Positions 1-64,000 of a stretch of 64,000 nucleotides of DNA are shown here, in pieces. The position numbers and the translations under genes are program-made. The notes under the pieces are model-generated. The model had not been told where the DNA came from, made no database searches, and worked only from the letters and a program-made list of their open reading frames with translations. Source of the DNA: Alphaproteobacteria bacterium (GTDB taxonomy: Bacteria; Pseudomonadota; Alphaproteobacteria; UBA828); NCBI GenBank assembly GCA_963422645.2, contig CAXXVO010000015.1, positions 1 through 64,000 of the forward strand, read 5' to 3'. How positions within the stretch are numbered: the stretch's first letter is position 1; every line of letters begins with the position of its first letter.

Positions 1-11723: not shown

Positions 11724-12237
11724 ATACTAGGCCCTGTACCCATAAATAATTGTCTGTGAGAGCGAATCATGATTCAAGCTCCCAAATTGCGGGAGCTTGG
11801 CGATGAACCGTTACGATCTGACCGACTTCGAATGGAGCGTGATCGAACCGTTGCTGCCGAACAAGCCGCGCGGGGTCCCTCGTGTGGACGACCGGCGCGT
11901 GCTCAACGGCATCATGTGGGTGCTGCGCTCCGGCGCCCCCTGGCGAGACCTGCCGGAGCGCTACGGGCCCGACACCACCTGTTACAACCGCTTCAATCGC
12001 TGGCGCAAGAAGGGCATCCGGGATCGCCTTATGGACGCTATCGTCGAGGCTTGCGACGGCGACATACAGATGATCGGCAGTTCTAGCGTCCGGGTTCACC
12101 AGCACGCAGCGGGTTCAAAAAGATGGGGTATTCGGGTTGGCTTTTGAGCCTGCCACCTGAGGTGGCTGCTCCTCCGGCCTTATCGTTGAAAAGAGGTCCT
12201 CACGAGTCGGCCTCAGCCAGAAGGAGGAGGAGCAGCC

Positions 12238-13281
12238 ATGAAGCATTTTGCCGGACTCGACGTCTCGTTGGAATGGACAAGCCTGTGCGTAGTAGACGAA
12301 GTCGGGCAGATTGTCCGGGAAGCGAAAGTCCTGAGCGAACCCGATGCGCTGGTAGCGTTCTTCGCCGAGTTGGACGTTCGGGTGACGCGTATCTGTCTCG
12401 AGGCGGGCCCGCTGTCGCAGTGGCTTCATGACGGCCTCGCTGAGGCCGGCTTGCCGGTGGTGTGCGCGGAGACCCGCCAGCTGAAGGCCGTGCTGTCGGC
12501 GACAGTGAACAAGAGCGACCGCAGCGATGCGCGCGGGATCGCGCAGATGCTGAGGGTGAACATGATTCGGCCGGTCCACGTGAAGACGGTGTCGAGTCAG
12601 GAAAAGCGAATGCTGCTGACGAACCGCAAGTTCATGCTGAAGCAACTGTGCGACGCCGAGTCCCACATCCGCGGCACGCTACGCAACTTCGGGTTGAAGG
12701 TCGGCCAGGTCAGCCGTGGTCGGTTCGAGACGCGAATCCGCGAACTGGTCGAGGATCGGGCGGCGCTGACATGTCTGGTGCAGCCGCTGCTGCGTGCACG
12801 GGCAGAACTGCTGACAGCCTTCAACGAGCTGCACAGCATGATGCTTCATCAGGTGCGGGCCGATCCGGTCTGCCGCCGTTTGATGACAATCCCTGGTGTC
12901 GGTCCGGTGACGGCGTTGACCTTCCGGGCCACCGTCGATGTTCCGGCGCGCTTCGGCCGTTCTCGCTCGGTAGGTGCCCACTTCGGTCTGACGCCACGCA
13001 AATGGCAATCCGGGGAGATCGATCACATGGGTCGGATCTCCAAATGCGGCGATGCGATGATGCGAACGGCACTCTACGACGCCGCCCACAGTATGCTCAC
13101 ACGAACGACGCGGTGGTCGTGGTTGAAGGCGTGGGCCATGCAAGTGGCAAAACGCCGTGGCCAGGAGCGGGCGAAGATTGCGCTCGCTCGCCGCCTCGGC
13201 GTGATCATGCACCGCATGTGGATGGATGGCAGCGAGTTCCGGTGGAACCGCGGCAGCGCAGACGCTGCGGCCGCCGCCTGA
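12238..13281 (+). CDS. IS110/IS1111 DEDD recombinase (347 aa)
   Basis: GLDVS, CLEAG, KSDRSDA, IPGVG, GLTP...QSG motifs; ggaggag RBS. Confidence 0.95.
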   Translation: MKHFAGLDVSLEWTSLCVVDEVGQIVREAKVLSEPDALVAFFAELDVRVTRICLEAGPLSQWLHDGLAEAGLPVVCAETRQLKAVLSATVNKSDRSDARGIAQMLRVNMIRPVHVKTVSSQEKRMLLTNRKFMLKQLCDAESHIRGTLRNFGLKVGQVSRGRFETRIRELVEDRAALTCLVQPLLRARAELLTAFNELHSMMLHQVRADPVCRRLMTIPGVGPVTALTFRATVDVPARFGRSRSVGAHFGLTPRKWQSGEIDHMGRISKCGDAMMRTALYDAAHSMLTRTTRWSWLKAWAMQVAKRRGQERAKIALARRLGVIMHRMWMDGSEFRWNRGSADAAAAA

Positions 13282-13319
13282 GAGCACACGGTAACGGGAA
13301 GGAAAAGTCGAGAGCTTCC

Positions 13320-13520
13320 GCTCTGGCGGAGGATGTCCCCGTGGGGACGAAGGATGAGGTGAGACCGTGGCCCCCCAAGCCCCAATCCGTCGACGACGGG
13401 GTGAGGGCGTCAAAAAGATTGTTCCGCCTCGTCTTCTGATCCCATCTTGTTGACGGCTTCGGATACAGGGCCGATCACGAAGAGAAGCACGACCCCCACG
13501 GTGGGATATCTGCAGCCAAA
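13320..13520 (+). ncRNA. candidate bridge/seek RNA of the IS1111 element
   Basis: Four 7-8 nt segments match both halves of the reconstructed target and circle junction; hairpins between them; boundaries approximate. Confidence 0.8.
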
Positions 13521-14053
13521 CGCGGTAGAGAGGAGGAAGAGCCGGAGGAGTCCTTGACTGAGACAACCCGAATAGAGAAGGGGGGGCCGGATCATTGCAT
13601 GGGTCGTTTCCGAGGCGGACTGACGACGAAGATCCACACCGTGGTCGACGCCAGCGGGCTGCCGCTCCGCTTCGCCTTGAGCCCCGGTCAGGCCCATGAC
13701 AGCACCCTTGCCGGAGCTTTGCTCGACGATCACCTGCCGCCCGACAGCTTCGTGCTCGCCGACAAGGCCTACGACGCCGAATGGATCAGGGCGATGATCG
13801 AGGCGCAGGATGCGGTGCCGATCATCCCCAACCGCAGCACCACCACCACGCCACATGCCTTCAGCCGAGTTCTCTACCGCATGCGCAACCCGGTCGAGCG
13901 TTTCTTCAACAAACTCAAACAGTTCCGGTGCATCGCAACACGCTACGAAAGACTCGCCGCCAACTACCTCGCCATGATCAAAATCGCCACCATCCGCATC
14001 TGGCTGCGAGTTAATGAGTCCACGGCCTAACACGGTGTGGATACGAAAGAAAA

Positions 14054-15081
14054 GGCTCAATTCGTGAATCGTAGGCGTCGTGATAGCATGTCGCTCGATT
14101 CGCCTTGGAGGTCAGACAGATGGATCACGAGCGGTTTCGGGATTGGTTCTCGCGTGTCGATGAATTGACGGCGGCGCAGCGCGGGGAGGTGGCAGCGGTG
14201 CTGTCGGAGCCTTCGGAGGGCGCGGCCTCGCTGGCGGCGATCGAGCTGGGCGTGGATGACGAGCGGCGCTGTCCGCATTGCGGCGCCGGCGGGGCGGTGT
14301 CGCGGGGCAAGGCGCGCGGTCTTCGCCGGTTCCGGTGCAAGGACTGCGGGAAGACCTTAGGTGCGCTGACCGGCACAGCGCTGTCGAGTCTGCACCATAA
14401 GGAGCGCTGGCTTGCCTTTGGCGCCTCGCTTGCCGAAGGCGAGACGATCAAAGAGGCTGCAGAGCGCTGCGGGATAGCGCCGGGCACGGCGCATCGCTGG
14501 CGACACCGCTTTCTGGCGGCGGTGCGCCAGGCGCCGGATCGGCTTGCCGGGTCGTCGAGGCTGACGAGAGCTTCGTTCTGGAGAGCCGCAAGGGGGAGCG
14601 GAAGCTGGACCGCAAGCCGCGCCGGCGCGGCGGGAAGGCCCGCAAACGCGGCCTCTCGCGCGAGCAGGTGCCGATCCTGGTCGCCGCCGACCGTGCGGGC
14701 GAGACCCTCAGCCATACCCTGCCCGCGCTGAACGCAAAGAGCGTGAAGCAGGTGCTGGAGCCGGTCGTCGCGCCGGATGCACTGCTCGTCTCCGACGCCA
14801 ACCGCTGCTATCCGCCCGTTGCGGCGGCGCTCAACATCCCTCACGAGAGCATCAACGCTTCTGCTGGCGAGCGGGTCCGGGGTGCGCTACACATCCAGAC
14901 GGTCAACAGCCGCCACAGCCAGATCAAGGGCTTTCTGCGCAGGCGGCGCGGCATCGCCATCAAGTACCTGGACAGCTATCCGAGGTGGTTCCATCTCATC
15001 GAACCCGGCGATCAGCCATCGCCCGGAGCCCGCCTCGAGGCGGCGATCGCCAGACCGCGCCTATGTTTCGCGAATTGAGCC
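14054..15081 (+). mobile_element. IS1595-family element with frameshifted transposase (14120-15078)
   Basis: IRs ggctcaattcg... / ...cgaattgagcc; CPHCG/CKDCG zinc ribbon, LLVSD, HIQTVNSRHS; frameshift near 14550. Confidence 0.9.
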
Positions 15082-15170
15082 AAAATGTTCCTGGCCGATT
15101 GGACAACCTTGCATATTTTGACGTATTTTCCGGGCATGCTTACGAGCAGCCGTACAGGGCCGGATCGACG

Positions 15171-15383
15171 ATGACTGACACCGATGTCATGACCGTGCGC
15201 GACGTGGCCGAGTACCTCAAGGTCAAGGACCGTACGATCTACCGGCTGGTTGCCAACGGAGAGATACCGGGCTTCAAGGTTGGAGGCTCCTGGCGGTTCA
15301 GGAAAAGCGAGATCGACCTGTGGACCGAGGCGCACGCGGTCGGGACAAGCGACCCGGATAGGCGGATGGAGAGCAGCGTATGA
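15171..15383 (+). CDS. excisionase-like HTH DNA-binding protein (70 aa)
   Basis: MTVRDVAEYLKV..RTIYRL...EIPGFKVGGSWRF; ATGA overlap with next gene. Confidence 0.88.
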   Translation: MTDTDVMTVRDVAEYLKVKDRTIYRLVANGEIPGFKVGGSWRFRKSEIDLWTEAHAVGTSDPDRRMESSV

Positions 15384-18300
15384 CCGTCCCGACGATATTC
15401 GAGATCTGCCGGCCGCGCGCGGATGTCCTGGAGGGCGCGGTTGCCGAGGCCGATTTCGCAGCGGACCTGGCCCAGGTCATCGTCGGCAAGGGAAATGCCG
15501 AGTATCGAGATCCGGCCAGTTTCTTCGCCAACACCTATCCCACACGGGGCCTCCAGAACCTGCTCGCCAACATGTGCCGCCGGCTGGCCGGGGCGGGCGG
15601 CGAGGTCGCGTCGATTTTCCGGCTCGATACGTCCTATGGCGGTGGCAAGTCCCACGGGCTGATCGCGTTGTGCCATGCCGCGCGTAATGCGCGGGACGTG
15701 CCTGGTATCGAGGAGTTTGTCGATCCCTCGCTTCTGCCGCACGGCCGCGTGCGCATCGCCGCCTTCGACGGCGAGAACGCCGATCCGGCCAATGGCCGCC
15801 GGATGGAAGACGGTCTGCTCGCCTACACCCCCTGGGGTGAGATCGCATACGCGCTCGCCGGCAGGGACGGGTACGAGCGTGTGCGCAAGAGCGACGAAAG
15901 CCGCATCGCGCCGGGCGCCGAGACCTTGCGCGAACTGTTCGGCAGCGAACCGGCCCTGATTCTGCTGGACGAGCTTTCGGTCTATCTGCGCAAGGTGCGC
16001 AACCTCGGGGATGCACGCGACCAGTTGACGGCGTTCCTGACCTCTCTGTTCAAGGCCGTCGAAGGCGCGCCCGACGCCGTTCTGGTCTACACGCTGGCGA
16101 TCGGCAAGGACGGGGGGGCAACCGATGCCTACACCGAGGAGAACCAGTTCATCGCCGATCGATTGGCGGAAGCGGAAAGCGTCTCGGCGCGCAAGGCGAC
16201 GCTGTTGAATCCTACCGAGGAGGACGAGACGGTCCAGGTACTTCGCCGTCGCCTGTTCGAATCCATCGACGAGGCGGCGATTCCGGCGGTTACGGATGCC
16301 TACCGGACGCTTTGGGGAGCCAACAGAGAGTCCCTGGCGGACGATGCCGCCCGGCCCGGGACCGTCGAGGCCTTCAGGTCGAGCTACCCACTGCATCCGG
16401 AAGTTCTGGAAACTCTGACCGCGAAGACCGCGACGCTGGGCAACTTCCAGCGGGTGCGCGGCATGCTGCGGCTCCTGGCGCGCACGATCTCGCGTCTTTG
16501 GGATGAAAAGCCGACGGACGCGGCCGCGATTCACCTTCATCATATCGACCCGGGCCATGAGCCGATCCGCCGGGAAATCGTCACACGCCTCGGGCAGTCC
16601 GCCTACGGGCCGGCGATCACCAACGATGTCGCCGCCGGGCCGGTCGAGAAGAAGGCGCTGGCGCAGGAGATCGACGCCACCGATCACGGCGGCCTGCCAC
16701 CCTACACGGCCTATGTCGCACGCACCGTCTTCATGCACACGCTCGCCTTCAATGATCCCCTGAAGGGGATTTCGCCGGAGCGGTTGCGCTATTCGGTGCT
16801 CGGTCCAGCGGCGGACATCAGCTTTATCGAGGCAGCGCGCAAGAAATTCATTGCCGAGTCCGCCTACCTGGACGACCGCCCGGGCGCGCCGATGCGCTTT
16901 CTGGCCGAAGCCAATCTGCGGCAGATCGTCCGTCGCGAGGAAAACCATGTCGATGCCGGGGAAGCGCGCGCCCAACTTAACGACCATATCCGTGAGATAT
17001 TCGGCGGCACGACATTCGAGGCGGCGCCGTTCCCCGGAGGACCGTTCGATGTTCCCGACGAGGTCGCGGACGGACGTCCGAAGCTGGTCGTCCTGGCCTA
17101 TGACGGAGTGACCATCGGCAGTTCGGTCGAAAACGTCCCTGAGTTGATCGAGCGTATCCACACCCGGAAAGGTTCGGAAGGCTCCGCCTTGCGGGCGCTG
17201 CGCAACAATCTGGTGTTCATCGTCGCGGACGACGCGCGCAAGGAGGAGATGCGCCGCAAGACCCATCGCCGCCTCGCCTTGAGGGAGTTGAAGAAGCCGG
17301 AACGTCTCGTCGAATTGGCGGAGCACCAGCAGGCTCAGCTGCGCGAGATGGAAGTCCGATCGGAGCAGGAACTCGCAATCGCCATTCAACAGTGCTACCG
17401 GCATGTGTTCTACCCGTCCCGCAACCGCGTCGGCGCGAGCGATGTCGATCTCGCCCACTCGGCGCTCGACATCCACTCTACGTCCGACCAGCCCGGCGCC
17501 GGACAGCGCCAGATCGTGCGGGCGTTGCGCGACCTCAACAAGCTGCGCCTTCCCGAGGACGAACCGGACTCGCCCGCTTATGTGCGCGACCGCACGCCCC
17601 TCAAGAAGGGGGAGATTACCACGCTCGCGCTGCGCGATGAGTTCCGCCGGGACCCGGCGCTGCCGATTCTGGTCGGCGACGATACCTTCATTCGCGGCGT
17701 ACGGCGCGGCATTGAGCAGGGCGAATATGTCTACCGGCGGGGAGACTTGCTGTTCGGGCCGGGCGATCCCTCGGCCGGCATCGAGATCGATGAGCAATCA
17801 TTGGTCTGCACGATGGCTTATGCGAAGAACGCCGGCATCTGGCCGCGCAAATCCGACGAGCATTCGCCTGCAAAGCCTGACAGGCTGGAGGACAGCCAGT
17901 GGCAGACGCCGCTTGCCGCCGGACCGGGCGCAGGTTACAGAGCCGCGCCGGCTGGCGGCCGTCCCGCGCCGCCAGCCGGCGCGTTTACCGCCGAAGGCGT
18001 GCTCAGGGAGGCGTTGGTCCGGCTTTGGGAACAGGCCCGGGCGAAGGATGTCGAGACTATAGGGATCCTGACCATCCGCATGTTCGAGGCGGGCGACGGC
18101 TTCCGGCTTCTCGGCGCCGTGGGCGCCGTGCCCGGCGCCGAAAAATCGGTCATGTTCACGGGCGGTTACGAGACCCGTGACGGCGGATCGTTCGAACTGG
18201 AGTTCCGGGGGCCGGTTGCCGACGCCCAGCCGGTGCGGGAGTTTCTCGAGCCGCAGCTGCGTGACGCCAATGAAAAAAACCTGGAAGCGAGCTTCCAATT

Positions 18301-18418
18301 GACCTTCGGCAACGGGCTGCCGATGCAAGGCGATGCGGCGGAGAAGCTGACCGAGCGTCTCGGCCGGTTCGCGAGCGGCGCCGCATATGTGTCGGCGACG
18401 GCGGAAGCGAAAACGTAA
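15380..18418 (+). CDS. DUF499-family AAA+ ATPase (restriction-like defence system)
   Basis: FAADL, FFANTYPT.GL, Walker A TSYGGGKSH, Walker B LILLDEL, YPLHPE, FQRVRGMLR. Confidence 0.9.
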   Translation: MTVPTIFEICRPRADVLEGAVAEADFAADLAQVIVGKGNAEYRDPASFFANTYPTRGLQNLLANMCRRLAGAGGEVASIFRLDTSYGGGKSHGLIALCHAARNARDVPGIEEFVDPSLLPHGRVRIAAFDGENADPANGRRMEDGLLAYTPWGEIAYALAGRDGYERVRKSDESRIAPGAETLRELFGSEPALILLDELSVYLRKVRNLGDARDQLTAFLTSLFKAVEGAPDAVLVYTLAIGKDGGATDAYTEENQFIADRLAEAESVSARKATLLNPTEEDETVQVLRRRLFESIDEAAIPAVTDAYRTLWGANRESLADDAARPGTVEAFRSSYPLHPEVLETLTAKTATLGNFQRVRGMLRLLARTISRLWDEKPTDAAAIHLHHIDPGHEPIRREIVTRLGQSAYGPAITNDVAAGPVEKKALAQEIDATDHGGLPPYTAYVARTVFMHTLAFNDPLKGISPERLRYSVLGPAADISFIEAARKKFIAESAYLDDRPGAPMRFLAEANLRQIVRREENHVDAGEARAQLNDHIREIFGGTTFEAAPFPGGPFDVPDEVADGRPKLVVLAYDGVTIGSSVENVPELIERIHTRKGSEGSALRALRNNLVFIVADDARKEEMRRKTHRRLALRELKKPERLVELAEHQQAQLREMEVRSEQELAIAIQQCYRHVFYPSRNRVGASDVDLAHSALDIHSTSDQPGAGQRQIVRALRDLNKLRLPEDEPDSPAYVRDRTPLKKGEITTLALRDEFRRDPALPILVGDDTFIRGVRRGIEQGEYVYRRGDLLFGPGDPSAGIEIDEQSLVCTMAYAKNAGIWPRKSDEHSPAKPDRLEDSQWQTPLAAGPGAGYRAAPAGGRPAPPAGAFTAEGVLREALVRLWEQARAKDVETIGILTIRMFEAGDGFRLLGAVGAVPGAEKSVMFTGGYETRDGGSFELEFRGPVADAQPVREFLEPQLRDANEKNLEASFQLTFGNGLPMQGDAAEKLTERLGRFASGAAYVSATAEAKT

Positions 18419-18420
18419 AG

Positions 18421-18900
18421 ATGGCGCAGCCGGAGCGAATCTCGCAAATCGCGACGCCGAACTCCGCCCCCCGCTACGAGCTACGGGTGCGGCGTCGCGG
18501 ACCAGTGGACGCCGAGTATGAGATTTGGCAACTGCCCGCGGCCGCATCGCCTCATGTGACATCGGCGCAGCGCGTCGCCGGGCTTCGGGGTCGTAACATC
18601 GAACTGGTGGAGCATCGGGTGCTGCGACGGCTCTCGCAAGCCGGAGTCAAGCTCGGACGACGCGCCACGGCCACGAAGCGCGGCTATGCGTTGACGGAAG
18701 ACCTCGCTCTCATGCTGGGGCTCCTGTTCCGCACCTTGGCGCCGATGCGCAGCCGCAACAACATGCGCGCAGTCGCCGAAGGAATCGAAGCGATGGGCCG
18801 CGAGGAGGCGGCTTATTGGTTGGGCATGGCGATGCACCGGAAACATCCGCGCCGGGTGCTGAGCGCGTTGCGATGCCTGTTGACAGAACCGAAGCGGTGA
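18421..18900 (+). CDS. small DUF499-system accessory protein (DUF3780 position)
   Basis: Directly follows the DUF499 gene; C-terminal EEAAYW...ALRCLL signature. Confidence 0.7.
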   Translation: MAQPERISQIATPNSAPRYELRVRRRGPVDAEYEIWQLPAAASPHVTSAQRVAGLRGRNIELVEHRVLRRLSQAGVKLGRRATATKRGYALTEDLALMLGLLFRTLAPMRSRNNMRAVAEGIEAMGREEAAYWLGMAMHRKHPRRVLSALRCLLTEPKR

Positions 18901-20048
18901 GCGGGCAAGTAGCCATGCAAGAAACACGGAACGATGACGCGACACAAGCCGGAGCGCTTGAGACATCCGTGCAGGAGGAAGAACTCGAAGGGTTGGACCA
19001 CGACAGCGCATCATGGGGCGATTACCCCATCGACGATCTCCTGATCCGGCACGAGAACCGCACGATCCATGATGTCATCCGTCGGATCAAGAAGTCCAAC
19101 TACATCATGAACCCCGATTTCCAGCGCGACTTTATATGGTCCGAAGATAAACAAAGCAAACTCATCGAGTCGGTTATCATGCGTATCCCTCTGCCGGTCT
19201 TCTACGTGGCGGAAAACGATGACGGGCGGATGGTGGTCGTGGATGGTTTGCAGCGCCTCTCCACATTTCACCGATTCATAACGGATGAACTGAAGCTGCA
19301 CCTGCCGGATCGAAACGAGCTGCATGGTAAGAAGTTCTCGGACCTGGGGCCCAAACTCAAAAACCGCGTCGAAGACTGTAATCTTATACTCTACATCATT
19401 GATACAAAAGTACCGGAGCGCGCTCGTTTGGATATCTTCGAGCGCGTGAACAGCGGTGAACCGCTCACGCGGCAGCAGATGCGCAACAGCCTTTTCATGG
19501 GATGTGGAACTCGTTTTCTGAGAAAAGAGTCGCAAACGGACATATTTCGCGAAGCGACAGGTGGGAGCTTGAACGCGAAAAAAATGAGGGACCGGGAGTT
19601 CGTCAATCGATTTTGCGCCTTTCAACTCCTCGGCCTCGATGAATATCGCGGCGATATGGATGACTTTCTTGCCAGATGCCTGCGCCGAATGAATGGGATG
19701 AATGAAGGTGAACTATCAAGGTTGTCCGCGGAATTTCGCCTGGGCCTCGCTAATAATTTTCTGTTGTTCAACCACCATGCGTTCAGAAAACATGTATCGA
19801 ACCAGGAACGACGCAGCGTTCTCAATGCCTCCTTCTGGGATGTGATGTCCACCGGTTTATCTCGGCACACTGAAGCCCGGGTTGCGGCATGTGCCGCGCG
19901 TCTTCTTCAAGCTATCTATGAGCTGCTGGCGGACGAGGAGTTCAATGACGCGATCACCTACAGCACAAACCACACCAGGAAGGTAAGGCGCCGGTTTGAA
20001 ATGGCCGCAAGAAAACTCGAGGAGGTTCTGGGTGCTCACACGGATTGA
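18897..20048 (+). CDS. DUF262 (ParB-like) domain protein, Menshen NsnA-like
   Basis: PDFQRDFIW, LIESV, VVDGLQRL, IFERVNSG; GTG start overlapping upstream TGA (alternative ATG 18915). Confidence 0.9.
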   Translation: MSGQVAMQETRNDDATQAGALETSVQEEELEGLDHDSASWGDYPIDDLLIRHENRTIHDVIRRIKKSNYIMNPDFQRDFIWSEDKQSKLIESVIMRIPLPVFYVAENDDGRMVVVDGLQRLSTFHRFITDELKLHLPDRNELHGKKFSDLGPKLKNRVEDCNLILYIIDTKVPERARLDIFERVNSGEPLTRQQMRNSLFMGCGTRFLRKESQTDIFREATGGSLNAKKMRDREFVNRFCAFQLLGLDEYRGDMDDFLARCLRRMNGMNEGELSRLSAEFRLGLANNFLLFNHHAFRKHVSNQERRSVLNASFWDVMSTGLSRHTEARVAACAARLLQAIYELLADEEFNDAITYSTNHTRKVRRRFEMAARKLEEVLGAHTD

Positions 20049-21192
20049 TTTGCAACATTTCAAATGCTTCGAGAAGTTGAAGCTGTCGCTGCGCCCGTTG
20101 ACCCTTTTGTCCGGCGCCAATGCCTCCGGGAAATCTTCGGTGGTGCAGGCGCTGGCGCTACTGCATCAGACGATGCGCGAACATGAATGGTCGTCGCGTC
20201 TGATGCTCAACGGCGCAGCCGTCCGTCTCGGTACCGCGGCGGAGGTGATCGACCAGGTTCACGGGCGCCGCAATCTCGGGATCGCGCTTGTGGACGGCGA
20301 TGCGGCCCGGTTTCAATGGGAGTTCGAGGGCGAACACGACGAGATGTCGCTGGCGGTGAGACGTGCTCATGGCGAGACTGGCGACGGCGATGTCTGGGAT
20401 GTCGACGAGACCCAGTCGCTTCACTATCTGCTGCCGGCGCCGGCAAGCCGTCATCCGCTGACCGCCCGTCTGCGCGGGCTCACTTACCTGACCGCTGAAA
20501 GACTGGGGCCGCGCGAGCATTACATGCTCGACGATCCTCAGCTTACGCCCGTCGTCGGCCCGCGCGGGGAATACGCCGTCAGCGTTCTTCACTCCGGCCG
20601 CGATATTCGTGTGCTGGGCAGGCTGGTGGCCGGGAACGTCCCGCCTACGCGGTTCCGGCAGGTGGAGGCTCGGATGGCGCACTTCTTTCCGGGTTGTGTG
20701 CTGGCGATCGAGCAAATGCCGCGTATGAACGCCGTCACGTTGGGAATTCGCGTATCCAGCGACACGGAATTTCACCGTCCTGTTCACGCCGGATTTGGGC
20801 TGACACAGGCTCTGCCCATCGTCGTGGCGGCCTTGTCGGCGAGCAATGACGGTCTGCTGTTGATCGAGAATCCCGAAGTGCACCTGCATCCCGCCGGGCA
20901 GGCCGCGATGGGAAAATTCCTCGCCGAGGTCGCGTCTGCAGGCGTGCAAGTCGTGATCGAGACGCACAGCGACCATGTGCTGAATGGCGTTCGACGCGCC
21001 GTCAAGGGCGGGATGCTGCCCAGCGGCGATGTCGCGCTGCATTTCTTGCGGACGCGACGCGAGGATGGGGCCGGCGGTGGGCCTCAGGTCGAGAGTCCGG
21101 CAATCGACGCCGATGGCAATATCGACAGTTGGCCGGACGGGTTCTTCGATCAGTTCGACAGGGACATGAACTATTTCGCCGGCTGGAGTTGA
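20032..21192 (+). CDS. ABC-type ATPase with DUF3696 C-terminus, Menshen NsnB-like
   Basis: GANASGKS, GFGLTQALP, IENPEVHLHP, ETHSDH, WPDGFFDQ. Confidence 0.9.
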   Translation: MLTRIDLQHFKCFEKLKLSLRPLTLLSGANASGKSSVVQALALLHQTMREHEWSSRLMLNGAAVRLGTAAEVIDQVHGRRNLGIALVDGDAARFQWEFEGEHDEMSLAVRRAHGETGDGDVWDVDETQSLHYLLPAPASRHPLTARLRGLTYLTAERLGPREHYMLDDPQLTPVVGPRGEYAVSVLHSGRDIRVLGRLVAGNVPPTRFRQVEARMAHFFPGCVLAIEQMPRMNAVTLGIRVSSDTEFHRPVHAGFGLTQALPIVVAALSASNDGLLLIENPEVHLHPAGQAAMGKFLAEVASAGVQVVIETHSDHVLNGVRRAVKGGMLPSGDVALHFLRTRREDGAGGGPQVESPAIDADGNIDSWPDGFFDQFDRDMNYFAGWS

Positions 21193-21193
21193 T

Positions 21194-22156
21194 ATGTATC
21201 TCCTGGCCAATGACCGTTCGATCCACGAGCAATTCCACGATTTGGCGTCCTTTCGCGAAGCGCTTGCGCGGCTGATGGCCATGCGGGCCGCCGCCTGGCG
21301 CTTCGGACGGGAAGTGTATTGCCATCGTGAGTTCCTGACCGCCATCCCGATGCCGGGCGTGCCGATGCAGCAGGCGATCGGGCGCCTGTCCGTCGAGAGC
21401 GAGCGCCGCGCCGTGATGGGATGGCTGACCCGCACCGGCCCGTTCTGGGACGATCTGCCCCGGCATGGCGATAACGACTGGCTGGAATGCGATGGCGAGA
21501 TCGTGACGGACACCGCGGTCGGCGAAGCCGCGTTTCGAACGTTGCATGGCGCGGATTGCGGGCTGGTCAGTGTCACGCCGTCCGATTGGGATTGCTCGCC
21601 TGTCGACGTGATCTGGCGTCGAGAGGCGGAAGGGCTGGACGACCGAACCGCCGCCCTTGAAAACTGGCGAAACGTCGAAACGCTGGAAAGCGGGCTTCAG
21701 GACAAGGCGGCTCCGATCCGGTCATGGGACGATTTGCGTAAGGCTTCCTCGATCCGGTTCGCACACCTGACCTTTGCGGGGGGCTGCTTCGCGCCGCTCG
21801 AAGGGGTTCCGTTCGCCAGGAGCGCGGCGGACCGGTTTATCGTGCTGCTCGACATCCTGGACCGGTTCGCTCGCGCCTTCGACGAAGCTGGCGCGCGCAC
21901 GGTGGAAGGCCAACGGATTTACCAGGACCATTTCACAGGCGACAGTGCGCTGTTCTCCGACTCGTCGGACTCGGAGAAGCGCAATTTCGGCAAGGCACTG
22001 ACATTCCCCCATCCGAACGATCCAGGAAGCTCTCTGTTCTGTACTTGGCACGGCAAGGTGCGGCATATGACGCTCCGCCTCCATTTCTCCTGGCCCATCG
22101 CGGCGAGGAAGCCGGTCCATGTTGTGTACGCCGGCCCGAAGATCACCAAGCGTTGA
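21194..22156 (+). CDS. hypothetical protein (320 aa), third gene of the Menshen-like trio, possible nuclease effector
   Basis: Starts 1 nt after ATPase stop; C-terminal WHGK..LRLHF..VVYAGPK resembles RelE-like folds (inference). Confidence 0.7.
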   Translation: MYLLANDRSIHEQFHDLASFREALARLMAMRAAAWRFGREVYCHREFLTAIPMPGVPMQQAIGRLSVESERRAVMGWLTRTGPFWDDLPRHGDNDWLECDGEIVTDTAVGEAAFRTLHGADCGLVSVTPSDWDCSPVDVIWRREAEGLDDRTAALENWRNVETLESGLQDKAAPIRSWDDLRKASSIRFAHLTFAGGCFAPLEGVPFARSAADRFIVLLDILDRFARAFDEAGARTVEGQRIYQDHFTGDSALFSDSSDSEKRNFGKALTFPHPNDPGSSLFCTWHGKVRHMTLRLHFSWPIAARKPVHVVYAGPKITKR

Positions 22157-22341
22157 AGCGACGGTGGCGAACGCGGAAGGCGCAACCTGTCAGACACACG
22201 CCTGATATCGTCGAGCCATGTCCGATATTGTCGGCACAAGAAGAATAGTTGCGACATTTGCCGTATCGCAACTCCGGCTATCGGTGGTCGCGCCGGACTG
22301 GCCGTGTATCCTGTCCATGCGGCCAAGCGGAGATCGAGTGA

Positions 22342-23463
22342 ATGACAGATATGCAGCGTTTCGATCGACTTTCCATTCGCCGTTTTCGCGGCCTTGCCGG
22401 ACTCGAACTCAAGGATATCGGGCCGTTCAATGTTCTCCTGGGCGCGAACGATGTCGGAAAAACCTCCGTTCTCGAATCGATCTTCCTGCTTTCCGGGTCT
22501 GCAGCCCCTGGGCTCGCCATGAGGGTACAGAACTTTCGTAACTTCCTTGTTCGGGACCACAACGATCTGTCGTCACTTTTTCACGGACTTGATCTCCGGG
22601 AACCGATAGAATTTACCACTTTTTCCGGCGATGTCTGCCGCAGACTGAAAATATCGGAGGAATGGGACGAAACGACAATAGATACGCAGACAGTACCCCC
22701 GGACGGGGATGCAACTGCCGTTTCTCTTTCGAGGGGAAAAGCACCCCAGAGTGACCAGTTCTCCATGTCGTTTCCATCCCGGTTCCGGACTTTGCAGTTC
22801 GAGACAAACGTGGAATCTGATGGCAAAATAATTTGGTCATGCACCGTCAGGGCAAAAGTTCAGAACGGCGAAATGAGATCTGCCGCTCTTACAGAAGACG
22901 CGGAAGCGTACATGATTCCCTCAGTTTTTCTTCAGCCTGGCAACCCATATGAAGCAGGCCTGATCGCCAACACGATTGTGGACAAGAAGAGCGACAGGTT
23001 GATCGAATATCTTCAGGCCGTGAATTCCCGCATTACCGATGTCGCAGTTAGCGGAAACATTGCCTATCTGGATGTCGGATTGAACAGCATGTTGCCGCTG
23101 AACATGTTTGGCGGCGGCATGGTCCGGGCCATGTCCATTCTTTCTTCATGTATTGCCGGCGGTCAGCGCATCATGTTGATCGACGAGATCGAGGACGGGC
23201 TTCACCATAGCGCTGTTGCTTCGCTCCTGCGTACGCTGTTTGCGCTGTCTCGCAAGGAAGGCATCCAGTTTTTCGTTACCACGCACAGCGTGGAGTTTCT
23301 TGGCAATCTGCGGCGCGTTCTTCTGGAGGAAGCCTTCGCCGATTACCGGGAGGACGTCAATTGCTACGCGCTCCAACGGAACAAGGCCGGCCGCGTGCGC
23401 GCATACAGATATGCGTATGATCAGTTCGACCATTGTATCGCGCAAGGGCTGGAGATCCGATGA
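22342..23463 (+). CDS. AAA_15/AAA_21-type ABC ATPase
   Basis: FRGL, GANDVGKT, FGGGM signature, LIDEIEDGLH, TTHS. Confidence 0.9.
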   Translation: MTDMQRFDRLSIRRFRGLAGLELKDIGPFNVLLGANDVGKTSVLESIFLLSGSAAPGLAMRVQNFRNFLVRDHNDLSSLFHGLDLREPIEFTTFSGDVCRRLKISEEWDETTIDTQTVPPDGDATAVSLSRGKAPQSDQFSMSFPSRFRTLQFETNVESDGKIIWSCTVRAKVQNGEMRSAALTEDAEAYMIPSVFLQPGNPYEAGLIANTIVDKKSDRLIEYLQAVNSRITDVAVSGNIAYLDVGLNSMLPLNMFGGGMVRAMSILSSCIAGGQRIMLIDEIEDGLHHSAVASLLRTLFALSRKEGIQFFVTTHSVEFLGNLRRVLLEEAFADYREDVNCYALQRNKAGRVRAYRYAYDQFDHCIAQGLEIR

Positions 23464-23629
23464 TGGGCGGCGCCCAGTCGGATATCTCATGGACGGTGTT
23501 TGTCGAGGGAAAGGGCGACAAAACAGTCATGGTCCCCGCGGTTCTGAGCCACCCCGTGGCATGAAACAGGAGCGGTTCGGCTGACGTTTTCCTTGCGCTT
23601 GCACCCATTTGCCGTGTCAGGATGGGTAT

Positions 23630-23815
23630 TGGCGGAGGTGGGGACGTGTGAGCGTCGTTATATCGGTGACGTAGTTCCCGATGACAAAACTGCTTCCGGC
23701 GGCCGGCTCCGCACCCCGTATTGTACCCGGCCCGTGGCCGTGGACGCGCGGCAAATTGCACCGCACCCGCTCGTCGGATGCGTGTTCTTCCGACCGCTGT
23801 CCCCGCCTCCACCGT
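23630..23815 (+). ncRNA. candidate bridge RNA of IS110-X (also in the three tandem copies)
   Basis: Closing stem ggaggtggggac (23634-23645)/gtccccgcctcc (23799-23810) encloses GACAAAA (23683-23689, target-like) and cgCGGCAAA (23747-23755, donor-like). Confidence 0.6.
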
Positions 23816-23843
23816 GGCGAGAGCGCAAATGAGGAGGAAGGCG

Positions 23844-25094
23844 ATGAAGACGGAAGGCTTGCACGTCGTCCGGCCGCGCGCGGCGGGTCTGGACGTGCAC
23901 AAGATGGAGATCACCGCGACGGTTCGCCTCTGTGAGGGCGAGGGTGAGCCGGTGGTGGAGACGCGCTGCTTCGGCACGCTGCCGAGCGGTCTGGAGGAGA
24001 TGGTCGCGTGGCTGACCGGTCACGGCGTCGAGGCTGCGGTGATGGAAGGGACCGGGGTCTACTGGCAGGCGCCCTTCGCGGCCCTGGAGGCGGCCGGGCT
24101 CGAGGCGATCCTGGTGCATGCGCGTCAGGTGAAGCAGTTGAAGGGGCGCAAGACCGACGTGGCGGACAGCGTGTGGCTGGCCTGCGTGTGCCAGTTCGGG
24201 CTCTGCACGCCTTCCCACGTTCCGCCTGAGCCGTTCCGGGAGCTGCGCGCACTGAGCCGCCAGCGCCGCGTCCTGGTCAGGCAGCGCTCCGCCGTGCGCA
24301 ACCGCGTGCAGAAGATCATCGACCGCGCCGGTGCGCGCATCGGCGGCATCCTCTCCGACGTCTTCGGCGTCAACGGCCGGAAGATCCTCGACGGCCTGGC
24401 GCAGGGGACGGCGCGCGAGGTCATCCTCGCCTCGCTCACCAGCCACGTTGCGAACAAGCTGGAGGGGCTCGGCGAGGCGCTCACCCTGAGCCTGGGCGAC
24501 AACGACCGCTTCATGCTCAACGACCTGCTGGAGGAGCATGACGCGCTTGAGGCGCGCATCGCGTCCTACACCAGGAAGATCGACGGGCAGATGACACCGT
24601 GGGAGGAGCAGCTCCGTCTGCTGACCACCATCCCCGGCATCGACCGCACCGCCGCCTCGACCATCCTCATCGAGATCGGCCCCGACATCGGCGTGTTCGC
24701 CTCCAAGGAGCACTTCGCCGCCTGGGCCGGGCTCTGCCCCGGCAACAACGAGAGCGGGGGCAAGCGCCGCAACGCACGCACCCGCATGGGCTCCAAGACC
24801 CTGCGCGCCTGCCTCGTCGAGTGTGCCCACGGCGCGGCCCGAACCAAGGGGTGCCAGTTCGAGGCTCATCACCGCGCCCTCGCCGCCCGGCGCGGCTACA
24901 AGCGCGCCATCGTCGCCGGCGCTCACAAGATGCTGCGCATCATCTATGTGGTGCTCAAGACCGGCAGGCCCTACTACGACCGCACGGCCGACTACGACGC
25001 TCTGATGGTCAAGCGCAACGCTCCTCGGTGGATCCGCATGCTCCGCCGCTACGGCTACATCGAGCCCGTAGGCGCGGAACTCAAGGCCGCCTGA
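23844..25094 (+). CDS. IS110 DEDD recombinase (416 aa)
   Basis: GLDVHK, MEGTGVYW, RKTDVAD, IPGID, WAGLCPGNNESGG; gaggagg RBS. Confidence 0.95.
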   Translation: MKTEGLHVVRPRAAGLDVHKMEITATVRLCEGEGEPVVETRCFGTLPSGLEEMVAWLTGHGVEAAVMEGTGVYWQAPFAALEAAGLEAILVHARQVKQLKGRKTDVADSVWLACVCQFGLCTPSHVPPEPFRELRALSRQRRVLVRQRSAVRNRVQKIIDRAGARIGGILSDVFGVNGRKILDGLAQGTAREVILASLTSHVANKLEGLGEALTLSLGDNDRFMLNDLLEEHDALEARIASYTRKIDGQMTPWEEQLRLLTTIPGIDRTAASTILIEIGPDIGVFASKEHFAAWAGLCPGNNESGGKRRNARTRMGSKTLRACLVECAHGAARTKGCQFEAHHRALAARRGYKRAIVAGAHKMLRIIYVVLKTGRPYYDRTADYDALMVKRNAPRWIRMLRRYGYIEPVGAELKAA

Positions 25095-27531
25095 GCGGCC
25101 CGCATCTCGTCAGCCGGCTACGCGGGACCGCTTCGGACCACATCGGGGAAGTCCACCGCTCGTCTCCGCCGCGCCGACCCTGGCGGTCTCAGCCAACGCC
25201 GTGACCTCGGGGTTGGAGCGTCACCGCGCGTCCCTCGCCAGAATCTGTTTCACGGCAAAGATTTCTGAAATGTTTCCTGCGGCATATCGATCTGTCCGGC
25301 ATCGAGGTAGAATGCATCGGCGGCGGCGTGTCGGCTTTGCACAGCGTCAGCCCGCAAATTCGTAAAGCGCATGATTCGGGTCGGCGAATAGCGGTTATTC
25401 TGGACGCGGATTCGGATCTGGCGACGCGGCGCGAGGAATTCGACCGTATCAAGAGAAAGAACGGCTTGCCCGTCGAGCGCCTGTTTCTCGTCCCGAATGA
25501 CAAGGAACCCGGACATCTGGAGACATTGCTGGAGGCGGCGGCCGTGTCCGGGCATTGTACGATCTACGAGTGCCTCGACGCCTATGGGACATGTCTTCAA
25601 AAACGCTGCGGCTCATACATCGTTCCACAACCCAAGGGGCGCATCTACGCCTATTGCGAAGCGCTCCGAATCGAGCCTCGCGAGGTCGATCGACGCTATG
25701 ACGATACGTCATCCTGGAATCTCGACTCGCCCGCTCTGGAGCCGCTCGGAAATTTTCTCGAGAGTCTTCGGATGTGAGGTCGGCGATGATGGCTGGTGGC
25801 CTGCGGCCGGTGGCCAGCAAGCAATGAATGTAATCCCGTGACCGCCGGCCGCAGAACATTGGAGAGCGGATGTCCGACACTCGGCTGATCGAGGACTGGC
25901 TGCCGATTGCGGCGCTCGGCGTGGAGAGCGTGAGGGAACGGACTCCGATGACCCCATTCCCCGCGCCGAACCGGCTTCATGTCTGGTGGGCGCGTCGGCC
26001 GCTGGTGGCGTCGCGCGCGGCGGTGCTGGCCTCGCTGCTGCCGGCGGACGCCGACCGCGAGAAATTCATGCATGTGCTCGGCATTCACGGGGACCCGGTC
26101 GCCGCGAAAAAGCGGATTGCTATTGCAACACGGAAAGGGGAGCGGCTGGGAGCGGGTGCCTACGGCTATCCGCGTGCATTCGGCTATACGCCGGACAATC
26201 CAGACCGGGATTGGCTGATCGTAAATTCGATCAACGGAGCCACTGTTCTCGATCCGACGGCCGGTGGCGGCAGCATACCGTTCGAGACCGTTCGTCTCGG
26301 GCTCGAAGCGGTGGCCAACGACCTGAATCCGGTAGCGGTACTGATCGAGCGCGCGACACTTGAATGGCCTGCCAGAGACGGTATTGCTGTCAGGAACGTC
26401 CTCGCACAACTCGGAGCCGAGTTCACAACGACAGTCCGCGAACGCCTTTCCGATGTTTTCCCGGATGAACCCGGAGATCATATCCGGCCTGACGGCTACC
26501 TCTGGGCGCGGACGGTTGTTTGCCCTTATTGCGACGGGCTGGCGCCGCTTTCGCCGAACTGGCGTCTCGCGCCGGACGGGACCGGGGTGCGGTTGAAGCC
26601 CGATCTCGCTTCGGGGCCGGGTTCAGAAGGTCGGACCTGTTCTTTCGAAATCGTGGAGACCGCGCGCGAGCACTCGCCGGGCACGGTGGCGCGGGGCGCC
26701 GGGGCCTGCCCCTATCCGGATTGCGGGCGGGTCATCGACGGTGCGGAGATCAAGCGCCAGGCCCAGGCCGGCGACATGGGCGAACAGCTCTACGCCGTGG
26801 TGTACAAGAGGCGTATGCCGGGGAAGGTTCTGAAATCCGGCAAACGGGGAAAGGACAAATGGGTTCGCGGCTATCGCGCGCCTCGGCCCGAGGACGACAA
26901 CGGCGCCGAGATCGCTGCGCGGCTCGCCGAGAAGCTCCCCGAGTGGGAGGCGTTCGACATCGTGCCGTCGGAGAAGATTCCCGACGGCAACAAAACCACG
27001 GAGCCCCAGCGTTACGGAATGCCGCTCTGGCGCGACCTGTTCTCGCCGCGCCAGCTTCTCTGCCACGGCACATCGGTCGAAATCTTTCGCGAGATGCTGG
27101 AGGCGGATCGGGCAAGCGGGCAGGCTGACCGAGCTTCGCAAGGCGGCGTATGGCTATCTCGCGCTCTCCCTGGACAAAACAGTCATGGTCCCCGCGGTTC
27201 TGAGCCACCCCGTGGCATGAAACAGGAGCGGTTCGGCTGACGTTTTCCTTGCGCTTGCACCCATTTGCCGTGTCAGGATGGGTATTGGCGGAGGTGGGGA
27301 CGTGTGAGCGTCGTTATATCGGTGACGTAGTTCCCGATGACAAAACTGCTTCCGGCGGCCGGCTCCGCACCCCGTATTGTACCCGGCCCGTGGCCGTGGA
27401 CGCGCGGCAAATTGCACCGCACCCGCTCGTCGGATGCGTGTTCTTCCGACCGCTGTCCCCGCCTCCACCGTGGCGATGCCACGGCGTGATCGTACGCCGC
27501 CGTGGCGAGAGCGCAAATGAGGAGGAAGGCG

Positions 27532-28782
27532 ATGAAGACGGAAGGCTTGCACGTCGTCCGGCCGCGCGCGGCGGGTCTGGACGTGCACAAGATGGAGATC
27601 ACCGCGACGGTTCGCCTCTGTGAGGGCGAGGGTGAGCCGGTGGTGGAGACGCGCTGCTTCGGCACGCTGCCGAGCGGTCTGGAGGAGATGGTCGCGTGGC
27701 TGACCGGTCACGGCGTCGAGGCTGCGGTGATGGAAGGGACCGGGGTCTACTGGCAGGCGCCCTTCGCGGCCCTGGAGGCGGCCGGGCTCGAGGCGATCCT
27801 GGTGCATGCGCGTCAGGTGAAGCAGTTGAAGGGGCGCAAGACCGACGTGGCGGACAGCGTGTGGCTGGCCTGCGTGTGCCAGTTCGGGCTCTGCACGCCT
27901 TCCCACGTTCCGCCTGAGCCGTTCCGGGAGCTGCGCGCACTGAGCCGCCAGCGCCGCGTCCTGGTCAGGCAGCGCTCCGCCGTGCGCAACCGCGTGCAGA
28001 AGATCATCGACCGCGCCGGTGCGCGCATCGGCGGCATCCTCTCCGACGTCTTCGGCGTCAACGGCCGGAAGATCCTCGACGGCCTGGCGCAGGGGACGGC
28101 GCGCGAGGTCATCCTCGCCTCGCTCACCAGCCACGTTGCGAACAAGCTGGAGGGGCTCGGCGAGGCGCTCACCCTGAGCCTGGGCGACAACGACCGCTTC
28201 ATGCTCAACGACCTGCTGGAGGAGCATGACGCGCTTGAGGCGCGCATCGCGTCCTACACCAGGAAGATCGACGGGCAGATGACACCGTGGGAGGAGCAGC
28301 TCCGTCTGCTGACCACCATCCCCGGCATCGACCGCACCGCCGCCTCGACCATCCTCATCGAGATCGGCCCCGACATCGGCGTGTTCGCCTCCAAGGAGCA
28401 CTTCGCCGCCTGGGCCGGGCTCTGCCCCGGCAACAACGAGAGCGGGGGCAAGCGCCGCAACGCACGCACCCGCATGGGCTCCAAGACCCTGCGCGCCTGC
28501 CTCGTCGAGTGTGCCCACGGCGCGGCCCGAACCAAGGGGTGCCAGTTCGAGGCTCATCACCGCGCCCTCGCCGCCCGGCGCGGCTACAAGCGCGCCATCG
28601 TCGCCGGCGCTCACAAGATGCTGCGCATCATCTATGTGGTGCTCAAGACCGGCAGGCCCTACTACGACCGCACGGCCGACTACGACGCTCTGATGGTCAA
28701 GCGCAACGCTCCTCGGTGGATCCGCATGCTCCGCCGCTACGGCTACATCGAGCCCGTAGGCGCGGAACTCAAGGCCGCCTGA
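27532..28782 (+). CDS. IS110 DEDD recombinase
   Basis: Same protein as 23844-25094. Confidence 0.95.
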   Translation: MKTEGLHVVRPRAAGLDVHKMEITATVRLCEGEGEPVVETRCFGTLPSGLEEMVAWLTGHGVEAAVMEGTGVYWQAPFAALEAAGLEAILVHARQVKQLKGRKTDVADSVWLACVCQFGLCTPSHVPPEPFRELRALSRQRRVLVRQRSAVRNRVQKIIDRAGARIGGILSDVFGVNGRKILDGLAQGTAREVILASLTSHVANKLEGLGEALTLSLGDNDRFMLNDLLEEHDALEARIASYTRKIDGQMTPWEEQLRLLTTIPGIDRTAASTILIEIGPDIGVFASKEHFAAWAGLCPGNNESGGKRRNARTRMGSKTLRACLVECAHGAARTKGCQFEAHHRALAARRGYKRAIVAGAHKMLRIIYVVLKTGRPYYDRTADYDALMVKRNAPRWIRMLRRYGYIEPVGAELKAA

Positions 28783-29299
28783 GCGGCCCGCATCTCGTCA
28801 GCCGGCTACGCGGGACCGCTTCGGACCACATCGGGGAAGTCCACCGCTCGTCTCCGCCGCGCCGACCCTGGCGGTCTCAGCCAACGCCGTGACCTCGGGG
28901 TTGGAGCGTCACCGCGCGTCCCTCGCCAGAATCTGTTTCACGGCAAACAGTCATGGTCCCCGCGGTTCTGAGCCACCCCGTGGCATGAAACAGGAGCGGT
29001 TCGGCTGACGTTTTCCTTGCGCTTGCACCCATTTGCCGTGTCAGGATGGGTATTGGCGGAGGTGGGGACGTGTGAGCGTCGTTATATCGGTGACGTAGTT
29101 CCCGATGACAAAACTGCTTCCGGCGGCCGGCTCCGCACCCCGTATTGTACCCGGCCCGTGGCCGTGGACGCGCGGCAAATTGCACCGCACCCGCTCGTCG
29201 GATGCGTGTTCTTCCGACCGCTGTCCCCGCCTCCACCGTGGCGATGCCACGGCGTGATCGTACGCCGCCGTGGCGAGAGCGCAAATGAGGAGGAAGGCG

Positions 29300-30550
29300 A
29301 TGAAGACGGAAGGCTTGCACGTCGTCCGGCCGCGCGCGGCGGGTCTGGACGTGCACAAGATGGAGATCACCGCGACGGTTCGCCTCTGTGAGGGCGAGGG
29401 TGAGCCGGTGGTGGAGACGCGCTGCTTCGGCACGCTGCCGAGCGGTCTGGAGGAGATGGTCGCGTGGCTGACCGGTCACGGCGTCGAGGCTGCGGTGATG
29501 GAAGGGACCGGGGTCTACTGGCAGGCGCCCTTCGCGGCCCTGGAGGCGGCCGGGCTCGAGGCGATCCTGGTGCATGCGCGTCAGGTGAAGCAGTTGAAGG
29601 GGCGCAAGACCGACGTGGCGGACAGCGTGTGGCTGGCCTGCGTGTGCCAGTTCGGGCTCTGCACGCCTTCCCACGTTCCGCCTGAGCCGTTCCGGGAGCT
29701 GCGCGCACTGAGCCGCCAGCGCCGCGTCCTGGTCAGGCAGCGCTCCGCCGTGCGCAACCGCGTGCAGAAGATCATCGACCGCGCCGGTGCGCGCATCGGC
29801 GGCATCCTCTCCGACGTCTTCGGCGTCAACGGCCGGAAGATCCTCGACGGCCTGGCGCAGGGGACGGCGCGCGAGGTCATCCTCGCCTCGCTCACCAGCC
29901 ACGTTGCGAACAAGCTGGAGGGGCTCGGCGAGGCGCTCACCCTGAGCCTGGGCGACAACGACCGCTTCATGCTCAACGACCTGCTGGAGGAGCATGACGC
30001 GCTTGAGGCGCGCATCGCGTCCTACACCAGGAAGATCGACGGGCAGATGACACCGTGGGAGGAGCAGCTCCGTCTGCTGACCACCATCCCCGGCATCGAC
30101 CGCACCGCCGCCTCGACCATCCTCATCGAGATCGGCCCCGACATCGGCGTGTTCGCCTCCAAGGAGCACTTCGCCGCCTGGGCCGGGCTCTGCCCCGGCA
30201 ACAACGAGAGCGGGGGCAAGCGCCGCAACGCACGCACCCGCATGGGCTCCAAGACCCTGCGCGCCTGCCTCGTCGAGTGTGCCCACGGCGCGGCCCGAAC
30301 CAAGGGGTGCCAGTTCGAGGCTCATCACCGCGCCCTCGCCGCCCGGCGCGGCTACAAGCGCGCCATCGTCGCCGGCGCTCACAAGATGCTGCGCATCATC
30401 TATGTGGTGCTCAAGACCGGCAGGCCCTACTACGACCGCACGGCCGACTACGACGCTCTGATGGTCAAGCGCAACGCTCCTCGGTGGATCCGCATGCTCC
30501 GCCGCTACGGCTACATCGAGCCCGTAGGCGCGGAACTCAAGGCCGCCTGA
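29300..30550 (+). CDS. IS110 DEDD recombinase
   Basis: Same protein as 23844-25094. Confidence 0.95.
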   Translation: MKTEGLHVVRPRAAGLDVHKMEITATVRLCEGEGEPVVETRCFGTLPSGLEEMVAWLTGHGVEAAVMEGTGVYWQAPFAALEAAGLEAILVHARQVKQLKGRKTDVADSVWLACVCQFGLCTPSHVPPEPFRELRALSRQRRVLVRQRSAVRNRVQKIIDRAGARIGGILSDVFGVNGRKILDGLAQGTAREVILASLTSHVANKLEGLGEALTLSLGDNDRFMLNDLLEEHDALEARIASYTRKIDGQMTPWEEQLRLLTTIPGIDRTAASTILIEIGPDIGVFASKEHFAAWAGLCPGNNESGGKRRNARTRMGSKTLRACLVECAHGAARTKGCQFEAHHRALAARRGYKRAIVAGAHKMLRIIYVVLKTGRPYYDRTADYDALMVKRNAPRWIRMLRRYGYIEPVGAELKAA

Positions 30551-31067
30551 GCGGCCCGCATCTCGTCAGCCGGCTACGCGGGACCGCTTCGGACCACATC
30601 GGGGAAGTCCACCGCTCGTCTCCGCCGCGCCGACCCTGGCGGTCTCAGCCAACGCCGTGACCTCGGGGTTGGAGCGTCACCGCGCGTCCCTCGCCAGAAT
30701 CTGTTTCACGGCAAACAGTCATGGTCCCCGCGGTTCTGAGCCACCCCGTGGCATGAAACAGGAGCGGTTCGGCTGACGTTTTCCTTGCGCTTGCACCCAT
30801 TTGCCGTGTCAGGATGGGTATTGGCGGAGGTGGGGACGTGTGAGCGTCGTTATATCGGTGACGTAGTTCCCGATGACAAAACTGCTTCCGGCGGCCGGCT
30901 CCGCACCCCGTATTGTACCCGGCCCGTGGCCGTGGACGCGCGGCAAATTGCACCGCACCCGCTCGTCGGATGCGTGTTCTTCCGACCGCTGTCCCCGCCT
31001 CCACCGTGGCGATGCCACGGCGTGATCGTACGCCGCCGTGGCGAGAGCGCAAATGAGGAGGAAGGCG

Positions 31068-32318
31068 ATGAAGACGGAAGGCTTGCACGTCGTCCGGCCG
31101 CGCGCGGCGGGTCTGGACGTGCACAAGATGGAGATCACCGCGACGGTTCGCCTCTGTGAGGGCGAGGGTGAGCCGGTGGTGGAGACGCGCTGCTTCGGCA
31201 CGCTGCCGAGCGGTCTGGAGGAGATGGTCGCGTGGCTGACCGGTCACGGCGTCGAGGCTGCGGTGATGGAAGGGACCGGGGTCTACTGGCAGGCGCCCTT
31301 CGCGGCCCTGGAGGCGGCCGGGCTCGAGGCGATCCTGGTGCATGCGCGTCAGGTGAAGCAGTTGAAGGGGCGCAAGACCGACGTGGCGGACAGCGTGTGG
31401 CTGGCCTGCGTGTGCCAGTTCGGGCTCTGCACGCCTTCCCACGTTCCGCCTGAGCCGTTCCGGGAGCTGCGCGCACTGAGCCGCCAGCGCCGCGTCCTGG
31501 TCAGGCAGCGCTCCGCCGTGCGCAACCGCGTGCAGAAGATCATCGACCGCGCCGGTGCGCGCATCGGCGGCATCCTCTCCGACGTCTTCGGCGTCAACGG
31601 CCGGAAGATCCTCGACGGCCTGGCGCAGGGGACGGCGCGCGAGGTCATCCTCGCCTCGCTCACCAGCCACGTTGCGAACAAGCTGGAGGGGCTCGGCGAG
31701 GCGCTCACCCTGAGCCTGGGCGACAACGACCGCTTCATGCTCAACGACCTGCTGGAGGAGCATGACGCGCTTGAGGCGCGCATCGCGTCCTACACCAGGA
31801 AGATCGACGGGCAGATGACACCGTGGGAGGAGCAGCTCCGTCTGCTGACCACCATCCCCGGCATCGACCGCACCGCCGCCTCGACCATCCTCATCGAGAT
31901 CGGCCCCGACATCGGCGTGTTCGCCTCCAAGGAGCACTTCGCCGCCTGGGCCGGGCTCTGCCCCGGCAACAACGAGAGCGGGGGCAAGCGCCGCAACGCA
32001 CGCACCCGCATGGGCTCCAAGACCCTGCGCGCCTGCCTCGTCGAGTGTGCCCACGGCGCGGCCCGAACCAAGGGGTGCCAGTTCGAGGCTCATCACCGCG
32101 CCCTCGCCGCCCGGCGCGGCTACAAGCGCGCCATCGTCGCCGGCGCTCACAAGATGCTGCGCATCATCTATGTGGTGCTCAAGACCGGCAGGCCCTACTA
32201 CGACCGCACGGCCGACTACGACGCTCTGATGGTCAAGCGCAACGCTCCTCGGTGGATCCGCATGCTCCGCCGCTACGGCTACATCGAGCCCGTAGGCGCG
32301 GAACTCAAGGCCGCCTGA
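31068..32318 (+). CDS. IS110 DEDD recombinase
   Basis: Same protein as 23844-25094. Confidence 0.95.
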   Translation: MKTEGLHVVRPRAAGLDVHKMEITATVRLCEGEGEPVVETRCFGTLPSGLEEMVAWLTGHGVEAAVMEGTGVYWQAPFAALEAAGLEAILVHARQVKQLKGRKTDVADSVWLACVCQFGLCTPSHVPPEPFRELRALSRQRRVLVRQRSAVRNRVQKIIDRAGARIGGILSDVFGVNGRKILDGLAQGTAREVILASLTSHVANKLEGLGEALTLSLGDNDRFMLNDLLEEHDALEARIASYTRKIDGQMTPWEEQLRLLTTIPGIDRTAASTILIEIGPDIGVFASKEHFAAWAGLCPGNNESGGKRRNARTRMGSKTLRACLVECAHGAARTKGCQFEAHHRALAARRGYKRAIVAGAHKMLRIIYVVLKTGRPYYDRTADYDALMVKRNAPRWIRMLRRYGYIEPVGAELKAA

Positions 32319-32713
32319 GCGGCCCGCATCTCGTCAGCCGGCTACGCGGGACCGCTTCGGACCACATCGGGGAAGTCCACCGCTCGTCTCCGCCGCGCCG
32401 ACCCTGGCGGTCTCAGCCAACGCCGTGACCTCGGGGTTGGAGCGTCACCGCGCGTCCCTCGCCAGAATCTGTTTCACGGCAATTGCGTGACTACAACTCC
32501 CGGATGACTCGTTGGCACGCAAACCGACAGGTCGTCGTCAACACCTTTGACCGCCACGACTTTGCTTTCAAGTAACTACCCAGGTACCCCAATCCTGAGT
32601 TGAGGACGGTGATTATGGCGGCGGCCGCGGTCTGGTTCTGCCACCGCGATTGGTTCTTGACCTCATAGAGTTGCGGGACTATGGACTGCTCTCTCGCGTG
32701 ACGGGAGCGGTCC

Positions 32714-33379
32714 ATGGGGTATTTCGGCTCGAAGGCGACAGCAGGTCTGTGCCAAGCGCTGATTGCGCTGATGCCGCCGCACTCCGTCTACATCGAAAGC
32801 CACCTTGGGGGCGGGGCGCTGATGAAGCGCAAGCCGCCGGCCGTGCGTTCGATCGGCATCGACCGCGATGCGCAGGCGCTCGAGGCCTTCGTCTGCGACT
32901 ACCCGGTCGATCTGGTTCACGGCTGTGCCCATGACTTCCTGGCCTCGTTCCCGTTCCTGGGCCCGGAGCTGGTTTACAGCGATCCGCCCTATCTGCACGC
33001 GACCCGCCGCTCGGCGCAGCGCTACCGCTTCGAGTACGAGGAGGCCGGCCACGTCGCGCTTCTCGCGCTGCTCAAGGCTCTGCCCTGCCAGGTCATGATC
33101 TCGGGCCATCCGTCGGCGCTCTATGACGAGGTGCTGGCGGGATGGCGCCGGCTGGCGCTGCAGGTCACGACCCAGGGTCTGGTGCGAACCGAGGTCGTCT
33201 GGTTCAACTACGCCCCCGACCGGATGCATTGGGCCAGCCACGCAGGCCGGAACTTCACCGACCGCCAGCGCATCAAGCGCAAGGCAGCCAACTGGGGCCG
33301 GCGCTACCAGGCCTTGCCGCCGGGCGAACGCCTCGCCGTGCTCGCCGCCATGATGGCCGTCGAGGCCGAAGACACGTGA
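32714..33379 (+). CDS. Dam/D12-class adenine methyltransferase
   Basis: Identical protein to 2250-2915. Confidence 0.88.
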   Translation: MGYFGSKATAGLCQALIALMPPHSVYIESHLGGGALMKRKPPAVRSIGIDRDAQALEAFVCDYPVDLVHGCAHDFLASFPFLGPELVYSDPPYLHATRRSAQRYRFEYEEAGHVALLALLKALPCQVMISGHPSALYDEVLAGWRRLALQVTTQGLVRTEVVWFNYAPDRMHWASHAGRNFTDRQRIKRKAANWGRRYQALPPGERLAVLAAMMAVEAEDT

Positions 33380-34785
33380 CGGTGTCGCACTGGCACGAAG
33401 ACCTCGCCGCCCGTAACGAGGCCTTCTGCTGCCTGAAGGAGCTTCTCGAGCCATCATCCCTCGCAACCACTGTCGTCGTTGCCGTCCGGGAATGGGGGCA
33501 GGGGCTGCTGCGATCAGCCACCGCGCTCGCCCGGGAAAATGCCGCACTCGAGCAGGAGAACGCGGCCCTGCGCGAGCGCATCGCCGAACTCGAGCGCAGC
33601 GCGGCCCTCAACAGCACCACAAGCAGCAAGCCCCCCGCCAGCGACGGGCTCAAGAAGAAAAGCGGAGCCCAGAGGCGCACCCAAAGCCAGCGCGGAAAGT
33701 CCGGCGGGCCCAGTGGCGGCCAGCCCGGCCACAAGGGAACCACCCTCGCGCGGAGCGACAGCCCGGACCGTGTCGTCGATCACCACCCCTCCACCTGTTC
33801 CGGTGAGCGCTCAACACGAGCCGCCTTCCCGCCGGGCGTCACCGCCCCGGTCCAGTACGGCCCTCGCATCACCGCTTGGGTGAGTTACCTGCTGTACGCC
33901 CAGTTCGTGCCCGAGAAGCGTCTGGCCGAACTCATGAGCGACATCTTCGCGGTGTCCATCTCCACTGCCACGATCGCCGCCATGGGCCGGCGCACAGCGC
34001 AGCGCTTCGAGGGCTTCCTCGACCATGTCGCCGATCTGATCCGCACGCAGGCGCCGGTCAAGCACCTCGACGAGACCGGCCTGCGTATCGCCGCCCGTAC
34101 CCGCTGGCTCCATGTGCTGTGCACCCCGTTGCTCACCGTCCTGCGCATCGGCGAGGGACGCGGCGATGTCGAAAAGAACCTGAAAGGCATCCTCGTCCAC
34201 GACGACTTCGCCCCCTACTTCACCATCAAGGGCGTCCGCCACGGCGCCTGCAACGCACATCACCTGCGCGAACTCCAGGCCCTGATCGACATCGAGAAGG
34301 AGGAATGGGCGGCGAGCATGCACCGCCTGCTTCAGCGCGCGCGCAGGGCCGCCCGCTTCGCCCGTGAGAAAGACCGTCAAGTCCCCGCCTCCCTGGTGGC
34401 CCGCATCTCAAGGGCATGGGACCGTATCCTCGAAGAAGCCATCGCCTTCCATGAGGCCCAACCGCCGCTCCAGATCGCAAAGCGAGGGCGAAAGAAACGC
34501 CGCATCGGCCACAACCTCGCGCGCCGCCTTCAAAAGCATAAGGAGGGCTGCCTGCGCTTCCTCACCGACCTGCGCACGCCGTTCACGAATAACGAGGCGG
34601 AGCGTGACATCCGTATGAACAAAGTGCATGAGAAGATCTCAGGCGGCTTCCGCTCCCTGCAAGGCGCCTGCAACTTCGCCGGAATGCGCAGCGTCATCGT
34701 CACCGCTCGAAAGCAAGGCTGGAACATCCTGCAAATCCTGGCGCACCCGGAACCGATGCAGCTGATCCCTATACTGCGCTCCTGA
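33376..34785 (+). CDS. IS66 transposase lacking most of the zinc finger
   Basis: 43 aa shorter than copy 1, frame preserved. Confidence 0.88.
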   Translation: MTVSHWHEDLAARNEAFCCLKELLEPSSLATTVVVAVREWGQGLLRSATALARENAALEQENAALRERIAELERSAALNSTTSSKPPASDGLKKKSGAQRRTQSQRGKSGGPSGGQPGHKGTTLARSDSPDRVVDHHPSTCSGERSTRAAFPPGVTAPVQYGPRITAWVSYLLYAQFVPEKRLAELMSDIFAVSISTATIAAMGRRTAQRFEGFLDHVADLIRTQAPVKHLDETGLRIAARTRWLHVLCTPLLTVLRIGEGRGDVEKNLKGILVHDDFAPYFTIKGVRHGACNAHHLRELQALIDIEKEEWAASMHRLLQRARRAARFAREKDRQVPASLVARISRAWDRILEEAIAFHEAQPPLQIAKRGRKKRRIGHNLARRLQKHKEGCLRFLTDLRTPFTNNEAERDIRMNKVHEKISGGFRSLQGACNFAGMRSVIVTARKQGWNILQILAHPEPMQLIPILRS

Positions 34786-34860
34786 ACTTCTCCGGCTCAT
34801 CCTGAGTATCGCTGTCCTCTCATCTTGTTCGCGACGCGGCGTTCATCATCCTCTCGCGCT

Positions 34861-35040
34861 CAAGAGAGTAGGCACCCCCGCGGCGTGGGGGCGTTGACGC
34901 AAAAGGAACTGGCTTGTTCCATAAGAGAGAGGGGGTACCTGGGCAGTTACCAAGAGAGTAGGCACCCCCGCGGCGTGGGGGCGTTGACGCAAAAGGAACT
35001 GGCTTGTTCCATAAGAGAGAGGGGGTACCTGGGCAGTTAC
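34861..35040 (+). repeat. 90-bp direct duplication of the IS66-B right end
   Basis: caagagagtagg...gggcagttac at 34861-34950 and 34951-35040. Confidence 0.95.
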
Positions 35041-38000
35041 CCTTCGGCAGCAATGGCAGGAGACCGGTCTCGGAGAGAAGACCTTCCTTCAGCAGGGCCG
35101 GCAGGGCGGCGAGCACGCCGCCGAAGCGGACACCGCGGGCGGCGGCGGCGAACTGCGGTTCGACCGGCCCCGCCTGTCCACAACTGGCCAGAACCCGAGC
35201 CGGAACATCGCAAGTCGCACGCCCCATCGGCGCCTGCCGGTCCCGCCGATCGCGCGCGCTGCGATCCGTTTGCGGCTGCGCTTCCAGCCCCGGCGCCGTC
35301 TCCGGCCCCGGGGCACCGGTACTCTCTTCATCGACACGGCCTTCAGGAGCCGCACCCGCGTCAGGCGGCGCAGCCAGCGCTGAGCGTCCGGGCTCCCCAT
35401 CCGCCTCCGTGTTGCCGATCAGTCCCTGACGGCGCCACTTGTTGACCGATGGCGCTGACACGCCGAGAACCCGGGCCGCCGCAGAGCCGCTCAGGCCCGA
35501 TGCCAGCAACGCCGTCGCCTTCTCCGCCAACTCCGGAGTGAACACCGACGGCCCGCGACCGCGCCGGGGCTTCATGAACCCCGCTTCGCCCTCGGCCAGG
35601 TAGCGCCGTCGTGCGCGCTGCACCGTCGCGCGCGAGACAGCGAAAGCGTCAGCCAGTTCCTGCGGCGAGACCGCGCTGATCGCCGCGAGGCGGCCGATCC
35701 GCAAGAGCATGGCCGTGCGGTCATCGGCGGCGTGGCTGTCAAAGGGAATGAGGTTGGAAAAGTAGGTGAAGGTGTCGTCCGAGATCAGGACGGCGAAGCA
35801 GCTGTTGCCGATCGAGACCGCCTCTGGAGGGCACATTGGGAGGGTACTGGGCATGGTTGAGACCGTGCAATTGGTATCAAATTATAATATCAGACCTCGG
35901 GCGCGACACCCAGCGAAAAACCGCCTGAAACAACCGAAATGTATCAGAATTCAAGGAGTTCCCGGCACGCTGCCCAGAACAGCCAGCATCACGAGGTCAG
36001 GAAGTCTGAGACTATGCGCAGACGGGTGCCGGGGAAGACCGTTTCGGTGGCGTTCAGGTCGCTCAGAACCGCATCGATCCAACGGTCGCAGGCGTCGTTT
36101 GCGAGGCCAAGAATGTGGACCCGCAGGAGGCCATTGCCAGGATCCGGCAGGATGTCGGCATCGGCGGTGAGCAGCGCTTGAAGCAGTTTCCGGGGATGGG
36201 GCTTGTGGCCCTGCGCCTGCATGACGGGAAGCATCATGCGGGTTTCGGCGCGGTAGGCGATCATCCGGATGACGTCGAGGAGGAGGCGCTCGCGCGCGGG
36301 CAAGGCATCGAGCTGCTCGGCTTCGTCGAGGTCGCCGGCCCGGCAGTGCTTGGGCGTCTCCCTGCGGCTGGCCCTGACGATGTCGCGGACATCCTGGAGG
36401 TCCCTGACTTCCCTCCTGAGTTCCGCCGTCGGCTGCTTCTTCCGGGCCGTGTCGGCGATGCGGTTGCGCAGGCGGCCAAGCTGGCGGTCGAGGCGATGGA
36501 TTGCCTTGTCATAGGCCCGCCGCAGCGGGTTGACGACCATGGCGGCGGGATCGAGAGGCTCGAGCTCGTGGGTCGGCAGGGCGTCGAGATTGAACTCGTC
36601 ACGCATGTACTTGAAGAAGTTCTCCTGCGACCAGCGCGAGAACATGGCGCCCGCAACCTCAGCCATCGGCTTGTGCGGATCGGTGGTGATCAGCGGCACC
36701 TGACGGCCGTTGTCGAGCAGGCGGCGGATCTGGCGCACCCTGAAGCCGTTCGGCAACGTCACCGGCTTCTCAGCCAGCCGCATGGTGGCGCTGCCGTCCG
36801 CCGCCGGTCCGTGAATGGGAACGGTCATCGCGCCGAAGTCCTCGGCCGGCCAGTCCTCGCCCCTGAAGTTCTTGTGCCAGGTCAGGCAGGCGACGCCGCG
36901 CCTCGCCAGCCGGCGGAACAGATCCGGGCTCCAGCCCTCGCGGTCGAAGACCAGGGTGAGCGCCGGCTGGCCGGGATGCTCGGCGGTCAGGTCCGGCGCC
37001 CCGGCGCCAACGATCCCAAGCTCCTGCAGCGCCGGCACCACGTCGGCTTCGATGGCCGCGACCATCTTCGGGTCCAGCGGCTTGTGCAGACAGAGCAGCG
37101 GCTTGCCGCCCAGAGCGTTGATCCAGTAGCTGGCGCTCGCCGGCAGGCACAGCTTCTCGCGCGAGACGAAGTGCTTGGGCAAGCGCCCCTTGCGGCCGGA
37201 GTAGACCTTGACGTGCCCGTCGATGGCCAGCGTCGCCCAGAGCTCCGGCTCGTCGGCGCCTGCCAGCGCCTGGCAAGGGCGAGCTGCCACGCCCGCACGC
37301 CGGCCTCGTCGTCGGCGATGAGAGCGATCTTGCGGCGCAGCGTCTTGACCTCGGGGCAGCGATCGAGGCCGAGAATGGCGCCCCATTCGCCCGGCGCCTG
37401 GTAGCGCAGGCTCTCGGGGTTGCGCACCCGCGCCAAGGTCATGAAGGCCAGGAAGAGCAGGATCGTAGGCAAGCCGTAATAGCCCTTCGGCAGCAATGGC
37501 AGGAGACCGGTCTCGGAGAGAAGACCTTCCTTCAGCAGGGCCGGCAGGGCGGCGAGCACGCCGCCGAAGCGGACACCGCGGGCGGCGGCGGCGAACTGCG
37601 GTTCGACCGGCCCCGCCTGTCCACAACTGGCCAGAACCCGAGCCGGAACATCGCAAGTCGCACGCCCCATCGGCGCCTGCCGGTCCCGCCGATCGCGCGC
37701 GCTGCGATCCGTTTGCGGCTGCGCTTCCAGCCCCGGCGCCGTCTCCGGCCCCGGGGCACCGGTACTCTCTTCATCGACACGGCCTTCAGGAGCCGCACCC
37801 GCGTCAGGCGGCGCAGCCAGCGCTGAGCGTCCGGGCTCCCCATCCGCCTCCGTGTTGCCGATCAGTCCCTGACGGCGCCACTTGTTGACCGATGGCGCTG
37901 ACACGCCGAGAACCCGGGCCGCCGCAGAGCCGCTCAGGCCCGATGCCAGCAACGCCGTCGCCTTCTCCGCCAACTCCGGAGTGAACACCGACGGCCCGCG

Positions 38001-38451
38001 ACCGCGCCGGGGCTTCATGAACCCCGCTTCGCCCTCGGCCAGGTAGCGCCGTCGTGCGCGCTGCACCGTCGCGCGCGAGACAGCGAAAGCGTCAGCCAGT
38101 TCCTGCGGCGAGACCGCGCTGATCGCCGCGAGGCGGCCGATCCGCAAGAGCATGGCCGTGCGGTCATCGGCGGCGTGGCTGTCAAAGGGAATGAGGTTGG
38201 AAAAGTAGGTGAAGGTGTCGTCCGAGATCAGGACGGCGAAGCAGCTGTTGCCGATCGAGACCGCCTCTGGAGGGCACATTGGGAGGGTACTGGGCATGGT
38301 TGAGACCGTGCAATTGGTATCAAATTATAATATCAGACCTCGGGCGCGACACCCAGCGAAAAACCGCCTGAAACAACCGAAATGTATCAGAATTCAAGGA
38401 GTTCCCGGCACGCTGCCCAGAACAGCCAGCATCACGAGGTCAGGAAGTCTG
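35041..38451 (-). mobile_element. Second head-to-tail dimer of IS 'C' (35041-36008 truncated; 36009-38451, transposase start 38297, same frameshift)
   Basis: Same sequence and same gtctg|agact junction as 9280/9281. Confidence 0.9.
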
Positions 38452-38611
38452 AATATATTGTAACTGCCCGTAACTACCCAGGTACCCCAATCCTGAGTTG
38501 AGGACGGTGATTATGGCGGCGGCCGCGGCCTGGTTCTGCCACCGCGATTGGTTCTTGACCTCATAGAGTTGCGGGACTATGGACTGCTCTCTCGCGTGAC
38601 GGGAGCGGTCC

Positions 38612-39277
38612 ATGGGGTATTTCGGCTCGAAGGCGACAGCAGGTCTGTGCCAAGCGCTGATTGCGCTGATGCCGCCGCACTCCGTCTACATCGAAAGCCA
38701 CCTTGGGGGCGGGGCGCTGATGAAGCGCAAGCCGCCGGCCGTGCGTTCGATCGGCATCGACCGCGATGCGCAGGCGCTCGAGGCCTTCGTCTGCGACTAC
38801 CCGGTCGATCTGGTTCACGGCTGTGCCCATGACTTCCTGGCCTCGTTCCCGTTCCTGGGCCCGGAGCTGGTTTACAGCGATCCGCCCTATCTGCACGCGA
38901 CCCGCCGCTCGGCGCAGCGCTACCGCTTCGAGTACGAGGAGGCCGGCCACGTCGCGCTTCTCGCGCTGCTCAAGGCTCTGCCCTGCCAGGTCATGATCTC
39001 GGGCCATCCGTCGGCGCTCTATGACGAGGTGCTGGCGGGATGGCGCCGGCTGGCGCTGCAGGTCACGACCCAGGGTCTGGTGCGAACCGAGGTCGTCTGG
39101 TTCAACTACGCCCCCGACCGGATGCATTGGGCCAGCCACGCAGGCCGGAACTTCACCGACCGCCAGCGCATCAAGCGCAAGGCAGCCAACTGGGGCCGGC
39201 GCTACCAGGCCTTGCCGCCGGGCGAACGCCTCGCCGTGCTCGCCGCCATGATGGCCGTCGAGGCCGAAGACACGTGA
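38612..39277 (+). CDS. Dam/D12-class adenine methyltransferase
   Basis: Identical protein to 2250-2915. Confidence 0.88.
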   Translation: MGYFGSKATAGLCQALIALMPPHSVYIESHLGGGALMKRKPPAVRSIGIDRDAQALEAFVCDYPVDLVHGCAHDFLASFPFLGPELVYSDPPYLHATRRSAQRYRFEYEEAGHVALLALLKALPCQVMISGHPSALYDEVLAGWRRLALQVTTQGLVRTEVVWFNYAPDRMHWASHAGRNFTDRQRIKRKAANWGRRYQALPPGERLAVLAAMMAVEAEDT

Positions 39278-40683
39278 CGGTGTCGCACTGGCACGAAGAC
39301 CTCGCCGCCCGTAACGAGGCCTTCTGCTGCCTGAAGGAGCTTCTCGAGCCATCATCCCTCGCAACCACTGTCGTCGTTGCCGTCCGGGAATGGGGGCAGG
39401 GGCTGCTGCGATCAGCCACCGCGCTCGCCCGGGAAAATGCCGCACTCGAGCAGGAGAACGCGGCCCTGCGCGAGCGCATCGCCGAACTCGAGCGCAGCGC
39501 GGCCCTCAACAGCACCACAAGCAGCAAGCCCCCCGCCAGCGACGGGCTCAAGAAGAAAAGCGGAGCCCAGAGGCGCACCCAAAGCCAGCGCGGAAAGTCC
39601 GGCGGGCCCAGTGGCGGCCAGCCCGGCCACAAGGGAACCACCCTCGCGCGGAGCGACAGCCCGGACCGTGTCGTCGATCACCACCCCTCCACCTGTTCCG
39701 GTGAGCGCTCAACACGAGCCGCCTTCCCGCCGGGCGTCACCGCCCCGGTCCAGTACGGCCCTCGCATCACCGCTTGGGTGAGTTACCTGCTGTACGCCCA
39801 GTTCGTGCCCGAGAAGCGTCTGGCCGAACTCATGAGCGACATCTTCGCGGTGTCCATCTCCACTGCCACGATCGCCGCCATGGGCCGGCGCACAGCGCAG
39901 CGCTTCGAGGGCTTCCTCGACCATGTCGCCGATCTGATCCGCACGCAGGCGCCGGTCAAGCACCTCGACGAGACCGGCCTGCGTATCGCCGCCCGTACCC
40001 GCTGGCTCCATGTGCTGTGCACCCCGTTGCTCACCGTCCTGCGCATCGGCGAGGGACGCGGCGATGTCGAAAAGAACCTGAAAGGCATCCTCGTCCACGA
40101 CGACTTCGCCCCCTACTTCACCATCAAGGGCGTCCGCCACGGCGCCTGCAACGCACATCACCTGCGCGAACTCCAGGCCCTGATCGACATCGAGAAGGAG
40201 GAATGGGCGGCGAGCATGCACCGCCTGCTTCAGCGCGCGCGCAGGGCCGCCCGCTTCGCCCGTGAGAAAGACCGTCAAGTCCCCGCCTCCCTGGTGGCCC
40301 GCATCTCAAGGGCATGGGACCGTATCCTCGAAGAAGCCATCGCCTTCCATGAGGCCCAACCGCCGCTCCAGATCGCAAAGCGAGGGCGAAAGAAACGCCG
40401 CATCGGCCACAACCTCGCGCGCCGCCTTCAAAAGCATAAGGAGGGCTGCCTGCGCTTCCTCACCGACCTGCGCACGCCGTTCACGAATAACGAGGCGGAG
40501 CGTGACATCCGTATGAACAAAGTGCATGAGAAGATCTCAGGCGGCTTCCGCTCCCTGCAAGGCGCCTGCAACTTCGCCGGAATGCGCAGCGTCATCGTCA
40601 CCGCTCGAAAGCAAGGCTGGAACATCCTGCAAATCCTGGCGCACCCGGAACCGATGCAGCTGATCCCTATACTGCGCTCCTGA
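39274..40683 (+). CDS. IS66 transposase lacking most of the zinc finger
   Basis: Same as 33376-34785. Confidence 0.88.
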   Translation: MTVSHWHEDLAARNEAFCCLKELLEPSSLATTVVVAVREWGQGLLRSATALARENAALEQENAALRERIAELERSAALNSTTSSKPPASDGLKKKSGAQRRTQSQRGKSGGPSGGQPGHKGTTLARSDSPDRVVDHHPSTCSGERSTRAAFPPGVTAPVQYGPRITAWVSYLLYAQFVPEKRLAELMSDIFAVSISTATIAAMGRRTAQRFEGFLDHVADLIRTQAPVKHLDETGLRIAARTRWLHVLCTPLLTVLRIGEGRGDVEKNLKGILVHDDFAPYFTIKGVRHGACNAHHLRELQALIDIEKEEWAASMHRLLQRARRAARFAREKDRQVPASLVARISRAWDRILEEAIAFHEAQPPLQIAKRGRKKRRIGHNLARRLQKHKEGCLRFLTDLRTPFTNNEAERDIRMNKVHEKISGGFRSLQGACNFAGMRSVIVTARKQGWNILQILAHPEPMQLIPILRS

Positions 40684-41173
40684 ACTTCTCCGGCTCATCC
40701 TGAGTATCGCTGTCCTCTCATCTTGTTCGCGACGCGGCGTTCATCATCCTCTCGCGCTCAAGAGAGTAGGCACCCCCGCGGCGTGGGGGCGTTGACGCAA
40801 AAGGAACTGGCTTGTTCCATAAGAGAGAGGGGGTACCTGGGCAGTTACAACTGCCCAGGTTCTTGCTGTGAAAATTCTCTGGGATTCGGCACAACGCTAC
40901 CCACGCGACGCCCGTGTGCTCCTCTGGGGTCGCCGGGTTTCACAGCTCACGATGCCCCTCTTGCGGACTGCGACCGGTAAGCTACCCCGATGTGGCCCGA
41001 AGTCCGCCCGCGCGACGGGCACCGATTTTCAGTAACTACCCAGGTACCCCAATCCTGAGTTGAGGACGGTGATTATGGCGGCGGCCGCGGTCTGGTTCTG
41101 CCACCGCGATTGGTTCTTGACCTCATAGAGTTGCGGGACTATGGACTGCTCTCTCGCGTGACGGGAGCGGTCC

Positions 41174-41839
41174 ATGGGGTATTTCGGCTCGAAGGCGACA
41201 GCAGGTCTGTGCCAAGCGCTGATTGCGCTGATGCCGCCGCACTCCGTCTACATCGAGAGCCACCTTGGGGGCGGGGCGCTGACGAAGCGCAAGCCGCCGG
41301 CCGTGCGTTCGATCGGCATCGACCGCGATGCGCAGGCGCTCGAGGCCTTCGTCTGCGACTACCCGGTCGATCTGGTTCACGGCTGTGCCCATGACTTCCT
41401 GGCCTCGTTCCCGTTCCTGGGCCCGGAGCTGGTTTACAGCGATCCGCCCTATCTGCACGCGACCCGCCGCTCGGCGCAGCGCTACCGCTTCGAGTACGAG
41501 GAGGCCGGCCACGTCGCGCTTCTCGCGCTGCTCAAGGCTCTGCCCTGCCAGGTCATGATCTCGGGCCATCCGTCGGCGCTCTATGACGAGGTGCTGGCGG
41601 GATGGCGCCGGCTGGCGCTGCAGGTCACGACCCAGGGTCTGGTGCGAACCGAGGTCGTCTGGTTCAACTACGCCCCCGACCGGATGCATTGGGCCAGCCA
41701 CGCAGGCCGGAACTTCACCGACCGCCAGCGCATCAAGCGCAAGGCAGCCAACTGGGGCCGGCGCTACCAGGCCTTGCCGCCGGGCGAACGCCTCGCCGTG
41801 CTCGCCGCCATGATGGCCGTCGAGGCCGAAGACACGTGA
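41174..41839 (+). CDS. Dam/D12-class adenine methyltransferase (M37T variant)
   Basis: As 2250-2915 with one amino-acid substitution. Confidence 0.88.
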   Translation: MGYFGSKATAGLCQALIALMPPHSVYIESHLGGGALTKRKPPAVRSIGIDRDAQALEAFVCDYPVDLVHGCAHDFLASFPFLGPELVYSDPPYLHATRRSAQRYRFEYEEAGHVALLALLKALPCQVMISGHPSALYDEVLAGWRRLALQVTTQGLVRTEVVWFNYAPDRMHWASHAGRNFTDRQRIKRKAANWGRRYQALPPGERLAVLAAMMAVEAEDT

Positions 41840-43374
41840 CGGTGTCGCACTGGCACGAAGACCTCGCCGCCCGTAACGAGGCCTTCTGCTGCCTGAAGGA
41901 GCTTCTCGAGCCATCATCCCTCGCAACCACTGTCGTCGTTGCCGTCCGGGAATGGGGGCAGGGGCTGCTGCGATCAGCCACCGCGCTCGCCCGGGAAAAT
42001 GCCGCACTCGAGCAGGAGAACGCGGCCCTGCGCGAGCGCATCGCCGAACTCGAGCGCAGCGCGGCCCTCAACAGCACCACAAGCAGCAAGCCCCCCGCCA
42101 GCGACGGGCTCAAGAAGAAAAGCGGAGCCCAGAGGCGCACCCAAAGCCAGCGCGGAAAGTCCGGCGGGCCCAGTGGCGGCCAGCCCGGCCACAAGGGAAC
42201 CACCCTCGCGCGGAGCGACAGCCCGGACCGTGTCGTCGATCACCACCCCTCCACCTGTTCCGGCTGTGGCGTCGAGCTCTCGGACGCCGACCGGCAAGGC
42301 GCGCCCGCCTGTCGGCAGGTCTTCGACGTACCCGAGCCGCAGCCTCTCGAGGTCACCGAACACCGCGCCCATCGCTGCCTCTGCGGCGCATGCGGCACGC
42401 TGACACGAGCCGCCTTCCCGCCGGGCGTCACCGCCCCGGTCCAGTACGGCCCTCGCATCACCGCTTGGGTGAGTTACCTGCTGTACGCCCAGTTCGTGCC
42501 CGAGAAGCGTCTGGCCGAACTCATGAGCGACATCTTCGCGGTGTCCATCTCCACTGCCACGATCGCCGCCATGGGCCGGCGCACAGCGCAGCGCTTCGAG
42601 GGCTTCCTCGACCATGTCGCCGATCTGATCCGCACGCAGGCGCCGGTCAAGCACCTCGACGAGACCGGCCTGCGTATCGCCGCCCGTACCCGCTGGCTCC
42701 ATGTGCTGTGCACCCCGTTGCTCACCGTCCTGCGCATCGGCGAGGGACGCGGCGATGTCGAAAAGAACCTGAAAGGCATCCTCGTCCACGACGACTTCGC
42801 CCCCTACTTCACCATCAAGGGCGTCCGCCACGGCGCCTGCAACGCACATCACCTGCGCGAACTCCAGGCCCTGATCGACATCGAGAAGGAGGAATGGGCG
42901 GCGAGCATGCACCGCCTGCTTCAGCGCGCGCGCAGGGCCGCCCGCTTCGCCCGTGAGAAAGACCGTCAAGTCCCCGCCTCCCTGGTGGCCCGCATCTCAA
43001 GGGCATGGGACCGTATCCTCGAAGAAGCCATCGCCTTCCATGAGGCCCAACCGCCGCTCCAGATCGCAAAGCGAGGGCGAAAGAAACGCCGCATCGGCCA
43101 CAACCTCGCGCGCCGCCTTCAAAAGCATAAGGAGGGCTGCCTGCGCTTCCTCACCGACCTGCGCACGCCGTTCACGAATAACGAGGCGGAGCGTGACATC
43201 CGTATGAACAAAGTGCATGAGAAGATCTCAGGCGGCTTCCGCTCCCTGCAAGGCGCCTGCAACTTCGCCGGAATGCGCAGCGTCATCGTCACCGCTCGAA
43301 AGCAAGGCTGGAACATCCTGCAAATCCTGGCGCACCCGGAACCGATGCAGCTGATCCCTATACTGCGCTCCTGA
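41836..43374 (+). CDS. IS66 transposase
   Basis: Same protein as 2912-4450. Confidence 0.92.
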   Translation: MTVSHWHEDLAARNEAFCCLKELLEPSSLATTVVVAVREWGQGLLRSATALARENAALEQENAALRERIAELERSAALNSTTSSKPPASDGLKKKSGAQRRTQSQRGKSGGPSGGQPGHKGTTLARSDSPDRVVDHHPSTCSGCGVELSDADRQGAPACRQVFDVPEPQPLEVTEHRAHRCLCGACGTLTRAAFPPGVTAPVQYGPRITAWVSYLLYAQFVPEKRLAELMSDIFAVSISTATIAAMGRRTAQRFEGFLDHVADLIRTQAPVKHLDETGLRIAARTRWLHVLCTPLLTVLRIGEGRGDVEKNLKGILVHDDFAPYFTIKGVRHGACNAHHLRELQALIDIEKEEWAASMHRLLQRARRAARFAREKDRQVPASLVARISRAWDRILEEAIAFHEAQPPLQIAKRGRKKRRIGHNLARRLQKHKEGCLRFLTDLRTPFTNNEAERDIRMNKVHEKISGGFRSLQGACNFAGMRSVIVTARKQGWNILQILAHPEPMQLIPILRS

Positions 43375-43634
43375 ACTTCTCCGGCTCATCCTGAGTATCG
43401 CTGTCCTCTCATCTTGTTCGCGACGCGGCGTTCATCATCCTCTCGCGCTCAAGAGAGTAGGCACCCCCGCGGCGTGGGGGCGTTGACGCAAAAGGAACTG
43501 GCTTGTTCCATAAGAGAGAGGGGGTACCTGGGCAGTTACGATTTGTCATTTTGGGCCAGTGGATTGAGGCGTTTCTCGTTCGGAGTTGGTGGAAAGGGCT
43601 TGACGGGAATTTCGGGAAATGACTCAACAACGAC

Positions 43635-45140
43635 ATGAGCAATCCCGAGTCGCCGCGCGGCCCTTCGACGGGAGCAGCGCCCGAAACGCCCGCGCAGAAG
43701 ATCGCCCGCCTGGAGGAGGAGAACGCCCGGCTTCGGGAGGAAAATGCCTGGCTTCGGCAGCAGAACGCGCGGCTGGAAGAGCAAGTCGCGCGTCTCGTCG
43801 AGCGCATCGAGGAGTTGGAGCGCCGTCTCGGCCTCAACAGCGGCAACAGCGTCAAGCCGCCTTCGAGCGATGGGCTGAGGAAGCCGAATTCGAAGCGGCG
43901 AACCCGAAGCCTGCGCGGCAAATCGGGCCGCAAGCCCGGTGGCCAGCCCGGCCACAAGGGCAAGACGCTGCGCCGCGCCGATCACCCGGATCGGGTGAAG
44001 GATCACGTCCCGGCTTCCTGCAAGGGATGCGGTTCGCCGCTTTCGGACGCGGCCAGGGCGGGAACGCCCGTCGCCCGCCAGGTGTTCGATCTGCCCGAGC
44101 CGAGCCCCCTGGAGGTGACCGAGCACCGGGCGCATGCCAAGTGCTGCGGGCATTGCGGGACGGTGACCCGGGCGGCGTTCCCCGACGGGGTGTCGGCGCC
44201 GGTGCAGTACGGCCCGCGCATTGCCGGGGTGGCGGTCTACCTTCAGCACGCTCACTTCCTGCCGGAGGATCGGCTGTCGCAGGTGATGGCCGAGCTCTTC
44301 GGCGCGCCGGTGACGGCTGCGACGTTGGCGACGATGAGCGAGAGGGCGGCCGAGCGGCTGCGGGACGCGGCCTTGCACATACAGGACCTGGCGGCGGGCA
44401 CGGCGCGGGTGAAACACATGGACGAGACCGGCTTGCGGATCGGCGGTCAGACGCAGTGGCTTCATGTGATCTGCACGCCGCTGCTGGCGGCGTACCGGGT
44501 CAGCGGCAAGCGCGGCGCCCTGCTCTCGGGTGTCTCCGGCATCGTCGTGCACGATCACTGGAAGCCGTACTTCGCGATGGAAGGGGTGGAGCACGGCCTG
44601 TGCAACGCCCATCACCTGCGGGAGTTGCAGGCGCTGGTGGACATCGAAGGGGAGGCTTGGGCCCGGCGGATGCAGCAGCTCCTGCGCCGAGCCAATCGCG
44701 CCGCCCGCATCGCGCTGGACAAGGATATCGCCGTTCCGGCGAGGCTTGTGGCGCTGATCGAGCGCCGATACGACGAGATCATCGCCGATGCGCTGGCCTT
44801 TCACGAGAGCCAACCACCGTTCTCGCCTGGCAAGAGGAAGAAGCGCCGGAAGCGAAGGATCGGTCACAATCTGGCCTTGAGGCTGCGCGACCACAAATGC
44901 GCGGTGCTCCGGTTCCTGATCGACCTCGAGGTCGGGTTCACGAACAACGAGGCCGAGCGCGACCTTCGGATGATGAAGCTGCGCCAGAAGATCTCCGGGG
45001 GCTTCCGGTCCGCGCAGGGGGCCGAGAACTTCGCCATCCTGCGCAGCGTCATCACCACCGCCAGAAAGCAGGGCTGGAATATCATCGAAGCCCTGACCAG
45101 CCCATCGGATCGGCTCATCGCCACCGTCAAGTGCGCGTAA
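43635..45140 (+). CDS. IS66-A transposase (501 aa) in a copy (43540-45276) lacking both terminal IRs
   Basis: HMDETG, CNAHHLREL, TNNEAERDLR; first 19 bp replaced by IS66-B, right end cut by IS 'C'. Confidence 0.92.
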   Translation: MSNPESPRGPSTGAAPETPAQKIARLEEENARLREENAWLRQQNARLEEQVARLVERIEELERRLGLNSGNSVKPPSSDGLRKPNSKRRTRSLRGKSGRKPGGQPGHKGKTLRRADHPDRVKDHVPASCKGCGSPLSDAARAGTPVARQVFDLPEPSPLEVTEHRAHAKCCGHCGTVTRAAFPDGVSAPVQYGPRIAGVAVYLQHAHFLPEDRLSQVMAELFGAPVTAATLATMSERAAERLRDAALHIQDLAAGTARVKHMDETGLRIGGQTQWLHVICTPLLAAYRVSGKRGALLSGVSGIVVHDHWKPYFAMEGVEHGLCNAHHLRELQALVDIEGEAWARRMQQLLRRANRAARIALDKDIAVPARLVALIERRYDEIIADALAFHESQPPFSPGKRKKRRKRRIGHNLALRLRDHKCAVLRFLIDLEVGFTNNEAERDLRMMKLRQKISGGFRSAQGAENFAILRSVITTARKQGWNIIEALTSPSDRLIATVKCA

Positions 45141-45276
45141 GCTCACCTGGCACGGGTTCTCCAACAGCGGAGCCATTCTCATAAACGATCATGGTCGACG
45201 CCGTGCTGGACCACCCCATAGAATGAAAATCGGTGCCCGTCGCGCGGGCGGACTTCGGGCCACATCGGGGTAGCTT

Positions 45277-45397
45277 CAGACTTCCTGACCTCGTGATGCT
45301 GGCTGTTCTGGGCAGCGTGCCGGGAACTCCTTGAATTCTGATACATTTCGGTTGTTTCAGGCGGTTTTTCGCTGGGTGTCGCGCCCGAGGTCTGATA
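45277..45397 (+). mobile_element. IS 'C' left-end fragment truncated by IS21
   Basis: Begins cagacttcctgacctcgtgatg. Confidence 0.88.
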
Positions 45398-45488
45398 TGT
45401 CAATCGGCTTTCAATACTGACCCCCGATCGGCGTGCAAAATTGACCCCCCTGAGTGGCAACCGGGCCGCAAGGGAGGCCGGCGGCGGG

Positions 45489-46217
45489 TCAGGAGCGGTT
45501 CTTGAAGCGCCAGCTCTCGTTGCCGGTCTCGATGATCTCGCAATGATGGGTGAGGCGATCGAGCAGCGCTGTGGTCATCTTGGGGTCGCCGAAGACGGAT
45601 GGCCATTCGCCGAAGGCGAGGTTTGTGGTGATGACGATCGAGGTGCGCTCGTAGAGCCGGCTCATCAGATGGAAGAGCAGCTGCCCACCGGCCTGGGCGA
45701 AGGGCAGGTAGCCGAGCTCGTCGAGGATGACGAAGTCGCGGCGGACGAGCTGGTCTGCAGTGCGGCCCTGGCGTCCGGCGCGAAGCTCGGCCTCGAGGAG
45801 GTTGACCAGGTCGACGACGTTGTAGCACCGGCCGCGCGCGCCCTTGCGGATGCAGGACCGCGCGATGGCGACGGCGAGATGGGTCTTGCCGGTACCGGTG
45901 CCGCCGACCAGCACGATGTTGCGTTTGCCCTCGAGGAAGCCGCCGCCGGCGAGCTCCTGGATCAGGGGCTCGTTGACCGGCGAGGCGGCGAAGTCGAAGT
46001 CGGCCAGCTCCTTGACCGTCGGCAGCTTGGCGGAGGCCATCTGGTACTTGATCGAGCGGGCCCTCTTGTCGGCGATCTCGACCTGCAGCAGCGTACCGAT
46101 GATCTGTTGCACCGGATGGCGGCGCTTGAGCCCGTCGGCAAGGATGTCGTCGTAAGCGGCGCGCATACCTGCGAGCTTCAGCTGGGTCATCATCTCCAGC
46201 ACATCATGACGCTCCAT
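45489..46217 (-). CDS. istB: IS21 helper ATPase IstB
   Basis: Identical protein to 6496-7224. Confidence 0.96.
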
Positions 46218-47718
46218 GACCGGCCTCCCTCAGGCTGTCGTAGCGCTGACAGTCGGCTACCGGCTTGTGGCGAAGCTGCAGGCCCTCGGGCGTCGGGATG
46301 ATTGCCGGCGGTGCCGGCTGGCGCTGCCGGGCGAGGATGTTGAGCACCACGTCGGCGCTGCAGGCACCGCAGTCGAGCGTCTCGGCACAGGCCGCCTCAA
46401 CCGCCTCCAGTCCGTCCTCCAGCACCGCCGCGAGCACCTTGACGAACTGCCGGTCGCCGTCGTCGTGGCCCGCGAGCCGGGTTCGCAGGCGGCCGAGCGC
46501 GTTGGGCAACTGCCAGTCCTTGAAGGGCGCGCCATTGCGTAGCGCGCCGGGCTTCCGCGTCAGGATCGGCACGTAATGCCACGGATCGTAGACGAACCGG
46601 CCGCGCCCGAAGCTGCGGGGGTGCTCGGCAACGGTCTCGCCGTCCTGGCGGATGACGATCCGATCGGCATAGGCCCGCACGTCCACCGGCCGGCCGACGG
46701 CGCGGGCCGCGACGCTGTACTGGTTGTTGTCGAAGCGCACCAGACAGGTCTTCGAGACCGACACCTCGCTGGCATGGAAGCCGTCGAAGGGGCCGCGATA
46801 CGCCATCAGGAAGGGCTGCTCCTCCTCGAACACCTGCCACACCGTCTTGCCCGGGATTGTCGGATGCGGATGCTTCTTGGCGTCCTCGATGCACCGATCC
46901 ATCAGCCACTCGTTGATCTCGGCGTAGGAGCGGCCCCGCGGGATGGGCACGAACAGGCGGCCGCGAAGGTCACCCACCTGCTTCTCGACCTGCCCCTTCT
47001 CCCAGCCAGCCCCTGGCGTGCACGCCACAGGCTCCACCAGATGGTGCGAGCACAGCTCCTGGAAGCGGCGGTTGTAGTCCCGCTTCTTGCCCACGAAGAT
47101 CGTGCTCACCGCCGTCTTCATGTTGTCGTAGATGCCCCGCCGGCAGACCCCGCCGAAGAAGCGGAAGGCACGCTCGTGCGCCTCGAAGACCATCTCCTGG
47201 CTCTCGCGGGGAAAGATCTGGACCAGATACATCCGGCTGTGGCACAGCCGCATGTGCGCCGCCTTCACCCTGGTCGTCGCGCCCGACAGACGCGCGTACT
47301 CGTGGCTCCAGTCGAACTGGTAGGCCTCGCCGGGATCGAAGATCAGCGGCACATAGGCCTGCGCCGGCGACAACAGCCGCCACCGGCGCCGCCAGGCCCT
47401 GGCATAGCGGCGAACCGCGTCATAGCCGCCCTTGTAGCCCAGCGACACAAGGTCTTCATGAATCCGCAGAAGAGACAGCCGATCCTTGCGTGCCTTCTTC
47501 TCGTTGGCCTTCAGCTGGCGCTCAAGCTCCTCCACCCACAGCCCAAGCTTCGGCATCGGCTGGATCTTGCGCTCGTAGCTGTGCGAGGTCGCATCGCCCC
47601 GCACCACCTTGCGTATCGTGTTCTTGGAAACCCTCAAATCCCGGGCGAGCTTCTTGATCGGAACGCCCTTCACCAGATGATCCCGACGGATCTTCGCGAT
47701 CGTTTCCACAACCAGCAT
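46204..47718 (-). CDS. istA: IS21 transposase IstA
   Basis: Identical protein to 4995-6509. Confidence 0.95.
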
Positions 47719-47837
47719 CTCCCCCACCACCCCGTCCGTCCAAACGACGAGGTGTGTTCATGGACACAAATCCAAGGGGGTCAATTTTGGACGCCGATCA
47801 CCCCCAATAGGGGGTCACTTTTCCACGCTTAACAACA

Positions 47838-48150
47838 CGCAATTCAGCAGCATCCTGACTTGCGGTTAGGTCTGCCTCAATTCGTTGTGGGACATGCTGA
47901 AGAACGTGCGGTCGAAGAGTAGTTCTTCGTCGTCGCGAATCAGACCCTCGTAAGGGCCCGCAAGACGCCCGGGCCCTGAAAATTCCCCGATCGGCAGGTG
48001 GCCTTTGCCGTAGCGATCGGTGACCGGCTCCTGGACGATCTCGCGTTCGCTTAACAGGCGCCAGAAATCAGTATCCGAGTGAATGCCGCCGGGCATACGG
48101 TGGCTGTACCCGATGATGGCAACCCCGTCGCTGATGTAAGGCGCGTCCAT
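47838..48150 (-). pseudogene. N-terminal ketosynthase fragment of a type I PKS
   Basis: VAIIGYSHRMPGG...FWRLL...FDRTFFSMS..E..QT*PQVRMLL (DPQxR motif with a stop at D); cut by IS21. Confidence 0.8.
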
Positions 48151-48393
48151 GCAATAGAACTCCGCTAAACGGCATCATTAACGCCGCAATAACGATTCTC
48201 TCCTTACAAGTCGGTGATGCCAAATTTCCGACTTCTTGCAGGCGATCGCACGGTCTTCGAAGTCTTTTCGATCGCTCGTCCTCCCCTGGTCGAAGCGCTA
48301 TGTTGCAATCGTATATCCAGCGCCGCCATTACTTCCAATAGCGATTTCTTGGCTGCTCCATAAGAAACGCTGATTGCGGAGGGTAGAAGTATG

Positions 48394-50281
48394 GTAACTG
48401 CCCAGGTCGTCTGATTTGTCATTTTGGGCCAGTGGATTGAGGCGTTTCTCGTTCGGAGTTGGTGGAAAGGGCTTGACGGGAATTTCGGGAAATGACTCAA
48501 CAACGACATGAGCAATCCCGAGTCGCCGCGCGGCCCTTCGACGGGAGCAGCGCCCGAAACGCCCGCGCAGAAGATCGCCCGCCTGGAGGAGGAGAACGCC
48601 CGGCTTCGGGAGGAAAATGCCTGGCTTCGGCAGCAGAACGCGCGGCTGGAAGAGCAAGTCGCGCGTCTCGTCGAGCGCATCGAGGAGTTGGAGCGCCGTC
48701 TCGGCCTCAACAGCGGCAACAGCGGCAAGCCGCCTTCGAGCGATGGGCTGAGGAAGCCGAATTCGAAGCGGCGAACCCGAAGCCTGCGCGGCAAATCGGG
48801 CCGCAAGCCCGGTGGCCAGCCCGGCCACAAGGGCAAGACGCTGCGCCGCGCCGATCACCCGGATCGGGTGAAGGATCACGTCCCGGCTTCCTGCAAGGGA
48901 TGCGGTTCGCCGCTTTCGGACGCGGCCAGGGCGGGAACGCCCGTCGCCCGCCAGGTGTTCGATCTGCCCGAGCCGAGCCCCCTGGAGGTGACCGAGCACC
49001 GGGCGCATGCCAAGTGCTGCGGGCATTGCGGGACGGTGACCCGGGCGGCGTTCCCCGACGGGGTGTCGGCGCCGGTGCAGTACGGCCCGCGCATTGCCGG
49101 GGTGGCGGTCTACCTTCAGCACGCTCACTTCCTGCCGGAGGATCGGCTGTCGCAGGTGATGGCCGAGCTCTTCGGCGCGCCGGTGACGGCTGCGACGTTG
49201 GCGACGATGAGCGAGAGGGCGGCCGAGCGGCTGCGGGACGCGGCCTTGCACATACAGGACCTGGCGGCGGGCACGGCGCGGGTGAAACACATGGACGAGA
49301 CCGGCTTGCGGATCGGCGGTCAGACGCAGTGGCTTCATGTGATCTGCACGCCGCTGCTGGCGGCGTACCGGGTCAGCGGCAAGCGCGGCGCCCTGCTCTC
49401 GGGTGTCTCCGGCATCGTCGTGCACGATCACTGGAAGCCGTACTTCGCGATGGAAGGGGTGGAGCACGGCCTGTGCAACGCCCATCACCTGCGGGAGTTG
49501 CAGGCGCTGGTGGACATCGAAGGGGAGGCTTGGGCCCGGCGGATGCAGCAGCTCCTGCGCCGAGCCAATCGCGCCGCCCGCATCGCGCTGGACAAGGATA
49601 TCGCCGTTCCGGCGAGGCTTGTGGCGCTGATCGAGCGCCGATACGACGAGATCATCGCCGATGCGCTGGCCTTTCACGAGAGCCAACCACCGTTCTCGCC
49701 TGGCAAGAGGAAGAAGCGCCGGAAGCGAAGGATCGGTCACAATCTGGCCTTGAGGCTGCGCGACCACAAATGCGCGGTGCTCCGGTTCCTGATCGACCTC
49801 GAGGTCGGGTTCACGAACAACGAGGCCGAGCGCGACCTTCGGATGATGAAGCTGCGCCAGAAGATCTCCGGGGGCTTCCGGTCCGCGCAGGGGGCCGAGA
49901 ACTTCGCCATCCTGCGCAGCGTCATCACCACCGCCAGAAAGCAGGGCTGGAATATCATCGAAGCCCTGACCAGCCCATCGGATCGGCTCATCGCCACCGT
50001 CAAGTGCGCGTAAGCTCACCTGGCACGGGTTCTCCAACAGCGGAGCCATTCTCATAAACGATCATGGTCGACGCCGTGCTGGACCACCCCATAGAATGAA
50101 AATCGGTGCCCGTCGCGCGGGCGGACTTCGGGCCACATCGGGGTAGCTTACCGGTCGCAGTCCGCAAGAGGGGCATCGTGAGCTGTGAAACCCGGCGACC
50201 ACAGAGGAGCACACGGGCGTCGCGTGGGTAGCGTTGTGCCGAATCCCAGAGAATTTTCACAGCAAGAACCTGGGCAGTTAC
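48394..50281 (+). mobile_element. IS66-A, intact copy (1888 bp) with 8-bp TSD gaagtatg
   Basis: IRs gtaactgcccaggt / acctgggcagttac; TSD 48386-48393 and 50282-50289. Confidence 0.97.
48508..50013 (+). CDS. IS66-family transposase (501 aa)
   Basis: Coiled coil, GGQPGHKG, zinc finger, DDE motifs. Confidence 0.95.
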   Translation: MSNPESPRGPSTGAAPETPAQKIARLEEENARLREENAWLRQQNARLEEQVARLVERIEELERRLGLNSGNSGKPPSSDGLRKPNSKRRTRSLRGKSGRKPGGQPGHKGKTLRRADHPDRVKDHVPASCKGCGSPLSDAARAGTPVARQVFDLPEPSPLEVTEHRAHAKCCGHCGTVTRAAFPDGVSAPVQYGPRIAGVAVYLQHAHFLPEDRLSQVMAELFGAPVTAATLATMSERAAERLRDAALHIQDLAAGTARVKHMDETGLRIGGQTQWLHVICTPLLAAYRVSGKRGALLSGVSGIVVHDHWKPYFAMEGVEHGLCNAHHLRELQALVDIEGEAWARRMQQLLRRANRAARIALDKDIAVPARLVALIERRYDEIIADALAFHESQPPFSPGKRKKRRKRRIGHNLALRLRDHKCAVLRFLIDLEVGFTNNEAERDLRMMKLRQKISGGFRSAQGAENFAILRSVITTARKQGWNIIEALTSPSDRLIATVKCA

Positions 50282-50292
50282 GAAGTATGCGG

Positions 50293-51414
50293 CTACGCCC
50301 GCGCCTCTCCCTTGAACACCGCCGCCGCGTCGGCAAGGCCGAGGGAGTTCGCCGTGAGCGCCAGGCTCGAGCGCACCTTGCGCGGCAGCGGGACTCCGTG
50401 CGCGCGCCGCTGGGCGCGCATCTCCTCCTCGGGCTCGCCGGGCAGGCGCACCCGTTCGTGCCCCGGTGCCGTGCGCGCGCTGCGCACGAAGGCGACGTAG
50501 CGGTCGAGCTCGGGCCACAGCAGCGTCTCGGTGCCGAAGCGCTTAGGCTCGAGCAGGATGGAGAGCATGTTGTTCTCCAGTATCTCTTGGCCCTCCCGGG
50601 CGCAGCCGCCGCCGGTGAGCGCGCCGGCCAGCAGCTCGCACATGATGCTGATGCCGGAGCCCTTGTGCTCCCCCATTGCGCGAATGGCACCGGACCCTGG
50701 GCGATGGTCCATAGGCTGGGAGCCGTCCTTGATGCCGTAGACCGCGTTCGGATCGGTGGTGAGCGCACCGTCCCGCTCGATGATCGCGCCCTCAGGCAGC
50801 GGCTTGCCGCCGTTGAGCGCGACCAGCATCTTGCCCTCGGCCACGATCGACGTCGCGCAGTCGAGCACCAGCGGCGGCCCCTCCGGCATCGGCACGCCGA
50901 TGCAGAGGGGGTTGGTGGACATGCGCCGCTCGGTCCCGCCGAAGGGCGCCACCAGCATGCCGAGGCCGCTGGTGTTGACGAAGTGGACCGAGATCAGGCC
51001 CTCTGCGGCCGCAAGCTCGGCCCAGTCGCCGATCCGCCCCAGGTGGCCCGAGTTGCGCAGGCCCACCACGGCGACGCCGTACTCGCGCGTCCTCTCCACG
51101 CCCAGCGTGATCGCCTGTTCGCCGATGGTCTGGCCGAAGCCGTGGTCCCCGTCCAGCACGGCGACGGCGCCGGCGTCCATCACCGTCTTCACGCTGCGGC
51201 CAGCGTAGACAGTACCGGTGTCGAGCCAGTGGACATAGCGCGGCACGCGGATGACGCCGTGGCTGTCGTGCCCGGTGAGGTTGGATTCGACCAGACGGCG
51301 GGCGATACGCGCCCCTTCGGCCTCGTCGCAGCCGGCGGCCTGGAAGATCGCGGCAACGGCCTCCCTCAGCCGCCCGGCATCGATCGCAAGGGCGTCTTCT
51401 TGAGCAACGTTCAT
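50293..51414 (-). CDS. Ldh_2-family (malate/lactate/ureidoglycolate) oxidoreductase
   Basis: GHDSHGV.R..RY, NSGHLGRIG, STNPL, HKGSG, RLPGE. Confidence 0.92.
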   Translation of the reverse strand: MNVAQEDALAIDAGRLREAVAAIFQAAGCDEAEGARIARRLVESNLTGHDSHGVIRVPRYVHWLDTGTVYAGRSVKTVMDAGAVAVLDGDHGFGQTIGEQAITLGVERTREYGVAVVGLRNSGHLGRIGDWAELAAAEGLISVHFVNTSGLGMLVAPFGGTERRMSTNPLCIGVPMPEGPPLVLDCATSIVAEGKMLVALNGGKPLPEGAIIERDGALTTDPNAVYGIKDGSQPMDHRPGSGAIRAMGEHKGSGISIMCELLAGALTGGGCAREGQEILENNMLSILLEPKRFGTETLLWPELDRYVAFVRSARTAPGHERVRLPGEPEEEMRAQRRAHGVPLPRKVRSSLALTANSLGLADAAAVFKGEARA

Positions 51415-51416
51415 GG

Positions 51417-52508
51417 TCAGGCTCCGGGCGGCGGACGGGGGTCGGGCGGTGGGCGGGGCTCGGTCTCGCCCCAGACGACGCGGCCGTCGGTCGACAGCAT
51501 GACCGCGATGGGCCGCGTGCGCGGGAAGTGGGCGAAGATGATCATGGCGATGACGGTAATGGGCACACAGAGGAACATCCCCGGTATACCCCAGATGGAG
51601 CCCCAGACCGCAAGCGAGACCAGGGTCGCGAAGGGGCTGATGTTGAGCGAAGAGCCCATCAGCATCGGCTCCAGGAAGTTGCCGATGAAGACCTGGATCA
51701 CGGCAAGGCTCGGCGTGACGATGAGAAAGGGCACGAAGGTGTCGAATTGCACCAGCGCCAGCAACGCCGGGAAGAGGATGCCCAGCAGCGAGCCGATGGT
51801 CGGGATGTAGTTCAGAAGGAAGATGATGACCACCCAGAAGCCGGCGAAGTCGAGGCCGACAGACGCCAGCACGGCATAGCTCAGGCCTGCCGTCAGCGCG
51901 CTGGTGAAGGTCTTGATCCAGAGATAGTTCTGAATCTCCTGGGTCATGTGGCTGAGGATGCCGCGCACCCGCTCCTCCCGCTCGGAGTCGGGGAAGAGCG
52001 CATTCATCTTGCGGTTGAAGCTGCCCTGTTCGACGAAGAGGAAGAGCACGTAGACCAGGATGAGCCCGGCTTCGCCGGCGATCCCGGTCAACGTCGCGGC
52101 GAGTCTGCTGACCACGGCCCTGAAGTCGATGCGATCGACGAGGTCGGTCAGGTTCGGCGTCTTCTCGAGGCCGAAGAGCGCGGACACCTCGCCGATCAGC
52201 CGCTGGAGATTGGCCTGATAGGTGGGGATCGCATCGACGACGCTGCTGAAGTTGCCGCTTACCATCTCGGCCAGCGACATGACCGCCGCGATGACCGCCA
52301 GCGCCGTGAGCGCAAGCGCGGCCCAGCGCGGCGGGCGAACGCCGCGTATGCTGAGCTTCATGATCCCGCGCGCGATGGCGTTGATCAGGTACCAGGCCAT
52401 GACCGCGATGGCGATCGGAATCAGGATGTTCCGCCCGGAGATGAGCAGGTAAATGGTGAGGGCGGCGATGCCGGCCGAGGCGGCGAAGAGGATGAGTCTT
52501 GATTGCAT
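51417..52508 (-). CDS. AI-2E family transporter
   Basis: Multi-TM; LNYIPTIGS, GNFLEPMLMG, WGSIWGIPGMFL.VP. Confidence 0.92.
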   Translation of the reverse strand: MQSRLILFAASAGIAALTIYLLISGRNILIPIAIAVMAWYLINAIARGIMKLSIRGVRPPRWAALALTALAVIAAVMSLAEMVSGNFSSVVDAIPTYQANLQRLIGEVSALFGLEKTPNLTDLVDRIDFRAVVSRLAATLTGIAGEAGLILVYVLFLFVEQGSFNRKMNALFPDSEREERVRGILSHMTQEIQNYLWIKTFTSALTAGLSYAVLASVGLDFAGFWVVIIFLLNYIPTIGSLLGILFPALLALVQFDTFVPFLIVTPSLAVIQVFIGNFLEPMLMGSSLNISPFATLVSLAVWGSIWGIPGMFLCVPITVIAMIIFAHFPRTRPIAVMLSTDGRVVWGETEPRPPPDPRPPPGA

Positions 52509-52589
52509 GAGGGAGGACCGTCCGGGTCTGTTCCGGCATTGTTGGGCCGGGCCAATCAGCCGTCAACCGGCCTCGACCGGAGCGGACGC

Positions 52590-52977
52590 ATGACCGGGGG
52601 GCCGGCGCGGGGGCGGAGACCGGGTCCGCTCCGCGGGCTCTACGACTGGACGCTCGCGCTCGCGGGCAAGCGGCACGCCGTCTGGGCGCTCGCCGCCGTG
52701 GCGTTTGCGGAAAGTTCGTTCTTCCCGATCCCGCCGGACCTGCTGCTGATCCCCATGGTGCTCGCGCAAAGGGCCAAGGCGTGGCTGCTGGCGGGAGTCT
52801 GTACCCTCTTCTCCGTCGGCGGCGGCCTCTTCGGCTACGCGATCGGATACTTTCTCTTCGATGCCTTCGGCGGCCCGCTGCTCGAGACTTGGGGCAACGA
52901 AGACAAGCTCGCGACCTTCGAGCGCTACCGGGACGAGTGGGGCGCCTGGATCGTCGTCGCCGGCGGCTTCACCCCCT
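52590..52977 (+). pseudogene. YqaA/DedA-family membrane protein truncated by IS110
   Basis: FAESSFFPIPPD, GYAIG, ends at GGFTP. Confidence 0.88.
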
Positions 52978-54433
52978 GTACCTCTCATGACGCTTCAGCC
53001 GTTTCGGGGTGCAGACGTTGCTTAGCCATTTCCTCGACCTTCATCGCAGCAGTGCTGGCTGGCCACTGGCTTCGCCGGAGCGCGTAGCGCGGAGGGGAAG
53101 CCAGTGGCCAGGTGCAGCTCATCGAAGCTCCCTGCCATCGTGGCAGTCCCGTCCATTGCGGACGGGACGGGCCAAGGGATCGAGAGCAACCGAGCGCCCC
53201 CTGCGCCGAGAGCACCTGGGGGGGACCTGTGCCTCGGTCCCTGGCCACGATGGACGCCTGGTGGGGAGTTTGCGCCTTGAGCGCCAGTACAGGGACGGGA
53301 AGGCATCGTGGCGGTCCGTTTGCACAAGGGCGCGAAGGGAATGCCATGCACATGCTTGAGTATTTTGCGGGGATCGACTGGGGCTCGGAGACCCACCAGG
53401 TCTGCGTTGTCGACAGCGCTGGCGAGGTGTCGGCCGAGCGGGCCTTCAGTCACGGCGGAGCCGGTCTCGCAGAGATGGCGGCCTGGATCCTCGCCAGGGC
53501 GGGCGTCGACCCGCACGCGATCGGGGTCGCCATCGAGATCCCGCACGGACCCGTCGTCGAGACCATGATGGAACGCGGCTTCACGGTCCACTCCGTGAAT
53601 CCGAAGCAGCTCGACCGCTTCCGCGACCGCTTCTCGCCGGCCGGCGCCAAGGACGATCGCCGCGACGCCCGCGTGCTCGCCGATGCCCTGCGGACCGATG
53701 GCCATGCGTTCCGGCGCCTGGACCCGGCAGCGCCGGAGATCGTCGAGCTGCGCGAGTGGTCGCGGATCGCCAACGACCTGACCCGCGACAGGACCCGGCT
53801 GGTGAACCGGGCCCGCCAGCAGCTCTGGCGCTACTATCCGCAGCTCCTCAAGGTCGAAAGCGATCTCACCAGGGCCTGGGTTCGCGAGCTCTGGTGCCTT
53901 GCGCCGACGCCCGCAAAGGCGCAGCGCGTCCGCGCCGCCACCGTCGCCAAGCTCCTGAAGCGCCATCGGGTGCGCCGGATCGATGCCGAAACCGCGCTCC
54001 GGATCATGCGCGAGCAGGCGGTGTCCGTCGCACCCGGCACGACCGAGGCCGCAGTCGCTCATATCGAGGTCGTCTTCTCGCAGCTTGCCGTCATCGCGCA
54101 GCAGCTCGCCAAGGCCTATGGCGAACTCGACCGTCTGAGCGCAACGCTGTCCCGATCGGCAGCCTCCCCGGAGGACGAGCCGGGAACAAATGCGCAGCGT
54201 GACGTGGAAATCCTGAGCTCGCTTCCCGGCGTCGGCAGGATCGTCCTCGCCACGCTGCTCGCAGAAGCACACGATCCTCTGCGCCGGCGAGACTACCAGG
54301 CCTTGCGATGCCTGTCCGGCGTCGCTCCCGTGACCAAGCGGTCCGGCAAGTCGCTCATCGTCATACGACGTCTCGCGTCTCACAACCGGCTCCAGGACGC
54401 CGTCTACCACTGGGCCGGGGTCGCGATACAGCA
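52978..54433 (+). mobile_element. Third IS110-family element 'Z', right end deleted; recombinase from 53346
   Basis: GIDWGSETH, AIEIPHG, KDDRRDA, LPGVG, GVAPVTKRSGK; about 370-bp 5' non-coding region. Confidence 0.9.
53150..53310 (+). ncRNA. candidate bridge RNA of IS110-Z
   Basis: cgccccCT (53195-53202) vs target caccccCT (52970-52977); gtacAG (53287-53292) complementary to CTgtac at the element start; boundaries approximate. Confidence 0.6.
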
Positions 54434-54616
54434 GGAGGGCACATTGGGAGGGTACTGGGCATGGTTGAGACCGTGCAATTGGTATCAAATTATAATATCA
54501 GACCTCGGGCGCGACACCCAGCGAAAAACCGCCTGAAACAACCGAAATGTATCAGAATTCAAGGAGTTCCCGGCACGCTGCCCAGAACAGCCAGCATCAC
54601 GAGGTCAGGAAGTCTG
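54434..54616 (-). mobile_element. IS 'C' left-end fragment fused to IS110-Z
   Basis: ggagggcacattgg...gaggtcaggaagtctg. Confidence 0.88.
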
Positions 54617-54695
54617 AACCTCATCCAAAATTTCGCACGCCAGTTCGTAGAAAGACTTCCTTACGTCGCGCCTTTCCTGAGCAAGCCGCTCCCGT

Positions 54696-55931
54696 TCACG
54701 CATTCGTCCGACCTCCACGTCGGCCCAGCGGCACGACTGTGCCGCCGGCATCACCCAGATAGGCACTCCATTGATTCATCAGGATGCGGCGGCGGTCGAA
54801 CTGGTCGCTTCTGTTGTAGGCGGCTTCAGTTTTGTCGCGCACCGTGTGGGCCAGAGCCGCTTCCATTACGTCGCGCGGAGTGTGGGTGAGTTCGCTTGCC
54901 CAGTCGCGCAAGCTCGATCGGAAGCCATGCGGCACGCCGTCCAGGCCGAGGTCACGCATGAGCTTGGAGATCGTCATGTCCGACAGCGGCTTGCCGGTCC
55001 GCGTGCCGGGGAAGATGAGGCCGCTTCCGTCATCGAGTGTCCGCGCCTCGGCGAGGATCGCGAGCGCGCGGTCGCAGAGAGGCACGCGGTGCACGATGCG
55101 GGCCTTCATTCGTGATGCCGGCACAGTCCAGGTCGCCGCCGCCGTGTCGATCTCGTCCCAGGTGGCGAGTCGGACCTCGCCCGAGCGCGCGGCCGTCAGG
55201 ATCAGGAACTCGAAGGCGAGCTTCGCGGACTTCCCGGCGCCCGAGCCGCGCACCGTCTCGATGGCGGCCGCGACCTCTCCGTGCGGCAAGGCCCGATGAT
55301 GACGCTTGGTCTTGCCGTTGTGCTTGGGGAGTGCCGCGCCGATGGCGTCGCCGGCCGGGTTGTCGGCCCGGTAGCCCTGCGCCACGGCCCACTTCATCAC
55401 CGTCGAGATACGCTGGCGCACGCGCCGCGCGGTCTCGGGCTTCGAGCTCCAGATCGGCATGAGAGCGGCCATGACGTCGGCCGTGGTGATGTCCGCGACG
55501 GGGCGTTGGCCGAGGCGCGGAAACACATAGCTTCGAAGCGTGGCTCCCCACTGGGCGGCATGCTTCTCGTTTCGCCATCCGTGGCGGTGGAGATCGATGA
55601 CGGTTGCGGTCGCAGCCTCAAAGGTCGGGATAGCGGTCGAGCTGCGGCGCTGAGCGAGAGGGTCGCCACCGGCACGCGCGATCTTGCGGTTCTCCAGCGC
55701 AACCTCCCGCGCTTCGGTGACGGAGACGAGCGCGCATCCACCCAGTCCGAGCGTGCGTTGCCGCCCGTGAATGACGAGCCTTTGCCCCCACCGCTTGGCG
55801 CCGGAGGGATCGACCTTCAGGAAGAGCCCGTTGCCGTCGTAGTAGCGGCCTGGCTTGGTGGTCTTGCGTACGAAGGCCGGGCTCAGCCTCTTCTCGGGGT
55901 GCTTGCCCGTCGGTTTTTGACCGTCCGCCAT
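54696..55931 (-). CDS. P4-like tyrosine integrase
   Basis: PGRYYDGNGLFL arm-binding domain; ARSGE, HGFRSS, LAH, AAYNRSD; adjacent to tRNA 3' end. Confidence 0.94.
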   Translation of the reverse strand: MADGQKPTGKHPEKRLSPAFVRKTTKPGRYYDGNGLFLKVDPSGAKRWGQRLVIHGRQRTLGLGGCALVSVTEAREVALENRKIARAGGDPLAQRRSSTAIPTFEAATATVIDLHRHGWRNEKHAAQWGATLRSYVFPRLGQRPVADITTADVMAALMPIWSSKPETARRVRQRISTVMKWAVAQGYRADNPAGDAIGAALPKHNGKTKRHHRALPHGEVAAAIETVRGSGAGKSAKLAFEFLILTAARSGEVRLATWDEIDTAAATWTVPASRMKARIVHRVPLCDRALAILAEARTLDDGSGLIFPGTRTGKPLSDMTISKLMRDLGLDGVPHGFRSSLRDWASELTHTPRDVMEAALAHTVRDKTEAAYNRSDQFDRRRILMNQWSAYLGDAGGTVVPLGRRGGRTNA

Positions 55932-56072
55932 TCTGGCCACCCTCTTTCCCGCTCCCTATACTAGACGAGATTATAGAGGATGGTGCTGAACGGCACAAGA
56001 CGAACCAATCGAAGAAACTGACCTATTCCTGCGGGTTATAGAGACGATGCGGGACTTCTTCATACAAGATAG

Positions 56073-56162
56073 TGGCGGAGGGGGTGGGATTCGAACCCAC
56101 GGTACGCTCGCGCGTACAACGGTTTTCGAGACCGCCCCGTTCGACCACTCCGGCACCCCTCC
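56073..56162 (-). tRNA. tRNA-Ser(CGA)
   Basis: GGAGGGG...CCCCTCC-GCCA acceptor stem, anticodon loop CTCGAAA, long variable arm, GGTTCGAATCC. Confidence 0.97.
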
Positions 56163-56197
56163 GCGGTCCGCCGCCCGGTGGGCTGCGCGGCCCTTAT

Positions 56198-57070
56198 CTA
56201 CGCCGGGCGAGCGCCCTCGGCAACCGCCGCAGCCGCCACGCTCCGCTCGTAGCCCGCGAAATCCTCGGTGCCGAGCACGTGGCGCTCCATCCACGCCGTG
56301 AAGGCCTCGCGCGAACGCGCGATCCCGTCCCAGGCCTCGTAGAAGGTGTTGTCCCGGCGGTAGTAGCCGAGCGCATAGGAGGGTCTGGCGCCGCCGGGCG
56401 CGGGCGAGACCGCGCTCACCACCCAGTGCGGCAGGTGGACCGAGCCTGGCCTGGGCTCAAGCTCATCCACGATCTCCTCCACCGTGACGAGCACTTTCCG
56501 GCTCGCGAGCGCGACCTCCTTCTGCACGCCGGAGATACCCCAGAGCATGACGTTGCCCTTGCGGTCGGCCTGTTGGGCGTGGATCACCGCGATATCGGGG
56601 CAGATGGCGGGGCTCGCCGCGAGCTGCTCCCCGGTGAAGGGGCAGGTGATGAACTTGATGATCGGGTTGTGCGCCGGCAGGTCCGAGCCGACATAGCCCC
56701 GGATCACCGAGAAGGGCAGCCCGCTCGCGCCCGCGACATAAGCGTTGGCGAGGTCGGCGTGGCTCCGCTCCTCGATCTCCAGCGGCCGGGGCCAGCCCTT
56801 CTCCACCGCGTCGCGGAAGCGGTGCAGCGAGCCCACGCCCGGGTTGCCGCCCCAGGAGAAGACCAGCCGCTTGACGCAGCCCATGCCGATGAGCTGGTCG
56901 TAAATCAGGTCCGGCGTCATCCGCACCGCCGTGAGGTCCTTGAGGCCTGCGCGGATCACCGCGTGGCCCGCGGCATGGGGGATCAGGTGGGTGAAGCCCT
57001 CCATGGCAACGGTATCGCCGTCATGGATGAGCACCGACACCGCGTCCGCAAGCGGGACGATCTCGGTCAT
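56198..57070 (-). CDS. CoA-transferase subunit A (glutaconate/3-oxoadipate type)
   Basis: EGFTHLIP, RMTPDLIYDQLIG, FSWGGNPGVGSLHR, HAQQADRKGN. Confidence 0.92.
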   Translation of the reverse strand: MTEIVPLADAVSVLIHDGDTVAMEGFTHLIPHAAGHAVIRAGLKDLTAVRMTPDLIYDQLIGMGCVKRLVFSWGGNPGVGSLHRFRDAVEKGWPRPLEIEERSHADLANAYVAGASGLPFSVIRGYVGSDLPAHNPIIKFITCPFTGEQLAASPAICPDIAVIHAQQADRKGNVMLWGISGVQKEVALASRKVLVTVEEIVDELEPRPGSVHLPHWVVSAVSPAPGGARPSYALGYYRRDNTFYEAWDGIARSREAFTAWMERHVLGTEDFAGYERSVAAAAVAEGARPA

Positions 57071-57124
57071 GCGCCGGCCGTGACGCGAACGTACCAGTGC
57101 AGGTGAGAAACGGGTGCCGGGCGG

Positions 57125-58117
57125 CTAGAAGCGCACGGGCACGACCGGCGCCTCGCCTTTGGCGATCATCTCGGGGATCACCGGCGAGGCGTTCTCCCAC
57201 ACCAGCAGCATCGAGCGCTTGGGCGAGAAGCCTTGGTGGCGGATGTCGGCCGGCATGCAGGCGACATCGCCGGCCCGCATGGTCACCACCGCGCGGGGAT
57301 CGCCGGAATGCTTGTCCTTCACGTTCCAGACGATCTCGTCCGAGAGCTGGATGAACCACTCGACGCGGTCGTTACCGTGCTCCACCGGGAGCGAAAACTC
57401 CTCCGAAGTGGGGCAGAAGAGGCTGTCCCGCACCACGGAGCAAACGGACGGGTTCCAGGTCACATCCGAGCGCGAGAGATAGGCGAAGAGGTTGAAGGAC
57501 TGCACCTCGTTCTCGAAGCCGGGCTCGATCTCGACCTCCGGCGCGTCCTGCTCCACATCGGCGAACATACGGTTGACCGGGTAGCCGCTCTCGTCGCTAC
57601 GGAGCGGCGCATCGTCCGGCAACCCAACCATGCGCTTCGCCATCACCCGCACGCGGCCGAGGGCCTCGGGGTTGCGCCCGCTCTTGCGGCCAAAGGGCTG
57701 CGCCGTCTCCTGCGGTGCTGTGAAGGGGTCGTAGCCGGCGTTGGTCCAGTCATCGAGCATCGCCTGGAAGGCCGCCCTCAGGTCGTCGCTGTCGATGGTC
57801 TCCTGGTAGTCGCGGCCGTTCTCGCGGTAGGCGTCATTGAAGCGCCCGATGTAGAGCTCGACCTGGCCGTAGAGGTTGGTGGTGCCGAACACGTCGTCGA
57901 AGTTGATGGTGCCGTAAAAGAAGTTCCACGCGACCTCTCGTACGAGCGCGCGCAGGAACGCATCCACCGGCATGAGATGGGAACCCTCGGGCCAGGTGAT
58001 ATGGGCGAAATACTCGTCGCGGCGAAAGCCGAAACCGCCGATCTGGAAGGTGCGGTAGCCGGTGTAGTTGTCGGGATCGGAGGCCGTGTAGGCCATCTGT
58101 GCGGTCTGTGCGGACAT
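57125..58117 (-). CDS. hydroquinone 1,2-dioxygenase large subunit (HapD/PnpC2-like)
   Basis: RDEYF, DAFLRAL.R.VAW.FFYG, LSRSDVTWNPSV, EHGNDRVEWFIQLSD, MPADIRHQG. Confidence 0.88.
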   Translation of the reverse strand: MSAQTAQMAYTASDPDNYTGYRTFQIGGFGFRRDEYFAHITWPEGSHLMPVDAFLRALVREVAWNFFYGTINFDDVFGTTNLYGQVELYIGRFNDAYRENGRDYQETIDSDDLRAAFQAMLDDWTNAGYDPFTAPQETAQPFGRKSGRNPEALGRVRVMAKRMVGLPDDAPLRSDESGYPVNRMFADVEQDAPEVEIEPGFENEVQSFNLFAYLSRSDVTWNPSVCSVVRDSLFCPTSEEFSLPVEHGNDRVEWFIQLSDEIVWNVKDKHSGDPRAVVTMRAGDVACMPADIRHQGFSPKRSMLLVWENASPVIPEMIAKGEAPVVPVRF

Positions 58118-58122
58118 CGCTC

Positions 58123-58620
58123 TCACTCCTCGCCGGTCTGGCAGATTTCGGCCCAGCGCTCGATTGTAAGCGGGCCTTCCATCGTCTGGAACAGGACGAC
58201 GCTCGGCGCCTCGGCCGAGATACGATAGGCGGCATTGGCGGGCAGCAGGGTCAGGTGGCCACGCCCGGCCCGGATGCGGCCCATGCGGGGGCCCTCCGGC
58301 TCGCCGTCGAGCTGCATGGCGCCGTCGCCTTCGGGCACCTCTCCGCCATGCTTCATCAGCTCGACCTCGATCTGCCCGTCGAGGCAAAGCGCGAACTCGT
58401 CATGGCCCGCCGTGAACCAGGGCGACGCGCCATCCACGCGCATGATCTCGATCGCGTACTCCAGGTTCTTGGCCACGCACACGCGCTCGAAGGGCGCCGA
58501 CTTGCCGGCCACCTCGAACACGTTGGAGAAGACATAGTTGCGCGGATCGTCGTTGATGATGTGGACCCCGCCCTTGCGGTAGTCGTCGAGCGATCCGAGC
58601 TCAGTGGTGTAGTCGGCCAT
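58123..58620 (-). CDS. hydroquinone 1,2-dioxygenase small subunit (HapC/PnpC1-like)
   Basis: GSLDDYRKG, YVFSNVFEVA, KNLEY, HDEF, WAEIC. Confidence 0.88.
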   Translation of the reverse strand: MADYTTELGSLDDYRKGGVHIINDDPRNYVFSNVFEVAGKSAPFERVCVAKNLEYAIEIMRVDGASPWFTAGHDEFALCLDGQIEVELMKHGGEVPEGDGAMQLDGEPEGPRMGRIRAGRGHLTLLPANAAYRISAEAPSVVLFQTMEGPLTIERWAEICQTGEE

Positions 58621-58735
58621 GGGCCTCGTCCCCTGCCCTGCATTCAGCTTGCGGTGGCCACTTTACCCGAAACCCCCGCCAATGCGGAAACCCGACGAGA
58701 ACCCGCCGCACACGGCACGCCTGCGCCCGCGGCGC

Positions 58736-59542
58736 TCAGCGCCTGGCATCGCGCCAGGCGATGGCGGCGCGCAGGCCCTGGGTTCGTGTGATCTCGAGGA
58801 ATTCGCGCTTGGTCGCCGTGCCCTCGGCCTCGATCAGGAGGTCCTGGTCGAGCGCCATTTCCAGCGCCTCGTCGAAGCCCATCATGCGGTACATGCGGTT
58901 GATCGTGGCCTTGGTGCGCTTGAGCAGCGCCGGCTCGATGGCGGCCATGCGGCGGGCAAGCCCAAGCGCGGCCTCAACCTCCTCGCCCACGGGCACGACG
59001 CGGTTGACGAGGCCGATCTCGTAGGCGCGCCGGGCGCCGATTTCGTCCTCGCCGGTGAGCAGGATTTCCTTCGCGTGCTTGGGCCCGGTGAGCCAGGGCA
59101 TCAGCATCACGACGATGCCGGCGCCGAAACGGAGCTCGGGCTCGCCGAAGCGGGCATCGTCTGCCGCCACGGTGACGTCGCAGGCGAGCGCGAGCTCGCA
59201 GCCACCGGCGAGCGCCGGGCCCCGCACCGCGGCGATCGTCGGCTTCGAGAGGTGCCAGAAGCGCATCACGGTATCGAAGTCGTCCCGCAGCACGTCGCGC
59301 CATCGGGCGACGCCATCGGGCGGCGCCGCAGCCTGCTCCTTGAGGTCGAAGCCCGATGAGAACGCACCGCCCGCGCCGGTCACGACCAGCGCGCGGATCG
59401 CCTCATCGCTCTCGACGGCGTCGCACGCCGCGTTAAGCTCCGCCAGCATTGTCCGGTTGATCGCGTTCGCACGTTCGGGCCGGTTCAGCGTGACGAGCGC
59501 GATCGCGTCCCGCCGCTCGAACCTGATGCATTGATGGTCCAT
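58736..59542 (-). CDS. enoyl-CoA hydratase/isomerase family protein
   Basis: TLNRPERANA, FSSGFDL, AGGCELALACD, FGEPE. Confidence 0.93.
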   Translation of the reverse strand: MDHQCIRFERRDAIALVTLNRPERANAINRTMLAELNAACDAVESDEAIRALVVTGAGGAFSSGFDLKEQAAAPPDGVARWRDVLRDDFDTVMRFWHLSKPTIAAVRGPALAGGCELALACDVTVAADDARFGEPELRFGAGIVVMLMPWLTGPKHAKEILLTGEDEIGARRAYEIGLVNRVVPVGEEVEAALGLARRMAAIEPALLKRTKATINRMYRMMGFDEALEMALDQDLLIEAEGTATKREFLEITRTQGLRAAIAWRDARR

Positions 59543-59761
59543 CGCAGGCCCCCCCGGACGGATGCGTCGGACGCGAGCGCCGACGTAGAGCGTGTCCGTC
59601 TTGGGCGGACACGCGACAGGCCGCGACTGCGGGCCGCCGCTCTTGCGGCGCACATCGCGCGCCCCCGCGCGCGTGGACGCGCGACGCGGAGGCGCCGGCC
59701 GCAGGCCGGCTACCGTAAGCGGAAATGAAGATAGATCGTTTCCGTGTGAAGCGGAAACGCT

Positions 59762-60217
59762 CTAAGCGTCGTGGCTGGGGACCCAGGGGATCTCGCCGAT
59801 CTCGATCCCCTCGTCAGCAAGTTCGCCGACCTCTTCCTTGGTGGCATCGCCGTAGATGCTGCGGCGTTCGGCCTCGCCGTAGTGGATCTTGCGCGCCTCC
59901 TCGGGGAAGCTCTCGCCCACATGATCGAAATTCTGCTCGATATAGGTGCGCATGCGCCGCAGCGTTCCGACCGCGTGGGCCATTTCCGGCGGCGTCGGCT
60001 TGCGTGCAGGCACCTTCTCCGGCGCAGGCTCGGGCTCTCCCCTCGCCTTGTTGTTGACCGCGATGTTGGGTGCCATGGGCGCCTTCGCGACCTTGACGTC
60101 GCCGCAGTAGGGGCAGCCGATCTCGCCCGCCTCCGCCTGCTGCTCATAGGCCGCGGAGTCGGCGAAGTAGGCCTCGAACACGTGGTCCTTGCCGCACTTG
60201 AGGTCGAACACGATCAT
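59762..60217 (-). CDS. DUF1178 family protein
   Basis: MIVFDLKC..DHVFE, CPYCG, KAPMAP, EARKIHYGE, IYG. Confidence 0.9.
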   Translation of the reverse strand: MIVFDLKCGKDHVFEAYFADSAAYEQQAEAGEIGCPYCGDVKVAKAPMAPNIAVNNKARGEPEPAPEKVPARKPTPPEMAHAVGTLRRMRTYIEQNFDHVGESFPEEARKIHYGEAERRSIYGDATKEEVGELADEGIEIGEIPWVPSHDA

Positions 60218-60312
60218 GGGGCTCTGCCCGGCTCGCTGCCACGGTCTCTGCAACGTACCATAGAACCCCGAATCCATACGAAAATCCAATTGGCCTCACG
60301 GCCGGTGCCGCC

Positions 60313-60849
60313 ATGCACAGCCACCGCTCACGCGTCCCCTCTTCCTGGATTACCCGCTACGCAGGCCTGATCGCCGAAGGCGGCCATGCCCTCGACCTCG
60401 CCTGCGGCGGGGGCCGGCACACGCGCTATCTGCGCGAGCGCGGCCTCAAGGTCACGGCCATCGACATCGACACCTCGGGCCTCGCCGACCTCGCGGACGA
60501 TCCCCTGGTCGAGATCGTCGAGACGGACTTGGAGCGTCCCGGCGCCACGCCGCTCTCCGGGCGCCGCTTCGACGCCGTGGTGGTGACGGACTACTTGTTT
60601 CGCCCGCTGCTGGTCCCGCTCGTGGATTGCCTCCTGCCGGGCGGCGTCTTCCTCTACGAGACCTTTGCCACCGGCAACGAGCGCTTCGGTCGCCCCCGCA
60701 ACCCGGACTTTCTGCTGCAGCGCGGCGAGCTGCTGGCGCTCTCCGAAGGGCGTCTCTCGGTCGTCGCCTACGAGCACCGCGCAGTCCCGCCGCCCGCGCC
60801 TAAGATCGTGCAGCACCTCTGCGCCCGCAAGCCGGCGCGCGGACCATGA
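60313..60849 (+). CDS. class I SAM-dependent methyltransferase
   Basis: LDLACGGGRH, YETF, PRNPDFLL. Confidence 0.9.
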   Translation: MHSHRSRVPSSWITRYAGLIAEGGHALDLACGGGRHTRYLRERGLKVTAIDIDTSGLADLADDPLVEIVETDLERPGATPLSGRRFDAVVVTDYLFRPLLVPLVDCLLPGGVFLYETFATGNERFGRPRNPDFLLQRGELLALSEGRLSVVAYEHRAVPPPAPKIVQHLCARKPARGP

Positions 60850-60861
60850 CTGCGGCGAGAA

Positions 60862-62298
60862 CTACCCTGCTCCCGACAGCGCCCCGCCTTCGCGCTGCCA
60901 GAGCGCGTGCGTGAGGATTCCCACCGAGCCTTCGACCGCCTCCATCGCGTCGAGGATCAGGTCTTCGCGATAGCGGCGGCCGATGATCTGCACCCCCGCA
61001 GGCAGCCCGTCCGCGAAGCCGATGGGCACCACCCCTGCCGGCAAGCCGAGGTAATTGACCCCGGTGCTGTAGACGGCGGCCTCGAAGAGGTCCCTCATCT
61101 GGTCGAACCCCTGCGCGTCATAATCCCACGGGTAGAGCGAGCGCATCATGAACGGACACAGCACCAGGGGATACCGGTCGAGAAAGACATTCCACTCGCG
61201 GGTGAGCGCGGTGCGGTCGGCGATGCCCTGACGGTAGCCGACCGGATCGACCGGATTCCCGATTCGTTGGAATTTCTCGAATATGGTCTGGATGGTCTCG
61301 CTGCCGTGCTCGCGCGCGATTGGGCCAAGGAAGTGGATGATCTCGCTTCCGAGCACGTCGAACCAGGCTCGCGCCGCCTTCATGATCGAGGGGGACGCCA
61401 CGCGCTCGACGGCGTAGCCCGCATCGCTCAGCACGTCCGCAGCCCGCTCGATACTGGCAAGGATCTCGGGATTGACGGGATAGCCGTGGCTCTCGCATGT
61501 GACTGCGACCTTGATCGGCGGTTCCAGCGCGGGTCCGTCGAAGGGGACCGGCACCCACCACGGATCGCGCGGATCGCCGCCCGCGAGCACCCGCGTTGCG
61601 AGCCGCACGTCCCGCACCTCGCGGCAGATAGCGCCCTGGACGGACATGAGCTGGGCGAGCAGGCCGCGTTCGGCCGCCGCACTCGGGTTGTACGCGGGCA
61701 CCCGCCCCAGGGTCGGCTTCACCGTCGCCAGCCCGCAGGCGAACGCAGGAAAGCGCAGCGACCCGCCGATGTCGTTGCCGTGGTGGATCGGCCCGAAGCC
61801 CATCGCAGCCGCCGCCGACGCCCCGCCGGACGACCCGCCCGGCGATGCGTCGGCATCCCAGGGATTGAGGGTCCGGCCGCGCAGCGGGTTGTCCGTGGTC
61901 GCCCTCATCGAGAGCTCGGGCGTATTGGTGCGCCCCACGATGACCGCGCCGGCATCGAGCAGGCTGCGCGCCACCGGCGAGTGGTCCGGCGCGATGACGT
62001 CCGCGTACGCGGGCAGCCCGTTCGTGGTCGCCTGACCGGCAACGTCGATATTCTCCTTGATGGTGACAGGCACCCCGTGCAGCGGCCCGAGGGCGGCACC
62101 CTCGGCGGCTTCCCGATCCTTCCGCTCGGCGGCACGCATGGCCTCGTCCGAGCAGTCGACCACGATCGCGTTGATGCGCCCGTTGTGCTCGGCGATGCGG
62201 CCCAGCACCGATTCAGTCACCTCGACGCAGGACACCTCCCGCGCGCGGATCATCGCGGCGAGATCGACTGCGCTTCGGCTCCACAAGTCCTGGTTCAT
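60862..62298 (-). CDS. amidase (amidase-signature family)
   Basis: GPLHGVPVTIKEN, GGSSGG, GNDIGGSLRFPA. Confidence 0.94.
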   Translation of the reverse strand: MNQDLWSRSAVDLAAMIRAREVSCVEVTESVLGRIAEHNGRINAIVVDCSDEAMRAAERKDREAAEGAALGPLHGVPVTIKENIDVAGQATTNGLPAYADVIAPDHSPVARSLLDAGAVIVGRTNTPELSMRATTDNPLRGRTLNPWDADASPGGSSGGASAAAAMGFGPIHHGNDIGGSLRFPAFACGLATVKPTLGRVPAYNPSAAAERGLLAQLMSVQGAICREVRDVRLATRVLAGGDPRDPWWVPVPFDGPALEPPIKVAVTCESHGYPVNPEILASIERAADVLSDAGYAVERVASPSIMKAARAWFDVLGSEIIHFLGPIAREHGSETIQTIFEKFQRIGNPVDPVGYRQGIADRTALTREWNVFLDRYPLVLCPFMMRSLYPWDYDAQGFDQMRDLFEAAVYSTGVNYLGLPAGVVPIGFADGLPAGVQIIGRRYREDLILDAMEAVEGSVGILTHALWQREGGALSGAG

Positions 62299-62387
62299 CG
62301 CGCCTGCTGCCGTTCTGGTGGAGTGGGATGCACTCTTGGACCGTCCAAGTTTCGACGGCACGCGGGATCGGCAAAAAGCCGCCGGGT

Positions 62388-63248
62388 TCAGCCGGTCGCG
62401 CGGCGGGGTTCCTCTTCTGAGGCGAGCGGCGGCAGGAAGTCTCGGTCGTGCGCCAGCGCCGGAATGGCGGCCCGCACCTCATCCACGCGCGCAAGCTCCA
62501 GATCGGCCGTGATGATGCCGACCCCCTCGCCGGCGTCGGCGAGCACCTCGCCCCAGGGATCGACGATCAGCGAATGGCCGTAGGTCTTGCGGTCGCCGGA
62601 GTGGCTGCCCCACATGCAGGGCGCAATGACGAAGCAGCCGGTCTCGATGGCGCGCGCCCGCATCAGAATGTGCCAGTGCGCCTCACCGGTGTGCTTGGTG
62701 AAGGCCGCAGGCACGGTGATCAGCCGCGCGCCAGCGTGGGTCAGCGCGCGATAGAGCTGCGGAAAGCGCAGGTCATAGCAGACGGTCATGCCGAGCCCGC
62801 CCCAGGGCGTTTCCGCCACCACCGCCTGCCCGCCGGGGCGGAAGGCATCGCTCTCCCGGTAGACCTCGCCGTTGGGCAGATCCACGTCGAACATGTGGAT
62901 CTTGTCGTAGGTTGCGACGATGGTGCCTGCCGGGTCGATCAGCACGGAGCGGTTGGAAATGCGGCCGTCGCCGGCGTCCGTTCCCATCGAGCCTGCGAGC
63001 AGCCAGACGCCGGTCTCCTCCGCGAGCGCGCTGAAGAACCGGGCCGCCGGATGGGCGTCGAGCGGCGCGGCGTTCGCGTGCACCAGCTCCGTCCGGTGCT
63101 CCATGAGGGCGACGTTTTCGGGCAGCGCGATCAGCTCCGCGCCGGCGGCACGGGCCTCGCGCACCAGGGCGCCGGCCGCGTCGAGATTGGCCTGCAGGTC
63201 CTGGCCGCTGGAGGGCTGAACGCAGGCGACCCGAAGGGTTTCGGTCAT
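62388..63248 (-). CDS. carbon-nitrogen hydrolase (Nit1-like)
   Basis: LPEN, YDKIHMFDV, VCYDLRFP, RARAIE, YGHS. Confidence 0.94.
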   Translation of the reverse strand: MTETLRVACVQPSSGQDLQANLDAAGALVREARAAGAELIALPENVALMEHRTELVHANAAPLDAHPAARFFSALAEETGVWLLAGSMGTDAGDGRISNRSVLIDPAGTIVATYDKIHMFDVDLPNGEVYRESDAFRPGGQAVVAETPWGGLGMTVCYDLRFPQLYRALTHAGARLITVPAAFTKHTGEAHWHILMRARAIETGCFVIAPCMWGSHSGDRKTYGHSLIVDPWGEVLADAGEGVGIITADLELARVDEVRAAIPALAHDRDFLPPLASEEEPRRATG

Positions 63249-63279
63249 GGTGTCCCCCAAGTCTCGGTGCAGGCCGGCA

Positions 63280-64000
63280 TCATGGACGGCTCCGCAAGGC
63301 GCGCGCAAGAGTGACCACATCGACCCGCTCGGCGCCGGCCTTGATCAGCGCGCGGGCACAGGCCGAGACGGTGGCACCGGTGGTCATGACGTCGTCCACC
63401 AGGAGAACGTTACGCCCGGTCACGAGAGACGCGCGCGCCCGCCGCACCGCGAACGCGCCCCGCACGTTGCGCCGCCGTTCCAAGCGCGAGAGCCGGGTCT
63501 GCGTCGCCGTCCGCCGGGTTCGAATCAAGAGGTCCGGGACCATGATTGCATCCGCCTGGCGCGCCATGAGCCGGGCGAGCACCGCCGCCTGGTTGAAACG
63601 CCGCGCCAGCAGCCGCCAGCGATGGAGCGGCACCGGCACCACCACGTCCGCCTCGGGCAGCAGCGGTGCCGCCGCGCGCTGCAGCCACGTGGCCAGTCTG
63701 GGCGCGAGCCACGAGCGGTCGGCCATCTTGAAGGCGAGGATCAGCTGGCGCCCCGCCCCTTCGTAGAGGAACGCCGCGCGCGCCCGGTCGAAGACCGGCG
63801 GCACGCGGGCGCACTCGCCGCAGATCGCGTCCGGGGCCGCCTCGATCGCAAAGGGCAGGCCACATCGCGCGCAGCAGGGCCGGCCGATGAAGCTGATGCG
63901 GTTCCAGCAGTCGGGGCAAAGCCCACCGGCCGCGCTGACCGGCGCATCGCAGGCGAGGCACGAGGGCGGTAATACTTGGTCGATGGCACCCGTCGCGGCC
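63280..64000 (-). CDS. comF: ComF-family protein (5' end outside window)
   Basis: CxxC zinc-ribbon pairs, VPVPLH, RRFNQA, LLVDDVMTTGAT. Confidence 0.9.
   Translation of the reverse strand, partial: AATGAIDQVLPPSCLACDAPVSAAGGLCPDCWNRISFIGRPCCARCGLPFAIEAAPDAICGECARVPPVFDRARAAFLYEGAGRQLILAFKMADRSWLAPRLATWLQRAAAPLLPEADVVVPVPLHRWRLLARRFNQAAVLARLMARQADAIMVPDLLIRTRRTATQTRLSRLERRRNVRGAFAVRRARASLVTGRNVLLVDDVMTTGATVSACARALIKAGAERVDVVTLARALRSRP

Follow-up and report, generated by a model that had tools for sequence, protein, structure and literature searches.

The RNA-guided recombinases of IS110 and IS1111 elements were described in 2024 and are under development as genome-writing tools. The natural targets of their guides, and the reasons for them, are poorly charted. 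According to the available sections of Siddiquee et al. (2024, PMC11187229), the IS1111-family elements ISEc11, ISKpn4, ISPst6 and ISPa11 carry a seekRNA. The element studied here resembles these elements as presented there: it has a DEDD recombinase of the 330–350 aa class with the motif GL-P----SG, subterminal inverted repeats in the range of 11–13 bp and a long non-coding region downstream of the gene, the complement of the top strand lies 5′ of the complement of the bottom strand, and a single target is entered in a single orientation. In the same sections the targets are REP sequences, attC or a short linear site, whereas our element targets a slippery A/G run in an IS transposase gene. 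It also differs from these elements in being known from sequence alone.

The interrupted transposase gene belongs to an IS5 of the IS427 group. Members of this group are about 800–1000 bp long, make a 2-bp duplication and have overlapping orfA and orfB with a conserved frameshift motif, the full DDE motif being present only in the fusion; programmed frameshifting in the group is likely, as predicted from sequence (PMC3281130, in its available part). Compared with these elements, the studied copy is split by 1,458 bp exactly at the frameshift motif. We consider it very probable that the insert is an RNA-guided IS1111 element lying on target in the A/G run of the IS427-group IS5 orfA/orfB. The mechanism is a known one, and the target class is unusual and unreported: a literature search for an IS1111 or IS110 element aimed at an IS5 frameshift site returned none, although the ISfinder target tables (several hundred elements; PMC11187229, PMC11208160) might hold a similar target.

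The window (the whole stretch of 64,000 nucleotides that was analysed, contig CAXXVO010000015.1) contains the following features of the host and of the inserted element:

11728–11729 and 14028–14029: TA target duplication of the host IS5
11730–12122, plus strand: left part of the host IS427-group IS5, comprising the left inverted repeat, which begins at 11730, and orfA (DUF4096), whose start codon is at 11797 or 11803
12121–12122, no strand assigned: AG core at the left junction, straddling the A-to-G boundary of the A5G7 run (its final A and initial G)
12123–13580, plus strand: IS1111-type insertion sequence, 1,458 bp, one core copy included
12129–12139, plus strand: subterminal inverted repeat on the left, tattcgggttg; the 6-nt extension atgggg (12123–12128) comes before it
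12238–13281, plus strand: recombinase gene, 347 aa, with a RuvC-like DEDD domain and a Tnp_20 domain carrying the serine motif GLTPRKWQSG
13554–13559, plus strand: TTGACT, a -35-like hexamer, 17 nt from GAAGAT across the joined circle ends
13564–13574, plus strand: subterminal inverted repeat on the right, caacccgaata; gaga and the core AG (13579–13580) come after it
13581–14027, plus strand: right part of the host IS5: orfB with the DDE domain, read in the -1 frame with respect to orfA, together with the right inverted repeat

The inserted element is intact: it encodes a 347-aa DEDD/serine recombinase, has subterminal inverted repeats and shows the AG core at each junction. The left junction reads ggttcaaaaAG^atggggtattcgggttgg (AG at 12121–12122, element start at 12123; ^ marks the boundary) and the right junction reads caacccgaatagagaAG^ggggggccgg (AG at 13579–13580). 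The AG core, found at both junctions in relatives too, is the only sequence duplicated there, the IS1111 element making no true target duplication. The inverted repeats are perfect over 11 of 11 bases, and in a repeat search the pair extended to 14 nt at 93%. The recombinase matched Pfam PF01548 (E=2e-11) and PF02371 (E=4.7e-22) as well as NF033542, ‘IS110 family RNA-guided transposase’, with 238.8 bits (cutoff 140). Comparison with the IS621 transposase 8wt6 gave an overall E=3.1e-12 with the GLTPRxxxSG motif aligned, and a weak N-terminal alignment paired GLDVS, CLEAG and KSDRSDA of the recombinase with the corresponding stretches. The non-coding part amounts to 299 nt downstream of the gene (13282–13580) versus 115 nt upstream (12123–12237).

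A preliminary description of this DNA had named the element as IS1111-type, which the Pfam, NF033542 and IS621 structure matches confirmed; the junctions, 11-bp repeats, AG cores and four guide segments that it listed were all found in place. The element combines DEDD and Tnp_20 domains, 11-bp repeats, a downstream non-coding region, a single oriented target and the segment order of seekRNAs. On these sequence features we class it as an intact, recently active member of the IS1111 group of the IS110 family. Its predicted working is IS621-like, yet it is filed outside the IS621-type IS110 group, from which it is set apart by an RNA downstream of the gene and by the 11-bp repeats.

The circle junction of the element ends would read ...aatagagaAGatggggtatt..., where TTGACT and GAAGAT would form a candidate junction promoter. 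TTGAC is visible at the equivalent place in four relatives (L008, L016, L017 and L028). Junction promoters are known in the IS1111 family from the available text of PMC11187229. A promoter consensus scan of the integrated state gave no promoter-like site, and a terminator scan gave one terminator-like site (12164–12179) versus 1.3 expected; these scans have no bearing on how the RNA is produced.

The four guide segments lie in the downstream non-coding region, within a predicted structured RNA:

13339–13501, plus strand: predicted bridge/seek RNA body, about 165 nt, from the consensus fold of 20 relatives
13339–13346 with 13494–13501: stem P1, closing the RNA
13348–13361 with 13425–13438: stem P2, closing the target loop
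13369–13376, plus strand: target loop 5′ segment GGCCCCCC (ggcccccc), complement of ggggggcc, the right half of the target as read on the top strand
13410–13417, plus strand: target loop 3′ segment UCAAAAAG (tcaaaaag), identical to the left target half and core, pairing with the bottom strand
13441–13448, plus strand: donor loop 5′ segment CCCAUCUU (cccatctt), complementary to the core and left end (aAGatggg)
13481–13487, plus strand: donor loop 3′ segment AGAGAAG, identical to the right end and core

In the proposed mechanism, the recombinase would be guided by this RNA, encoded just downstream of its gene on the same strand. One segment of the target loop would pair with top-strand sequence right of the crossover (GGGGG(G/T)CC) and the other with bottom-strand sequence left of it (TCAAAA and the AG core), and the donor loop would read the joined ends of the element likewise. 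With the core G, GGCCCCCC also fits gggggtc with one G-T wobble. The target so specified would be the A5G6–7 run at the overlap of IS427-group orfA and orfB, where a -1 shift would be needed to fuse the DNA-binding half with the DDE half of the IS5 transposase, and the element has entered this run repeatedly, each time in the orientation of orfA. By analogy with ISEc11, ISKpn4, ISPa11 and IS621, we infer that the guide RNA is produced and that the recombinase binds it, that the element is excised via a circle with a junction promoter and that strands are exchanged at the core.

The host halves were identified as orfA (Pfam PF13340, E=3.4e-30) and orfB (PF01609, E=2.2e-20). The NF033580 profile is split between them, positions 2–108 lying in orfA (130.5 bits) and 115–258 in orfB (164.2 bits), with a cutoff of 110. 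Without the insert the host is an 840-bp element with a TA duplication and the features of the IS427 group. The profile split and the -1 frame of orfB uphold the earlier assignment of the site to the recoding window of such an element. Deleting 12123–13580 from the sequence gives ...ttcaaaaagggggggccgg (A5G7), which has the form of empty sites in related IS5 copies; the run is restored as had been proposed. A5G7 is the version of the studied copy, and A5G6T is commoner, being found in 3 of 4 occupied and 7 of 12 empty sites. Among close IS5 copies, 8 of the 12 empty sites preserve the run form, seven times as ctcaaaaaggggggtcc and once as ctcaaaaagggggggcc. More distant IS427-group copies have A6G5 or A4G6, with runs of differing length, or A8 without a G-run. 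The target takes the forms TCAAAAAG^GGGGGTCC and TCAAAAAG^GGGGGGCC, with AAGAAGAAG^GGGGGGCC as a variant.

After the insertion, orfA has an 8-residue foreign tail and orfB is displaced by 1.46 kb; therefore, this IS5 copy cannot make its own fused transposase. Disablement of the host enzyme, one of the consequences foreseen in the preliminary description, thus follows directly from the sequence. The IS5 A/G run may be a working -1 frameshift site whose conservation makes it a durable, harmless landing pad. The run codes for conserved K-K-G-G residues as well, and its conservation therefore need not stem from recoding.

Relatives of the element were informative about how the guides follow their targets. 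In an alignment of 20 non-coding regions, the target segments form two hypervariable blocks amid an invariant scaffold, including a nearly invariant AGATTG after the 3′ segment. The left flanks matched their own guides at a mean of 4.65 of 7 positions versus 1.85 for non-own guides, and the longest complementary run to the right flank averaged 6.72 for own and 3.48 for non-own guides; L008, L013, L015, L018, L028/L030 and L032 serve as worked examples. The flanks of one relative, L007, are unmatched (one of 7 left-flank positions agrees, and the right-hand run is 3 long), hence off-target or decayed copies exist in the clade. The donor 5′ segment is conserved along with the conserved left end. 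In L032 the two deviate from those of the remaining relatives yet stay matched, and AAAGAAG occurs in both the donor 3′ segment and the right end. Alignment, fold and flank matching bear out the earlier proposal of a 3′ non-coding RNA with target and donor segments in the geometry of the family.

A protein search of GTDB representative genomes returned 56 loci, the best at 79% identity, and none of them splits or is split by an IS5. The preliminary description had expected that the flanks of homologues would mostly be IS5 frameshift windows and that guide loops would vary with them; the second expectation stood, with loops tracking their own flanks, and the first did not, none of the 56 loci lying in an IS5. 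Relatives with 56–59% protein identity lie inside serine-recombinase genes, between positions 71 and 72 of the Resolvase profile (5 of 5 loci placed by reading frames, with Pfam run on 3). For the groups L008, L013, L016/L031, L017/L018/L037, L020, L028/L030 and L032, the coding frames across the junctions revealed no clear gene. In L036 and L038 an IS5-type gene is present upstream only. A sister element in genome G004, a truncated fragment of 83% identity with the loop segments ggttccccc and ctcaatag, adjoins AG^gggggaccc at its right end; this sequence belongs to the terminal region of an element resembling IS21. The empty motif that matches its target occurs 68 times in genome G000, and no full copy of the sister was found among 21 genomes of the genus.

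These targets bear on the reason for the choice of site. An alternative, to which we give slightly less than an even chance, accepts that the insertion is on target and takes the link to frameshifting as incidental: the lineage would settle on any short conserved sequence repeated in mobile elements, and the run would be conserved mainly through K-K-G-G coding and the youth of the IS5 copies. The sister at the IS21-like end and the relatives in serine-recombinase genes fit this alternative, neither being at a recoding site, as do the variable runs of distant IS427-group copies (A6G5, A4G6, A8). However, the crossover falls exactly at the boundary of the A-run and the G-run, and close IS5 copies vary around the run and rarely within it (8 of 12 keep it), which fits an extra constraint. 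The alternative leaves the main mechanism intact and disagrees solely about the reason for the site. Because sister lineages target other, non-recoding conserved sequences of mobile elements, the recoding constraint as the reason for site choice is plausible but unproven.

Four full copies of the element were found, namely the studied one on contig C16, one on contig C14, one in genome G005 and one on the metagenome contig L109, that is, in one genus and one metagenome contig. All four lie at tcaaaaAG^ggggg(g/t)cc in the orfA orientation of an IS5, in agreement with the on-target insertion originally proposed. The copy at G000:C14:8965–10422 is identical to the studied one, and those in G005 and L109 are 98.2% and 98.6% identical. 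A search with the guide loop only, blind to the target, gave a single match, L109, which is located in the IS5 site. The 90% cluster has five members, among which P0004 and P0005 are two possible further copies. In a plasmid collection, 298 records matched, none of them covering 80% of the element and none a close relative; the matches listed had about 65–67% identity, with 8 records in the 80–90% band.

The IS1111 copies are 97.6–100% identical among themselves, while their IS5 hosts are only 82–95% identical. The identity of the IS5 flanks is 81.5–95.5% on the right and 89.8–92.0% on the left, save for C16 and C14, whose left flanks are 98.8% identical. On sequence comparison, the greater likeness of the IS1111 copies points to repeated on-target insertion. 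The C16 and C14 copies may represent one insertion spread by recombination, given their left flanks, so we count at least three independent events, not four.

It is improbable, in our estimate, that all copies go back to a single ancestral insertion, with later copies of the composite of IS5 and IS1111 arising through vertical inheritance, homologous recombination or IS5 transposition in trans; in that case the common site would carry no information on repeated targeting. This history could explain the C16 and C14 pair, in which the IS1111 elements are 100% identical and a 325-bp left flank 98.8%, and the composite retains both IS5 inverted repeats and the TA duplication, so that mobilization in trans is mechanically possible. 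Yet the right flanks of the same pair are just 81.7% identical, and across the four copies the IS5 halves are 81.5–95.5% identical versus 97.6–100% for IS1111, whereas movement as a unit predicts equally similar flanks. The guide loop also fits the IS5 site, and homologous loops fit the differing sites of the relatives, so that targeting is expected regardless of history. The hitch-hiking suggested in the preliminary description likewise finds no backing, as no two composites have the same IS5 host (flanks 82–95%, IS1111 97.6–100%).

The idea of a large multicopy harbour fared no better, since the genomes examined hold 0–3 suitable sites each. No further instance of the 12-nt combined site TCAAAAAGGGGG exists in 5.9 Mb, and G000 has no unoccupied one. 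The only other full IS5 copy of G000 carries a variant site that is 3 nt longer (AAGAAGAAG) and empty. G005 retains two perfect empty sites (L081 and L100), and occupancy is therefore incomplete.

Repeated on-target insertion is the reading that we retain, and the structure of the RNA supports the role given to its loops. The consensus fold has 23 pairs, eight of which show changes on both sides. Paired cells amounted to 95.2% versus 47–59% with the partners slid, and the covariation score was 0.42 versus 0.10–0.17, a value reached by none of 500 shuffles. Several column pairs are mostly G-U: 25–36 in 13 of the 20 sequences, 27–34 in 14, 50–145 in 15 and 53–142 in 10. The RNA is assigned to the strand of the recombinase (plus), because these G-U pairs, in which the conserved stems are rich, would be C-A on the minus strand. 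A single-sequence fold gave z = -1.45 on the plus strand, which is non-significant alone, and +0.56 on the minus strand.

The preliminary description had read this geometry on the other strand. That holds as a way of naming the DNA, the complementary strand giving a CT core and the LTG/RTG designations, and does not hold for the RNA itself. That the functional RNA is a minus-strand transcript, antisense to the recombinase gene, is very unlikely: the CT core would be that of IS621 in the available part of PMC11208158, but the abundant conserved G-U pairs would become mismatches, the minus-strand fold is no better than shuffles, and in the accessible portion of PMC11187229 IS1111 seekRNAs are read from the downstream region, with a junction promoter presumed to transcribe gene and region. 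Although each of the four matches is just 7–8 nt long and TCAAAAAG alone occurs 18 times in the genome, chance similarity in a G+C-rich non-coding tail is a negligible explanation, as the segments occupy two hypervariable blocks that track the flanks of relatives with own and other matching clearly apart, sit in the internal loops of a covarying structure, and together specify the 12-nt TCAAAAAGGGGG, which has no second occurrence in 5.9 Mb.

Contigs from four metatranscriptome libraries of three studies lie on the non-coding region, a weak hint at expression; being assembled, they are possibly derived from DNA and are blind to ends and strand.

13337–13585: contig X16, 0 differences
13283–13501: contig X18
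13328–13548: contig X20
13006–13376: contig X19

In all four runs the bins at 12267–12995, within the recombinase gene, were uncovered, and as these are contig data no enrichment can be inferred from them. None of these contigs crosses either junction by 31 letters. An Rfam search of the region with E up to 1 returned no family. A lone sub-threshold match to the sucC RNA, on the minus strand within the IS5 orfA, scored 22.8 bits against a gathering score of 50 and was taken as chance.

The boundaries of the element, the identity of the reconstituted target with empty sites, the covariation of guides with flanks and within stems, the strand of the RNA and the repeated insertion into diverged hosts were established by comparing sequences. 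At this locus, a clear-cut example from nature, the guide, its target, the empty sites and the independent insertions are all readable from sequence. The locus also provides a small collection of natural guide/target pairs that share one scaffold, usable to test how IS1111 guides are read. As the G-run homopolymer of the target permits two pairing registers, it makes a useful test case for guide reading.

Together with the relatives at the IS21-like end and at the serine-recombinase motif, the locus suggests that some lineages parasitize and silence mobile elements. More speculatively, this IS1111 branch might be a specialized hyperparasite of mobile elements, its guide loops tracking short, functionally constrained motifs and its insertion providing a harmless home while silencing the host; we regard this as rather unlikely. 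The motifs would be, with the same reservation, the slippery run of the IS427 group, the end repeat of the IS21-like element and ...VVWK^LDRL... of serine-recombinase genes. If this were true, retargeting would take few changes of the guide (GGCCCCCC and UCAAAAAG versus GGUUCCCCC and CUCAAUAG in the 83% identical sister), and the empty variant IS5 site AAGAAGAAG, 3 nt longer, would be an escape allele.

Compared with IS621, as described in the available parts of Durrant et al. (2024, PMC11208160) and Hiraizumi et al. (2024, PMC11208158), the predicted RNA likewise has two internal loops and a dinucleotide core common to target and donor, and the pairing partners are again the bottom strand for the left guide and the top strand for the right one, in target as in donor. 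The catalytic serine motif aligns, and naming by the complementary strand gives the CT core and the order LTG then RTG. The similarity of the proteins is mainly confined to the C-terminal domain. Unlike in IS621 as presented there, where the RNA lies upstream of the recombinase gene, it is located downstream in our element, the core in the orientation of the gene is AG, the order of the segments is reversed and the subterminal repeats are long. The terminal extension measures 6 nt at the left end and, at the right end, consists of 4 nt and the 2-nt core, an arrangement common to the whole clade of relatives, whereas the usual lengths in the available sections of PMC11187229 are 7 and 3 (or 6 and 3). 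Like an IS1111-family element that homes to a transposon end, the studied element lives inside another mobile element by way of a conserved sequence; there, however, the target is outside any gene, whereas here it lies inside the reading frames of the host transposase, and the insertion splits the host enzyme.

Positions 11730-14027 of the window are occupied by an IS427-group IS5 element that is split by a second insertion sequence. Both host halves match one NCBIfam model, NF033580 (cutoff 110 bits), in the following parts:

orfA, profile positions 2-108, 130.5 bits
orfB, profile positions 115-258, 164.2 bits

The frame of orfB is -1 relative to orfA. Without the insert the host measures 840 bp, and a TA duplication is present at 11728-29 and 14028-29. 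In size, 2-bp duplication and two frames it fits the IS427 group as outlined in the passages of PMC3281130 devoted to it (832-865 bp, 2-bp duplication, two overlapping frames), where the frameshift motif is called conserved and the frameshift is predicted, not demonstrated. Excision of 12123-13580 yields ...ttcaaaaagggggggccgg. To define the form of the empty site we used intact copies, comparing 15 sites in copies of the same IS5 from related genomes, 3 occupied and 12 empty. ctcaaaaaggggggtcc was found at seven of the 12 empty sites and ctcaaaaagggggggcc at one, three close copies carried the variant runs caaagagggggg, caacaagggggg and caagaagaaggggggg, and one distant copy carried ggaaaaaagggggt. 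In seven more distant IS427-group copies the run takes the form A6G5 (three), A4G6 (two), A8 without a G-run (one) or A5 with interrupted Gs (one). Read from the frames, a -1 shift on the run gives ...S-K-K-G-G-P..., and the run's final A and initial G make up the AG core at the insert junctions. The preliminary description, all coordinates of which proved correct when the sequence was re-read, had placed the insertion properly in the orfA/orfB run.

The insert (12123-13580; 1,458 bp) codes for a 347-aa protein with both Pfam domains of IS110-family recombinases. The NF033542 model ('IS110 family RNA-guided transposase') gives it 238.8 bits, and in an alignment to the IS621 transposase structure 8wt6 its GLTPRxxxSG serine motif falls in register. 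AG is present at the left and right junctions, the non-coding DNA amounts to 299 nt after the recombinase gene vs 115 nt before it, and a repeat search gave the following feature:

12129-39 and 13564-74, subterminal inverted repeats of 11 bp

These features are among the IS1111-group hallmarks listed in the relevant part of PMC11187229, and the earlier IS1111 assignment holds.

To examine the putative guide RNA, we aligned the region 3' of the recombinase gene in 20 elements, the present one and 19 relatives (56-98% identity). The alignment consists of an invariant scaffold and two hypervariable blocks, located in the window at 13369-76 and 13410-17. For the 20 sequences RNAalifold predicted 23 pairs, and compensatory changes occur in 8 of these; 95.2% of cells were paired, vs 47-59% with partners slid, and the covariation score was 0.42 vs 0.10-0.17, a value reached by none of 500 shuffles for the 0.42. 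Two stems frame the structure:

13339-46 with 13494-501, recombinase strand, long-range stem closing a predicted RNA of ~165 nt
13348-61 with 13425-38, recombinase strand, second stem closing an internal loop

Both hypervariable blocks lie within the internal loop of the second stem, flanking a hairpin. G-U predominates at several of the conserved pairs, which requires that the RNA be read in the sense of the recombinase gene; the minus-strand fold was no better than shuffles.

In each relative the 5' block is complementary to the right flank of that very element, whose left flank plus AG recurs as the 3' block, as illustrated below (^ marks the junction).

Guide blocks and flanks of relatives
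L008, blocks gtcggcc/aggaaag, flanks gaggaaAG^gccgac
L013, blocks ctgtcggctc/atgagag, flanks gatgagAG^agccgacag
L015, blocks atccagcc/cgaaag, flanks acgaaAG^gctggat
L018, blocks accgtccc/cggtag, flanks cacggtAG^ggacggt
L030/L028, blocks tgtttag/gccggga

Over all elements with known flanks, the left-flank match averaged 4.65 of 7 for the element's own flank vs 1.85 for those of other elements, and the longest complementary run in the right flank 6.72 vs 3.48. For one relative (L007) the guide blocks match neither of its own flanks. The donor loop CCCAUCUU (13441-48) and AGAGAAG (13481-87) match the element's own ends. Donor-loop covariation is scarce because the ends are conserved in most relatives; in L032, with the ends atgagg (left) and aaagaAG (right), both donor segments have changed to match. 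The target and donor guide segments are present as originally described. None of 56 loci with relatives at ≤79% protein identity lies in an IS5 site, which would follow if the target is determined by the guide rather than by the protein. The 79% relative has seven copies in one genome (L008-L012, L050; contig OY843592.1), five of which lie between the flanks ...cccgaggagg(a/g)aAG^(g/a)ccgaccctcaa..., seemingly a repeated extragenic element. The flanks deviate on both sides in L010 and on the right side only in L050, and these two copies may be off-target events.

Four full copies of the insert are known: two in the window's own genome (contig C16, which holds the window, and contig C14; 100% identical), one in another species of the genus (G005; 98.2%) and one on a metagenome contig (L109; 98.6%). 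The last was the sole match of a guide-loop pattern scan that was blind to the target, because the pattern was drawn from the guide loop only. All four have tcaaaaAG^ggggg(g/t)cc as their insertion site and share the orientation of orfA, supporting on-target insertion. Across the copies, identity is 81.5-95.5% for IS5 right halves and 89.8-92.0% for left halves (C16/C14 left excepted) vs 97.6-100% for IS1111; the IS5 halves are far more diverged than the inserts, indicating that the element entered different IS5 lineages. The exception is the C16/C14 pair, in which window 11797-13580 and G000:C14:8640-10422 show mosaic identity (left IS5 98.8%, IS1111 100%, right IS5 81.7%). This pattern hints at a tract of recombination or gene conversion that ends at the right junction. 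Such a tract may have copied the insert between the two contigs, and with this possibility the independent insertions number at least three.

A search of the window's genome revealed no unoccupied TCAAAAAGGGGG. Its only other full IS5 copy (contig C6, 332333-333198) is empty. Its site, ctcaagaagaAGggggggcc, is longer by 3 nt, stays in frame and lacks the A5 run required by the guide; this may reflect escape or no more than drift. In G005 two perfect sites are still empty. The proposed multicopy harbour is thus a small one, with 0-3 suitable sites per genome in the genomes examined, and hitch-hiking found no support, because no two composites of host and insert share a host.

Following insertion, orfA runs into the IS1111 left end, which adds a terminal tail of 8 residues (ORF 11797-12147), and orfB is 1.46 kb away; therefore this IS5 copy cannot make the fused DDE transposase, and in this sense the host transposase is disabled as proposed. 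The IS1111 gene lies 116 nt downstream of orfA in this orientation, where read-through from the IS5 promoter could feed it.

The recoding constraint may be the reason for this site. The A/G run also encodes conserved residues, and two related lineages target conserved non-recoding sequences. The first is a 5'-truncated sister fragment with 83% identity in another genome of the genus (L063:1742-2019 in G004, and L002:900-1080). Its loop segments are ggttccccc/ctcaatag, a few changes apart from the IS5-directed guide, and its right end directly joins AG^gggggaccc, which lies 3' of an IstB gene in the terminal part of an IS21-like element; in the window's genome the empty counterpart motif CAATAGGGGGGACC is present 68 times. 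The second group (L023, L024, L025, L027 and L029; 56-59% protein identity) lies in serine-recombinase (resolvase/invertase) genes, in reading frame after ...VVWK or ...IVWK and before LDR... at five of five loci, with the break between Resolvase profile positions 71 and 72 in the three loci analyzed with Pfam. In L023 the host-gene parts are:

2200-2379 and 3836-4060, parts of the interrupted serine-recombinase gene

The interrupted genes are very dissimilar, and the insertions thus appear to have arisen independently at a conserved coding motif. What these lineages share is a target in conserved motifs belonging to other mobile elements.

Insertion sequences form a nest in the window. In the region 9000-11732, a 2,443-bp element with a Transposase_29 (PF21804) protein in two frames is arranged head to tail with a second copy (290-nt direct repeat, 99% identity, spacing 2,443). 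More than 100 occurrences of its 35-bp end were counted genome-wide; such an end lies within 5 bp of the start of the IS5 copy in both C16 and C14, and ~35 bp from the point where the C6 copy ends. Directly after IS5, at 14105-15078, an IS1595-like transposase is encoded in two frames:

14105-14731, first frame, zinc ribbon and HTH
14668-15078, second frame, DDE_Tnp_IS1595

A distinct IS110-family element, 55% identical to the insert at the protein level, has three copies in the genome (G000:C8:627388-629826 and C16:189780-190636), two of them in tandem, 1,582 bp apart.

Parts of the stretch are contained in public metatranscriptome runs labelled sponge or coral, and contigs from four libraries of three studies fall on the non-coding region:

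13337-13585, X16 contig, no differences
13283-13501, X18 contig
13328-13548, X20 contig
13006-13376, X19 contig

This cover of the non-coding region is a weak hint of expression, as contigs show neither transcription, ends nor strand and DNA is possibly present. The X18 contig starts two bases past the recombinase stop, with adapter letters immediately before, and ends at the final base of the predicted closing stem, although contigs cannot show RNA ends.

IS1111-family elements living in other mobile elements are already known, and IS4321/IS5075 reportedly target Tn21-family ends. The RNA-guided mechanism class has been known since 2024. In the literature apart from the 2024 supplementary target tables and Partridge and Hall 2003, we found no IS110/IS1111 element aimed at an IS5 frameshift window, and within that scope the target class is unreported. 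In this element and all relatives of the clade the terminal extensions (left, 6 nt; right, 4 nt plus core) differ from the regularity of 7 and 3 in the part of PMC11187229 that treats them. The guide order, top-strand complement first, equals the IS1111 order that Siddiquee et al. report there. Strand pairing agrees with that of the IS621 guides in the portion of PMC11208158 describing them: bottom strand for the left guide, top strand for the right guide. The preliminary description had read the guide on the other strand: naming the DNA by its complementary strand does give a CT core and the order left guide, then right guide, as in IS621, whereas the RNA itself is on the recombinase strand.
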